A stretch of DNA of 64,000 nt, taken from Oculina patagonica. Its lineage: Eukaryota. The notes below the pieces were generated by a model. That model ran no database searches, had not been told where the DNA came from, and saw only the letters and a program-made list of their open reading frames with translations. This document shows positions 1 to 64,000 of the stretch, in pieces. Every line of letters starts with the position of its first letter. Position 1 is the first letter of the stretch. The position numbers and the translations under genes are program-made. The stretch is taken from NCBI RefSeq assembly GCF_052425735.1, contig NC_135760.1, forward strand, positions 14,880,001 through 14,944,000, in the 5' to 3' direction.

Positions 1-1406
1 GACTTCTTAGAAACTGTTTTGCATGTCAAAATGTTCATTGTTTACATCACGTCCACGCTGGATTCAAAATAAATATTTTATAAGTATCTTGACAACATGT
101 TTTTCGTTTGTCACGTAACAAGTCTATTGTAATTTTTTCAAGAAACTTCGGCTTTTACGATCGAAGCAGCACGAATTTAATGCAAAATCTGTAAAATTGC
201 GCTTCTTTCTCGACTTGTGCCCCTGACTCTCCCCTCCCCCGTTCTTTTTCCACCTGTGAAAATGGAAATTGATATTGATTCTGCGGCGAGGAACATCGCA
301 TTAAAACCGGAAGGGATGGATATCGGCCATCTCAAAAAGCAAAACAAAGCACATTGATGGATATTTTTTCTTCTTGTAGGGGGAAAAACCTTTCTTCACC
401 GTTTTAATACAACAACATGAACTATTTTAAAAAAGATAACCCGGGAATAAGACCCTGCAAATTCATCAAAGTTCCCCATATTGGTTGATCTTGTTTTGTT
501 GCCAGTGGCAATAGTTTTGATCTTAAAAACAAGTCTTGTTTTCCCCCGCATTTACGAACGAGTTTTGTGCTTTGGAAAAACAAGGGTAGCAATCCGCTAG
601 AGTATCATCCTCATTAAAATTATTTCGAGTTAATTTCACTGGCAGCTAGCTATACTTAGCGGGAACGAAAGCTTTAAATCTCAAATTTCAACAATTTAAC
701 ATGCAAATTGCGAACCTTTATGCATTTGAACAGGTTGTAAACAATATGCTTGAAAATGTTAGTTGCCAACCACAAAATATCGTATTTTGAACCTTAGCCG
801 ACAAGGGGTAAATTTATGAATGCTACGAAAACGAAATTCAATCGATAAACAAAAACAGTTCGCTGAAACTTGAAAATTTGGTACCCGGTTTGTGTTTACA
901 AAGAAATTATTGCTGTATAATTTTTTCGTGGATCTAAAGAGCATGTAAATTCGATGATGATCGATTACTCTCGTATCGCCATAAAACAATTTTATTATTT
1001 TTCTGTGTTTTATTCTCACTCACCTCAAATTAAACATACTTACAACGATATTTTCATATTTACAAATTTTCAACTATATTAGCGAATTTAACTGTACACG
1101 CAGTGCTTTAAGATCAGACATTATAAGCTTTCCTTAAGGCTTAAAATGTTTTCGATATCTTTTGACGCAATGTGCGTTAGATTTAAGCTAGAAATCTCTG
1201 CTATTTACAAAGAAAACGACGAGTATTTCTTACGAAAGAGTTCTAAATTGTTCCGTTCGTATATCAGAATGTCTGTGTGGTTTGTTCAAGTATAAAAGCT
1301 CTTTTAACATTATGAATAAAACATAATCTCTGTACAAAATCCAATGTCAGTCCATTGGACATATAAAAATTTTTAGTTCACTTTGGTTCGGTCCCTCTCA
1401 TTTTCG

Positions 1407-2175
1407 CTATTCCCATCCATTGTCTTTTATCATGTGTGCCATTTCAATGATGAACTTTCCCTCTTTGTATTTCTGGCTGTTCTCAAAGGCATGTTCCTAA
1501 AAGGCAACGAAAAATAAAGGAGAAAAATTAGACCACTCATTTTAAAAGCGCAGCGAGTGTCATATTTTCAACATGGCGAGAAATTTGCATTTCAGGTTGT
1601 TTTGCTGCGACCCCGCGAAAAACCCACGCAAGGTAACTGACAGGAAATTCGACTAAAAATCTCGTGATGAAGTAGAAACACAGAGAAATGAGGCGAGAAA
1701 CTGAAAATATACTCACGTATTTCCATCCCAACGTTGTTTTACAACACTCGCAATAAATGTCGGCAACTGCGTGTAGTCCTGTCAACAAAACTCGTTCCTC
1801 GGCCGGACCGCAACCAACATTCACCCTGCGAGAAAAACAAATCCCCAAAGACCATGAACAAGTGAAAAATGCCAACTAAACTATAAACTCACAATTGAAT
1901 TATCTGGAGAATATACTTACACTTTATTGAACAAGTACGCCCGGCCTTGGCTACCTTGGAACGACTGAAAATAAAATGAATTGAATCAACATGGCTGTTG
2001 TTGTCACGAACCGCGAAGGGTGATCTCTTCAAACTTGTAAGACAATTAATTTCGATAAAGATACTGCGCTTACCTTTGAAATAAGTTCGTCGTGGTTCGC
2101 CAGATGAGCCCGACAGTGAATGCAGCTATACGTTCTGTGGCAGTGAGGGAGATACGCTTGAAACGTTTTCACCAT
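1407..2175 (-). CDS. YPEL: Yippee-like protein (YPEL1/2/3 subfamily), 4 coding exons, 114 aa
   Basis: Exons 2074-2175, 1921-1964, 1717-1825, 1407-1496, all GT-AG and in phase (345 nt). Protein [114 protein letters not shown] has both yippee CxxC zinc pairs. Confidence 0.97.
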
Positions 2176-2419
2176 AATGACGAAGGAAGCGAAATGCGAT
2201 TTTTTCCCAAAACGTCTATTCAAATGTTTCGAAAACGAAACGCTCCAACGAAGAGAACGCCTTCCAAGATTCGCAAGCGCGAGCACGTCTCAGCTAAAAT
2301 ACTTCACCAGCTGTAGGTCAAATAATTGAGCCCAATCGAAAGCGCAACTTTCACATTTTCCCTTTGCGATGTAAACTTTGTCTGTCGCACTGAATGTTGT
2401 TTTGAAAATTTGTTTTCCT

Positions 2420-2620
2420 ACGCACGTGACAATATAGCTGGGCTTTTGTTCATTTCCACCAATTAGAAGGCTTATTCTGATAACCTGAGACAAAGTAACC
2501 AATCAGAACTCTCAGATAAAAATACATGTCAAAGAGAAAGGAAGGCTCGAGGGCTCGCCAATAACCGGAATTAGTAGAAACTCGGCTGTGTCATTGGAAA
2601 TCCGCGAATCTGATTGGTTC
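2420..2620 (-). promoter_or_regulatory. Probable YPEL promoter with CCAAT boxes and an E-box
   Basis: CACGTGAC at 2423-2430; CCAAT/ATTGG at about 2459, 2499, 2559, 2593 and 2613, upstream of the ATG at 2175 in a CpG-richer stretch. Confidence 0.45.
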
Positions 2621-3840
2621 CTCACTGATCATTCGCCGAAGAAAACAGTGCGCGCTCGCGAGCAGCGGATGAGCCAAAGTGAAATGTAGGTTGGACTGAA
2701 ACCAGAGACTAAAACAAAGACCGCCCTCGCATGAGCGAAGCCCGGGCGCCCGTTGATTTGCTCTAGAAAACTCGGGTGTAGTCTAATTGTTAAATAGAAA
2801 ATCACGGACTCGCGTTGCGTCATGCTTTTTCACTCGCTAGTTTCCGTCAACAACGGATAGGAGACTTTGAAATCATGAATTGTTCTCGGTTTATTTAAAA
2901 ATTTCTTTTATTTTAAACCCGATCGGCGCAGTCAGAGCCCTTCTAGAATTTTTAAATCTAATCTGAAATTTGCAATTTTCGTGACGGAAGGCATGTTCGC
3001 GGGTATGTCAATGAACTCCAGCTGTGAGGGTCAGAGAAATTCAGATTCAGCGCACGAATTTACCAGTCGCGCAATGTTACACTCAGTAATAAGAGTTCTG
3101 AAAGTTACACGGATTTATGCACATTCTAGATCATTTAATAACTATATTGCCAGTTTTCTTACCGATATTGGCTGTGTGAATTATTTAGATTTACTTACTT
3201 ACTTTAATACTGATGCAATCAATAATCACCCAGGATCACTGTAATCAACAACAGTGATGTTGTTAGTTAGACCAGATGGTCTTGTGACTAATATGTGCTG
3301 GAATTGTCGTTTGCGGCAGATTTCTATCTATCTCAAAAAGTATACGAGCCCTCTTTCATGCTCTTTACATAGAGATCGGTGAAGATAACCAAGTGAACTG
3401 GCTCGATTAGTGATTGCATGAAAAGAGCGCGAAAGAATTCCGTGACAATATCACGCCACATTAGTCTTGGTTGAATGGAAGTCGGGACATCCACAATAAT
3501 CAATGGCCCTTTTGTGATCACAAAAGCGTGTTATCGCATGCATGATCGTGCAGCTGGGCCTAATACAGCCCCCTGGAGTACATAACGGTTCCTGGCACCA
3601 TATTCCATTTATCAAGGCATTAACCGCAAGCCCTGGGAGGTAGTAATAGGGAGGGCTTGAACTTTTTTTTCTATGATACAGATTGACTAGTCTTGAGTCC
3701 TTCTAAACCCGCCCCCTTTCATAAGATTTTTCTTAACAATGCATTAATGTTAAAATAAGTAATTAGTGAAGATCTTTTTGAAAGACCTTTTTTATTTCGT
3801 ACGGAAAATACCCTAAGGTTTCAACTAGGTAACCTGCTAG

Positions 3841-3973
3841 TAGCCTGCAGAACAGGCGGTTTATTTTTGCGGGGTTATTGCGAGGTCGCGCAAAGCGCGA
3901 GGCCGACCCGCTAAATAAAAACCTAGCACTTCGCGCTTCGACCCGCAAAATAAACCGCATGTTCTGCAGGCTA
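3841..3973. mobile_element. MITE, TAGCCTG...CAGGCTA family
   Basis: About 33-bp TIRs tagcctgcagaacaggcggtttattt / aaataaaccgcatgttctgcaggcta; degenerate 9-bp TSD acctgctag/ccccgctag. Confidence 0.8.
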
Positions 3974-4299
3974 CCCCGCTAGGTACCAGAGGTTTTTCTT
4001 TTTCTTGCGAGCGCAGAGAGGGGGGGGGGGGGGGGGGGGGGACGAGAGAAACTGGAAGGCGTTCTGTGTGAGACAGACAGTTCTTCGTAACATGCATGTA
4101 ACAAACCATCTGTGTTTTCGGAGGCCGAGGATAAAAGTTGTCTAGATACATGAAATGTTGATAGACAGCCACTCACATGTTTGCCCAACCCCTTTCCACT
4201 CGCCAAGGTCTGGAGAATCTGGGTACAAGTCGGCGCAAACTAAAATTCGCTCAGCAAAAAATTAGGTCATTTTGGAACCTCATTAGTGAATTTTTGAGA

Positions 4300-6382
4300 A
4301 TGTCTTCACTTCCTCTTGTGTGGTGCTTCTCCTACTCATCGCCTCCTAAACCTGCTTATCCCGTGATTACACAACTCTACGCGGAACATTTTATGGGCGA
4401 TTTCATTCTCCTCGACCAAGTGTCAATCACTGATCTGAGCGAAAACCAACGAGAAAACGTGCGAGGAATACTCTGCACCGGAGGATATGCACAATCAAAA
4501 ATCAAGCTGGATAAAGGAATTCTGGACTTGCTGCCTAATGTTAAAGTCATCAGTACTCCGAGCACAGGCGTCAATCACATTGATGTAGAAGCAGCTACTA
4601 CTCGTGGAATCCGTGTGGGTCATTCTCCTGGGCATTTTCCAAGTGACAGCGTCGCAGAATTTGCTTTTGGGCTTCTTTTGGCATCGGCAAGGTCTATTAT
4701 AGCTGCAGACAAAGTGGCAAAGTCATCTGATTTCACGTCTCTTCATTTGTCGGTAAGAAGTAAAGCAGATAGGTCCGCAATGTGTGCATATTTGTGTCAC
4801 CCAAATAAGAGCCATTTTATTTTAGATCATCCAATCTGATGGGGTTAAAGAAAATTGAGTTATTTCTGAGGCATTACGTCTGCACTTTGATCCTTTTTTG
4901 TCAGGGGGAGGGGTATAATACGGAATGACCCTAAAATATTTTTGTTTTCCACTAATTTCTTTTCTTGAGTGAAAGCAAATGAACATGAAATTATCATAAC
5001 CAAATATTATGAAATTCAAATATTGCTAAATAATTACTGATTTATAGAGCCGTTTTCACTTGAGTGTCGAAAGTAATTTGCATTTGCTTTGGTTTTGCAG
5101 TACTATGCTTAGTGACAGGTTTAAAAGTCTCACTGCACTTTCTCAGCGAATCAATACTAAAACCAAAACCAATTGTCTCTCGCTCGAGCGCGTTTTCCTA
5201 CCTGCGCTTTGTGCCGGCTATTTGCTTCATGTTTTGTTTGGTTCCTTGGATTGTCTATGTCGTTTGTGATTGGCCAGAGTAATTACTTTGCTTTTGGTTT
5301 TACGACACTCAAACTGCTCTATGCAGCATGTAACTGACAATTAACTGTTCAGAAGAAGCTAGACAATATTTTTTTATAGATGCTATGTTTTACTTGTAGT
5401 GTGGAGGTGATCTACATGCATGTACTACTCTTGACACTACTGGAGTAGCTAACTAATTTTACAAATCACCCCGGTGACCATGATACTATTCTTTGTATTT
5501 TTTTTTACCAGCATCTTTCTCAGTTAATACCTCCTGGCCAGCAAGTTACTGGTTCTACTATCGGCATTGTTGGTTTGGGGAACATTGGAAGAGCTTTGGC
5601 TGAACGTGCCAAAGGCTTTAAAATGAACATCTTGTATCACAGTCGGACTCGAAAGGAAGAGTTGGAAAAATATTTAGGTAAATATATATTGCTTGTTACA
5701 TAATTCTTATTTTAATTATCCAACTCCACTCATCGTCATCATCATTATCATCATTACCTTTGTCATCGTTATTTTCAGGTCCATTATAGCCACACAGTGT
5801 AGATAAAACATCATAAGTCTCGCCCAAGGGCTGACGGGAACTGAGAGCATATCAAACAGAATAAAATACCCAGTCCCCTTTGCCCCTTGGGAATGTCACA
5901 CAATATCATTTGGCTTTGAAATTTAAACCATATCCAGAAATATTTTTGGATTTTTTTTCCTTTCTTTTCTATTTTTTTCAGGTCTTAAATTCTGTTCAGA
6001 ATTGAAGGAGCTCTTGGAAGGGTCAGACTTTGTTGTCTTGTGTGTGCCATTCACTGCAGAAACCAAGAATTTAATTTCATCCAAAGAACTTAGTTATATG
6101 AAGTCCACGGCAATTCTGATTAATGTAGGCCGTGGGGGAACTGTCAATCATGATGATTTAACTGCGGCATTACAGAACGGCATCATCAAAGCAGCTGCAC
6201 TGGATGTGACAGAACCAGTATCACTTCCCAGAGATCACCCACTGTTAAACATGTCGAATGTGATTATTACTCCACATATTGCGACGTACACAGCAAGCAC
6301 TCAAATGAAACTGCATTTCACATCGCTTCAGCATTTAAAGGCTGGAATCAGTGGTGAAGAATTACTCTACCCAGTGAACTGA
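4300..6382 (+). CDS. D-isomer-specific 2-hydroxyacid dehydrogenase, glyoxylate/hydroxypyruvate reductase-like, copy A (339 aa)
   Basis: Exons 4300-4752, 5512-5677, 5982-6382 (1020 nt, in phase). Rossmann GIVGLGNIG; catalytic R (NVGRG), E (DVTEP) and H (TPHIA); YHSR loop suggests NADP(H) preference. Confidence 0.93.
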
Positions 6383-6718
6383 GCCAGTCTACTGATAGAA
6401 CCAGAAGGTCAATATAGTTAACAAGTTGATAGAATTTCCTCATCCCCTGTTGCATGCAAAAAGTAGTGTCTTTTGGATGACAATAAAATACGGTATCTTG
6501 TATAATTCTCTCTAGAGACCATTTTTTTAAAAAAATAATAATAAATTTAAATGATTTTGTGGGCTCAGGCTACTGGCTGACCTGTTTGGTGTAGAAATAT
6601 TTTCCAACTGACAAGAAAATAATATTGCATCAGCATGCAGAAATCATGAGACAAGTGCACATAAGCATTCATGTGCACATGTATGCATTTATTTTGGGTA
6701 AAGTCCATTGTTCTGAAA

Positions 6719-6949
6719 CAGGGCTGGAGACTAACGGTAGCCAACTAGCCAAAGGCTAATAAAATTTAGGTTTTGGCTACCAGGTTTAGCATTCCTACTA
6801 GCCATTTGGCTAGTGAAAAACTCGAAAAAGTCAACTGTTCTTGATAGAAATCAATATACCTGACTAGTGAAAAATTACTTTTGGCTAGTAAAATCTGACA
6901 TGTCACTAGCCAGTAAACCAGTGAGTTAAAAAGTTTGTCTCAAGCCCTG
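6719..6949. mobile_element. MITE with CAGGG termini and 5-bp TSD (hAT5-like)
   Basis: TIR cagggctggagac / gtctcaagccctg; tgaaa duplicated on both sides. Confidence 0.65.
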
Positions 6950-8467
6950 TGAAAGCAAATCAAAGTGGCTGTAAGCCACTGAACTCGGAAAATGAATTCA
7001 TAACAAAACATGCTTCGAACCCATAAGTTCAATCCCCTGTCTGTCAAATTATCTGCATGGTACTTTTATCACTTTCTTATACTATCAGTTACACCAAGTT
7101 AAAATTTAACTTGCAAAATTAATTTTCTATCTGAAAATAAGCCCACCCCCTCCCCTTGTAGGCTGCCAGTGCCTTTATTAGGAGATGAGGGAGAGTTGGG
7201 GGGGGGGGGGTATGGTAAGTGCCTGGAAATGATCACAACGACAATGCAATATGACTTTTGTAAATATTCCTACTCCCCTCATGAGACAAATTTTCTTGCC
7301 AAACAGTTGTTCTCAAGGCCCATTCAGCTCCAGGAATAACATATTTTCTGATCATGACGACTCAAGCAGTCCATAAAGATTTGTGTGCACAACAATATCA
7401 CTCGCAATATCTTCATAATGGATAATTATGCAAATGAAGTGATGGTTAAAAAAGGAAAGTTTATTATTTTCTTGCTGAAGGGCATGGGTCCATGTGGGAA
7501 ACAAATATCAAGGACAGATCCAGGAAAGGGGGGGGGGTAGATTGGGTGGCTAGCCATCCCCTAGATCCACCAAAAAAAATTTCAAATAAACACATACAAT
7601 ACAAAATAAGGATGATGACACTGGGTAAGGTGTAAAAATTGTTGATAACTCCCCCTCCCCGATCTATAAAAAATCCTGGGACTAAAACAAAATAATAAAC
7701 AAAACATTCAGTAACAGCCACCCCCCCCCCTGAAAAATCCGGGATTCCCCCCTCCAAACAATACAAATATATTACAAAGACTTTTAGATTTAGCATGTTG
7801 GTTTGCAGATGACCAACAGCAAAAAAGGTAAGAAAATGTCAAGAAAATAATTCAGAAAAGCATTAAGATTAAATACAAAATATAAAATCTATTGAAATTA
7901 ATGGCAAGAGTTTTCTTTTATAAAAATATATATATATATTGTTTCAAAAAATCATTCCTACCTAAAATATTTCAAAGTAATAAGGCTAACTACCATAAAG
8001 TTATGGTTATAAGCCCTGGGCTTATACAACTTCGTAACTAACTGGAGTACTATTTAGTATAGGCTAACAGGAGTACCATTTCGGCTAACCCGGGAATGGA
8101 TCACACGCCTCGCTGCCACGCACTTTGTGATGACCCCATTACAGAGTCACAGGATCCCATTGTTGCAAATCTTGAAAGAAATTACACTGTGGAATGTCTA
8201 TTTTTTCCTCTTGTTTTAATACTCTCAGATGAGGTGTCTCTTATCAATCCCACCCATTGCTACCACTGCTCATCCCAGATCCTTTTTGGGAGCTGTGTTT
8301 CACCCAAATAAATTATGGACTGCTTTGCAGTTAAAAAAGAAGTACAGTCAACTTTCTCTAATGCAGACACTGTTGGGCCTGTCATCAAATTACTGTCTTT
8401 CTTATAGAGAAAGTACATGAAAAAAAAGTAAAGTGGCTGAAAACACAGTGCCCATGCAGGGACCAAC

Positions 8468-8712
8468 GGTATCCAGACAACTCGCCCCCTAGAAAATTCG
8501 CCCCAGATAACTCGCCCCAAATCTTAAGACGATATTATTTGTCCCCGACTTGTGTTTTGGTAAAAGAGAGTGAACCTGAATATTTCTCGTTCTTAAAGCG
8601 TGTGCAAAGAGAGACAACTTTGGCAAACTGTTCGTTAGCAAAATGACTCGTGGGCAAAATTGGGGCGAGTTGTCTGGGGCTAGTTGTCTGGGGGGCAAGT
8701 TGTCTGACATTC
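8468..8712. mobile_element. Non-autonomous element with subterminal repeats and 8-bp TSD
   Basis: cagacaactcgcccc repeats at left, ggggcgagttgtctg repeats at right; TSD ggaccaac/ggacccac. Confidence 0.65.
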
Positions 8713-8828
8713 GGACCCACACAGGCTGTGGGGACGAGATAGGTGTTCACCCTACAAAAGTGTCCGTTATGAAATTTTAAGAGTTGACTGCAGTCAGTAG
8801 CAATATAGTTTATTCTAGAATTGAAATA

Positions 8829-10224
8829 CTATACCTGCCAACTTTTTCTGGGTCAAAGGCGTGGGATTTTTATACTGAGATATGCCAGGATTTCTGAAGA
8901 CAACACGACCATGTCCGAAGATTTCTGAAGATGTCCGAAGTATTCCGAAGACGTTCCAAACATATCCCGGTTCCAGTCCCAGGAAATACAGTATTTTGCT
9001 AAACAGGACCTCATTCTTAATACATTTCTTGTCAAAACTCTGAGATTTAAGGAAAAGTATATATTTTTTGGAATGTTTCTCAGTTATCAGGCCCAGCCAG
9101 GGGGGTAGTGGGATACCAATATACCCAATTTTTTTCCCCTGGGATACCAAAATACCTGAAAACTGCAAAAAACGTTGATACCAAATACCTAAAATTATTA
9201 AATCTGATAACAAAGGCTGGTGTAACTAGGGGACGGACAATGATTTGTTTGGAGGGGAGGGATCCATTTTTTTTTTAAGACAAACAATTTTTTATGTGTT
9301 GTTGTCTAGTCTGTGTAAACAGTTCTTTTGGGCTGTGACTTCCGGCAGACAATTTTTTTTTTTGTCCAGATAGTGGCCTTGTTTGTTTATTTATGTTTAG
9401 AATTTAAAACAAAACAGTTCCTTTTCCTCTTTTTTTGTCTGCTACGTGTTTCATGTGACCAGCACTCACCTCTTACACAAACAAGTAATTCCGGTTTTTC
9501 AATGACATTTTTACAATTGGGAATAAGTTGATGTGACTACAGAAGGGGCCGTAAGGCCCCTTTCAGCCTAGGGGGGTCTGGGGGCATTCTCCCCCAGAGA
9601 ATTTTGAAATATAGAAGATCGGAAATGCAATTTCCAGCGTTCTGGGCATCAAAAAGAGTGCTGTTGATCATATATCATGATGTATAAATGGCTGACTATC
9701 TATTGTCATCAAACTATCAATTTTCTCCTTCTCATGTCTGCAACAATTTACTTGAGCCTTTTTGCTCTTGCAAACAACTTTTTTCAGGATTTTTGTTCCC
9801 TTCCCCATCTCCAAAAAAATTAATGGTCCTTCCCTAATTAACAGATTTGACAAAGTCAAAACCACCATTCATGACCACCCGCAGCATGCACTCGCATGCG
9901 AATTTAGTGACGCAATAACTGAAGATCTTTCATGATTTTTTTAAAAGTTACACAAGCACTGAGGATAAGACACTTAAAAAAATAATTAAAAAAGCATTAC
10001 GCTTAGGAAAACAAAATACTTAATACCCGTATTTCAGTAAAAAGATACCGAATACCTTGGTTAAAAACACCCAAGATACCGTATACCCAAAACCCCTGGC
10101 CAGGCCTGAGTTATGGTTGGAATAGCTCACATTTTTCAACTAGGCGTGAGAAATTGGTTCGAAAGCGTGAGTTGGTGTGAGATCGAAGTTTTCAACTCGC
10201 AGGCGTGAGAGTTGGCAGGTATAG
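8829..10224. mobile_element. Triple-nested MITE block
   Basis: Outer TIR ctatacctgccaact/agttggcaggtatag. Middle element 9088-10108 (caggcc...ggcctg) has an exact 6-bp TSD agttat. Inner element 9227-9836 (taggggacggacaat/aatggtccttcccta). Confidence 0.75.
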
Positions 10225-10245
10225 AATACAACTGTCTATGACTAC

Positions 10246-12296
10246 TTAGTTCACTGGGTAAAGAAGTTCTTCTCCTTTGATTCCAGCCTTTAAATTATCA
10301 AGTGCAGCTGAATACATTTTCTCAAACGCTGTGTCTGCTGCAATATGTGGAGTGAGAATCACATTTGACATGTTTAGCAGTGGGTGATCTCTGAGAAGTG
10401 TTTCTGGTTCTGTCACATCCAGTGCAGCTGCTTGGATGATGCCGTTCTGTAATGCCGCAGTTAGATCATCATGATTGACAGTTCCCCCACGGCCTACATT
10501 AATCAGAATTGATGTGGACTTCATATAACTAAGTTCCTTGGATGAAATGAAATTCTTGGTTTCTGCAGTGAATGGCACACACAAGACAACAAAGTCTGAT
10601 TCTTCCAAGAGCTCCTTCAATTCTGAACAGAATTTAATACCTAAAAAAAAGGAAAAGAAAGGAAACAAAAATCCACAATGGCTTTAAATTTCAAAGCCAA
10701 ATGATATTGTGTGACATTCCTAAGGAGCAAAGGGGACTGAGTATTTTTTCTGTTTGATATGCTTCCCAGTCCCCCTAGGCCCTTGGGCAAGACTTATGAT
10801 ATTCTTTGCACTAGTTTCATACATTCTAACCTTCTGAGTAGCTATAATGGACCTGAAAATAAGGACTACAATGGTGATGATGATGATGATGACGATGATG
10901 ATAATGATGATGATGAGTGGAGTTGGATAATTAAAATAAGATAACAAGCACTATATATTTACCAAAATATTTTTCCAACTCCTCCTTTCGAGTCCGACTG
11001 TGATACAAGATGTTCATTTTAAAGCCTTTTGCACGTTCAGCCAAAGCTCTTCCAATGTTCCCAAAACCAACAATGCCGATAGTAGAACCAGTAACTTGCT
11101 GGCCAGGAGGAATTAACTGAGTAAGATGCTAATCAAATGGAAATTACAAAGAATAACAATCATTAGAGCGAGTGATTATCAATTTTTATTAAGATATTTT
11201 GAATAATCCATTAGGAATCAACATTAACAACTCAGTCAAGCCTTGGTCATCTAGACTTTGATTTTTGCCTGTGAGCATGCAGGCTATCTCATTTTTGAGA
11301 TAAAAATGAGGAAATGAAAAAGGAAGGAAATAAAAAAACAAACAAAAAGAAATCATGATAGAAACATGGAAAAGATATTTTGCACCGTGGAATATCCCCA
11401 AAAATGTCATAGACTATGTAATTCCCAGATAAGTTGTCCTTAAAGAGCCATGCAGGATTGAGCAAACTTGCTTTTCTTTCATAGAGGGGCCTGAGTAGCC
11501 TGAATTTCAGATGAGCAGGCGACTAGAGAGAAATTTCAGGCTAGAGCCTGATAGGGGGAAAATGGGAACTGAGATTTTAGCAAATTTTCACTGGGAAAAT
11601 GCATGGGATTTGGTTCACTGGGAATCACAAACAAATTAACAATAGAACTGGGGCTGGGATTTGGAAAATTTGGAAAACAATAGTCTGGGAATTGGGATTT
11701 GAGCAAAATTTGTGCTGGGAAATGGGATTTTATACCCCTACCCCCCACCCCCTTTCAGGGCCCTCTTCATATAAAACCTGAAATGCCTTATTTTCCCGGT
11801 TCGAATTCCATCCAACTTTCTTACCCGACACAAAAAATCCCATTCAAAATAAAAAGGCTATAACCCTTACTTCACGAGACATCTTGTTTGAACGTACAAT
11901 AGACCTTGCAGATGCCAAAAGAAGCCCAAAAGCAAACTCTGCGACGCTGTCACTTGGAAAATGCCCAGGAGAATGACCCACACGGATTCCACGGGCAGTA
12001 GCTGCTTCTACATCAATGTGATTCACGGCTGTGCTTGAAGTACTGATCACTTTTAAGTTAGGCAGCAAGTCCATTGTTTCTTTTCCTAGTACGTCTATGT
12101 GAGATTTCGTTCCTCCGGTAACCAGTATACCTAGCACATTTTCTCGTTCGTTCTCACTCAGATCCGTCACTAATACTTGGTCGACAAGAGTGAAATTTTC
12201 TGCATAGTGTCTAGAGAAGAGATCCTTGACCATTGCAGGCGCAGGATTTGGAGGCGATGAGAAAGAAAAGCGCAGCACAAGAGGACTTGAAGCCAT
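10246..12296 (-). CDS. D-isomer-specific 2-hydroxyacid dehydrogenase, glyoxylate/hydroxypyruvate reductase-like, copy B (328 aa)
   Basis: Exons 11871-12296, 10963-11128, 10246-10640 (987 nt, in phase). Same intron phases as copy A; [19 protein letters not shown] and TPHIA intact. Confidence 0.92.
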
Positions 12297-12490
12297 GAGA
12301 TAACGCCAGCCCCACACCTGGAGGTCCTATATAGCGAAGCGCGGTCATGTTGAAGTTTTTCAAACGCGGAAGTCTGGAGCCGAGAAAACCTTCGGAAATC
12401 TTCGGTGAGCGATCGGAAGTTCCGAAGATTTCTGCCAAAAATAGACGCCCAATGGGGGATGTAAATTGGGGATTTGGTCTCACTTTGAGT

Positions 12491-12644
12491 TAGCCTGCGA
12501 GCAGGCTCACCTTGGGGCACCCACGAGAGCTATACGGTCTATACGGTACGGGAGCGGCGAAGCCTTGTCGTTACGCTCGCCACTCGCGCATGCCCCAAGG
12601 TATAATATTCGCGCGTGCCCCAAGGTGAGCCTGCTCGCAGGCTA
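12491..12644. mobile_element. MITE, TAGCCTG family, perfect 9-bp TSD
   Basis: 30-bp perfect TIR tagcctgcgagcaggctcaccttggggcac; TSD actttgagt at 12482-12490 and 12645-12653. Confidence 0.9.
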
Positions 12645-13066
12645 ACTTTGAGTGTTCAGGACTGAACGCCAATTCTTTTGGCCGTCAAGGTCTCCTGATT
12701 GAAGAGAAGAAATGAAAAACGCAAAAAAAAAAAAAAAACCGTAAGCCTCGCCCATACCGATCCCCCTTTTACTCCTCCCTCCAGGTATAGATAGGATACA
12801 AGAGGCCACGAAATTGTTTATCAAAATGCGTTTAGCAAACTGAGAAAACTTCATTTTTAATAAGTGAAAAGCTTTCTCACATATGCCCGATATTCTATTA
12901 ATGTTCTCCTCCATTTTGTGGAATCTAAAAGACAACATTCTTATGCTACAATGGATGGGCTTGTTTGCAAGGTTTAAAACACAGCAAACCTCTTCCTGCA
13001 CTCAGCTGTACTTGGGCCTGTAGACGAGTTTGCTGCTTGTGTTACCAAATTGTGTTACTAACGAAT

Positions 13067-13259
13067 TAGACTGCAAAACAGTCGTATCTTTTGTGAACTC
13101 GCTTGGTCTTCGAATGAGAGCAGGAGGTCTGAAGCCAATGCCAGAACTGTTAGTGAGACAGGGCGGGCGTGCGAGGCTCGCGAGACGATCGGCGCTTCGC
13201 GCCTTCGATAAGCGCTTTTTCCAACGACTTTAGAGAAGAAACGACTGTTTTGCAGTCTA
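13067..13259. mobile_element. MITE, TAGACTG family
   Basis: TIR tagactgcaaaacagtcgt / acgactgttttgcagtcta; TSD ctaacgaat/caaatgaat. Confidence 0.8.
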
Positions 13260-13845
13260 CAAATGAATAGCATGTTCGTTTTCCCAGTCAAGTCAATATC
13301 ACAGGCTCATCCCTTGCCCGAGTATAACATGACACGCTCAGACCCAAAGGTGAAGGGGTATAGCCTGCCACAATGATGAGATTCTGTCGGTTAGTAATGC
13401 AAAGGTCCAGTTCAGTGCATAGCGACACAAAAATGAAGCCAGCAAAAGGGGCTAGAATGGTCAAGAGTGGTGGGAGGAGGGGGGGGGGGGGGGTAACAAA
13501 ATAGGTTAATAAGACGCAACAGACTACACTGGACTATTTTCATTTATTAAATTTTCTCGGCCATTCATACATAAATATTTTTATATCAAACCTCTAAAAA
13601 TTGCTTATAAAATAAAATAAAAGATCTCTCTTTTTATTCTTTCCTTATAGACATCTCATCCACTGAAACAAATTTAATCATCTGATTCTGTTTACACAGA
13701 CATACAATATTGTAATCATGTTTAAGAGATTCTCTGTAAAATACAACTGATTCAGTCTGTTATTTATTTTTAGGGAAGCACTTAATATAAGCGATCATTT
13801 TTCAGCAATTTATCCCAGCAAACTTAACACAAAGTGACTACTTAA

Positions 13846-14149
13846 AGGGACTATGTTCCGGGGATTTCGCAGATTTTTATGTAAACTGTTCTGAAATTAG
13901 TGGTAGGCAACTTAATCCTAAAATAAACATTATCTTTGAACATCTAAAGGAATTTATAACCTCAATTTGCGGATAGAAATCAAGCTGCGGCTATTTTATT
14001 TCGAACACACGCAGAAACAACTTGAACTTTTCCAAATTGCAATCCGTTTCCATCCGAGCCATCCACTATTATTTTTAAGGTTTCCTGCGAAACAAATATA
14101 ATGAATTTAAGCGGTTTAAAAATCAGTTTAAATCCCTGACATAGTCCCT
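13846..14149. mobile_element. Kolobok-like MITE (TTAA TSD) just downstream of the DEPTOR stop codon
   Basis: ttaa|agggactatgt ... acatagtccct|ttaa. Confidence 0.75.
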
Positions 14150-14191
14150 TTAACATGGACAGCAAAGAGAGGTGTTCTGTCTGAACAGGAG

Positions 14192-17100
14192 CTATTTAGC
14201 ACCCTTGAAATGGGTCATTACTACCAGGTGCACGATATTTTGTCCTCTAAGAATCTCCTGCGACACCTCTCGGTGGTTCCAATAGAGCACGTCTTTTCCA
14301 TTCACGCTTTTTAGAAACATCCGTACCTGTATGGAAAGGAGATGTCCAGATGTTGTATATCCTATATTATACCATGCCATAGAAAATACAGCCAATCAAA
14401 ATACAGGATAGCCGTTGTATATTCGACGGTATTCAATCCAACCTTCCCATCGTGCGCTGCGATCTTATTCTCGATGAAATTTAGTGAGCGTATTTTCTAT
14501 GGCATGGTATAAAATAGTTACACAACACTTTCTCGTGGTATACTATGAAATATCCCACTTGTCACTTGTATTTTCTTCGTATACACACTCGCCTAAAGGC
14601 TCGTGTGTATACCGAGAAAATACAAGTGACTCGTGGGATATTCCATAGTATACCACTCGAAAGCGTTGCATAACTAGTATTTATGCTCTCAGATCGCATG
14701 GAAAGGAGAGAAAAATAGTATATACAGTGGAACCCCGATATAACGATATGCCAAGGGAGCAGTAAAATTATATCGTTATATCGAGGAATCGTTATATCGA
14801 AACTCCCGATATAACGACATGGCCGTAAAATAACCGAAAATATCGTTATATCGGGGTAAACCTAACAAGTACTTTTTAGTGCATGTTAAAGGAGGATAAG
14901 GAGGGTTAAGTTGATAAAGAGGCTTAGGACACAGTATCATTTTCGTATATCATCGTGCAAGTCTGTTTACAGAAACGTTAGAGATTACTCGATTACTGTA
15001 ATGTTATTGCATTAAATTCGATGTTTTGTGACTGTGTACTGATAATATCGTTATATCGGGAAAGATTTTACGTTCGGTCTGCTAAATTCGCATCTTTATA
15101 TCGGGAATATCGTTATATCGAAGATTGTTATATCGGGGTTCCGTCCCATACATTTTACTGTAACTTTTGCCGGGACATAGAATATGAATAATTGTTAATT
15201 ATATCGGGAATATCGTTATATCGAAGATCGTTATATCAGGGTTCCACTGTAATNNNNNNNNNNNNNNNNNNNNNNNNNNNNNNNNNNNNNNNNNNNNNNN
15301 NNNNNNNNNNNNNNNNNNNNNNNNNNNNNNNNNNNNNNNNNNNNNNNNNNNNNNNNNNNNNNNNNNNNNNNNNNNNNNNNNNNNAGAAAAGAAAAGGAAG
15401 GAATGGAAAAGGAAAAAAATGAAAGAAAAGGAAAAGGAAGGAATGGAAAAGAAAAAAATGAAAGAAAAGGAAAAGGGAAAGAAAGGGAAGGATAAGAAAT
15501 GAAAGGAAGGAATGGAAAAGAAAGAAAATGAAAGGAAAGTAAAAGGGAAAGGGAAAGGAAGGATAAGAAATGAAAGGAAGGAATGGAAAAGAAAGAAAAT
15601 GAAAGGAAAGGAAAATGGAAATGAAGGAAAGGGAAGGGAAAGAAAGGAAATGAAAGGAAAGGTAAAGTAAGGTACGGAAGGGAAAGGAAAGGAAGGGAAA
15701 GGAGGGAAGGAAGGAGAAATATAGCTGGGCAAGAAAAACCAAACAATGACTGTTACACTGAAGACTAAGTTACTGCTCGCACCTTTAAACCAGCAGCCGC
15801 TGCTGGTCCTTTAGGATCTACTGTTTGTATGTAGACAGGGCTGGAACCTCGAACAACAAAACCAAAGCCCACCGCATCACTTTTTACCTGTGCAGAAACA
15901 GAACTAGAGTTACTTAATTATGTCACGTTCATTTGTCCAGAATCAACAAGAACAGTATTGTGAAAGATATGATGTTTTGAATAATGACACAGAATTACAG
16001 TCGAAGCTCTCTTAACGGACACTCTCGTAAGCGGACAGCTCTACTTACGACCACCTTGTTAGAAACCCCATTTTTACTCCCATACAAACTCTGTATTTTT
16101 ACATTCTCGTAAGCGGACATTCTCGTAAGCGGCCGCGGACACTTTTCAAAGATTACGACTTAGACTTTTTCTTTGTTTTTAAGCTCCCGTAGGCGGACAC
16201 CGCAAAGAAAATCATATAAAAAACCTCTGTTTCTTGTATTAATCAATCAACTTCACATTGCCGTTCGTCACAATGATTTTACTGTAATTACAGTACCATA
16301 TTTCAGTGTTTGTTTTGTCGTCATCCACGTCCGGTTACATTTCGAAACACCACTAACATGCATAATACCATTATGTTAGCTGGGTAAGCTCCCGTAAGCG
16401 GCCTCCAGTGGCCCCTTACAAGAACCATTCTCGTAAGCGGCCAGCTCCAGTTGCGGACACTTTTTTTGCGTCCCGAGGGTGTCCACTTATGAGAGCTTCG
16501 ACTGTACTCAATATTGCTTTGAACAACCAGGCCCAGGTAAAACAGATTATAAACACCACCCCTCTCTTCCTACCGGTAAGTATTTTAAAGCTGTTATGAC
16601 AAAGTAATGTGACTCAATAGAACAATAAAAGGCAAATACAGCAAAAAGGACAATATTATTTATAAAATTTATTATAAAACTCACGCTGACATTCTTTGTG
16701 ACATAAGGTCCGTTTGGATCCAACAATTCCTCTGTGGTTACTTCTCTGACAATAACTTGAAACAACAAAACATAACATGAACAGAAGTTAAAGAATGAGC
16801 AATGTCCATCATGATATGACCACAACATTGGATATAGTGCTACTACCTGGTCTGGGTGACTGGTTGTTCGGACTGCCACTTGACGGAAAGAAATCTGGAC
16901 TGTCAGGTGACCTCTGGTAATCTAAAAACAGATATGTTAGATGGTAGGTTAAGTCTGCGTTTGAGCCTAATGGCCCATCAGGCCACAGCTTATTCCAGTT
17001 TCAGTAACATGAAGCAACTAGAAGTATTTCTACTCCCCCTGGATGGGAAGTGGGTCCATCGCAGGATTACCCCCCAGCAGTAAGTTCACCGGTACCCATT

Positions 17101-20100
17101 TATACACCTGGGTGGAGAGAGGTACTATGAGAGTAAAGTATCTTGCCCAAGAACACAACGCAGTGCTCCAGCCAGGGCTCAAACCTGGACCGCTCGATCT
17201 GGAGTCCAGAGCACTAACCATTAGGCCACAGCGCCTTCCACAAAGGGAAGTAGAAATACAGTAGAACTGGTTTGAAATATTTTAAACCAGATATGTTAGC
17301 TGATAATGATCATAAATCCTATATGATAGGTATTTTAGTACTTTCAATGAATGCTACAACCTTTGCAGACTTCAAACTGATTGTGGGGTGGGGGATCCAA
17401 TGATGAATCCCTTCCATTCCCCCACTACTCACAGCCTTAGATACAAACTCTATTAATTAACAGGTGTTAGTGGCCTCCATAACAGCATTTCTCATCCTTA
17501 CCAAAAGGCTCCTCAAATCCAGGTCTTTCTGTTGCAAAAGGAACTGGACTGGATCTTTGTGTATTCAGAGGAGGAAGATTTCTTCGTCTGAAGTTCCTTG
17601 GAGACCCTGGAAGCTTGTCGTCAAGAATCCCCAGTGCGTCGATCATCTTCTTGTTTACTACTTTGTCAATCATGAATTGATAGAAGATGTTTTCATCTCT
17701 GAAGTGAAATTCGTCTGTGACTGAAAGAGAAAGAAAGGTTCACACATGATCAAGAATGTTAATATCAAAGATTTTTGGAAGTCTCTATCAAGGTCCTTTG
17801 TGATATTAGTTAACAAGTAATCAAATGACTTCCATGCTATTTGGAATAAGATCGATAATCATGCAATTTTGTTAGCATGTGAAGAGTCTATATACCTACT
17901 TGTGAGCTTATTTATGTAGATTGCACTCGAACTTATGTGATTATCTAGTGCACAAAGTTAACATTCTTTTCATCAGGCACAAAAAATAGTGAGCACTCAC
18001 CCAACCCTTTTTGGGGTGTATACAGATTGCACATGCAGTGTGCAGAGAAGTGCATGTTCGATAGCCTGGGGCAAGTGAATTTTGCAGTCGGGCTAGGCTA
18101 GTGGATTTTATCCTTCACTTGCCTGATGGGCAAGTGAAAGTTTATGGGGAAATATTTTGATTTAGTTAATCATGCTCAAGGATTTTTTGGGCTTGTGAAA
18201 ATGACTTTCGGGCTAGTGGGGCAAGCTGGAAAGTTCTATTTCTTTGCACCCTGGTCATGTTTGATGCATTTCTTGTAAGGTCACTCACCCAGATAGTAAA
18301 AGCTGTCAAAATAACATTTCCATGCTCCCTACTTACCATGCTTAATGATTCCCTGGTGTAAAAGCTCTCTTCCAAGTACCACCCCCTGCCCTCTGTCAGA
18401 AACTTCACCATTTTGCATTAACCAGCCCACCAGCTCACAGCCTGTAAAACAGTTTCTGTACACAAAGTCATGACATGGACGTGACTTAATCAGATGACAG
18501 TCCTCATTCTTTGCCCTGCATGAACACAGATTAAGACTTTCATTACCAACGAGACTGACATCAGAGCATTAAGGCCTTATTCAAGATATCTCACAAAATT
18601 GATTGCTCAGGGTGCCTCCTGAATACCTAACAGATTTTCCCAGCTGGGTTGTCAAATCTCTTGGATACACCTTCACATTGGATACACCTTCACATTGCAC
18701 ATTGCACCTTCACATTGACTGCATAGGCGTACGGGCACCTTCGGACCTGGGGGGGCGGACACCTTATTGCCCGAAAAAAAATAGACTTTCTCAAAGTCCG
18801 CAAGCTATGGAAAAGGTAATTGCAATTAAATCAAACTGAGGGATCACGCAAAATTTGCGCGAAAAATTGACCATGATTATAGCAATTTGCGAGAGAAAAC
18901 AAAAACAGATGAATGAGAAATTTGGACTTTTGAACCACAAAATTCAGTATATTTTCAATACTTTTTTCTATAGATGTAACTCGTTTCGAACGTTATGTTG
19001 AGATTTGTCGGCTTATTTTCTATTCTTTCTCTAGGCTTGTTGCCCGAATTCTAAGCATTTTGCCCGAAAAATTTCGGCACTGGGGGGGCTGCAGCCCCCC
19101 TCGCCCCCCGCCTCGTACGCCTATGCCTGACTGTACTTGAGTTCAGTTTTATTTTTGGTCAGTCATTTCATTTTTGGGGGCTTGACAATAGGTAACATCG
19201 GCAAAATAATTTGCCATCTCCCAGATTTGGAGTTTTTTAGGTTGGCAACTCTGCAAAGCAGGCAGCTATCTGTCAGAAAATTGTTATCAGTGGTCTGGAA
19301 CCAAGTCTACTAAAGGCCATTAGTTATTAACCTGTAATAATATTGTAACTTTAACAAAATCCTCATACTTAGTAAACCATACTTTGTCTGTGAATACAGC
19401 CTCCTCTCATTGCTCTCGCTGCTATGAGTGAAACACGAAAAGAGACGCCTGCGATTTGCACGTAGACTGTAGAGAGAGGCCAGAGAGGTGGTTGTATTCA
19501 CAGGCTAAAACCATACTCTCAATTTACAAATCAACCTGCTGCACAGTCATCTAATACCGTAAAATTCCGGTTATAAGCCCCCCCGGTTATAGGCCCATCA
19601 ACCTGAAAACAAAAAAATACATCCGGTTATAAGCCCCCCCGGATATAAGCCCCCCTCTACCGGATGACAGTACTGAACAGGGCTAAATGTTGCTTTTTTG
19701 TGCGTTTTTAACTTAAAAACGTATTTCGTTCAACACTCCCGAGGCTCGTTTCGAAACGTTTTTTTCCTTCCGCTTATAAGCCCTCCCGAATATAAGCCCC
19801 TCCGCTTTTAAGCCCACCCAAAAACCCTTACGAAGTTGTATAAGCCCAGGGCTTATAACCGGAATTCTACGGTTTTTTGTTTATCACTTGTGTGATTACA
19901 GACCCAAATAAAACCACTTGGTCCTGATATCATTACAAGTAAGCGAGTCTGCAAAATATGGCAAGTGTATGCGCAAGCCTTTTTTCTAAATGTTCATTGC
20001 GCACACCAGAATTGCAGCATTGCACGTTTGTGACAGCTGACCACAGGTTGACCATGCATGTGCAAGTTCCTGACTTCCGCTCGTGTTGCACGTGGTGCAA

Positions 20101-21727
20101 GCAGCTAAAAATGGCTCTATGCGTGCAAGATCTCATCAAGTTCCAGCATACTCTGCAGACTGGCATGAAAGATAACATATAATTTTGAGTCCATTCCTGA
20201 TTTCTAAAGTTTGATACATCATAATTATTCATTTCAGAATCATTTATTTCATCACCTGTAGTAAATATCACATCCCCTATAGATAACAGCAAGGTCGGGA
20301 TTAAGGACAGTTGTATCATCGTCTCTTCTAAACCTGTAAAACAGCATCTCATCTTTAAACTGATGGTCATCACAAACTGGTAAAAGAAATACACAAAACA
20401 GAGAAGTCAACACCATCACTGAGGGTTGTCTTGGAGGAATTGGGCATTCAAGTCAGGAGGGGGGTGAATAGATTTGCGGATTGATGGACTTGGCCAAAAA
20501 GCGCCTGGATGTTTTGAGCGGATTCATGGATTTCGAAAATAAAGAGGCACGCAGATTTGTTGAGAATTTTGGCATTGATTCTGAACTCTTCATGCCAGAA
20601 AGCTCTGATTGTTGATACCAAATGAAGCTCAGATCAAGTATGTTGGCGAAATTGTTGCAAAAAACAAGCAATAAAACAAAACTTCTCAAAAATATTGGCA
20701 TAAAAGACAGCAACTACTGTTGGTCGCAGTGAAACTATGCCGCACAAAGTTTTCATGTAATTGGGTTCCGATTTGAAGGAAAATAGTGGCGGATTTACGG
20801 ATTTGGCCAAAACAATTGCACGGATCGGCAGATTTGCGTACCCCTATTCACCCCCCTCTTTTCGTAGGAAAGGTAACACCAGCCTCAGTATTTTTGTCAG
20901 ACCACCCCAACATTAGACTTTTTTAACTACGGGTAACTGGCTAAATGTTCAACAACGCTAATAAACTTTATAAATTATATATTTTTTAAACAAATGCTTT
21001 AGAGGTCAAGTTTGTCTCTTCAGGACCAAGTGGGCTATTCATAATAAGATAGAACTGCATGTTTGAATTTGCTCCAAGCCAGGCAGACAGTACACTTCAA
21101 TCAAATTGAAAATCTAGCTACATTAGCTCAGAAGTCAAGTGAATTAGAGACGGTAAATTATGTGCTGGGCTTATAAGTGTGGTGGTTTAAAACCACAAAA
21201 ATTTTAAAACTTTCATTATCGTGTATCACCGAAAGATATCGATTTAATACCTCATAGTTATTATTCGATCGTCCTAATTAGACCCCCTACAATAGACTAA
21301 TTAGTTAGCTAATTTGGACATAAACAAATATAAATAAATTATTCCCTGAGGGTCGGTGGAATAAATTATAGACTTGTGTTTTGTAAACTGATGTCATTAG
21401 ATAACCAATTTGACATGGGCTGATGCATTTTTGAGCGCTGTAAAAGTCAAGCTGAATCTATCGGTCTTTTTTGTACGTACCGTGATGGATAATACTGTTC
21501 TCTGAAAGAATGTTTATGCATTGAACAGCTCCTCCACGGCTGTTAGCGTCGCCATTCCGAATTAACCAGTCGACAAGGTCACGGCCCACAAAACAACAAG
21601 AATACATTCGCAAGTGATAGCGCCGGTCACGGATCATAGGCGGCTCTTGTTCGGCATGAAGTCGGTTTCTTAGGTGCTCTCCAACCAAAATGACTTGCAA
21701 CGCTTTTATAGAGAGTTGATCCGTCAT
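14192..21727 (-). CDS. DEPTOR: DEP domain-containing mTOR-interacting protein (DEP-DEP-linker-PDZ), 383 aa
   Basis: Exons 21481-21727, 20256-20376, 18337-18515, 17502-17720, 16847-16921, 16685-16755, 15783-15887, 14192-14326 (1152 nt, phases consistent). DEP1 IRDRRYHLRMYSCCFVGRDLVDWL...HHVCDDHQFKDEMLFYRF; DEP2 YRNCFTGCELVGWL...IKHVTDEFHF; SP-rich linker; PDZ DAVGFGFVVRGSSPVYIQTVDPKGPAAAAGLK. Confidence 0.95.
14725..15249. mobile_element. Tc1/mariner-type MITE (TA TSD)
   Basis: ta|cagtggaaccccgatataacga ... tcgttatatcagggttccactg|ta, with many internal ATCGTTATATCG repeats. Confidence 0.85.
15254..15384. other. Assembly gap (131 N)
   Basis: Run of n bases. Confidence 1.
15385..15718. repeat. 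Polypurine GA-rich low-complexity tract
   Basis: About 330 bp of almost only G/A (ggaaa, gaagg units) in the last DEPTOR intron. Confidence 0.95.
15998..16504. mobile_element. Tc1/mariner-type MITE (TA TSD)
   Basis: ta|cagtcgaagctctc ... gagagcttcgactg|ta; internal ctcgtaagcggac repeats. Confidence 0.85.
16950..17240 (-). mobile_element. tRNA-derived SINE with CORE-like central domain
   Basis: Minus strand: box A tggcctaatggttag, degenerate box B ggtttgagccc, then cttgggcaagatactttactctc...tgtataaatggg resembling the CORE domain. A degraded related copy lies at about 41483-41700. Confidence 0.75.
18722..19125. mobile_element. MITE
   Basis: TIR cataggcgtacg / cgtacgcctatg; partial TSD (..tgactg). 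Confidence 0.7.
19384..19507. mobile_element. MITE, TAGCCTG family (degenerate left TIR), 10-bp TSD
   Basis: ctgtgaatac / gtattcacaggcta; aaaccatact duplicated at 19374-19383 and 19508-19517. Confidence 0.75.
19557..19872. mobile_element. pogo/mariner-type MITE
   Basis: ta|ccgtaaaattccggttataagccc ... gggcttataaccggaattctacgg; internal tataagccc repeats. Confidence 0.8.
20457..20858. mobile_element. MITE
   Basis: TIR gaggggggtgaatag / ctattcacccccctc. Confidence 0.65.
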
Positions 21728-21913
21728 TTTCAATGAAGACAAGCCTGCAGTTGTGCCTCATAGCCGGCTCGGCTGCCAAATAACGCTCTGTTCTGCTACA
21801 TGATCTGTGGTGGAAATTCGAAACCTTGCACGTGAAGCAAAGGCCTCGCATAGTGGACTGGGGCGGAGTTCGTTGCCTGCATGCAGGACGCGTTTGCTTT
21901 CCCGCCATTCAGG

Positions 21914-21969
<56 letters not shown>
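21914..21969. repeat. (GATT)14 microsatellite upstream of DEPTOR
   Basis: Perfect tetranucleotide run. Confidence 0.97.
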
Positions 21970-21971
<2 letters not shown>

Positions 21972-22489
21972 CTTTTTAAGACAGAAAGTACAAAAGATAT
22001 GCTTTTAAAATTTTTTAAAAACTGAACACAAAGGAAGTATTTCAATAGAATTTTACGCCAGGATCGGGAGCAGCCAAACACTCAAAAGGCGATCGGAGGA
22101 CAACCCCTCACCCCCCTGGGACCGTTCAAAATAAACGAAACTGGGGAAGGCTAGGAGGAATTGGAGGGAAAGGGGCAACCATTTTCTCTACGAGGCTTAT
22201 CCCTACAAACTCTATAGTTTAATCCAAGGAGCCTCGTACTGAGGCTATCAAGTGGCGTCTTGTTGTAGTTGGTGAGGGTTACCCTCGTTAAAATGCAACT
22301 TTCCATGTCTTGGTGACCAGAAGGTGCATAGAATCGAGATAAGCTAGTCAGGCTAGTTAATTTTTTCCATATTAACGCTTGCAAAGGTTAGCCCGGGAAG
22401 GTGAGTCCACTTGATAAAACTTTATTTCATACGAATGGTCCACTTTGCATGTAAATTACAGAATGGCGGTTTGCATGCTTTGTCATCTA

Positions 22490-22961
22490 CCTTATTATAG
22501 GAAATTAACGCTTCTGTTAATTAAAATTAACGCGACTTAAATTAACGCGAATTGAAGGAAAAATTGCTTCCCAATAAAGGAAATTAACGCGAGAGAAGGG
22601 GTAACATTTCAAAATGAAGGAAATTAACGCGACGAACACAAGGAAGAAAGAACTTGTTGAGACAACAGGAACAAGTTTACTTTAACACAAAGGAATCTGA
22701 CCGCCTCGGGCGTTCTTCACAGTTTTAGTGATCAAGCAGATTTCCACCTTGATGAAATTATGCCTTTTCCTAAGAGTCAAGACGTCTGGACTGTATCGAG
22801 AAATTGGGGCCAAAATAATGGGAATCAAGGTCATGGAAATTAACGCTCCACTTAATTAACGGCGCGGAAATTAACGCTAACAAAAGTTAACGCGACTTAA
22901 ATTAACGCGAATTTTTGAAATTCGCGTTAATTTCATGAAGCGTTAATTTCCTATAATAAGG
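22490..22961. mobile_element. Tc1/mariner-type MITE (TA TSD)
   Basis: ta|ccttattataggaaattaacgcttc ... gaagcgttaatttcctataataagg|ta; internal aattaacgc repeats. Confidence 0.85.
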
Positions 22962-22985
22962 TATTTTATTACTCAGTAACCTCGA

Positions 22986-23156
22986 TAGCCTGCTTAGTTT
23001 TGCGCGCGTATTTGGAAAACGCGAAAGGCGAGAGACGGCCACGCGAGGGAAAAATAAGAAGGCCTTCTCACTTTTTCCCTCGCGTGGCCGTCCCGCGTGT
23101 TTCGCGTTTATCAAACGCGCGCTCAAAACCTACACAGGCGCATGCTACGCAGGCTA
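22986..23156. mobile_element. MITE, TAGCCTG family
   Basis: tagcctgc...gcaggcta ends; internal palindrome acggccacgcgagggaaaaa / tttttccctcgcgtggccgt. Confidence 0.7.
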
Positions 23157-23453
23157 CCGTCTCGAGTACATGGGCAATATTTTATGCTTTGAGAGAATAA
23201 AACCTAGACACACTAGGTAAAAGACATTCCATAATTTATTTGGAATTGCAGATATGATCACGGAATAAATATATTGTGCACCAATCAGCTATTTTTTATG
23301 TATAAACTATTTCACTATTCTATTTACAAAATTCCCCTGCTGGCAGTGGTAAGGAACTAAAGGATGTTTTGGGAATTACAAAAAAATTACGATGTTTTAT
23401 AAAACAACGTAGAAACCAGTCCAGTGCAATAATTTCTCAATAAGTTACTTAAT

Positions 23454-23763
23454 CAGGGTTCGCACTCTTTGAGGTTTTGAAATTCCATGACTTTCCATGA
23501 CCTTTTCCATGACTTTTCAATGTTTTCCATGTCCTAAATTTGACCATTTTTCTTGGAAATTTTCATAAGTTTTCTTGATTTCGGGTACGTTTTTACCCTT
23601 TTCTTCACAAAAAATAACCTGGCTATTTTTTTTTTGTACAATCAATACCATTTTCCATGACTTTCCATGACTCACACTTAACTTCTATGACTTTCCAGGC
23701 CTGGAAAATGAAATTCTAAAACTCCATGACTTTCCAGGTTATCCATGACCCATACGAACCCTG
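23454..23763. mobile_element. MITE with CAGGG termini and 5-bp TSD (hAT5-like)
   Basis: ttaat|cagggttcg ... cgaaccctg|ttaat; internal ttccatgact repeats. Confidence 0.75.
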
Positions 23764-24004
23764 TTAATTCTATTCACATAGCACAAAAGTTCACTAAAGA
23801 AAAGTAGGTGAATTTTGTAACGCGAATATTTACGATTCTTAGCAAAAGTAAGATTTGTACTTAATTTCTAATAAGCTGGAGGTCAATGGGCACTACTTAT
23901 ATTACTTTTCAATACTCTACGGTACCTCTTCTTATGTCAAGCTTTTAAGTAATTATTTTTCGATTTAACTTTGATTATTTGCATTGCAAAAGTAATTCAC
24001 GATA

Positions 24005-27000
24005 TCAGCAGACATCCAAAGACTGCTCAAACTGCTGCCTCTTTTCTTCTGAAAAAGTTTCTTGGACAAGGGTGCAGGCGCTGTTGTCATGGGAACGCCC
24101 AGTCATCAGTCGACACAGCATATTTTCACGACAGCTACCATCGCATGTTGAAGATGGTGCAGATTTCCAAAAATACCTATAACAGAACACAAGAACATTA
24201 AAAAAACAACAACAGCAACAACTTTAAAATACACAGCTTGACGACACTTCATTTAGGGATGGGCCATTTTTTGGAGGGGACGTTTTTTGGAGGGGGCAAT
24301 TTTTCTGAGCTCAATTTTTTTTTTGTCTTGTGTTTGTGCAAGAAGTCTTTTCACCTTTAGCTTGTGCTGCTTTATCTTTGGCTTGCTGTTTATGACATTT
24401 TTCTGTACTTTTGCTGTGCAGGAATTTTGTTCGGTTATTGTCCAGCCCCTCAAAAAATAACAATTGAATAAAATGGTCTGTCCCTAACGTTAGTAAATAC
24501 ATGAGCGTTCAACTGAAGATTCTGAAAAAACGATTGAAACAATTTTTGCTCAGAAAAAAAAAATCATTAGCTAGACAAGAAACCAGACAAACAAAAACAT
24601 CAATCTTTACAACAGTGTACAGAGAGATTAGTACATTAAAGTTCAGTGATGCTTCTGCGCCGGGTTGTGTTTAAGAATACACAGATATCGTTATTGTATT
24701 TTGCCGCCGAACATAAAGATTTCATACAAACTCTTAATGCACTGTACCTTGTCCTTGCTGTCACACTTACTTGTAGAATGTGTTAAACAGGGTTTGATTG
24801 CTTGCCATGCGATGTACCAAGTTGTTCCAATCTTCAGGTAAAAGTGACGGCATACCATAAGCGTCCTGAATGAACAAGTGATAACAAGGTCATGATGATA
24901 CATGAAATCAACATATGAACTGTAATATCGCGGTTACTGTTACTGTGGGTGCGTTAACTAGTGGGGAAGTTAAATGACTTGTCCCCCCTCCCCTCCCAAG
25001 TATCCCTAGATCAACAACTACAGCCAAATCAAAACACGTTGTTTGTACCTTGGCTGAATACTCCAGTTTCCATTGTACATTTCCTTTGTTTGCTTCAACA
25101 AGGTCCAGGATGTATGTTTCATGGTTCAGGACAACCTTTAGTAGAAAAAAACTCTGTCAGAGTAAGCTATGGCTGGTAGTTTCTTTGCTTAAGAAAATGT
25201 GGACTTCTTTTCAAGTTCTGGCAATGTACATGTTATTGTACCTAACGTAATGACAAAATGTAGTCTCTCGGAGAGCCTTGAACACTTATAGAGGCTCAGA
25301 TCAATAAGATGAGCAACTTTATTCCATGTTGAACCGTGTAGATCCACATGGCAAACATTCAAGGCATACAACTGAACTATTTTGTACAATACAACAGAGC
25401 CAATAAGACATGCAATCAGAACAAAAGGGGTTTGTGAGACAGGAAACACAATTACTTGTGTATGTCAAAGTTGCATTGCGATTTTCCAAAAGACGTTATT
25501 AGAAACTTAATGTGATCAACATACTGGTAGCCTCAAACTCACAGCCTTATAACAAGGGTTGGTGAAAATAGGGTTGTTGAAAATAAACACTTCTGAAAAA
25601 ACGCTCAATTGTTTGTTTGTTTGTTTTTTATTGATATCTAATTTATATTGTTATTTAGGAAAACAGTCCTTACCCTGGAGCTGTTTGCATAATCTCCATC
25701 AATTTCATAAATCCTGTAGCCTGGGTTGTGGCCTTGATAAGTGGTAACACTTGGTCCAATAAAGGCAATGCTGTCAACAACAACCACAACATCAAATGAG
25801 AAAGATACCAATACATCATAAACTAATCTGTTGCAGCCCTTTGTAGGGTCTGTCCATTTCAGGGGTTCAAGTTGGAAATATTGAGTTTGAGTTAAAATTA
25901 TGTTGAGTTACTGTTTTTAGCCTAAAAAATAACTCCAGTTAGTCTCAAAACCATTCAGGTTAGCCTAATTAGCACAACAGTTAGCCAGAATAGCAGTCCA
26001 GTTAGCCTCATTAGAATTAGGGTAATCAGGGCTGTTAGTTTGCTGAAGGCCTGTGTAGTTTGCGCTTCCCGAACGCGCGCTCAAAACCTACGCAGGCTAG
26101 TTAGCTGATGATAAAGGGAACAGTTCAATGTACTTTTTTTGGAACTTACTTTGTAGGTATTTTCCTTGTCTTCTCATCATAAAAGATTTCAAATTCATCA
26201 GCATGTGTGTGAGCAAAAAACTGTGCTGTTACAGTGCTCTGGTAACGGTTTATTATCTTGTAATAATTCCAACTCCACGGTTTGAGGCAATCAGAGCTTC
26301 CAGGAAGAATGTGCCCAATAATATGAACCTGTAAATACACATGCAATGTTGTTGGGATAACTTAATAAGTTACAGGCATTGTCATCGTCGTTTTCATCGT
26401 GGTCCTCGTCGTCGTCAACATCATTATAAATATGTGACAATAATGCATGATTGTAGCTTAATTATTGAGGTATTATATCAACAAACTTTACAAGTACCGG
26501 GTAATGATGTTTTAAATTTCATATTATTTTGTACACAGTATAGTGATATTGGCTTTTGAGAAGCAAACTTTTTAATTTCTTGTCCTAACAACATATTAGT
26601 ACTTTAAGGACTACTGTACACAGCAAAGCAGAATATGACTAGGATCAAACTTAACCCAGCCTCTACACCTACGTCTCATGCCAACACACTAACTACTAGG
26701 TTACTATACCTACTACAACTCAAAATGACATTACATTGCCACCTCCAACAAATTACCTTTAATAAGAGCTTAACAAATAACACCAACCTTTTCACCATTG
26801 TCTTCAGCTTCCTGTAATGTGTCTACCAACCACTGGAGTTGTTGAGCAGGGTCAACATTGTTGATTAAAAGCCACCTGAAAAACATTATCAAATTACTAC
26901 AAAAGCTAATTTAATTTAGAATATAATTACAAGTTTGCATTCAAGTGCATGGTCTTTAAAATATGTACATGCACAGTGCCGTAGCAAGGGTAAAATAAGT

Positions 27001-30000
27001 GGGGGGGCACACGAGCGCCGGAGGCGCCAGCCGCTAGGGGGGTTTGGGGGCATGCTCCCCCCGAAAATTTTGAAATCTAGAGGCTTGGAAATGCTAATTC
27101 CAGCGTTCTCTTAGAGCTAGTTGTGATTTACGCATATCGCAAATTTGAGACATTTTTGAGACATTTTGACTTTTTTGCGACATTTTGAGACACTTTTTTC
27201 ACATTGTTGTCACGATTTCTGAATTGTTTTAGTTTTTGGCTGTTTAATATTGTTGTGCATCTTCCTATGTACATTGAAAATAAAAAGAAGTACAAATGTT
27301 ATTGTTTCAAACTTCTCGGGAGATTATATTTTATTTTCAACATTTTAAACAGGTCTGTTTTTTACTTTTTGGGAAAAAAACTGGGGGGGCACGGGCCCCC
27401 CCGGCCCCTCCCCTTGCTACGGCACTGCATGCATGACTTAACACTTGATGAAGAATACTACAACTGTCAGTACGGTTAGACTAGGTTAATAGCTACACTG
27501 GGATATGGAAGCAAACATCTCAAACAAATCACTCTACAAACTAAAACAACAACAACAACAACAAAATAACAGTAAACATACCAGTTCATATTATTGCAGT
27601 AGTTCATGTTGAGTGAGACTATTCTAAATCCTTTTGACAAATACACTGTGTAGTAACCTCCCCTAAAATAAAATAAAAATAAATAAATAAACTGATTTGT
27701 GACACATGTATATGTTATGGTTTAATTTTATATTTGGTTTAAAATTTTTCAAACCAGTTTGATTTTTATTTTCTTTTGTCTCCTATTCATTATCATAATC
27801 TGAAACAAAGGAAAATAAAAATCAAACTGGTTTGAAAAATTTTAAACCAAATAAAAAATTAAACCACAACATATACATAACTACTTAGTGGTTAAAGTTA
27901 GAGTTTCCATACATCAAGTATATATTCCGTTTAACAAGACCCATGCCACTGGAGCTACATGTTGCATCCAAACCCTGGATGGGATTGTCGTCAGATTGTC
28001 TTACTCCAGATTGCCAGTACCTGCTTATACTCCTGGGTGGAGACAGGCACTGAAAAGAATACAGTGTCTTTTCAGAGAACCCAACAGTCTATGATCCTAG
28101 CAAGCACTACAACATTTGTCCCTCTTAGCCGGCAGAGCCTGTGGCTCTGGGGACACATGATTTGATTGGCTAGATTTTAACAAAGGGAGTTTCAAACCTG
28201 GCCAATCAAATCAACCATTTTAAACTCTCGTATAACAAAGGGATTTTAAAATGGTTCATTATTTTATTGGCTGGTCTTTTTGTTAAAATCCAGCCAATCA
28301 AATCATGTGTCCCCAGAGCCACTTGTTTCTCATGCACAGGATCTGCCGGCTAAGAGGGACAAGCGGCTACAGTGAGGAGAATGGCACTACAATCCAGACT
28401 GCCTGGTCTTTTCAGTCTGGCATTTGGTTTGTGACAAGTAAATGCATTTTGTATGGACTACTGGAAATGCCCAGCAAGGTTAATGAAAAATGTGCCTGTA
28501 AATGACAGCAATGATTAGAGGGTAGCAAAGGGGGTGTCGTGATCACATACAAATTTTAACCAAATTCACGCATCACGTATACTTGAAACAGCAAAATTCA
28601 CAAATCATGTGTCTTTTCTAGCTATTTTTTCACGCGTCATGGTATAATTTTTGCCCTATTTCCACACGTCACAGACTAATTTTTGCCCTTTTCGCGTGTC
28701 ATAGACAAATTTTTGCCCTATTTTAACAAGTCACAGACTAATTTTTGCCCTTTTCACATGTCATGGACAAATTATTTGCCCTATTCCCACACGATTACAA
28801 TGATCAATTTTTGCCCTTTTAAGGTGTATGGACAAGTTTTTGCATCTATTTCCACACGTCACAGACTAATTCTTGCCCTTTTCGCGTGATCATGGACTAA
28901 TTTTTGCCTATTTCCACACGTCACAGACTTAATTTGCGCCCTTTTCACGTGTGAGGGAAAGCTATGTTTGCCCTATTTACACACGCAAAGACGTAACTGA
29001 CAAGGCTCCTTTTCGCGTGTCATGGACAAATTATTGCCCTATTATCGGACACTCACAGACTAATGTTATTAACGCCCATTTCAAACATGTCACGCATAAT
29101 TTCATTTGCTATCCTCTAATTAAATGATCAACTTACTTGTAAACTGTAGGCAAGGCATCATTTGGAGCCAGATCTTCCAGTGATCTGCTAAAGTATCTCT
29201 CAACCACTGATTTGAATTGGCACCCGTGATGAATGGTGGGGGAAAGCTGTGTGATGAGAAACATAAAGACGTCGACTGATAAGGCTCCTTGACTCTACAT
29301 GTAGAAATAAGTGTGCTAACCAGCAACACAAGTTACTCTTAACTGTAGAGATAAGGCACTCCTCACTAGAATTGGACATACTCTCCCAATACTTTTTGAA
29401 AACAAACCACAAAATAATTTAAATTAGTTAATTTGGGCAATGTAGAACGTATCAAAGCAATATTACTGTATCTCTACAAATTAGTGTCACTTCGCTTCAC
29501 TAGACATTTAAAAGCATCTTAAGGTACATTGTTTACTGTCGCAGTTTTTTTTTTCTGCTTTGGCCATTGCCAAACATGTACATTCAAAATTATTATTTGA
29601 AACTAACCTATTCACTGGGGCACCCTCGTGATTTCCAACTGCAGGGAACACTTTAACTCCTGGCAGATATTTTAGAATCAGCTTGATAGCATACTCTATG
29701 GCCTCTTTCTGCAAGACAAAATCATGATTCAACTTTCATACTCATTATTCCAAAAAATTACAAAACTGCTACATTTACTATACATCAGGCAAGGATAGAC
29801 ATCTATTAACCTAAATCAATCCTCCCAGGTTATACAAATGTAGTTGGTTGTTTTTATGTTGATGATTGGATCATAGATGGATAGTGATTCATTCTGGTCA
29901 AAGTTTCACCCCATCTTTTGAACAACAGCAGTTTGTCTGGGCTGCAAATACAAGCCTCCTATACCAACACTACCCTTCTAATTATAGAGAGCTGAGCTAA

Positions 30001-32900
30001 AAAAAAAACATGTATTTTAAACAATCTTGATCATTTTGAATTGACCAGGTTTGGGCTATTTGCCTTTATTACAAACAGAATATATTGTTTAAGAAAATTA
30101 TCATACCCCTCCACAGAAGCTTTCTGCTTTGAACTCCCCCCCCCCCCCAATATGGAAATCCCAACTTAGCTTAGATAAGATAAGATAACTTTATCAGTAT
30201 ACTTTCTTTCATATCTAGTCTATGTACAAGTAGTATTTCCAAGACCCTGTAAACTGCACCTGATCTGAACGGGACTGGTTCCAAATGTTGTGTGCGGGAA
30301 TGTCTCCTGTCCAGAGGACATAATCAATATCCTGTACAACAGCAAACAAAATAGTTGAGTAACCTTATGTTTGATTGCGTTTACCTTATTGTGAGCACAT
30401 GCATGTGTAAAATTAAGAATTTATTGTGCTTGAAATTAAACCCACTAACCCAGGCTTGAGCAGCAAACTATGTACAGTTTACAGAACAACCTACTTCAAA
30501 AAAAAAAAAACACCTTCGGACGTGGAAAAGTGTTTGCTTAGGAGATCAGAAGTGTCCACTTATGGGAGGCTAAAATGTGGTGTTTGTATGTAGCTGGGAC
30601 CATGACTTAGTGTCTGCTTAGGAGAAGTGTCTGTGGACTCGAGGGAGGTTAAAAATGCAGGGTTTACAAGTATGTGACTGGGACCATAACTGAGTGTCTG
30701 CTTGCATAAGTAAAACTTTTTTTTAAATTTTTTTCTTCCTTTTTGTAGTAGGCCACCTACGGGAGGTATCCGTTAGTGGGAGGTGAGACTGTAGTGATTC
30801 AGTACCTGAATCTACATGTACAATCAGTACATTGCCACTGGGAACTATTTGTGACCCAGGCTTTAATCAACAAAATATGGTATGGTTATTATTACCTGTG
30901 TATGTGTGGTGTTGATATGCTGGAGCATACTCTCGAATGTTATTGGTGGAATATCACATGAATAGTCTCCGTATTTCCCTGCTTTTTGTTGTCCAGGTGC
31001 TGTCAGAAACAAAACAACATGGAAACATAATTTTATCCTTCCAGCAGCAGTTGCTCTAGCCATTCTCTCACAACACAAAGTATAAAGCAAGCCCAACAAT
31101 AGCGGCTTATGATTGGAAAACTAATGTCCTTCTATCATAATCAGTAGGCTTTTTTTAAGGGGGGGGGGGAGCTTCTTCTTTTTGTTGGTGGGGGAAGCTT
31201 ATACAAATCATAATGTAATAAAACATACATACCAGGAGGGTTGTCATTTTTGCGGCAACACAGCGGCTCACCACAGTGTGGGTTGCCTCCTTCTTCATAT
31301 AGGTGATCAAGATGGACATCAGAGAATTGCAGGACACGGGAGACTGGTGAGCCAGGCTGAAATAGAAATTCAAGCTTAACTTGTTATTTACTTGACAAAA
31401 TGTTTTCTTATGTTTGTCTCTTTTGGATTGGACTTTTAACATGTGCTAATCAATTGGAACAAAGATGTATTTTTCTTGTAGAAGTTTGTACCTTCGAGTT
31501 GCCGAGGGTAATTGCATTGTTCCAGAAAATATCCATACCCCTCCCAGGGAAGGTGTTTTTGTTTGAATCCCCCACCCCTCCAGAAATTCCAGTAAAGCTC
31601 CATCTTTTGTGTTTAAAATTTTGGCTTTTGAGACCTCCCATCCCCTCAGAATTTCCAGTGACCTTCCAAGGGGTGGGTACGGATATTTTCTGGCACTGCA
31701 CAGTAACCCTCTGTATGCAATATTAACAAAGTAGCGGCAACAGCAACCCTTGGTTGAGATTTGAACTTCCAAGCTTCTGTCAATTGTTATTGAAAACTGC
31801 TTAAATTTAAAGTACAGACCGAGAGGGGACAAAAAGGGAGGGGGAGGGGGGAGGGGAAGGGGACAAAAACGGAGCGAAGCGAGGTTCAACGTATTTTATG
31901 CATTTGACCTTGGAAATTTTCCACTAGAAAACAATTTCCAGAAATGTCCTTGAATTGCCTAACAGATCTCATTTGTCATGCTAGAAACATGACACTAACT
32001 ACACTGAGTCCCTTTAAACTTTTTTGGTGATCTACATGTAAAGCTTAATGTTTCTCCTGACTCCAGACAACATATATATATAAAGGAAGTCGTAATGTAG
32101 ACTATGCTACTGCCTTTGGTGTATTGCATAATTCTCATAACAAACATTAAGAGCGGTGTAAGGCCGTCAGATTTGGGCAAATATAATTAAGCTAATAGTT
32201 TTGTGTTGTGAGAAGGCATGCAGATATTGGAATCAACACATGCTTCAAGTCACGAGATATCAGTCTCGCTCCAGTCACCTGATTTGGAAATTTAATCGTC
32301 TGTAACAAGAGTACTTCACTTTCATGACAAACATTAAGAGTGATTTTGGTTTTTTTTTTTTTTTTTTAATACATCCAAAGTCTTTTATGTTTAGGGAGGC
32401 ATAAAAATTAAAATAATAGAAATGTAGTTACTCACTTTTGGTGGTGGGATAGGTTTGACAGGCGGCTTTTTCTCAGGCAACGTTATATTCCAAAATTTGT
32501 CAGGATCTCTTTTGTGAGCGCAGGTTGGACCCAGCAGGCTACCGCAAACTTCCGAAGGACTCAGGAAGACTTTGTCGGCCACTGTCAACACTTCGTTTCG
32601 AAATTCTGTTATGACCTCGTTACAAACTCGACTGTCCTCTATCTTGAGCTCTTTACAGATCACTCGTGCCTCGTAAGTTATATCAGCTTCTGATTTGTTC
32701 GTCACGAATGCAGTTTGAGCCAGAAACGTTATCAGCTTACAAGCGTCGCAAGTGCCCTTCGCCAAGATTTTGTTGCGTATCTCGCTTTCCAATCGCTCCA
32801 ACCAAGCTGTAAAACCATTTTCCTTCTCAACTGGCTTCGTAAATGAGCACACGGAGAAGGAAAGAACAAGAAGACACACTAATAAAGATTTAGAAGCCAT
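24005..32900 (-). CDS. SMPD1: Acid sphingomyelinase (signal peptide, saposin B, metallophosphoesterase), about 591 aa; 1-nt frameshift in exon 6 as assembled
   Basis: 13 exons: 32436-32900, 31233-31356, 30896-30999, 30260-30331, 29608-29708, 29137-29246, 27582-27662, 26788-26875, 26150-26328, 25674-25770, 25049-25135, 24771-24865, 24005-24176. Motifs [46 protein letters not shown]; C-terminal Cys. Confidence 0.95.
24253..24487. mobile_element. MITE (same family as 9227-9836)
   Basis: ttagggatgggccattt / aaatggtctgtccctaa. Confidence 0.65.
26974..27427. mobile_element. MITE with 6-bp TSD
   Basis: catgca|cagtgccgtagcaaggg ... cccttgctacggcactg|catgca. Confidence 0.8.
27709..27874. repeat. AT-rich foldback element
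   Basis: Long inverted arms tatatgttatggtttaatttt... / ...aaaattaaaccacaacatata. Confidence 0.75.
28113..28383. mobile_element. Foldback MITE with 9-bp TSD
   Basis: ttgtccctcttagccggcaga / tctgccggctaagagggacaa plus inner inverted arms; gcactacaa duplicated at 28104-28112 and 28384-28392. Confidence 0.8.
28516..29118. mobile_element. MITE carrying an internal ~30-bp tandem array
   Basis: TIR tagagggtagcaaa / tttgctatcctcta; repeated ttttgcccta/ttttcrcrtgtcayrgachaa units. Confidence 0.75.
31515..31701. mobile_element. MITE
   Basis: ccagaaaatatccataccc / gggtacggatattttctgg inverted ends. Confidence 0.6.
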
Positions 32901-33021
32901 GATGACTCCAGCGAGCGGCACAAAAAATGTGAAAGCTCGTTCGAAACTACAAGCAGCGACACCTCACCAGCAAGCGATGCCACTGTGTGGGAGTCGTGGA
33001 GGTGTGTTTGATCGTACGATT

Positions 33022-33031
33022 GTCACGTGAC
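33022..33031. promoter_or_regulatory. CLEAR element (MiT/TFE binding site) upstream of SMPD1
   Basis: Perfect palindrome GTCACGTGAC 122 bp upstream of the ATG of a lysosomal hydrolase. Confidence 0.7.
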
Positions 33032-33152
33032 TAAACAAACTTGTGCCCGCACTCCTCCGTGCGTCCCGTCTGGTAAGTATGTGGTGTAACAATCCTGATA
33101 TGTGTAATGTCATATGTGTAATGAAAAAGGAAATGATTAAAAAAAAAAAGAA

Positions 33153-33188
33153 ACCAGAGGTTTCGGGCAATACTCCTTCTTCGGTGGT
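33153..33188 (-). ncRNA. Minimal type I hammerhead-like motif (Penelope-associated type), core variant
   Basis: Minus strand acca-CCGAAGA-aggagtattgccc-GAAAC-CTC-tggt; stem I acca/tggt; C in place of U4. Confidence 0.5.
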
Positions 33189-34529
33189 AAATAACGTTGC
33201 CAAAGAAAACGCGACAAGCCTAGCATTTAAAACTAACATGCAAAATCTGATTCCACGATGACGAATTTGTGGAAGCAGACTTTGCTGCGAAAACAACATG
33301 AACCGGAAGCGACAGTCAGGACTCAGGAGATGCGAATGATCTTCAGACTGGGCACTGTGCGACCACGCGGGGTGAACATAAACTTTGCCCTCATTTGAAC
33401 TGCACGCGCGCCTCTGCGCGCGCGTGCTGGATTTGACTTTGAACGCTATTTTTTCGACGTTTTTGCTTGTTAAGCAAAAATGGTAGAATAGGGGTTAGTA
33501 GACAAAATTTGGATCCACATATTTGTAAACTCTCAAGGGACTTTTTTAATTTCTCAAGGGACTGTTTTAATTTCTCAAGGGATTACTTTCCGCTGTGGGT
33601 GATCACTTGCGATTTCGTGGAAAAAACGTGACTTGTCACATTTACAAACGTTATATAACAATTTTAAAAGTGACATGTCAGCTTTCTTATCTCAACGCAC
33701 GTGTGTCTGAAAGGCGATCTATAAAAAGCGTCGCACAAACAATGGATTGCGTAACTAAAACACGAATAAATAATCACTAGCACTTACATCGCGTTGAGAG
33801 CAATGTTGCATGAATCGGCTTTACAACACGCGATAGTATCTACGCAGTCCGAGTGGAATTTCAGTCAAAGACAGCAAAATTCTTTCGTATTTCATCTTCA
33901 AATATAATTCGAAAGCATTCACTGTATATGTGGCTTTTGTTTAATCCTGGGTCTTGATATCCGACCCTCGCCGAGCCTAGACAAAACGCAGCTTGAGTGT
34001 AACGATTTGTTTACGCAATGTTTTCTCCGACAGTAGTCGGAAATATCCGTATTTTTTTCGTGCTTTTTCATGGAGCAATCGTAACGACACGGCCTTGAAC
34101 ACATTGAACGGCGGTCTACCTATAACAATTCAAATATAGCGTCGCAAAAACAAAGCGTCGAACGCATATTTTGCTGTTTCATTTGCTAATTTCGCTGCCG
34201 TAATCGACTGCCTCGAAAGGTCCTTGCAGTTTTAAAGTATAGAATTGTCAGATCTCGCTGAAATTTGCACTGTTTATTTGTGTAATGTTAAGGAATATGT
34301 GTATAAATACCCGGCGCGAACGAGCCATTTTTGACAAAATTATATGGCTGCATTTCCTCCGCGAAGATAGGAAATTGTTAAATTAAACTACAAAGAAACT
34401 GTAATGATAAGTTCGAAGAACAATGCACAGGATAAACCTTCGACTCATACTTCATGCAAAAACGTCGATATCTCGAAGAGACTTTGATTAAATGCTAGTT
34501 TTGTCGCGTTTTCTTTTGCAACGTCATTT

Positions 34530-34572
34530 ACCATCGCGTACCGAAGAGGGGTTATTGCCCGAAACGTCTGGT
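34530..34572 (+). ncRNA. Minimal type I hammerhead-like motif, inverted partner of 33153-33188
   Basis: acca(tcgcgta)-CCGAAGA-ggggttattgccc-GAAAC-GTC-tggt, inside a ~100-bp inverted repeat (33130-33230 / 34489-34597). Confidence 0.55.
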
Positions 34573-35443
34573 TTCTTTCTTTTTTTTAATCATTTTTTGA
34601 CACTTTCCATACCTAGTTTATTTCACTTTTAATTTTTTTAGTGCCACGCAGTATTTGGAACTTTTTTTCTTATTATCCGACGAAGTAACAGTAGTAGTAT
34701 ATCTCTATCACAGCCCTACTTATAGACAGACACAGCCATATGGCTTTACACAATAACTAAGGCCCCATTTACATGGAAAGAGGATGATCCTAACACTAGG
34801 ATCACATTCTTCCCATGTAAAATAGAATGATTCTAATGCTAGGGTCATCCTAGTACTAGGATCACCCGAGCGCGTTATGTTTTCAGCTTTCAGTTTACAT
34901 GCGAACGGTTGCATTTGGCCCTATAAACGCTAGGATCATCCTTGCAGTAGGGACAGGAAGGGCGCTAAGCTTTGTCCTGAATCTCTGCAAAAAAGGTTGA
35001 TAAACTCGTTTGGACATCAGTGGTGCCCTTGGAGTGGAACAGCTCAGAACGATGGAGAGAGAGGTGGGTAAAATCACGTGTCATGGCGAACCCTAGGCTG
35101 CGAGCAGGCACTCTGCGGGTGCACCGCGCCAGCTGGCAGCCACGAGCTGAATTCCTAGAGCTATCTGAGAGGTAGGATGATCCTACCATGGAAAAACGAG
35201 GAAACAATTATGGAATCATGTTTCCTCATTCCCTTCCCGTGTTTATACGTCGGCTCAAAAGTGACCTTTACTAATCAAGTGTGTCACTGACTTGCTATTC
35301 ATTCTCAACTGGGATGGATCAAGTAAAAGTTGATCGAGGTAATTTTACGAGAGAGGCTTGTTACAAATGACTTAAGTAATTGTAATATATAGAAAAGGTA
35401 AACAATAACACATCAGCCGATTATTTAATTTTTTGTCTACGTT

Positions 35444-35869
35444 CCCGGGGAAGGTACTCGGTATATTTTTGGGTGGGGGTTTGCCGTTGGGACTCTAGCA
35501 CCCTTACCCTATACCAAAATTAACCATGTTCAACTGATTTTGCAACCCTATATTAGACTAGACACCGAAAATCACCACCCTATCCCAGACTTGCTTTTCT
35601 TTTAATGGCAAGCCATCTGTCAACAACGTTGCCGCGATGATTTTATTTACGTTTAGAAAAGGCTCTTTTTCTTCCGAGTTTCTATTCCTATTTTGCACTT
35701 AATTCTTCATATACCACTGATCAGTTTTCCGGCAAATGATACCCTATTCTAGACCAAAACTCTCTGATTTCTATACCCCAGACTAAACTGCTTGAGAACC
35801 ATACCCTTCACAGCGGCACATACCTATATAGCTCATATATGGGAGTGCCCCCCCCCCCCCCCCAACCCG
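35444..35869. mobile_element. MITE, CCCGGGG...TACTC family
   Basis: cccggggaaggtactc / gagtgccccc...cccg; TSD gtctacgtt/gtctacgct. Confidence 0.7.
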
Positions 35870-36457
35870 GTCTACGCTATATTTTAGCTAATGTTCAGCT
35901 CTTGTGACTTTACTGGTGAATGATAAATAACCTGCCGTTTTATGTAATTAGACATTCAATGTTTGCCAACACCTGCAGCAGAACCATTGCCAATAGACCA
36001 TATTCACGATAGCCGCCATGATGGTTTTTGTACTACAACGCAAAAGACTTGTTAACTTCGCAAGCCATTTTCTTTTAAGGAAAGCGCCGAAATGGCGTAA
36101 AAGTAAAAATATGTTTACCACACTGTTGATACTGAAACCAAAGCATGGCAGGAAAGCATTTTCAGACATAACGAGAAACCAGCTGAAATTTGTCGACAAG
36201 TTTTAAGCTTGTTTGCCCTCTCAGAAATCACGTGTCTACATAATTTGCATTATATAAACGTGTAAACAACCTTGGCGGCTCTCGTGAAAAAGGCTTATTG
36301 CTTCAATATTACCAGGAATTTTTAATTAGCTCTGGGCATAATTTCAACCATTTATATTCAAAGCCCTAGCGTCACCAAGAGAACTAACGTTAGGAAAACA
36401 CTGCAAAGCGGAAATGTCTCTTGATATCTCTGAAATTCAAGATTGAGGCGATCTAAA

Positions 36458-39400
36458 ATGGAACTTACTAAACTGCTAGGATTTGCAATATTGCTGCAGT
36501 CTGTTGGAATATTATGCGTAAACAAGAAATTGGGTGAGTAAAAGCTGTTTAAATGAAACGCCTTAGTATAAAGGTGTTTGTAGTTTCGCTCCGCGAAAAG
36601 TGTAAATCGGTTTCGATGACTCCAGACACTGATCCTGCATTGGCTGCCGGCTGCTAGTAGCCGCTACTGACGTAGAGTGGGGTCTACATGTTGGGGAGAT
36701 ATTAGTCGATCAGGGTCTGTTTTTGTAATTCAGTCGCCTTGTTGTTCAGTTACGTACCATTAGCTTGACACACGTTGTCAGTACAGTTAATGCCTTCTTT
36801 ATTATTGGTGCGTAAGGCCATGGATCCGCTATATTTAGATAAACGGTGGCGGTTTGGATGCTCAAAGCTTGGAATTTAACTTTTGTTGGGTGCAAACAGT
36901 ACAGTGTTCTGAACATCAAAACACTGAACCCCACCTATAAATCCGCGTTTCCATGACTACCAACCTCGTTCCCAGATATTGGAAGGGCGGGAAAAGAACC
37001 CAGCTGACATCGCTCACTAAAACCTGTTGAAATTATATCTCGAACACAGAAAGAAGATAGAAGGAAAAACACTGGCGAATGACCAAATTCTGCATCACTA
37101 TTTGTAGTATGAGAAAGTACGAGAACTGCGAGAGCAAATTTTTCATGTTTCTTCATGAAATTGAACGCTGTGACATACTGAACACATTCATACACATATA
37201 TTCTTCCAACTAAGATGACCCGCTGCAGACTTCCGTGAAATGATTCTTCATGATATTGCAGCGCTGTTTCCTTAGAAAAGATATCTTTGTTATTGAAAGC
37301 AACGCAACAGTTTGGAAGAATATAAAAGTATCATGTTACATTTTGGAAGAATATAAAAGTATCATGTCAGTTACAAACCAACGAAAGTATCGTGTTACGG
37401 TTGTAAGGAAAAGCGCAAGTATCACGTTAACGTTTGGTATTTCAACGTCTTACGAAGCAAATTATCAGAAAACATAAACCACCGTACTGTCAGTTGATCA
37501 GCGCCATTGCATTCTGTACTACCCTTTGAGTCTCTGAGTTCAAGCTTAGAGGTGAAAGTTTCACGTTACACGCGTTTGAAAAACAAGAGTATCGTGTTAC
37601 ATACATTTGCAAGAAAAATTAAAGTATCATATTAAATGAAATTTTGAAGATAACAAGAGTATATGTTACATATACCATGTTTGAAGTATAAACCAAGCCT
37701 CACTGAAAAATTAATTAGGGTCAACTTGAGTAAACAACCATGTGCTGTATGCGCAAGTCATTTCAATAAAATTCATACGAGAAGATTTGCCGACAATAAG
37801 CTGACACGATGCGACTACTTACATACCTATCTGGTGAGCTACATTGAGAAGGTTCGCATGAAAAAAATTAAAAACTCAACAAGGACACTACTAAACAAAA
37901 TTTTAATAATGAACAGTACAGTTGACCTGTTATACACCTGTGCATTAACGTATTAAAAAATATCCGTTAAATTTTGTGCTTTGATGGAATATTCACGTTC
38001 AATTCAGTAAGAGACGTTGTAGTTCCGAGATCGCTGTATTGTTTATCTTGTTTCTCGGCCTAAAATGGCTCTGAATTTAACAATAAATGCTCTTTTGTAT
38101 TTATTACTTCTCAACTTAAAACTTATAAAAACAAAACGGTCGGCCGGTTTCTCAAAGTCAGTTAAACATAACATCTGATCTCTAGTTTGCATTTGTTTGC
38201 ACTATTAAATTGTTATATATACAACAAACATGAACACGATCGAAAACAACAACATAACCGGCTCTACAACTGCAATGTAAAGCTGTCGGCTCAGTTCAAT
38301 TCTGTCCTCGCTTCAGAGCCTCCCCAAGGTCCCCAAGCTTTCATTTAATTGTTGTTCACGGCTCAGATAGTTTGTATCCGCTCTCAGGTATCGCCACAAC
38401 CTTGATACTTACTCCGAAATCGAAATCTCCATCACGGCACTGAAATGGACGACACCGTTTGATTTTGAACTCGTAACAGAAATCTTCCTGCATCAGCACT
38501 TCATTGAAACCCGGTTCAACCCAAAGCCAGAAATCTGGATACCGTGCACTGTCTTGAGGCCCGGTGATGCCCTTCCAAACCATCTCACCGTAGCTTTGGA
38601 GAACGACGTTAGAAATCTTCTTCAACATTTCTCGTAGCGAGTCGTTGCGTATCACCAACACGTCCCTTTCATTTTTAGTTTGCGGCATCATGAATGGGCC
38701 AAGGTATGTTGCTTGAAATACCATTCCAACAAGTGGACTGTATTTCTGATATAAATCTTCCATTACTGTCGACGCATCCGGAAGGTTCAAGTACGCCATC
38801 TTTTAGACCTTTCGACACTTCAAAAAGCGGTTTGCAGTGCTTCAGTGTAACCTGATCCTCATACATTTACGTTCTAAAATTTCAACCCAGGACCTATTCG
38901 GGGATGGGGGTAGGGGGAGGGGGGAATTCGAATAGTGGACTACATAGGGAGTCTCCGCCTAAAGGGAGCAGGGATTTCAAGAATTAAAGCGCACAAGAAG
39001 GGGTTTTTTCCCTTCTAAAGGTACGTGAAAGAACTACCACTATCTATGGAAGGTATAAGAATACGTTACCTGTGAAAGATATAATATGGATGCCTGACTT
39101 ATTTTGTTTAGTTGTGACGTTGTATTCTGTTGTTGTTGTTGTTTTGTTTGCCCGCTATCAGGCCGTTTCTAAGCTATATCGAAGAGCTAGAAATTTAATG
39201 ACTGAAAAGAAGTAGCTGTCGTCGCTTAAAATAGTCAGCCTTTCCCTGGGCCAGCACACCTTCCGGAGGAGACTACACGGGTAGGGAGGGTATAATCTTC
39301 GAGGCTTCGGAACGTTGTGAACTGGGTTCTTTACCCTGAAGTGGGTGGAGCCTAAAATACAAAACGTTCCGTCTCTCCCTTACGATATATTTTCTAGGTG

Positions 39401-42400
39401 GCAAGGTCTTTTAACCGGGAGATATAAAAATTACCTAATGCACGAGCAGAGAATACTACTACGCCAGGTCAAGAGAAAATAAAGGTCTTTATAGCTGTCT
39501 CATTATTTTCTCTTGGCCACGTTCATTTCACTTAGTAATAACGGTTAATAGAAGAGTGTTTGTTTGAAAGCAAAGCAGAGAATTTTTGCAGGAATATCTC
39601 TTATTCTATCCGGGGGACAGGGGGGTCTCAACCTCCCGCTTCCCGAACCTTCTACTCCCGCTTCCCGCACCTTTTCGTAGTGGTTCCCTCCTCTTTGTCC
39701 CATACCTATTGCGTAATATAACGAAATGTTGCGACATTTTACTCGTTTTCTCCCGGTTCCCGCCACCTTAGGAATTCCGCTTCCCTCCCTCTTTTCTCCC
39801 ACCTCCCGCCCCCTCTTCTCCCGGGCTCCCGCCCCCTGACCCCTCCACTATCCAGTACAGGCATCAGTGCCACAAATTTTCAATTGTTTTCAGGTCATGT
39901 CACTGCCAGTTAAATTACAATGTACTGACTGTCAGAAACGCGATTGCACACCCCCAATTTCTCCCACGTTGATGTCATGTCAATTTCTTTCATTTCTTAG
40001 GTTGTCCAAGGGACTGGAAGAGATTTGAGAACTCGTGTTACATGTCGCCTAGCACAGCTGCTGATTGGTTCACCGCTCAAACAAACTGCAGCAAATACAA
40101 CGCTCATCTGGTCACAGTTTCCTCCCAAAGTGAAAATTCGTTTCTGATTCAAAAAATAATATCAAAACGTCGATGGAAAAGCAGGCATTTTTGGATCGGT
40201 TTACAAAGAGCTCCTTTTGATATCTCGTTCTGGCTCTGGGTCGACGGGTCTCAGTTGTCATTCAGCGGCTGGTATTCTGGACAACCTGACAATTATCGCC
40301 AAGAGGAGTACTGTGGGGAAATGTATGTTCTCCAAGTGAACTCCGGTGTGGTGGGGTGGAACGACCTGAACTGCTCCCATGCCTCGAGTTTTATTTGTGA
40401 GAAAGGTAAACTCGTATTTTCTGTACCCCCCGGGTTTTTTTGGGGCGTTTGCTTTTTTATTTTTTTTTTTTTTTTTTTTAAATATTATTTTTTGGTTTTA
40501 GGGCCCGGGGTTGGGGGCCCGCGGAAAAATATATTGGTTATTTTAGAGTTTTGCTAATGTAGTAAAGTATTTTTGTCTTCTGCACATTTTTTATTATGAT
40601 CTGTGTCTTATAGATAGCAAAGATTTCAGAGGCTTGTGCACCAGAGCTAACCCAGTGAAGTGACCCTGTAATGTTTAACTGAATTCTCTTTAACTGTTTT
40701 TGCTTTAAATAAATGACTCTGTAGGTCATGTAGTGTGATCGTCCGTGTGAGAGTAGTTCGGAGAAGAACTGTTGTTGGTGGCTAGTCACCAACAACAGTT
40801 CTTCTCAGACTACTCTCACTGACGGACGATCACACTACACGACCTACTAAAACTCCTGGGTTCAAACCATTTACTATCTGATATTAATTGACTTAGCTGG
40901 AATGAATAACATGATTCTTTCAAAAAAATTGTCTTAAAGGGAAGAAAAAGCAGATTTTTGACGTTGAATCGCCTTGCAGGGACTAGTGGCAGTGCTAAAG
41001 AGTTAATTTTCTTGTTCAACGACACAACGTTCTTTTGGTGACAGTTTTTTTTAAGTTGACAACCTTAGTTACCTTGCCTCGTACAAAAATAATTCTTGGG
41101 CTTATTGTTTCAATGTTGATATCCAAATTACCATTTCAATATCTCACCGAGGAGCCTTATATATATATTTTAGTCACAGGCAATTTTAAGCATCACCCTC
41201 CTTAAATTTTAAACAGGTTTACTGCGAATTTCAGAGGAGAGGAGAGTTTTTTTGATAATCAAAATTCTGAAATATAAATGCTTAAGTGATTTAGTATATA
41301 TACCTTTTTCAACAGAGCTTATTGGCTTGCCATCTTGCTCTAAAGATAATGGAGGCTGTCAACACTTATGTCTGTGGACGTTTGATAATCGTCGTATTTG
41401 TAAATGTAAAGATGGTTACATCTCTCAAAAGGATGGAGCTGTTTGTTTAGGTGAGTGTGGATTCGTTTTACATAATAATGAGTCTGCCTTTAAGCCTAGC
41501 GGCCCATCAGGCCGGAGCTTGTCCTGGTATGTAGTTTTTCGTGGCTTCGTGACTAGAAGTATTTCTACTCATCCGTGATGGAGGGGGGCTAGATAAGATG
41601 CTAGTCCATCGCAGGGTAACCCATTAGCATACACCTGGGCGGAGAGAGGCACTATGAGAGTAAAGTGTCTTACCCCGCACTTACTATTTAGGCCACCACG
41701 CCGCGTATAATACAGCACTTCGTATTTAGATATAGCAACAGAAAATTAAAGGTTCAGGAAAAAAAAAAAACAGGAAATTGGTTGGACAGAGAGAATATTC
41801 TTAAGCTTTTTTTATGGAAAAGTCTACTGGTGTAACAAATTTGATTGTTTAATTGTTGGAAATATTGTACAGCATCCAGGTTCAATCCGCCATTTTGATT
41901 CTTATGACGTCACATTGTTGTCCCGGTTATCAAAAAAGTCATGCTTTAGCAGTAGGACAACTGTGCGGCGTCACTAAATCCCAAATGGCGCGAAAACTTA
42001 AAACGACTTAAATCTCTCAGTGTATACTGGTGGATATTGCTAATGGATATGCATGATCCATGGCAACGAGATCAGACCAGCATTAAAGAACTATCATTCT
42101 CTTTCAGACCCGAAGATGATCATGCCTCAAGAAGCTCAAGCACAACCGAACACCTCATTTGATGTAGCTTTACTCATAATCCAGTTACTGTCCCTTGCTC
42201 TTCTGATCCCAATGTGCTGCGTTCTGGTTTCGTTTTACAGAAGAGTTTCGCAACAAAGACGACGCAACAACATGCCGCAATCAGGCACCGTAATGATCAA
42301 TGCGCCATTATCTAACGAGGAACACAGTTTAGACAGTCAAACCTCGCCAGTTACCAGCACAACCTTTGACGATGAGGGCAATGGTGAAGATACTTGTCGG

Positions 42401-42406
42401 GCGTAA
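36458..42406 (+). CDS. Type I membrane C-type lectin (signal peptide, CTLD, EGF-like, TM, cytoplasmic tail), about 304 aa
   Basis: Exons 36458-36533 (MELTKLLGFAILLQSVGILC...), 40001-40405 (CPRDW...FWIGL...QPDN...WNDLNC...FICEK), 41316-41450 (CSKDNGGCQHLC...CKCKDGY...C), 42108-42406 (VALLIIQLLSLALLIPMCCVLVSFY-RR); all phase-1 introns. Exon 1 linkage is inferred. Confidence 0.82.
37318..37672. repeat. Degenerate ~30-bp minisatellite
   Basis: About 8 copies of aagtatcrtgttac in two clusters with roughly 30-36 bp spacing. Confidence 0.65.
38356..38799 (-). CDS. Intronless 147-aa hypothetical protein nested antisense in lectin intron 1
   Basis: Good start context aagATGG; globular composition; higher GC than flanks; AATAAA on the minus strand at 38100-38105; candidate 5'UTR acceptor (ttttag) at about 38874. 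Confidence 0.6.
   Translation of the reverse strand: MAYLNLPDASTVMEDLYQKYSPLVGMVFQATYLGPFMMPQTKNERDVLVIRNDSLREMLKKISNVVLQSYGEMVWKGITGPQDSARYPDFWLWVEPGFNEVLMQEDFCYEFKIKRCRPFQCRDGDFDFGVSIKVVAIPESGYKLSEP
40721..40847. repeat. ~60-bp-arm palindrome
   Basis: gtaggtcatgtagtgtgatcgtccgt...gaactgttgttggtg / caccaacaacagttc...acggacgatcacactacacgacctac. Confidence 0.8.
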
Positions 42407-42462
42407 AACAACTTGTTGCTACTGAGATTTGCGTCCAGTATGACTGAGAAAATGATATATGT

Positions 42463-42723
42463 AAAGCTATGCACACACTAGGGGACTAGTCGCAGGGACT
42501 TATCCCTTAGTGTGTACACACTAAAAAATTGACCGATTTGTGGGACTATTGGTCCCTGCGACTAGTCCCAGAAATCAAACCAGCTTAATTTGTGGGACAA
42601 GTCGCAGGGACCAAAAATTTGGACCCTGTGACTAGAATTTCGATGCAAAATACAAGTACACACTAGGGGACTGGTCCCCGAAGCAAGTTCCTGGGACTAG
42701 TCCCCTAGTGTGTGCCGACCTTA
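42463..42723. mobile_element. PIF/Harbinger-like MITE
   Basis: gcacacactaggggactagtc / gactagtcccctagtgtgtgc; TAA-like flanks. Confidence 0.7.
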
Positions 42724-43842
42724 AGACCTTAACTGGTGGCAATACTTGTTTACGAAAAAATGATGATTTCCCCTCTGGCGAGCTCCAGCCCTAAAGAAAA
42801 AGCCGCCATTTTTTAATGCACGCGCGCAAATCACGCGTGAAATTATGCACAGTAGGGAAGTGCAATGAATTACTAAGGAAAACCGCTCGCGTTAAAAACG
42901 TGACATCTCTTGCATGGTGAACATGAGTTCCTGTGCCCGAGTGGCATTCAGTTGTAGGACACTGTAGTTAAAATTGTTATTTCTTTGCCATATACTTTTG
43001 GGATATATCTTTAGTGTCGACTTCACAATCAGATAGGGTACCATAAACGCAATTAACCGGTCATCGTTATCAATAATTTTCTTACTACAGTGTATATAGT
43101 ATACAATATACATATCAATGTTACGGAAGGATAGCTAGAGTGCTCCGGCATATAAATTCGTGCGATTTGGTTTAAAGAATTTAGCGATAGAATTTTTTTC
43201 ATCTTTTTTAAACTGTAAATAAATTAAAGGGTCTATAAATTAAAGGTGTTATCATAATCTTTGAGCTCTTTCACTTCAGATATGTAAAAGATTGGTCGGC
43301 TCTTTCTCTGTGAGTTTATTACGAGCCGAGGGGTGAGCTTCTTAAACCAGAACCTGCAGTCGTTTCCAATGCGGACTGCACACTGCACAGAAGGCTTTAT
43401 TGCCACGATTCAGAGAGAACACTGGGAGCTAGGAACAGCTATAAGACACATTGCGTGATTTCGCGTGACAACGCGGTTTTGCTGACTTGTAACGACAGCG
43501 GGGGGGGGGGGGGGGGCACAGCATGGCCACCAATTTAAGTGCAATGGAAAATTCAAACAACAATTCGCCAGATTTCAGTTTCTTTGTGCAAGTCATAATG
43601 ACATCTTTTGTTTTCAACTCTAATCTAAATTTTGATTCTTAATTATTTTACGTCCATGTCAATCACATTTGACACGAGTACACACTTTCAGTGCTGTCGT
43701 GACAGGCAAATTGTTTCAGCACGCATACTGAAGTTCACGGGTATAGTGAAAGACAGACCTTCACATACCTTTAGCGTGAATGTCTGTGGGTAAGATCTCA
43801 AAACCTTACAACGGGCTTCGAGAAAACTTATATTGAGTCGTA

Positions 43843-46800
43843 ATGGAAGCTAGCCGTGACGGCAACACTCCAGACAATGCAAATGATCTTAATGCAAGCG
43901 AATCGTCAAAGAAAACATACCAATTTGACGACTTGCTTCGTTTAGTCGGCGGATTTGGCCGTTATCCGATGCTGTTGTACGGCTTTATGTGTTTGATGAC
44001 GGTACCTATCGGTCTTCAGCAATTGGTGCTGGTTTTTTACGGCGCCTCTCCGCCATTTCAGTGCGCCGCCTCGATAACAGCGAGTAACAACGATTCTGTA
44101 TGCGGCGTTGATAAGTGTTGTGCTAATTGCACCAAATATGAATTCACCGGGGAATTTACAAGTGCAGTGTCTGAGGTGAGATAAGAGTTTCATTATTTAT
44201 TTCGTGTTGAAGCACCCTACATTTATAGTTTAGGTGCACCTTCTAAAGAGATGATACCACTAGCTGAATTATAATAAAATATCACTGAGATTAAAAAGTT
44301 AAATATGTATTTGAATAGTAAGTCGAAAGTAACCATAAAACTACCGTCATAGTGCGGCTTAATAGCTCACAGAAAGCCAAGAAGTTAGATAGAGATGTAT
44401 TTGGTTTCATTTATTTACTCTCGTCCAACCCAGACTCCTTAAAAAAGAGGTACATGTACTAAAAAGTGAAAGGAAAAGGCATTGAAAGAGCTTGGAAGGG
44501 TTTTTCAGCTGTGACATGAGGATTCAGGGGGCTCAAAAAGGAAGAATTGGGGATAACAGATAGGTGTTTTAAGTCCATTTCTGGCCGTCAATATTTGCAA
44601 TCTTTCTATATATATATTTACATTCTTTTAAGCATATACCCGGGTGGTGTTAAAGGAAGGAATACACCCCTATTGGATCAATATGTAAAAACTGTTTTCT
44701 GAAACAACTTCATTAACAATTTTAACTGGAAAAAAACGGCATAGAGTATCATAGTGTATCGTGAACGTAGTATAGCGCGGGAAACATATTGTGTTTGTTG
44801 TCTGAACGATGGAGTCTGAAGACCTTCGTAGATCTTTGTAGTGCGTTCATAGTTTGAACGTTTCACGAAGATCCCAATTATAAATCCGGAAATTGTCTAT
44901 GGTTCTGATGTAAATATAGTTTGGGTATAATGCGGAGCGTTTGTAATTATAAAGAACCAACAAAAGTTCTAAATTTTATTAGCTCTAGTAACGGAGACAA
45001 ATAAAATGTACTTTAAAAGGATTAAAAGGTGGATCAGTCAGACGTAAACGACTTTAACTATACCATTATCGCACAGCGTGCACGCTTGAGTTGGCATCTG
45101 CCCTTATCAGATGGGGGAAAAGTTCGAGAAAATTGGGCAGGTTCAACTTTATAAGAGCGTACGCGCATCCCGGGGGAGGGGGGGGGGTACTCCATATAAT
45201 GGCCTATACGGGGAGGCTCCGCCCGAAAGGGGTACCTTTTTCAGGCTCCAGGTATATAAAAGGGTAGGGAATTCACAAGATTAGGTATATGAAAGGGTAT
45301 TTAAATGATGGGCCTTGAATTAAAATATTTCGAACAGACGCAGTTTATGACTGTATTATTTTAATTTATAAAGCGCAACATGAAAATGACAAAAACGTCC
45401 TGTTCTAAGTCTATGCATGTCTTTTAGGTATATTAAAGGTCAAATGAACAGAAATTTCAAAATGCCATTTTAACCAACCAAACGCTAAAACTATCCATTA
45501 TTGAGTAAAATTAAGAAAAAAAATTGCTTTCCGAGCCTTAAAGCGTGAATAACAGCAAAAAATACGAAGATTTCCGACGGCTTCACGAAAACGTTTTTGA
45601 ATGACTGCGCACTAAAATGGAAGGAATGGAACGAGTTTTTGACGTCATAATTGGTGTTTTTGAAGACGACCGCAGACCGATTCCACAGACCGCACCGACG
45701 GCAACGTCAACGACATCGTCTGGTGGAAAATTAGTTTATATTTTACTTGAGAATCTCGCAACTTTCCGGACGTATTCTGCTTATTTATTGCTTTAAGAAC
45801 TAGCTACCCCAAATAGAAAAACTGAATATTAGCCGTCGTGGCTGACGTTGTCCAAAATACGCAGAATTTCGTCATTTCATGTTGTTGTTTGGCAGAGAAC
45901 GGCTTTGAAGTGTACCAAGATTCAAAACGCACGTGCGTAGTTAAAGCACGTGCAGATAATTCTGCTCATTAACGTAAAATGCTAATCAGAAGAACAATAG
46001 AGATTCCTGATTTGTTTTCATACCAGCGTGCATTCTTCCTGTGTCTCACATGATTATGCAAAACGACAGCTGAGCAAACAAAACTTTAAGCTTTTTTTAA
46101 GCTTTAGCTATTTTATTTAAAAAAAAATGCGCGTCTCTGAACAACAACCAACAATCAATCAACTGAAAAACGGCCGAACAGAACGAAATAACTGCTTGAA
46201 AAGTCACTAAACACATTTATTTAAATTCTAACGTGCGGTCTGCGGAATCGGTCTGCGGTCGTCTTCAAAAACACCAATTATGACATCACAAGTTTTTATT
46301 TCCGACAATTTTTCCGAGCGCTCTACGATTATGAAGGCCTAGAAAAAGCATTTTTCAACTTGCAATATCTCTGCGATGCAATGTCCGATTACTTTAAAAC
46401 TTCGGGATATGTTCATTTTGCTCTTAATAAACACATGGACAAAAAATAAAAAAAAATCGAAAATTCTGTTCATTTGACCTTTAAAGGGGTACCTTCTTTC
46501 AGTAAAAGGTATACGAAAGGGGTACAATTTCTGTGGTATATAAAAGGGTAAGGGGTAAGAGCTTGGGGCGGAGCCTCCCCGTATAAAACATTTTTGAGTG
46601 CCCCCCCCCCCCCCGGGACGCGCATTAGAGTTAGCGATCAAGGAAGAGCGAAAGTTCGAACTCCATCTCGTTTGATCTGGTCGGTTTTGTGTCTTGTTTT
46701 CAGTGGGAGCTGATCTGCAGCAGGAAGCATCTGAAGGCGTTAAGTCAAGCAGCTTACTTGGCAGGGCTTCTGATTGGTTCCTACGCCTTTAGCAGCATCT

Positions 46801-49800
46801 CTGATCACTTCGGTCGAAGGATCGCTATTTTCCTCAGTATCTCCTTTTTGGTAAGTACAGAATTCAACAGTCTATTTCAAGTTGGTTAAGCCAGCGCTTG
46901 TAAACACGTGGAGGAAATCACCACGCATGCAAAGCCTTTGAACGTTTCAAAACGAAGCGCGAGAAAAAAGAACGTTGACTGCTCAATTTTAAGCAATCAG
47001 TTCGCTTTACAGTATTGAAGAAAAAAGAAATTAATTAGGTCTAATTAGGCTTGGTCCAGGGTAGCCTGTGAGCAGGCTCTCTATTCGGGGGCAACGTGAA
47101 CTCGCTCGCCGACTCGCGCCCTCGAAGAGTTCAATTCACCAATGGTTGACTACGTTGCCCCCGAATAGAGAGCCTGCTCGCATGGTAGATGGGACACGTA
47201 TAGCTTTATCTTTCTTCCGTGCTGCAAAGGGATTTTTTAAAATCGTACGCTACTAATACATACGTAATTTCATAACATTTAAATCTTAATCGAAAGAGTC
47301 GCCTGGCGACCATAGTTAGCAGAGTAAGCCACTGTATCATTTCAGCCATTATGACTGATTGTTAGGATTCGGTGAATTCGGGCTTTCGCGTCATAGCGGC
47401 GAATTATCAAGACCTTAACCATAAATATTCTCTCTGGCTTTTGTTAAAACAGTCGTTGTATATTTTCCTATTGTTGCTGTGTGGTTATTAAACTTTTGAA
47501 TGATGGTCACATGTTTGCGTCTTCTCAATCATATCGCGATAAAAATTGGAAAACTGCCGCCCGCACAATTGGCCCCTTTAAGGGCCTCTTCATATGATCC
47601 CGGTTGACCGGGCTGGCCCAGTTACCGAGATCTCGGCTCACTCCTATTTTCTTGTAAAATTTTGGATGTGTTCATATGAGAAGGTGGGCCAGCCCGGTTA
47701 CCGATATCTCGGTTTCTGCAACCGAGATCTCGACAACCGGGAAGAATATTTTCCCATATGAACGCTCCATCCCGGTCGCCGGGACGCAACTTTTTTTGAG
47801 AAAATAGCTTCCCTTTCGTAATTGGGCGGTCCAAATGGTTTAATTTTGCCTTGTATCTATTTCCACTTCAGAAATATGCGAATTAGCTTTATAAATAAAG
47901 TTACATGGGTCAATAAAGCTACGATAGTCGCGAAAGATGCAACTTTATGTGTCGTCATTTTGCCTTCGTTTCTTGAATTTTATCCCCGTCAACCGGGCTA
48001 AAATTTTCCATATGAACAGAGGTCAAAATCCGTCCTGGTAACTGAGACAGCTCGTAAACCGGGCTCATGTGAAGAGGCCCTAAGAAGAACTATAATCTTT
48101 AAAATCGCTTTTTGGGACTTTCAGGGCATGTTAGCTCCGCGTAACTTAACTGAGCCCATAAAAACTACGAAATTTATTATAAATTACGTTTGGTGTAGAA
48201 TTTATTTATTTATTTATTTATTAAGATTTCCCAACATAACAATAAACATTTACAACTAAAAAAGTAAAATATATAATAATAATAAAAATAGTGGGAGGAT
48301 AACAGCAGGGGGAAACTGAATTCCCATGTAAAAGCTGTTATCCTAGATAAAGCTAAAAATTTACAAATAAATTTACTAATGAATAAAATTGAAAAAAAAA
48401 TACGCTAATAACAATTTATTATACTAAGATAAGTTATATTAATATATATGTTCATATTGCTAGAGCATTAAATGGCTTAACAGATTTTTTTTTTAAAATG
48501 AGCTTAATGATTGAGCCTCCAGGACATCACTCGGCAACGAATTCCAGTCGCTTATATATCTATTAAAAAAAGAAAACTTAGTAATTAGTGCGAGCAGAGT
48601 TTGGTCTTAATTTAAGCTTGTGATTGGATCTAGTACGAGATTCGCCTACTATGTCATCTTTTCAGGCAGGATGTGGCACGGTGTCTGCTGTGGCGGACTG
48701 CCTCTCCCTTTTTGCCTTGTTCCGTGTCGGCGCAGGAGCTGCAGCAGCCGGCTGTCTTCTTTCCCGTTTCGTGTACTGCTTAGAGCTATCAGTCACCTCC
48801 AACAGAACTGCCGCGGGGTTTGTTAGCAACATCTTTATGACGCTTGGTTACGCCATACTGTCTTTACTGGCGTATGTCTTGCGGGACTGGAGGCATTTGA
48901 TGCTAGCGGTGTCATTACCAGGCACACTGCTTTTAGTATTTTGGTGGTAAGTCCGTCAGCTGTGCCGCTTTGTTTTCACCTTTTTGCAACTTTAACGAAT
49001 TATTGCATTTGGGAGCTATGCTGTACTTTGTTCTCATAGTGCCTTTCACAGGGGCATATAGGTGTCTATAGGTGTCCTTTTTGCGCGATTTAAAGCCTGA
49101 TTTTTAAACGCTAAGAGAAGTGCATTTTTCGGATACGTTAGCTGAACTTTCAAAATTCAGAAAATTTTAGGGACCTAAATATTACCGAATTTACGAGCCA
49201 CTGGTTGCCTTCTCGAATATCGTAGCTGGCGTTTTTTCGAGCCCAAAACGACATTTTCTCTCCAAAAACAACAGGCATTACATTCCCCATGTCACGAAAG
49301 TTTGAGCTAAAGATATCTCCAGCTTTTCGTAGGCGATAATAGGTCTTCCGGACAGATATTCGCCAAAAGGGACTGTTGGGTGCCCCTGCTTTCTCCACCC
49401 AGGTACCGGCGAACTAAACCGTAGTCACTTATGCTCAACCTGAAACTGCATGAAGATAAGCGCCGGTCTGATTGCCGAGGACACTAGGCTCGAGCGCAGA
49501 GTAAACCGATGCGATGACATAATTAACCATTTCTAGAATGAGAGAAGTATTTAAAACCAAAGGACATCTCAAAAGATAGATGTCTAATGCAGAGAAACAT
49601 AAAAGTTAGCCTGCGTAGCAGGCGTAAAAAGAGGGAGGGGAAGGAGGGGAGGGGAAGGGGGAAAAGAATGTTCCCTTACCTTTTCCCCACCCCCACCCAC
49701 CCCACTCTTTTTTTACTCCTCGAATTCCCTCAATCCTCTAACTACCCCCTTACCCTTTTACATCTGCTACGCAGGCTACATAAAAGCTAAAATAAGAAGC

Positions 49801-52800
49801 TAAAAGGAACTAAGGATGGATAAGGCTGAGAAACTCAAGCTGAACATTTGTGCCAAAAATTATAGCTCTATATTGCATTTTGCGCAGTTTCCGATCTCGG
49901 TCGAGTTTTAACAGTTGTTGTGCTGTGTTTTCCTGAGGTGGATACCAGAGTCTCCTCGCTGGCTTCTTGCTAACAATCGCCTGGACGAGGCTCATAGCCT
50001 TCTTATGAAGTATGCTGCCAAAAATGGAGTCAAAGTTGACGCTAAACACCTAAAACATGTGATCTCAGAAGTAAGGAAAGCTGACGTCAGAAAGGACGAC
50101 ACCCGGAAATACGGGACTTTTGATTTGTTCAGGACTCCTAAACTGCGGAAGAGAATCATCATCTGTTGTTTTAATTGGTGAGTTGTTTGAGTTAGGAGGC
50201 ATAGCCAGCTTTAGGTAGAGAAAGTCCTGTTTGTCTCTTTGTTGTTAATGTAAATGTAATGTTAGTAAATTATTTATTTCCCGACGTAACACAAAAGATC
50301 TCTCAAGAACTCGTTATTGTATGTGCTTCAAGATTGAACTGGTTTTTAAGTAGAGAAAAAACGGAGAACCTGGGAAAAAACCCTGGAAGCAAGGACGAGT
50401 CGAGAACCAACAACAAACGCAACCCACATATGACGCCGAGTGCAGGATTCGAACCCGGGCCACATTAAAAGGCACTGGCAAACGTTCACACATTGTTGCG
50501 GACACAAGTGTTTCACTGTTTTCCCGCACGCGCAACATTTGTTGCGGATAGAAAATTTGTGTCCGAGACACAAAAATTGTTTCTGATTTTTTCAGAAACA
50601 TTTTGAGTCCGCAACAAATGTTTTCCGGTTTGCACAGCATGGAAACAAAACATTTGTTGTGTGTCCCGCCCCTTTGCTTACACAAGGAACATCACAGCAA
50701 CAATGTGTTTTCGTTTGCCACAGCCTTTAGTGGGAGGTGAGCGCTACCCTGCGCTCCATTGTTTGCTGTTTGGTTCGTCCATTTTTTACTGCTAGGTTTG
50801 TTAACGCTCTGGTGTACTTTGGACTGAGTTTGAACGTGAAGAATCTTGCTGGAGACATGTACGTGAACTTCTTCATCCTTATTATCATCGAGCTGCCCAG
50901 TGCACTGCTGGCTTGGTTCTGTCTTCAAAGGTAAATACAAAAAACAAAGGAAATTGATGTTTACACAATCAGACAAGGGAACTTAACAGATTTTCGTTCA
51001 CTACGTCTCCGGTGTATGCAAAATACTTTGGCGATTTTAGAGCGGTTAACGAGTGATGATCCAAAACTTTAAAGCTGATGGTCACAGGGTACCAAATCTT
51101 CTTTTGTCACAGGGATTCTCACTACGACATTTTCTAAACCAAACAGAACTCAAAGCAAAAACATTTGATCGGTAAAAAGCACAGGAAAAGTAACGTAAAC
51201 CATGCTACGATAAGCTACCAAAACAACATCACCAATGCTATTGCTTGCATCCTTGCATCTGAAATGGAATGAACAGCTTACGTAATTTTATAAGGCGGAA
51301 ATTAAACAAACTAATCCATTTCTCTTGTTACGAATACCGTATTTACTCGAAAAAGCGCCGCCCCCGAATAACCGCCGCCCTCGAATAAGCGCCGCATTTA
51401 GGACAAAAAAGTTAATAAGCGCCGCCCCCGAATAAGCGCCGCAGTCTCGATGGGGCGCTTATTTGAAGAATTTTGTTTAACTTAAAACGGCACTACAAAG
51501 CAACTCTAAGACAAGCTTGAACATTTCTTTGCATCAAAAGCGATGTTTTGCAGTTATGAGTGATTGTTTTTTCGCTCTCCCATTAGTTTTTCTATTCAAC
51601 ACTCTAACAATACGTAGTTCTGTAAATGTTGCGAAGGCCGCCAACTTTTGCCAGGACAGCTAGCGCCACTTTTGTCTCGGCAAGAGACAAATACTGACAA
51701 TCAAAAGACGCTCTTTTCAATAACTGTAAAAGATAAGATTCTTTGTGGCGTCTAAATTTTAAATAAGCGCCGCCCTCAAATAAGCGCCGCACTTGAGACG
51801 CGAAAAATTTAATAAGCGCCGCGGCGCTTATTCGAGTAAATACGGTAGCTGTTTCTGTTAGGCCAATTTCGAATTACATGTTCTGATGTGATCCAAAACA
51901 GACTACCCCTTTTGACAAATTTTAAGAAAACGGCGTTTCGCCATGAGAGTTTTAATGGATTTATTTCCTGGATTATTTCGTTGTCAGGTTTGGTCGCCGT
52001 ATTCCATATTGTACGTTCATGCTAATTGGTGGACTGGCCGGCATGTTGGTGTTAGCTGTGCCTGACAAGACAGGTGAGTGAACGGAACAAATGGCTGACG
52101 CTCAAAACGTCGGTACAAGCCAAGTTTCCAATGTATAACACATGATTCTTGGTTCTTTACCTTCTTTATCTGTTTTTTTTTTTCCTTTTTTGCAGCCTGT
52201 TCCAGGCTCTCGGTAGTTGGAGGAGAGCAAAAAATACAAACGAGCGAGGAAAAAACGAGGGGGACGACGAAGAAGGTCGTTAAAGATATTCTTACAGGCT
52301 CTCTTTCCATCGCTCGCCTTCTTCCCCTCTCGTTTTTTTTTTCTCGCTCGCCCGCGTTTTTCGTTTTCCCCTTCAACTACCGAGAGCCTGGAACAGGCCT
52401 GACTCGTCCCCAGTCGTCTTTTGAGTCGACTGCTCGACACGGAGGGAATCATGGGAAGGAAGAGAAGCCTTTCCTCCTTCCCATCATCCTTCGCGTCTTG
52501 CAATTTTCGCATAAGAGACGACTGGGGATGAGTCAGGGAACAGACTACCTTTTATGTGACTTTTTGTGTCTATCGAGTAATCGAGTGTAAAACGTGAACA
52601 ATACATCCAACAAGCCAAGGCTTGAAATTGAACTTGAATACTTTATTTACCCTCGAATTTGTAGAAAAGCTTTATCAGCCAGTGTCTCCGAACATTCCCA
52701 CCCCAAACCTTGACAGTACTTCAGGCAAAGACCAGACCACAACACCGGAACTTCGTGCACTACTCTTAGCGATAAGTGTGCGATTTCTTTAACGTCCCCT

Positions 52801-54846
52801 GCTGACCATAACACTGAAGATGTAGGAGACGGGGCCTTCGGTTTGTCGTCCTTATCCGAGAAGACTAGAAAATCTTACAATTTGCAGCTGCAAATGTAAT
52901 GGCAGCACGTTGTCCCAGTTATTTTAGGACCCTGAGTGTTGGCCCGGTCTGGGAGTCGAACCCGAGACCTCCCGCGCGGCCGTCCGGCGCTCTACCAACT
53001 GAGGTAACCAGTTGGCAGTCGGCTGTCCTGCGTATTTCAGATTAACTTCAGTTCTATTGTTGCTTCTCAGAATACCAGCCAGTGATCACTACTCTGGCGA
53101 TGATCGGCAAGTTTTGTATCTTGTCCACATTTCTTACAATCTATGTGTTCACTGCTGAGCTGTTCCCAACAGTCATCAGGTGCGTGACAGGACAGAACAA
53201 ATGCTTTTGGCTATATTGCGTGACTATGTCTTTGTTCTTTAATTTACACCTTTCTACTCACATCTTAGGAACATCGGTGTTGGGGTGTCATCAATGATGG
53301 CCCGTATTGGAGCAATACTGGCCCCATATATTGTACTACTGGTAAGTAAACGGGCAAACATGCAATACAAAAATACATACTTGAGACGTAGCTATACTGG
53401 GAGCCTATTCTTGGTTTTCACGTGACGTCATCAAAATTCTAAAATCCAGAATGGCAAGGCCCCTGAGTTTTTATCCTTCACTGGCTATTATACGTCCTTA
53501 ATACATATTTTTTTGAAGGTTTTCAGCTCGATAGCATTCGCCGTCTTTAAGATAGAGCATTTTGAATTTTGGAGTTTCACGCCACACGAGATCAAAGATG
53601 GCCGCCAAAAGGCTGTCACGTGTACTTAAAAAAATGCTTTATCTTATGATTTTTAACAATCTGAACAGTTAAGATTTTGCGAGAAGTGTTTATCTGAATG
53701 TTTACTTGTTCATGATGGTGATCTGACCGCTTTTTGTAGCAGTATTTAATGCCAGATGTTTTTGTTGATTTCCGGCCGCCATGTTGGAGCCCAAGCAGTT
53801 AGGCTCCAACATGGCGATTCCATACTGTGCTCTCTAAATTTGCGTGAAACATTTTGACGAATAACTCGAGTACGGAATACCGTACAGCCCTGAGACTTGG
53901 ACGAGTAGTTTATATTGTACTTTTCTACAACCTGTAATATTCTTGATTTTTTTGACACAATAGTTTTGGATTTATTTTTTCGCAGCGTGACAGTGGCGTG
54001 ACAGTGAAAACCACCCATTATCCGGAGCGTACAACTTCCGTATATTTTGCAACGGCGTTTTAACAAGTAAAGTTATTTTTAGCTAAGCCTGTCCCGCGAA
54101 AATAACTGCTTCGGATGAAGTCAGCTACTACTTTGGGAGGAAATACTGAAAAAATGTATTCGCTATGTTAATTTCCCAGGTGGACGAGGAACTGCAGTTA
54201 CGTATTAACAGTCTATCACGAAATCGCTTGCCCTTGGCAATCCGAAACCAAACTTATCTAAAAACAACTTTACTTGTGAAAACGCCGTTTCACAGACGCA
54301 GTGTGAAAGTTGCACGCTCCGGTTTATGGCTCCTGGCAATACGTAGATCTTTGTAATGTCTCTGATTCGCTGCTACTTGCGCGCGAGAAATCAAAACCAA
54401 GAGAAAAGAGTGGAATAGGGATCCAGTAAAGCTACGTCATCAATTTTTCAAGTTGAATTTCTGACGTCTCTTTCATAGGGTTTGTTGTCTCTTGCTGGTC
54501 TCTGCCTCGTTCACATTCTCTAGTAACTTCGTTCGATAATAATTAAGGACATTTGCATTTTAATTTACGGTTTTGTCTTTCCCCCAAGGCTGAACTCCCC
54601 AATCTCAACAAAACACTGCCGCTGGTCATTTTTGGTGTTCTTGGGGTAGCCGCTGGAATAATGGCACTGTGGCTGCCAGAAACGCTATTCAGTCCCATGC
54701 CTCAAACCGTGGAGCAAGCTGAAGCCTGGGATGAAGATTACAAGATTTATTGCTGTAAACGACCTGGGCCCAAGAAATCAGACAAAAATGAAGATACGGG
54801 GACAGGCGAAGAACAAAAGCTATGCCGCATCGAAAGTCAAGTGTAA
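43843..54846 (+). CDS. SLC22-family organic cation transporter (MFS), 553 aa
   Basis: Exons 43843-44175, 46704-46850, 48666-48946, 49938-50177, 50796-50930, 51988-52073, 53071-53179, 53269-53341, 54589-54846 (1662 nt). Motifs FDDLLRLVGGFGRY, SAVSEWELIC, SDHFGRR, PESPRWL, RFGRR, ELFPTVIRN, LPET. Confidence 0.95.
45169..46617. mobile_element. CCCGGGG MITE (8-bp TSD) containing a Kolobok-like element at 45437-46480
   Basis: TSD acgcgcat at 45161-45168 and 46618-46625; inner ttaa|aggtcaaatgaacagaa ... ttctgttcatttgacct|ttaa. Confidence 0.85.
47062..47187. mobile_element. MITE, TAGCCTG family
   Basis: gagcaggctctctattcgggggcaacgt / acgttgcccccgaatagagagcctgctc. Confidence 0.75.
47579..48083. mobile_element. 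PIF/Harbinger-like MITE
   Basis: taa|gggcctcttcatatgatcccggt ... accgggctcatgtgaagaggccc|taa. Confidence 0.8.
48470..48620 (-). mobile_element. LINE (CR1/L2-like) ORF2 3'-end fragment
   Basis: Minus strand encodes FSFFNRYISDWNSLPSDVLEAQSLSS, the typical SFF..R...WN.LP C-terminal motif; (taaa)n tail-like run near 48202-48222. Confidence 0.65.
49607..49778. mobile_element. MITE, TAGCCTG family
   Basis: tagcctgcgtagcag / ctgctacgcaggcta; TSD cataaaagt/cataaaagc. Confidence 0.85.
50330..50760 (-). mobile_element. tRNA-derived SINE interrupted in its tRNA head by a MITE (about 50468-50727)
   Basis: Minus strand gcgctcacctccca|insert|atgtggcccgggttcgaatcc...; insert TIR aaggcactggcaaacg / cgtttgccacagcctt. 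Confidence 0.65.
51337..51845. mobile_element. pogo/mariner-type MITE (TA TSD)
   Basis: ta|ccgtatttactcgaa ... ttcgagtaaatacgg|ta; aataagcgccgc repeats. Confidence 0.85.
52193..52547. mobile_element. Nested pair of 9-bp-TSD MITEs
   Basis: Outer cagcctgttcc...ggaacagacta with TSD ccttttttg/ccttttatg; inner 52399-52536 ctgactcgtccccagtcgtct / agacgactggggatgagtcag with TSD ggaacaggc/ggaacagac. Confidence 0.85.
52640..53022 (-). mobile_element. tRNA-derived SINE
   Basis: Minus strand ttacctcagttggtagagcg (box A) ... gggttcgactccc (box B), then a ~300-bp body. Confidence 0.75.
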
Positions 54847-55063
54847 CCCTAACTCAAACGACATGATATTCGATAGCAAAGGTCTTCCCTGTTGGTGCTA
54901 AAACAAAGATTAAGAAACTTGGAACTTTGTAAATATGCAGATTTTAATGGTTATTCAAACTGAAAGTTTAGCCTATTTTTTGTTTTAACCTTTTGTAATA
55001 TGAGATATTCTATTCACATGTATTTAACCAAATCGAGTTAGAAGTTCTTAACGCCACCCAATG

Positions 55064-55500
55064 CTATAGACTTAATGAGTCTAGTGAATTCTTAATGCTA
55101 TTGTAAACGTTTGGAAGCGCTATGTTTTCGTTTATAGCGTTCCTATCTCGCACAGAATGCCAAGCTTCAAGAATTAGTCGTTGTTCCCACACCGTTGACC
55201 TGTCAACAATTTTGACGCTCTCCAAATCTATTTGATGGTCGTTAGGCATATGGTGTTTTGCCAACAAAGAGTTTTTATCCAATGTTTGGATGGCCTTTTT
55301 GCGTGTTGTTCTCCTTAAGTATGCTCTAGAGACTTTTGTTGCACTCGGAAAGTTCATTTAGTTTTTATCACACATTCGTTACATATTTTAACAGGACGCC
55401 GTTGAACATTTGCATTTTTATCTTGCTGAAGAAGGCAACAGTAGTGGCCAAAACGTCCAAAAACAATATTTTTAGCCAAAGTCAACTTATTAATTCGAAT
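55064..55500 (-). mobile_element. Penelope-like element remnant: GIY-YIG C-terminal region plus an inverted, decayed hammerhead
   Basis: NSLLAKHH...HQIDLESVKIVD...WEQRLILEAWH...AIN matches the PLE endonuclease C-terminus; plus strand 55423-55460 ttg-CTGAAGA-aggcaacagtagtggcc-AAAAC-GTC-caa. Confidence 0.75.
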
Positions 55501-57734
55501 TTTTAAACTCTTCGCAAATCCTCGACACTTTGGCTTTTGTACGCTCTCCCCCTTGGTATTCAGTTCAAAGGTTTTCGTTTAATCTTGAAAACTGAACCCT
55601 AGTGAAATTTTAATAGTCGCATGGCCTGCGTGCATTCAATACCAGTAGAGCGAGTAAAGACTGGAGATATTTGAGCGTTTACGGCAAATTAGGCTCAATT
55701 AAATGAGCCTCGACTTGAAAGAGAGGCTAAACTCCAGCGATCACCAACGCCTGATGTCTTTCCATTTACTACGTACAGGTCACTTAAATAAAAGAAGATA
55801 ATTCCACAATGTCAGACCAATCATCTTGCCTTTACTTTGCAGTTTTTTAGTTTCGTTCTACAAAGTGTAGCTATAATACTGATAAGTAAACTAATAGCCA
55901 ATCTAGAGATTCTCTAAACAAAGACCTGTCCAAAGTAAAGGTTATTCACAAGAATTAGGCAGGTCGTTATACAACTGTGGTGGCCATGTTAATTTCACTG
56001 CGACACCCAACACTTTGAAAAGGAACGCCTAAGATGCCCTATAGACATATACTTGCCTTCGACCACTTGACTCTCGTGCGAGAACTGATTTAAACTAGTG
56101 TAAAAGATAATCACAGTCTGTTATGCTTGTTTTGTTTAGAGATTTTATCAGGTACGAAAATACTTGTAAAATAAAAAGATTTCTTGATAGTTTTTCCGAA
56201 TGGCTTATTTTATACATGGATATAACCGAAAAAATCTCTCTCACTTCCTTTACACGAAAACACCTTGTGTAGAGCTTCTTACACGACAAAAAATAAAATA
56301 AAATGAAATTTAGGTATATGTTTACGTTATAACTTATGGTGGTGTGAAGGTCACACGTCGAAGGGTGAAATTAATTTTTATTAATATTAGGCGTTAAATC
56401 TCCTGCTTATGCTCGCGTTTGATTTAATGTCATCGATGGTTACAAATGAATGGTATTCAGTGATGAAAAGAAACGCAATTAAAAATTTCAACTGTATTGT
56501 TTACTTAGGTTGGTACTTGTGGAGGTAAACTAAACATTTATTCGTTGTTTTCCCAAACCACATAAAAATACCTGTTGAAACCTACTGAAAGCCTTTGGCC
56601 TTTTAAACAAACACGATATCACTTGAACCATGTACATTTAATGGTGATCAAAAGACCCAGAAGAAAAAGGAGCTAGAATATATTATTATTTTTATTCGCT
56701 ACCCCTTACTACACAGATAAAGAGATTGTGGAATATTTTTATTTTACCGCTTATTTAGCACCAGAAAATATTTTTCAAATATACCAGTTATTGTTTTAAA
56801 AGACAAATTCCATATTAGTGTTAATAAAGACAAGAACAGGGTTGATAAGCCGGTGACGTGACCATGACATACGTGATATGAATTTTTCAATTGTCCTTTG
56901 GTAAAATCTCTTCCTTCACCTTACTTTAAAGAACTACAGCTTAGCAGTTTTTCCTTTCAAGCAGATTGATGTAAGGTCCTGCAAGGTACGTTAATAAGTA
57001 ATCTCTGAGATTTTAAATTTAATGATGGCAAGTGACACGAAAACACATTTTAGTTAAGAGAGTTCAAACGCGAGTGAAATTTTTTCTCAATATTAATGCC
57101 AAAGAATTTGTTCTCGTTTGATTTTATTACAAAGAAACCTACCTATGCTATCGAGGTTTATATCTTAAGAAAAAAGTCACAACGACGTCTGATGTGCTCT
57201 TTCTTTCATAAGCAAACATAAGATACTCCTCGTACCAGAATGTAAAGACACAGTTGACTTTACATTCTGTAATTCTCCGTTATTTTAATGCAGTTTTTCT
57301 TCTTTAGACAGAAAAAGTAATAACCGAGAAGTCAGTTGGTAGCAAAATACTTAATACTCGTATATATTGAAAGGGCAATGCAGTATTCAGTTCTTTCAGC
57401 AAACATTTTATCTTCACATATACACGACTAATATGATGAACGGACAAAAATATTTCGCGGGAGTTATGTGTTGTCTGTGACATTGTTCTGTGTGCAGTAG
57501 GTGGCGATGTTTAGCAGGGCTATTTTGGTTTTTATGACCTATAATTAACCACCTCACTAAAGAACAAAAAGTCGAAAATGTGCAATATCTTAGAAACATC
57601 TGACCTCTAATCTCTTCACAAAAAGAACGAAATCTACGCACTCATTTATAGCTCGTGATTTAATTTCAAGATTTCATCGTGTTCTCCCCCTCACGCCTCG
57701 CGTCACGCGTGCACATATTTGAAAAATATCGATT

Positions 57735-57955
57735 TAGGGCGCTTTCCATTTTTCAGACCTGGCCGGCCGGTCCAGTGATTTTGAATGTGAAATGGACCTT
57801 TTTCACGAGATTTTCCCACAAATCCAACACATTAGTGTAAAGTATTTATGCATTGACTGCAGTGATTTGACAGGACAAATCGGACTAACGACGGAATTCT
57901 GTTCTCGAATACACTGGTCTGACCGACCAGTTCTCACTAATGGAAAGCGCTCTTA
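57735..57955. mobile_element. PIF/Harbinger-like MITE
   Basis: tagggcgctttccatt / aatggaaagcgctctta. Confidence 0.7.
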
Positions 57956-58340
57956 GTCTTTCTATTTCTCAAAAAAAAAAGTTAAGTTAAAGTGGAAAGA
58001 TGAGATGAGAAGACCGACATAGACAATTAGTAAAAAGAATGGGACAGTTTGGAAGGAAATTGTGCAGGGATGACAAACATAGGTATACGTAGGCAGCAGA
58101 GGTACCAAAAAGTGGCTGGGCGCCAGTCGAAAAACACATTCTAAGAACCATCAAATCAGACATTCCTGACACAGACTTAAGGCAGTCTTGTTTATGAAGA
58201 TCCACCAAGATTAAACACAACAGTCTTATTACATGGCAGGAGGTTGATTCTTGCAACAGGATCTACCGAGCAGGTGGATAACCCTAATGCCATTGTATTC
58301 TGCTTTTTGTTTTTATTTGACCCTAGTGCTGAGATTATTC

Positions 58341-58508
58341 TAGACTGTTCACAGCTCTCTATTTGTCGTATTATTGTTCGATCGTTGAACGCGGGAAAAA
58401 TCTCTCGACAGAACTGGACGTCAGCACAAACAAAAAGGGGGTGGGGCTGGGAGCGTGTTTTTCTCGCGCTCTTTTGCGTTGAAAAACAGAAAGGCTGGGA
58501 ACAGTCTT
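58341..58508. mobile_element. MITE, TAGACTG family
   Basis: tagactgttcacagc / gctgggaacagtctt. Confidence 0.6.
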
Positions 58509-58648
58509 GAGTTATCCTGGCACTAGCTAGGATTAATGTATCTTTTGAGGTAGACAATCAGAAATAGACTTTTTATCATTTAAATGGCTGAGATAGAGTT
58601 GGGTCGCTTACCGGAGTAGAGTTTGACATTGAAATGTGAAGCATATAG

Positions 58649-59073
58649 AGAAGAAATTATTCAACATGACACGAGCGTGGAACAAAGAAAAAATCTGAGT
58701 CCCCAACGGGAATCGAACCCATGGCCTCCCAGATACCGGTTGGGCGCTCTAACCAACTGAGCTACGTGAGACTCGCTGTGAGCTAAGCCATTTACTAGGT
58801 TGATATGTGACACGCGTCCTGCATACTGTTAGGATCAGCAATGTAGAAATCATCAAATGTGTAGTAAATAATAAAGATGGTAAATTTTAAGCTCGGTGAT
58901 AAATAGTGAAGAAATTATTCAACATGACACGAGCGTGGGACAAAGAAAAAATCTGAGTCCCCGACGGGAATCGAACCCATGGCCTCCCAGATACCGGTTG
59001 GGCGCTCTAACCAACTGAGCTACAAAAGACTCGTTGTGAGCTGGGCCATTTACTAGGTTGATATAAGTTCGGT
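58649..59073 (-). mobile_element. tRNA-containing partial-tandem (permuted) retroposed repeat, 258-bp unit, 12-bp TSD
   Basis: Direct repeats 58650-58806 and 58908-59064, each with tagctcagttggttagagc (box A), gggttcgattccc (box B) and a T6 terminator; TSD tgaagcatatag at 58637-58648 and 59074-59085. Confidence 0.85.
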
Positions 59074-59426
59074 TGAAGCATATAGTTACGGAGAAATAAA
59101 TTTTCTCTGCCCCGTCTTCCCCCCACAAAGAACTTAATTTATTTGTATTTTGTGTACAGATGTAATAAAAAAAACTGACCTGCTCGTGAGATTGATCGAT
59201 CCTAGTGCTCAAAGAGTGCTCAAAGAATCAAATTACACAATGCAAACGTTATCTAGGGTAAATATGGCTTTTTATTTTATAGAATCAAGAGTATCCTTAT
59301 GAGCATTAAGTACTCGGTAAATATCCTCTCTTGTTACATACTATAAACAAAAGCCTGGGTGCGAGGGAAAGAGTGATTTAAGTTTGTACAGGTAGTGAAC
59401 TGCTACTGTTGTTTTTTAGGATTGAG

Positions 59427-62400
59427 ATGTTTTTTTCGTTACTGCTAAGAGGCACGCTGTTGCTTCTTGTAGTAAACCATTCTATTGCTCAAGAATGGTA
59501 CACGCAAGACAATTATGGACCGGAGTTTTACTCGACGAGTATGGTCCAAGATACACAACCTTCATTTGTGGAGAAAAGAGAAGCTGTAAACACAGCTAAT
59601 GACTCAAAATCCGTTTATTTGTCGGATTACGCGCCAAATGTGCGTCAAAAACGAGGCACGGACGATGCTGACATCGAGCAGCACAGTAGTGACGTCACAG
59701 AGTACTCGCCAAATGACGTTTCAGATCACGTGGACACCGTGTCCGAGGACAATGTACAAGCCATTGATCCGAACAGTTCTTTGGATATGAACGATCACAG
59801 TAATACCAACAACGGTAATGAATACGCGCACAGTGATACCAACAGTGATGGCGGTTTTTATAACAATGAAACGACTGACAAAGCGTTGGAAAGCCCTGAA
59901 ATAAGCCGTGAGAATGACGTCATGGACTCCAGAGAGGAACCAAGGAATCAACCAGCCAATGAAACAGCCAATGGTTATGAAGATACGTCTGAAACAACAG
60001 CTTCCAGTAACGATGCAGTTGCGATGCACGAAGGCTCTGGAACATACTCGAATCAAGACGATGACAGCCATATGACAAACAAAATAGAAAATGATAATAA
60101 AGAGGGCCAAGAAAATGATGCTGAGCCTGACGAAAGCGATGAAAAGAACGTTGTTGAAAAAGAACACGAAGATAACAAAACAACAACAACGACAAGCTCA
60201 AGTAAAGATGGCAGTGGAAGCGAGCCGAAAAGAAGCGAAGAAGAAGATGATGATGATGAATGGGTAAAAGTTGACGACGACGAAGACGAAGACGAACAGC
60301 CCGTGAAAAGACAAAATTTGGGTATGAAGATAAAGGAGTTTTCTATTGAGTGTCGCAATAATCATTCTGACCAATCACAAAAGGACACAAACAATCCAGT
60401 GAACCAATCAAAACTCGAGGCAGTCAGACAGACATGTAGCCGGCACGAAGCACGGGATAACGTGCACGAGCTAGTCACGATTTGTTTTGGTTTTTCTTCT
60501 GATTGGATGGCAAAGAGGCGCGAACTTTTTTAACCAATCACTAAGAGTAGTACTTAATGCAAAACCAAAACCAAAACAAAAGCGAATTTCTTTCGACACT
60601 CAATTGAAAATCACTCCAATGTACTGAAAGATGTCCTTCAGACTGACGATCACAACACTGTTGCTGGTGTACCGTTTTGGTTTTTAGCTGCATTAAATAA
60701 AGAAAGGTATTATAAAGATGCCGTTGGGTTACTATTTTATAAAGGGTTAAATTGACTATCTATTTTGCATTTTATTCTGTAGCTTGGGGTGCTCCAAGCC
60801 AACAGTACAGTTATTCCAATCTACAGTGCTGTCCACCGAACATGATCTGCCCAGGTTTGTTCCACTGTAATTCATGACATTGTTTTACAATACAATACAA
60901 ATTTTATTGTCACCTCCCCATGGGGGTTTTTGAGAGACAATGAAAAAAAAATACGATAAAATATAATAAATTATTTATAAAATATTATTAATAAAACTAT
61001 TTACAATGATAGAATAAAAATTCTTAGAAATGCTAAAAATTGTCTATAAAAAGTAATTGCTAAGACTAATCACATGTAGAGTTTATGACATTAAAAACTG
61101 ATTTTAAGGTATCACGGAAGGAAAACTGGCGTTTTCGTTCCAAGTGAAATTGTGTGCAAACCATCAGTGGTAATCCCAAAAATGGCATTTTTACGCTTTT
61201 TTAGGATTAAAAATTCATAAAAAAATAATGGAGCAAGAAAAGAAAAATCTGAGACACGGTTTTTTGAGACCAATATATATAGATCAAATTCCACATAAAA
61301 GTTTTGGCTCTCATGTAAAAGTGTTCTCAAATAAACCTAAAGTTGCGCAACATCATAATTGCAAACAAAATGCTGACGTTGCTTATTATGGTCTATATGA
61401 AGTAGAAAAAATCCACAATTACAATCTTTATTCAATAAGCTGTCAGAAAATATATACTTTATCGGAATTACCATTGATGGTTTGCACACAATTTCAATTG
61501 GAACGAAAACGCCAATTTTCCTTCCGTGATACCTCAAAGATAAGCTTTCATTTTGCGTTTAAAAATGAATAAGCGATTCACTTAATTTAAAATGGAGTTT
61601 CAGTGCATTCCACAAAGTTGCAGCTCTAGTGTTTTCTATACTACCTTTTATAACATCCACTTTATGTGGATGAAACACTTAACGGTCATGGCAAACATTA
61701 GGTTTTAACGCGAATGTCCTGGTTTTCACGTTCTTTTTCAGACAAGCCTCCATGTGTCCCAAACACCGGAGGGTACAAAGGTTACCAGGGTTACGTCAAT
61801 TATCCCGGATATCCTAGTTACCAGGCTCCTGCTGCACCAAGCTTCCAGCCTCAAGTCGCCCCCACTCCACCCCAGTACGTAATGACTGCACCGCCCGCTA
61901 AAGGCAGCAAGTCCAGCCCAGTAAAGGCGCGACCAACAGCAGAGAAGGCTTCCACAAGGAAGGTCTCCTCTGGGGACCAGACGAGAGGCAAAGGTGCTTC
62001 GCCGCAAACAAAGGATTCAATATCAGATGCAGATGAGTTCGCAGAATACAACGGAACATCGCAGAGCTTTGCAGGTTACAGCTATAAGCAAAATGAAGAC
62101 AAGTTCTACAAAAGTTCTTCCAAACATGAAGACGAAAAGAGTGCATTTCCAGGAAGGAATGACTCGAGATCATTTACAGCTCAATTCGGTGAAAAGGAAA
62201 CCAATGACATTCCAGAAAATGATTCCATTAAGAAGGCCCAAAAAGAAGAATCGCATAACAAAAAGCAGAAATCTTCTGATGAGCCCGACTACAAGGACGA
62301 AATTGAGAAAGAAGCTGTTGAACAAGAAAAAGAAGCCGATAAAAAAGCTGAGGAAGAAGGAGGTCACCATGACAACGACGACGATGATGATGATGACGAC

Positions 62401-63709
62401 GAAGATGACGACAGTGATGATGAAGATGACGATGATGAGCAGAATGATGAGGATGATGAGGAGTTAAAGGACGAGGGACACTCCGTGCATGATAACACTG
62501 AGCAAAAGGACGACATTAACAATCCCGCTGAACAGTCTTTTGCCGTTTCACCCACAGTGGTACCGGGAATGTGTCCGCCATGTCGTAAGTAACACTTTAT
62601 CGTTTTTAACAGTTTCGCGGCTTGATTAATCACCTAGTCCTCAGAAAGGATAATATCTCCTGATGTAATTGCTGATGTTGCAAACGGTTATCACAAGCAT
62701 CCAAATCTTACCATGACTAAGATTGGACACGATAACTGAGAATAACAAAATTACAAATACAGAAATGAGCATAAAATAACTAACATCGACTGTCCCGAAG
62801 AATGCAGGAAAATGACAAAGCGAAATAAACGAGAAAACTTACAAGACGAATGTGACGAATCCAAAACTTAAAAGACGAATTGGAAGCTATAAACTGGAAA
62901 CTCAAAACCTAACTAACAGAATCAATAAATTACACGTCAACAGAAGATATACAAAATGCAAATGAATATGACATGTTAAAAAAGGCTACTAAACAAAGGA
63001 AACTAACTACACGAAAAATAACACGAAACTATGAAACTCTGTACGAACTATGAAATTCACGTACGAAAATTCTGGCGCCCACAATAGCGAAGTGCGCGAG
63101 GTCTAAAAATAGAATGCAAATGATGTAACCTCCACGAGGCTCAGAAAACATCAGCGTGTTATGAGAAAAATAGAAAGAATCTAGGCGAAGTTTTCGTTTG
63201 ATGAAAGTATTTTTATGGAACACCAGCTGTTTTAGAAAGTGTTTAGGAAAATCGTCCGCCATTTCGGTTTGTGTGTCTGAGTCTTGTCTGAGTCGTGACG
63301 CCACTCGCGCGCTTCGGTATTGCCAACTGCGGATTAAAGCCCGAAAACTTGCGTCTACTTGCGTCTCCGCTTGGCCAAGACTTGCGTACACTTGCGTTGC
63401 ATTTTATGTTGTATTTTCTATAATGTAATTCAGGAAGTTCATTTATGTGGCAGTTGCATTTGTTCAAAAAGGTAGTTACAAGAGCATCATAGTAGTGAGA
63501 AGCGAACCATTTACTCAACCTCGTTCCCAGGGCTTTTCCCTTGGTAATTTGGAACGGGCGGGAAAAGCCCTGGGAACGAGGTTGTTATTTACTATCATAG
63601 GACATAAAACCAGTACACAGTTGATATTTTAATTGGTCTTGCTCATTATTTCAAAACAGTAAAATATATTTCCTTTCTTTTTCTTCAGCCAAACCAACTA
63701 AAGCACAAG
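59427..63709 (+). CDS. Secreted acidic (Asp/Glu-rich) low-complexity preproprotein; 3' end lies beyond the window
   Basis: Exons 59427-60321, 60783-60854, 61742-62584, 63689-63709 (all phase 1). Signal peptide MFFSLLLRGTLLLLVVNHSIA; four KR sites; poly-Asp tract at 62365-62463; Cys/Pro motifs CCPPNMICPDKPPC and MCPPC. Confidence 0.85.
61108..61533. mobile_element. Kolobok-like MITE
   Basis: ttaa|ggtatcacggaaggaaaactggcg ... cgccaattttccttccgtgatacc|tcaa; long (~65-bp) TIRs. Confidence 0.8.
63516..63584. mobile_element. Short hairpin MITE
   Basis: caacctcgttcccagggcttttccc / gggaaaagccctgggaacgaggttg; TSD-like ccatttact/ttatttact. Confidence 0.75.
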
Positions 63710-64000
63710 GTAAGAGGTCTAACACCAAAATACTGTCCATTCAAATAATTCTTAGAAATTAAGCTGGTATCGCAAAAGTGCATATAAAAGGTTTTTACTC
63801 AGTGAGAAACTTCTCATCTTAGAACTTAAACAACATTAAAAAAGATTCATTTTTTGCAAAAACTACTAAAATTGCAGCCAGGATTCGTGATTCAAGTCTG
63901 CAAAATGTTTGACACTGGCTTAGAATAACGTTAAGACATTCATCTGACCCTGAAATTAGATAATTGCAGCAGAAAGGAAGAGAAAGAAAAAAAAATACTA

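What the first reader, a model, noticed from the sequence alone, without database searches (positions are those of the whole stretch)
58637..59085. Permuted 1.6-mer of a tRNA-containing 258-bp unit inserted with a 12-bp TSD (candidate circular-RNA or retrozyme-like mobile element)
Seen: two ~157-bp direct repeats with period 258, separated by a ~101-bp unique spacer and flanked by an exact 12-bp TSD (tgaagcatatag). Each repeat carries a tRNA-like module on the minus strand (box A/B, GGT in the anticodon loop, T6 right after it). The insert starts about 50 nt upstream of the tRNA part and has no poly(A) tail, unlike an ordinary SINE. The spacer can fold as an imperfect hairpin (attgctg-atcc-taacagt) whose loop region TCCT is complementary to a downstream AGGA, i.e. 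a possible pseudoknot. Known: long TSDs typify target-primed reverse transcription, and partial-tandem inserts typify retrozymes and Penelope-mobilised elements. Inference: the unit is copied from a circular or read-through multimeric RNA, possibly processed at the tRNA mimic or by a self-cleaving motif in the spacer.
Basis: partly seen in the sequence, partly recalled or inferred. Interest (0 to 1): 0.72.

Follow-up and report, generated by a model that had tools for sequence, protein, structure and literature searches.

The report
tRNA-bearing passenger of Penelope-like retrotransposons
This is one ordinary copy of an abundant, young, protein-free jumping element of a stony coral that carries a tRNA look-alike and no self-cutting RNA, and its insertion scars match those of the coral's own Penelope-like retrotransposons, so no circular RNA is needed to explain it.

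Summary
There is a 1.6-unit direct repeat (period 258), an exact 12-bp target-site duplication (TSD), and a tRNA-like module followed by T6 on the minus strand of each unit.

It is not a local duplication. The 24-nt 3' motif occurs 946 times in this 529-Mb coral genome, and a shared terminal motif occurs 2,517 times, counting a sister family with a 262-bp unit.

Across 27 loci the copies show four consistent features:
- Variable 5' starts.
- A fixed 3' end, here called terminus A.
- Seamless partial tandems of 1.1 to 4.6 units.
- In over half the loci, an inverted 5'-truncated arm.

In all 15 composites I could interpret, including two from loci outside the set of 27, one arm ends at A and the other at terminus B, 42-47 nt further on (the "tail"). 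The whole composite is flanked by a 12-16-bp TSD.

This is the published insertion pattern of Penelope-like elements (PLEs). Two reverse transcriptase + GIY-YIG PLE families in the same genome show the same A/B asymmetry.

No hammerhead or other ribozyme is present, and there is no covariation.

No helper PLE sharing the 3' end was found.

The scan has reached the same reading many times on other DNA of this genome. I found no description of a tRNA-bearing, ribozyme-free PLE passenger in the searchable literature.

The parts
58637..58648 (.). Left copy of the 12-bp target-site duplication
   Evidence: Exact repeat D4; sequence
58649..58906 (-). Complete 258-nt unit (q1 = 58906, q258 = 58649). 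Its 3' end is terminus A of the family (...AATTTCTTC, then one base before the TSD)
   Evidence: 97% identical to the 37-unit family consensus. Terminus A is shared by about 390 ends genome-wide
58907..59064 (-). Upstream 5'-truncated unit (q101-q258), joined seamlessly head-to-tail to the full unit
   Evidence: 96% to consensus
59065..59073 (.). 9-nt filler between the truncated 5' end and the TSD; origin unknown
   Evidence: no inverted-unit match
59074..59085 (.). Right copy of the 12-bp target-site duplication
   Evidence: D4
58697..58772 (-). tRNA-like module of the full unit. It has canonical A box (TAGCTCAGTTGG) and B box (GGTTCGATTCC) and intact D, anticodon and T arms. The loop has C33 and GGT. 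The acceptor pairing is shifted and elongated
   Evidence: sequence read directly
58955..59030 (-). tRNA-like module of the truncated upstream unit
58688..58693 (-). T6 run (Pol III terminator-like) 2-3 nt after the tRNA-like module. A second copy lies at 58946-58951
   Evidence: The run is kept as T5-T8 in the sister family, the other family and metagenome copies
58864..58887 (-). Internal copy of the terminus-B motif (q20-q43, ...ACCATCTTTATTATTTAC). It is not used as an end in this copy
   Evidence: The motif occurs 2,517 times genome-wide, and about 950 of these are insertion ends

Best explanation
The locus is one 'simple' insertion of a non-autonomous retroelement copied by the reverse transcriptase/GIY-YIG endonuclease of a Penelope-like element (PLE).

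Inferred sequence of events:
1. A staggered break of 12 bp was made in the target.
2. cDNA synthesis on a tRNA-sense RNA longer than one unit was primed at the family's fixed site A (q257).
3. Synthesis ran through one full unit and stopped at q101 of the next.
4. The end was joined to the target with 9 nt of filler, and gap repair produced the TSD.

The partial-tandem form is a general property of PLE-type integration, not evidence for a circle.

The tRNA-like module plus T-run is an inherited Pol III gene-like cassette. Its A and B boxes are intact and its acceptor stem is distorted. It is kept in all related families. Because the T-run lies upstream of both fixed ends, a Pol III transcript starting at the tRNA-like head cannot be the template. 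The cassette's role is therefore unknown and inferred only; candidates are TFIIIC/Pol III binding, RNA stability, RNA processing, or an RT roadblock.

Shown here: family size, ends, TSDs, the A/B rule, absence of a ribozyme, and the same scars in autonomous PLEs of this genome. Inferred: the RNA intermediate, PLE as the copier, and any role of the tRNA-like part.
For: - Abundance: one search gave 1,875 first-look candidates and 137 scored matches at about 96% identity.
- Architecture: (27 non-redundant loci) show 5' starts from q6 to q237, a fixed 3' end at q257, and seamless arrays of 1.1-4.6 units. Sixteen loci are composites with an inverted 5'-truncated arm, and nine of these have exact 12-16-bp TSDs around the whole composite.
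- A/B rule: all 15 interpretable composites pair one A end with one B end (42-47-nt tail). This count includes L062 and L064. Chance under independence is about 3e-5.
- An independent reconstruction on contig C1 gives 10 of 12 composites with one A and one B end.
- Pattern counts (reversed-pattern controls 0): 946 for the 3' motif, 558 continuing past A, 2,517 for the B motif, 1,565 continuing past B.
- (PMC8557442) describes exactly this pattern for PLEs: 5' truncation, partial tandems, an adjacent inverted 5'-truncated copy, and a 30-40-bp tail at one end only.
- In this genome, two RVT_1 + GIY-YIG families show it too. In the PLE1 inverted pair L033/L034, one arm carries an extra tail of about 97 nt. 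In the PLE2 composite L057, one arm carries a tail of about 115 nt.
- Age: units differ from the consensus by 1 to 24 positions, and some arrays differ internally by 0-4. The family is young.
- No ribozyme.
Against: - No helper was identified. The unit shares no 3'-end similarity with PLE1, PLE2 or 8 further GIY-YIG loci, whereas published non-autonomous PLE passengers usually share the helper's 3' end. Only 3 + 8 of at least 10 PLE families were sampled, each within about 2 kb downstream of the endonuclease.
- The T6 directly after the tRNA-like module has no explained function.
- The window copy itself has neither a tail nor an inverted arm, so its PLE assignment rests on family membership.
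Confidence: 0.75

Rival explanations
1. Ribozyme-free retrozyme. Multimeric transcripts are cut at the tRNA-like module by RNase P and/or RNase Z (or another host nuclease), ligated into 258-nt circles, and copied by rolling-circle reverse transcription, giving permuted multimers.
For: - Units are seamless, permuted and multimeric.
- Coral retrozymes of similar size and genomic form exist and make circles (PMC7229834).
- Arm starts are somewhat enriched just 3' of the tRNA-like part: 26 of 47 fall in q181-q238, against about 19 expected from simple processivity decay (my tally).
- A related 268-nt unit with both a tRNA-like module and a hammerhead was reported by another note of this scan. I did not verify it.
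Against: - No self-cleaving motif is present.
- RNase P/Z products carry 5'-P and 3'-OH, not the ends used by the RtcB ligase.
- The acceptor/T stack needed by RNase P/Z is distorted.
- The fixed ends A and B do not coincide with tRNA-like boundaries.
- The circular fold is only modestly stable (z = -2.3), and there is no covariation.
- Autonomous 3-kb PLEs here give the same tandem/inverted/tail scars without any circle.
Confidence: 0.1
2. Ordinary tRNA-derived SINE mobilised by a stringent-type LINE, with twin priming giving the inverted arms and later unequal exchange giving the tandems.
For: - A tRNA-like head with A and B boxes is present.
- Copies are 5'-truncated with variable TSDs of 10-16 bp.
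Against: - Insertions do not begin at the tRNA head.
- A T6 terminator lies inside the unit, upstream of the 3' end.
- There is no poly(A) or microsatellite tail.
- Multi-unit arrays lie within a single TSD.
- The strict A/B two-terminus rule and 45-nt tail are not features of LINE twin priming.
Confidence: 0.08
3. DNA-level element (foldback/MITE-like transposon or dispersed satellite), or a local tandem duplication at this locus.
For: - Head-to-head inverted arrays resemble foldback elements.
- This locus alone looks like a 1.6x duplication.
Against: - There are more than 900 units at hundreds of loci.
- The two outer ends are different sequences, not terminal inverted repeats.
- TSD length varies from 10 to 16 bp.
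- Truncation is one-sided.
- 11 of 27 loci have no inverted arm.
Confidence: 0.04

Closest known systems
Non-autonomous passengers of Penelope-like elements (for example MRC1 / non-autonomous Chlamys in Chlamydomonas; PMC8557442)
   Same: Short, protein-free and 5'-truncated. Partial head-to-tail multimers (pseudo-LTR), an adjacent inverted truncated copy, a tail at one end, and variable TSDs.
   Different: It carries a tRNA-like Pol III cassette. No 3'-end similarity to a helper was found. The host is a cnidarian.
Metazoan non-LTR retrozymes of corals, mussels and axolotl (Cervera & de la Pena 2020, PMC7229834)
   Same: Tandem units of 150-450 bp with GC below 50% (here 258 bp, 45%). Dimers to multimers, TSDs longer than 4 bp, a coral host, and presumed PLE helpers.
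   Different: The defining type I hammerhead is absent on both strands. A tRNA-like module is present instead. circRNA has not been shown.
tRNA-derived SINEs (SINE2)
   Same: A tRNA-related module with canonical A and B boxes, high copy number, and non-coding.
   Different: The head is not at the 5' end of insertions. A T-run terminator follows the head directly. There is no LINE-type tail. Insertions are multi-unit with PLE scars.
TRIMp3 elements (Cassandra, Helenus, Ajax; PMC10886601)
   Same: A small-RNA-gene-derived cassette carried in the repeated part of a non-autonomous retroelement that is not LINE-dependent.
   Different: Those are LTR elements with a primer-binding site, a polypurine tract and fixed 4-5-bp TSDs. 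None of these is present here.

Membership tests
PLE-type insertion (non-autonomous PLE passenger) | Frequent 5' truncation with a fixed 3' end | tested here: met
   Starts range from q6 to q237; the 3' end is at q257 or q42-47
PLE-type insertion (non-autonomous PLE passenger) | Partial head-to-tail tandems (pseudo-LTR) within one TSD | tested here: met
   Arrays of 1.1-4.6 units; the window copy is 1.6 units within a 12-bp TSD
PLE-type insertion (non-autonomous PLE passenger) | Inverted 5'-truncated copy abutting the 5' end | tested here: met
   16 of 27 loci. Not present in the window copy itself
PLE-type insertion (non-autonomous PLE passenger) | Short tail extension at one end only | tested here: met
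   A 42-47-nt tail on exactly one arm in 15 of 15 interpretable composites. About 950 B ends genome-wide. The same asymmetry is seen in PLE1 and PLE2
PLE-type insertion (non-autonomous PLE passenger) | 3'-end sequence shared with an autonomous PLE of the same genome | tested here: inconclusive
   No similarity to 3 families plus 8 further GIY-YIG loci. Many PLE families were left unsampled
Metazoan non-LTR retrozyme | Type I hammerhead ribozyme in each unit | tested here: not met
   No Rfam ribozyme hit at E<=10 in the element. No CUGAnGA...GAAA on either strand, and the sense strand has no GAAA at all
Metazoan non-LTR retrozyme | Unit-length linear and circular RNA in vivo | not testable with these tools
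Metazoan non-LTR retrozyme | Short AT-rich tandem units with long TSDs | tested here: met
   258 bp, GC 0.45; TSDs of 10-16 bp
tRNA-derived SINE | Internal Pol III A and B boxes in a tRNA-related head | tested here: met
   Rfam tRNA 37-39 bits; boxes read directly
tRNA-derived SINE | Insertions begin at the head (Pol III start), and no terminator lies before the 3' tail | tested here: not met
   Starts are spread over the whole unit. T6 lies 39 nt upstream of terminus A
tRNA-derived SINE | LINE-derived 3' tail, poly(A) or a simple repeat | tested here: not met
   Ends are ...TTCTTC(AC) or ...TTATTTAC(TA), directly followed by the TSD

The most novel reading that the evidence does not exclude
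The family is a ribozyme-free counterpart of retrozymes. The tRNA-like cassette recruits host tRNA-processing enzymes to cut multimeric transcripts into unit-length RNAs that are circularised and copied by a PLE reverse transcriptase. On this reading, a tRNA mimic has replaced the hammerhead as the processing device of a circular-RNA retroelement.
Probability: 0.1. Interest if true: 0.8.

Novelty: new variant of a known kind. Interest (0 to 1): 0.5.

Why it matters
Penelope-like elements are the least understood class of retrotransposons, and their tandem/inverted/tail scars have no accepted mechanism.

A 258-bp passenger present in hundreds of young, cleanly bounded insertions gives a dense natural record of that reaction. 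The record includes two fixed priming or resolution sites 45 nt apart, one used at each side of a staggered break of about 14 bp.

If PLE dependence is confirmed, this would also be a Pol III-type (tRNA-derived) cassette carried by a PLE-dependent element. That would extend the SINE (LINE) and TRIMp3 (LTR) idea to a third retroelement class. It would also show that coral 'retrozyme-like' repeats need not contain a ribozyme.

The locus itself is an ordinary family member.

Tried and rejected
1. Ribozymes: Rfam at E<=10 and a regex for hammerhead cores on both strands found none.
2. Structure: the dimer fold has z = -3.7 and the circular monomer z = -2.3. RNAalifold on 24 units found 0 of 69 pairs with compensatory change. 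Power is low because copies are 92-99.6% identical.
3. Helper search: BLAST and motif searches of the unit, the sister unit and the other family against 30 + 1 + 8 GIY-YIG loci found no shared 3' end and no tRNA-like module. The 1371-aa GIY-YIG family is not a PLE; it has an SF1 helicase domain.
5. Empty site or haplotig for this locus: none found. The left flank is itself an older repeat.
6. Searching the genome for Hammerhead_3, to locate the 268-nt tRNA + hammerhead family noted by another agent, scored nothing.
7. A specific RNA 5' end or RT stop at the tRNA-like module: 26 of 47 arm starts lie in q181-q238. About 19 are expected from a simple fall-off rate estimated on contig C1, so the excess is marginal (z about 2) and I make no claim.
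8. Stronger conservation of the tRNA-like part between families: only modest (78% against 66-69%).
9. Snap-back (copy-back) origin of the inverted arms: rejected, because the arms have unequal length and different outer ends.

Full report
**Observation**

The stretch is as described.
- Window 58645-58806 and 58903-59064 are a 162-nt direct repeat, 94% identical, with period 258.
- An exact 12-mer lies at 58637-58648 and again at 59074-59085.
- Each repeat holds a tRNA-like module on the minus strand (58697-58772 and 58955-59030). ARAGORN calls them Thr-GGT. Rfam tRNA scores are 36.9 and 38.8 bits, above the gathering score of 29, but only over model positions 6-65, so the acceptor stem is not matched.
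- A T6 run follows each module.

Read on the minus (tRNA-sense) strand, the insert is: TSD, 9 nt of filler, unit positions q101-q258, a full unit q1-q257, one base, TSD. I number positions (q) on window:58649-58906 read on the minus strand.

**It is a dispersed, young family, not a local duplication**

A search of the window's own 529-Mb genome with one unit gave 1,875 first-look candidates and 137 scored matches at about 96% identity on all large contigs. Notes of this scan say the genome is a stony coral.

Whole-genome pattern counts, allowing one mismatch, with reversed-pattern controls of 0:
- 946 copies of the 24-nt 3' motif.
- 558 copies in which the unit continues past q257 into the next unit. 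That leaves roughly 390 ends at q257.
- 2,517 copies of a 24-nt motif at q20-q43.
- 1,565 of those continue beyond it. That leaves roughly 950 ends there.

The excess of the second motif comes from a sister family with a period of about 262 bp. It is 95% identical over q2-q247 and differs only around q248-q258 (L064).

Full units are 92-99.6% identical to the 37-unit consensus. In absolute terms they differ from it at 1 to 24 positions, and some arrays differ internally by 0-4. Two metagenome contigs hold copies at 95% and 91% identity.

**Anatomy of insertions**

In 27 non-redundant loci:
- The tRNA-sense arm starts anywhere from q6 to q237.
- It ends at a fixed point, terminus A (...AATTTCTTC, often plus AC).
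- Arrays are seamless and 1.1 to 4.6 units long.
- Eleven loci are simple, like the window copy.
- Sixteen are composites in which an inverted, 5'-truncated arm abuts the 5' end.

In every composite I could interpret (13 of the 16, plus L062 and L064, 15 in all), one arm ends at A. The other ends at terminus B (...TTATTATTTAC, often plus TA), which is 42-47 nt further along the tandem sequence. The whole composite is flanked by one direct TSD of 12-16 bp, exact in nine loci. If end types were independent, 15 of 15 mixed pairs would have a probability of about 3e-5.

An independent reconstruction on contig C1, from the coordinates listed, gives about 42 insertions. Ten of its 12 composites have one A end and one B end.

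**What this matches**

Craig et al. 2021 (PMC8557442) describe Penelope-like element insertions in these terms:
- strong 5' truncation;
- partial tandems forming pseudo-LTRs;
- an inverted 5'-truncated copy adjacent to the 5' end;
- a 30-40-bp tail at one end only.

They state that this is not seen with LINE target-primed reverse transcription.

I checked the same genome for its own PLEs. GIY-YIG gives 860 candidates. Two families have RVT_1 plus a C-terminal GIY-YIG domain.
- PLE1 has a minimal hammerhead core about 70 nt from its 3' end. It sits in microsatellites and includes an inverted pair (L033/L034) in which one arm stops at the usual terminus and the other carries about 97 further nt.
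- The PLE2 composite in L057 shows the same pattern, with a tail of about 115 nt shared with two other copies.

The passenger's scars are therefore those left by this genome's own PLEs.

**What it is not**

- No ribozyme family matches inside the element at E<=10.
- Neither strand of the consensus dimer has a CUGAnGA...GAAA core, and the sense strand has no GAAA at all. The defining feature of retrozymes is therefore absent.
- Folding is unremarkable for a viroid-like RNA (circular monomer z = -2.3).
- RNAalifold on 24 units finds no compensatory change in 69 predicted pairs. Divergence is too low for this to weigh much.
It competes with another small hairpin that uses the same TCCT/AGGA bases, and the window copy carries a disrupting change. 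I see nothing above chance.

**The tRNA-like cassette**

- The A and B boxes are canonical, and the D, anticodon and T arms pair.
- Position 33 is C.
- The acceptor pairing (GAGTC.../...GACTC) is shifted by two bases and elongated, so it is not a functional tRNA shape.
- A T5-T8 run follows the module in this family, the sister family, a metagenome copy and a more distant family of about 238 bp next to L024. That distant family is homologous along the unit and ends in the same TTATTATTTAC motif.
- Between families the cassette is only slightly better conserved than the rest (78% against 66-69%).

The T-run lies upstream of both fixed ends, so a Pol III transcript starting at the tRNA-like head cannot be the template. 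Its function is open. Kojima's TRIMp3 elements (PMC10886601) are the nearest precedent for such a cassette outside SINEs.

**Mechanism (inferred)**

1. A PLE endonuclease makes a staggered break of about 14 bp.
2. A tRNA-sense RNA longer than one unit is copied from site A at one DNA end. In composites it is also copied from site B at the other DNA end.
3. The two cDNAs are truncated at variable points and joined head to head.
4. Simple copies, like this one, use one end only.

On contig C1 about 15% of arms exceed one unit, so the mean arm is about 150 nt and most insertions are dead on arrival.

Arm starts are somewhat enriched in q181-q238: 26 of 47, against about 19 expected from that fall-off rate. 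The excess is too marginal to claim a block or an RNA 5' end at the tRNA-like part.

**Limits**

- No helper sharing the 3' end was found among 3 families and 8 further loci.
- No empty allele of this locus exists in the assembly.
- Literature searches found retrozymes, non-autonomous Chlamys and TRIMp3, but no tRNA-bearing, ribozyme-free PLE passenger. This covers only the open library.

**Earlier notes of this scan**

After reaching the PLE reading, I found that many notes on other DNA of this genome reach the same reading for units of 235, 259, 261 and 268 bp. They agree with my tests but are not independent support.

**Verdict**

The family is best read as a tRNA-bearing, hammerhead-less passenger of Penelope-like retrotransposons, a new variant of a known kind. 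The circular-RNA idea is neither needed nor excluded.

Noticed in passing
L033/L034 (G000:C7:6716934-6722779); also L031, L032, L035-L038: Autonomous PLE family (RVT_1 + zinc finger + C-terminal GIY-YIG) with a minimal hammerhead core (CTGAAGA...GAAAC) about 70 nt from its 3' end. It is inserted in (TA)n and (AGAT)n microsatellites. In an inverted pair, only one arm carries a tail of about 97 nt.
   Followed up: partly
L061 (G000:C3:1319000-1328000), ORF 4004-8116 minus; also L039-L048: [quoted passage not shown] It is a multi-copy element of unclear class.
   Followed up: partly
L024:535-830: A second tRNA-like-bearing family with a unit of about 238 bp, a Thr-AGT-like module and T8. It is inserted as about 1.2 units starting right after the T-run and ends in ...ATTATTATTTACTC, the same terminal motif as terminus B.
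   Followed up: partly
window 58338-58510: The left flank of the insertion is an older MITE-like repeat of about 170 bp with 33-nt imperfect inverted arms (58323-58355 / 58494-58526). It has 256 first-look relatives at 70-84% identity.
   Followed up: no
window 52951-53006 (minus strand): Another degenerate tRNA-related stretch, 74% identical to the D-to-T-arm part of the unit. ARAGORN does not call it. It is probably a different tRNA-derived repeat.
   Followed up: no
L004 (C1349) vs L009 (C14): The same insertion, with the same flanks and the same 14-bp TSD, is present on a small contig and on a chromosome-scale contig with different unit numbers (1.0 vs 2.2 units in one arm). This is array-length change after insertion, or an assembly collapse of a haplotig.
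   Followed up: no
L064:1245-1345 and L030:1127-1278: Rare irregular junctions inside arrays (q57 joined to q238; q61 joined to q8). They look like template jumps near terminus B.
   Followed up: no
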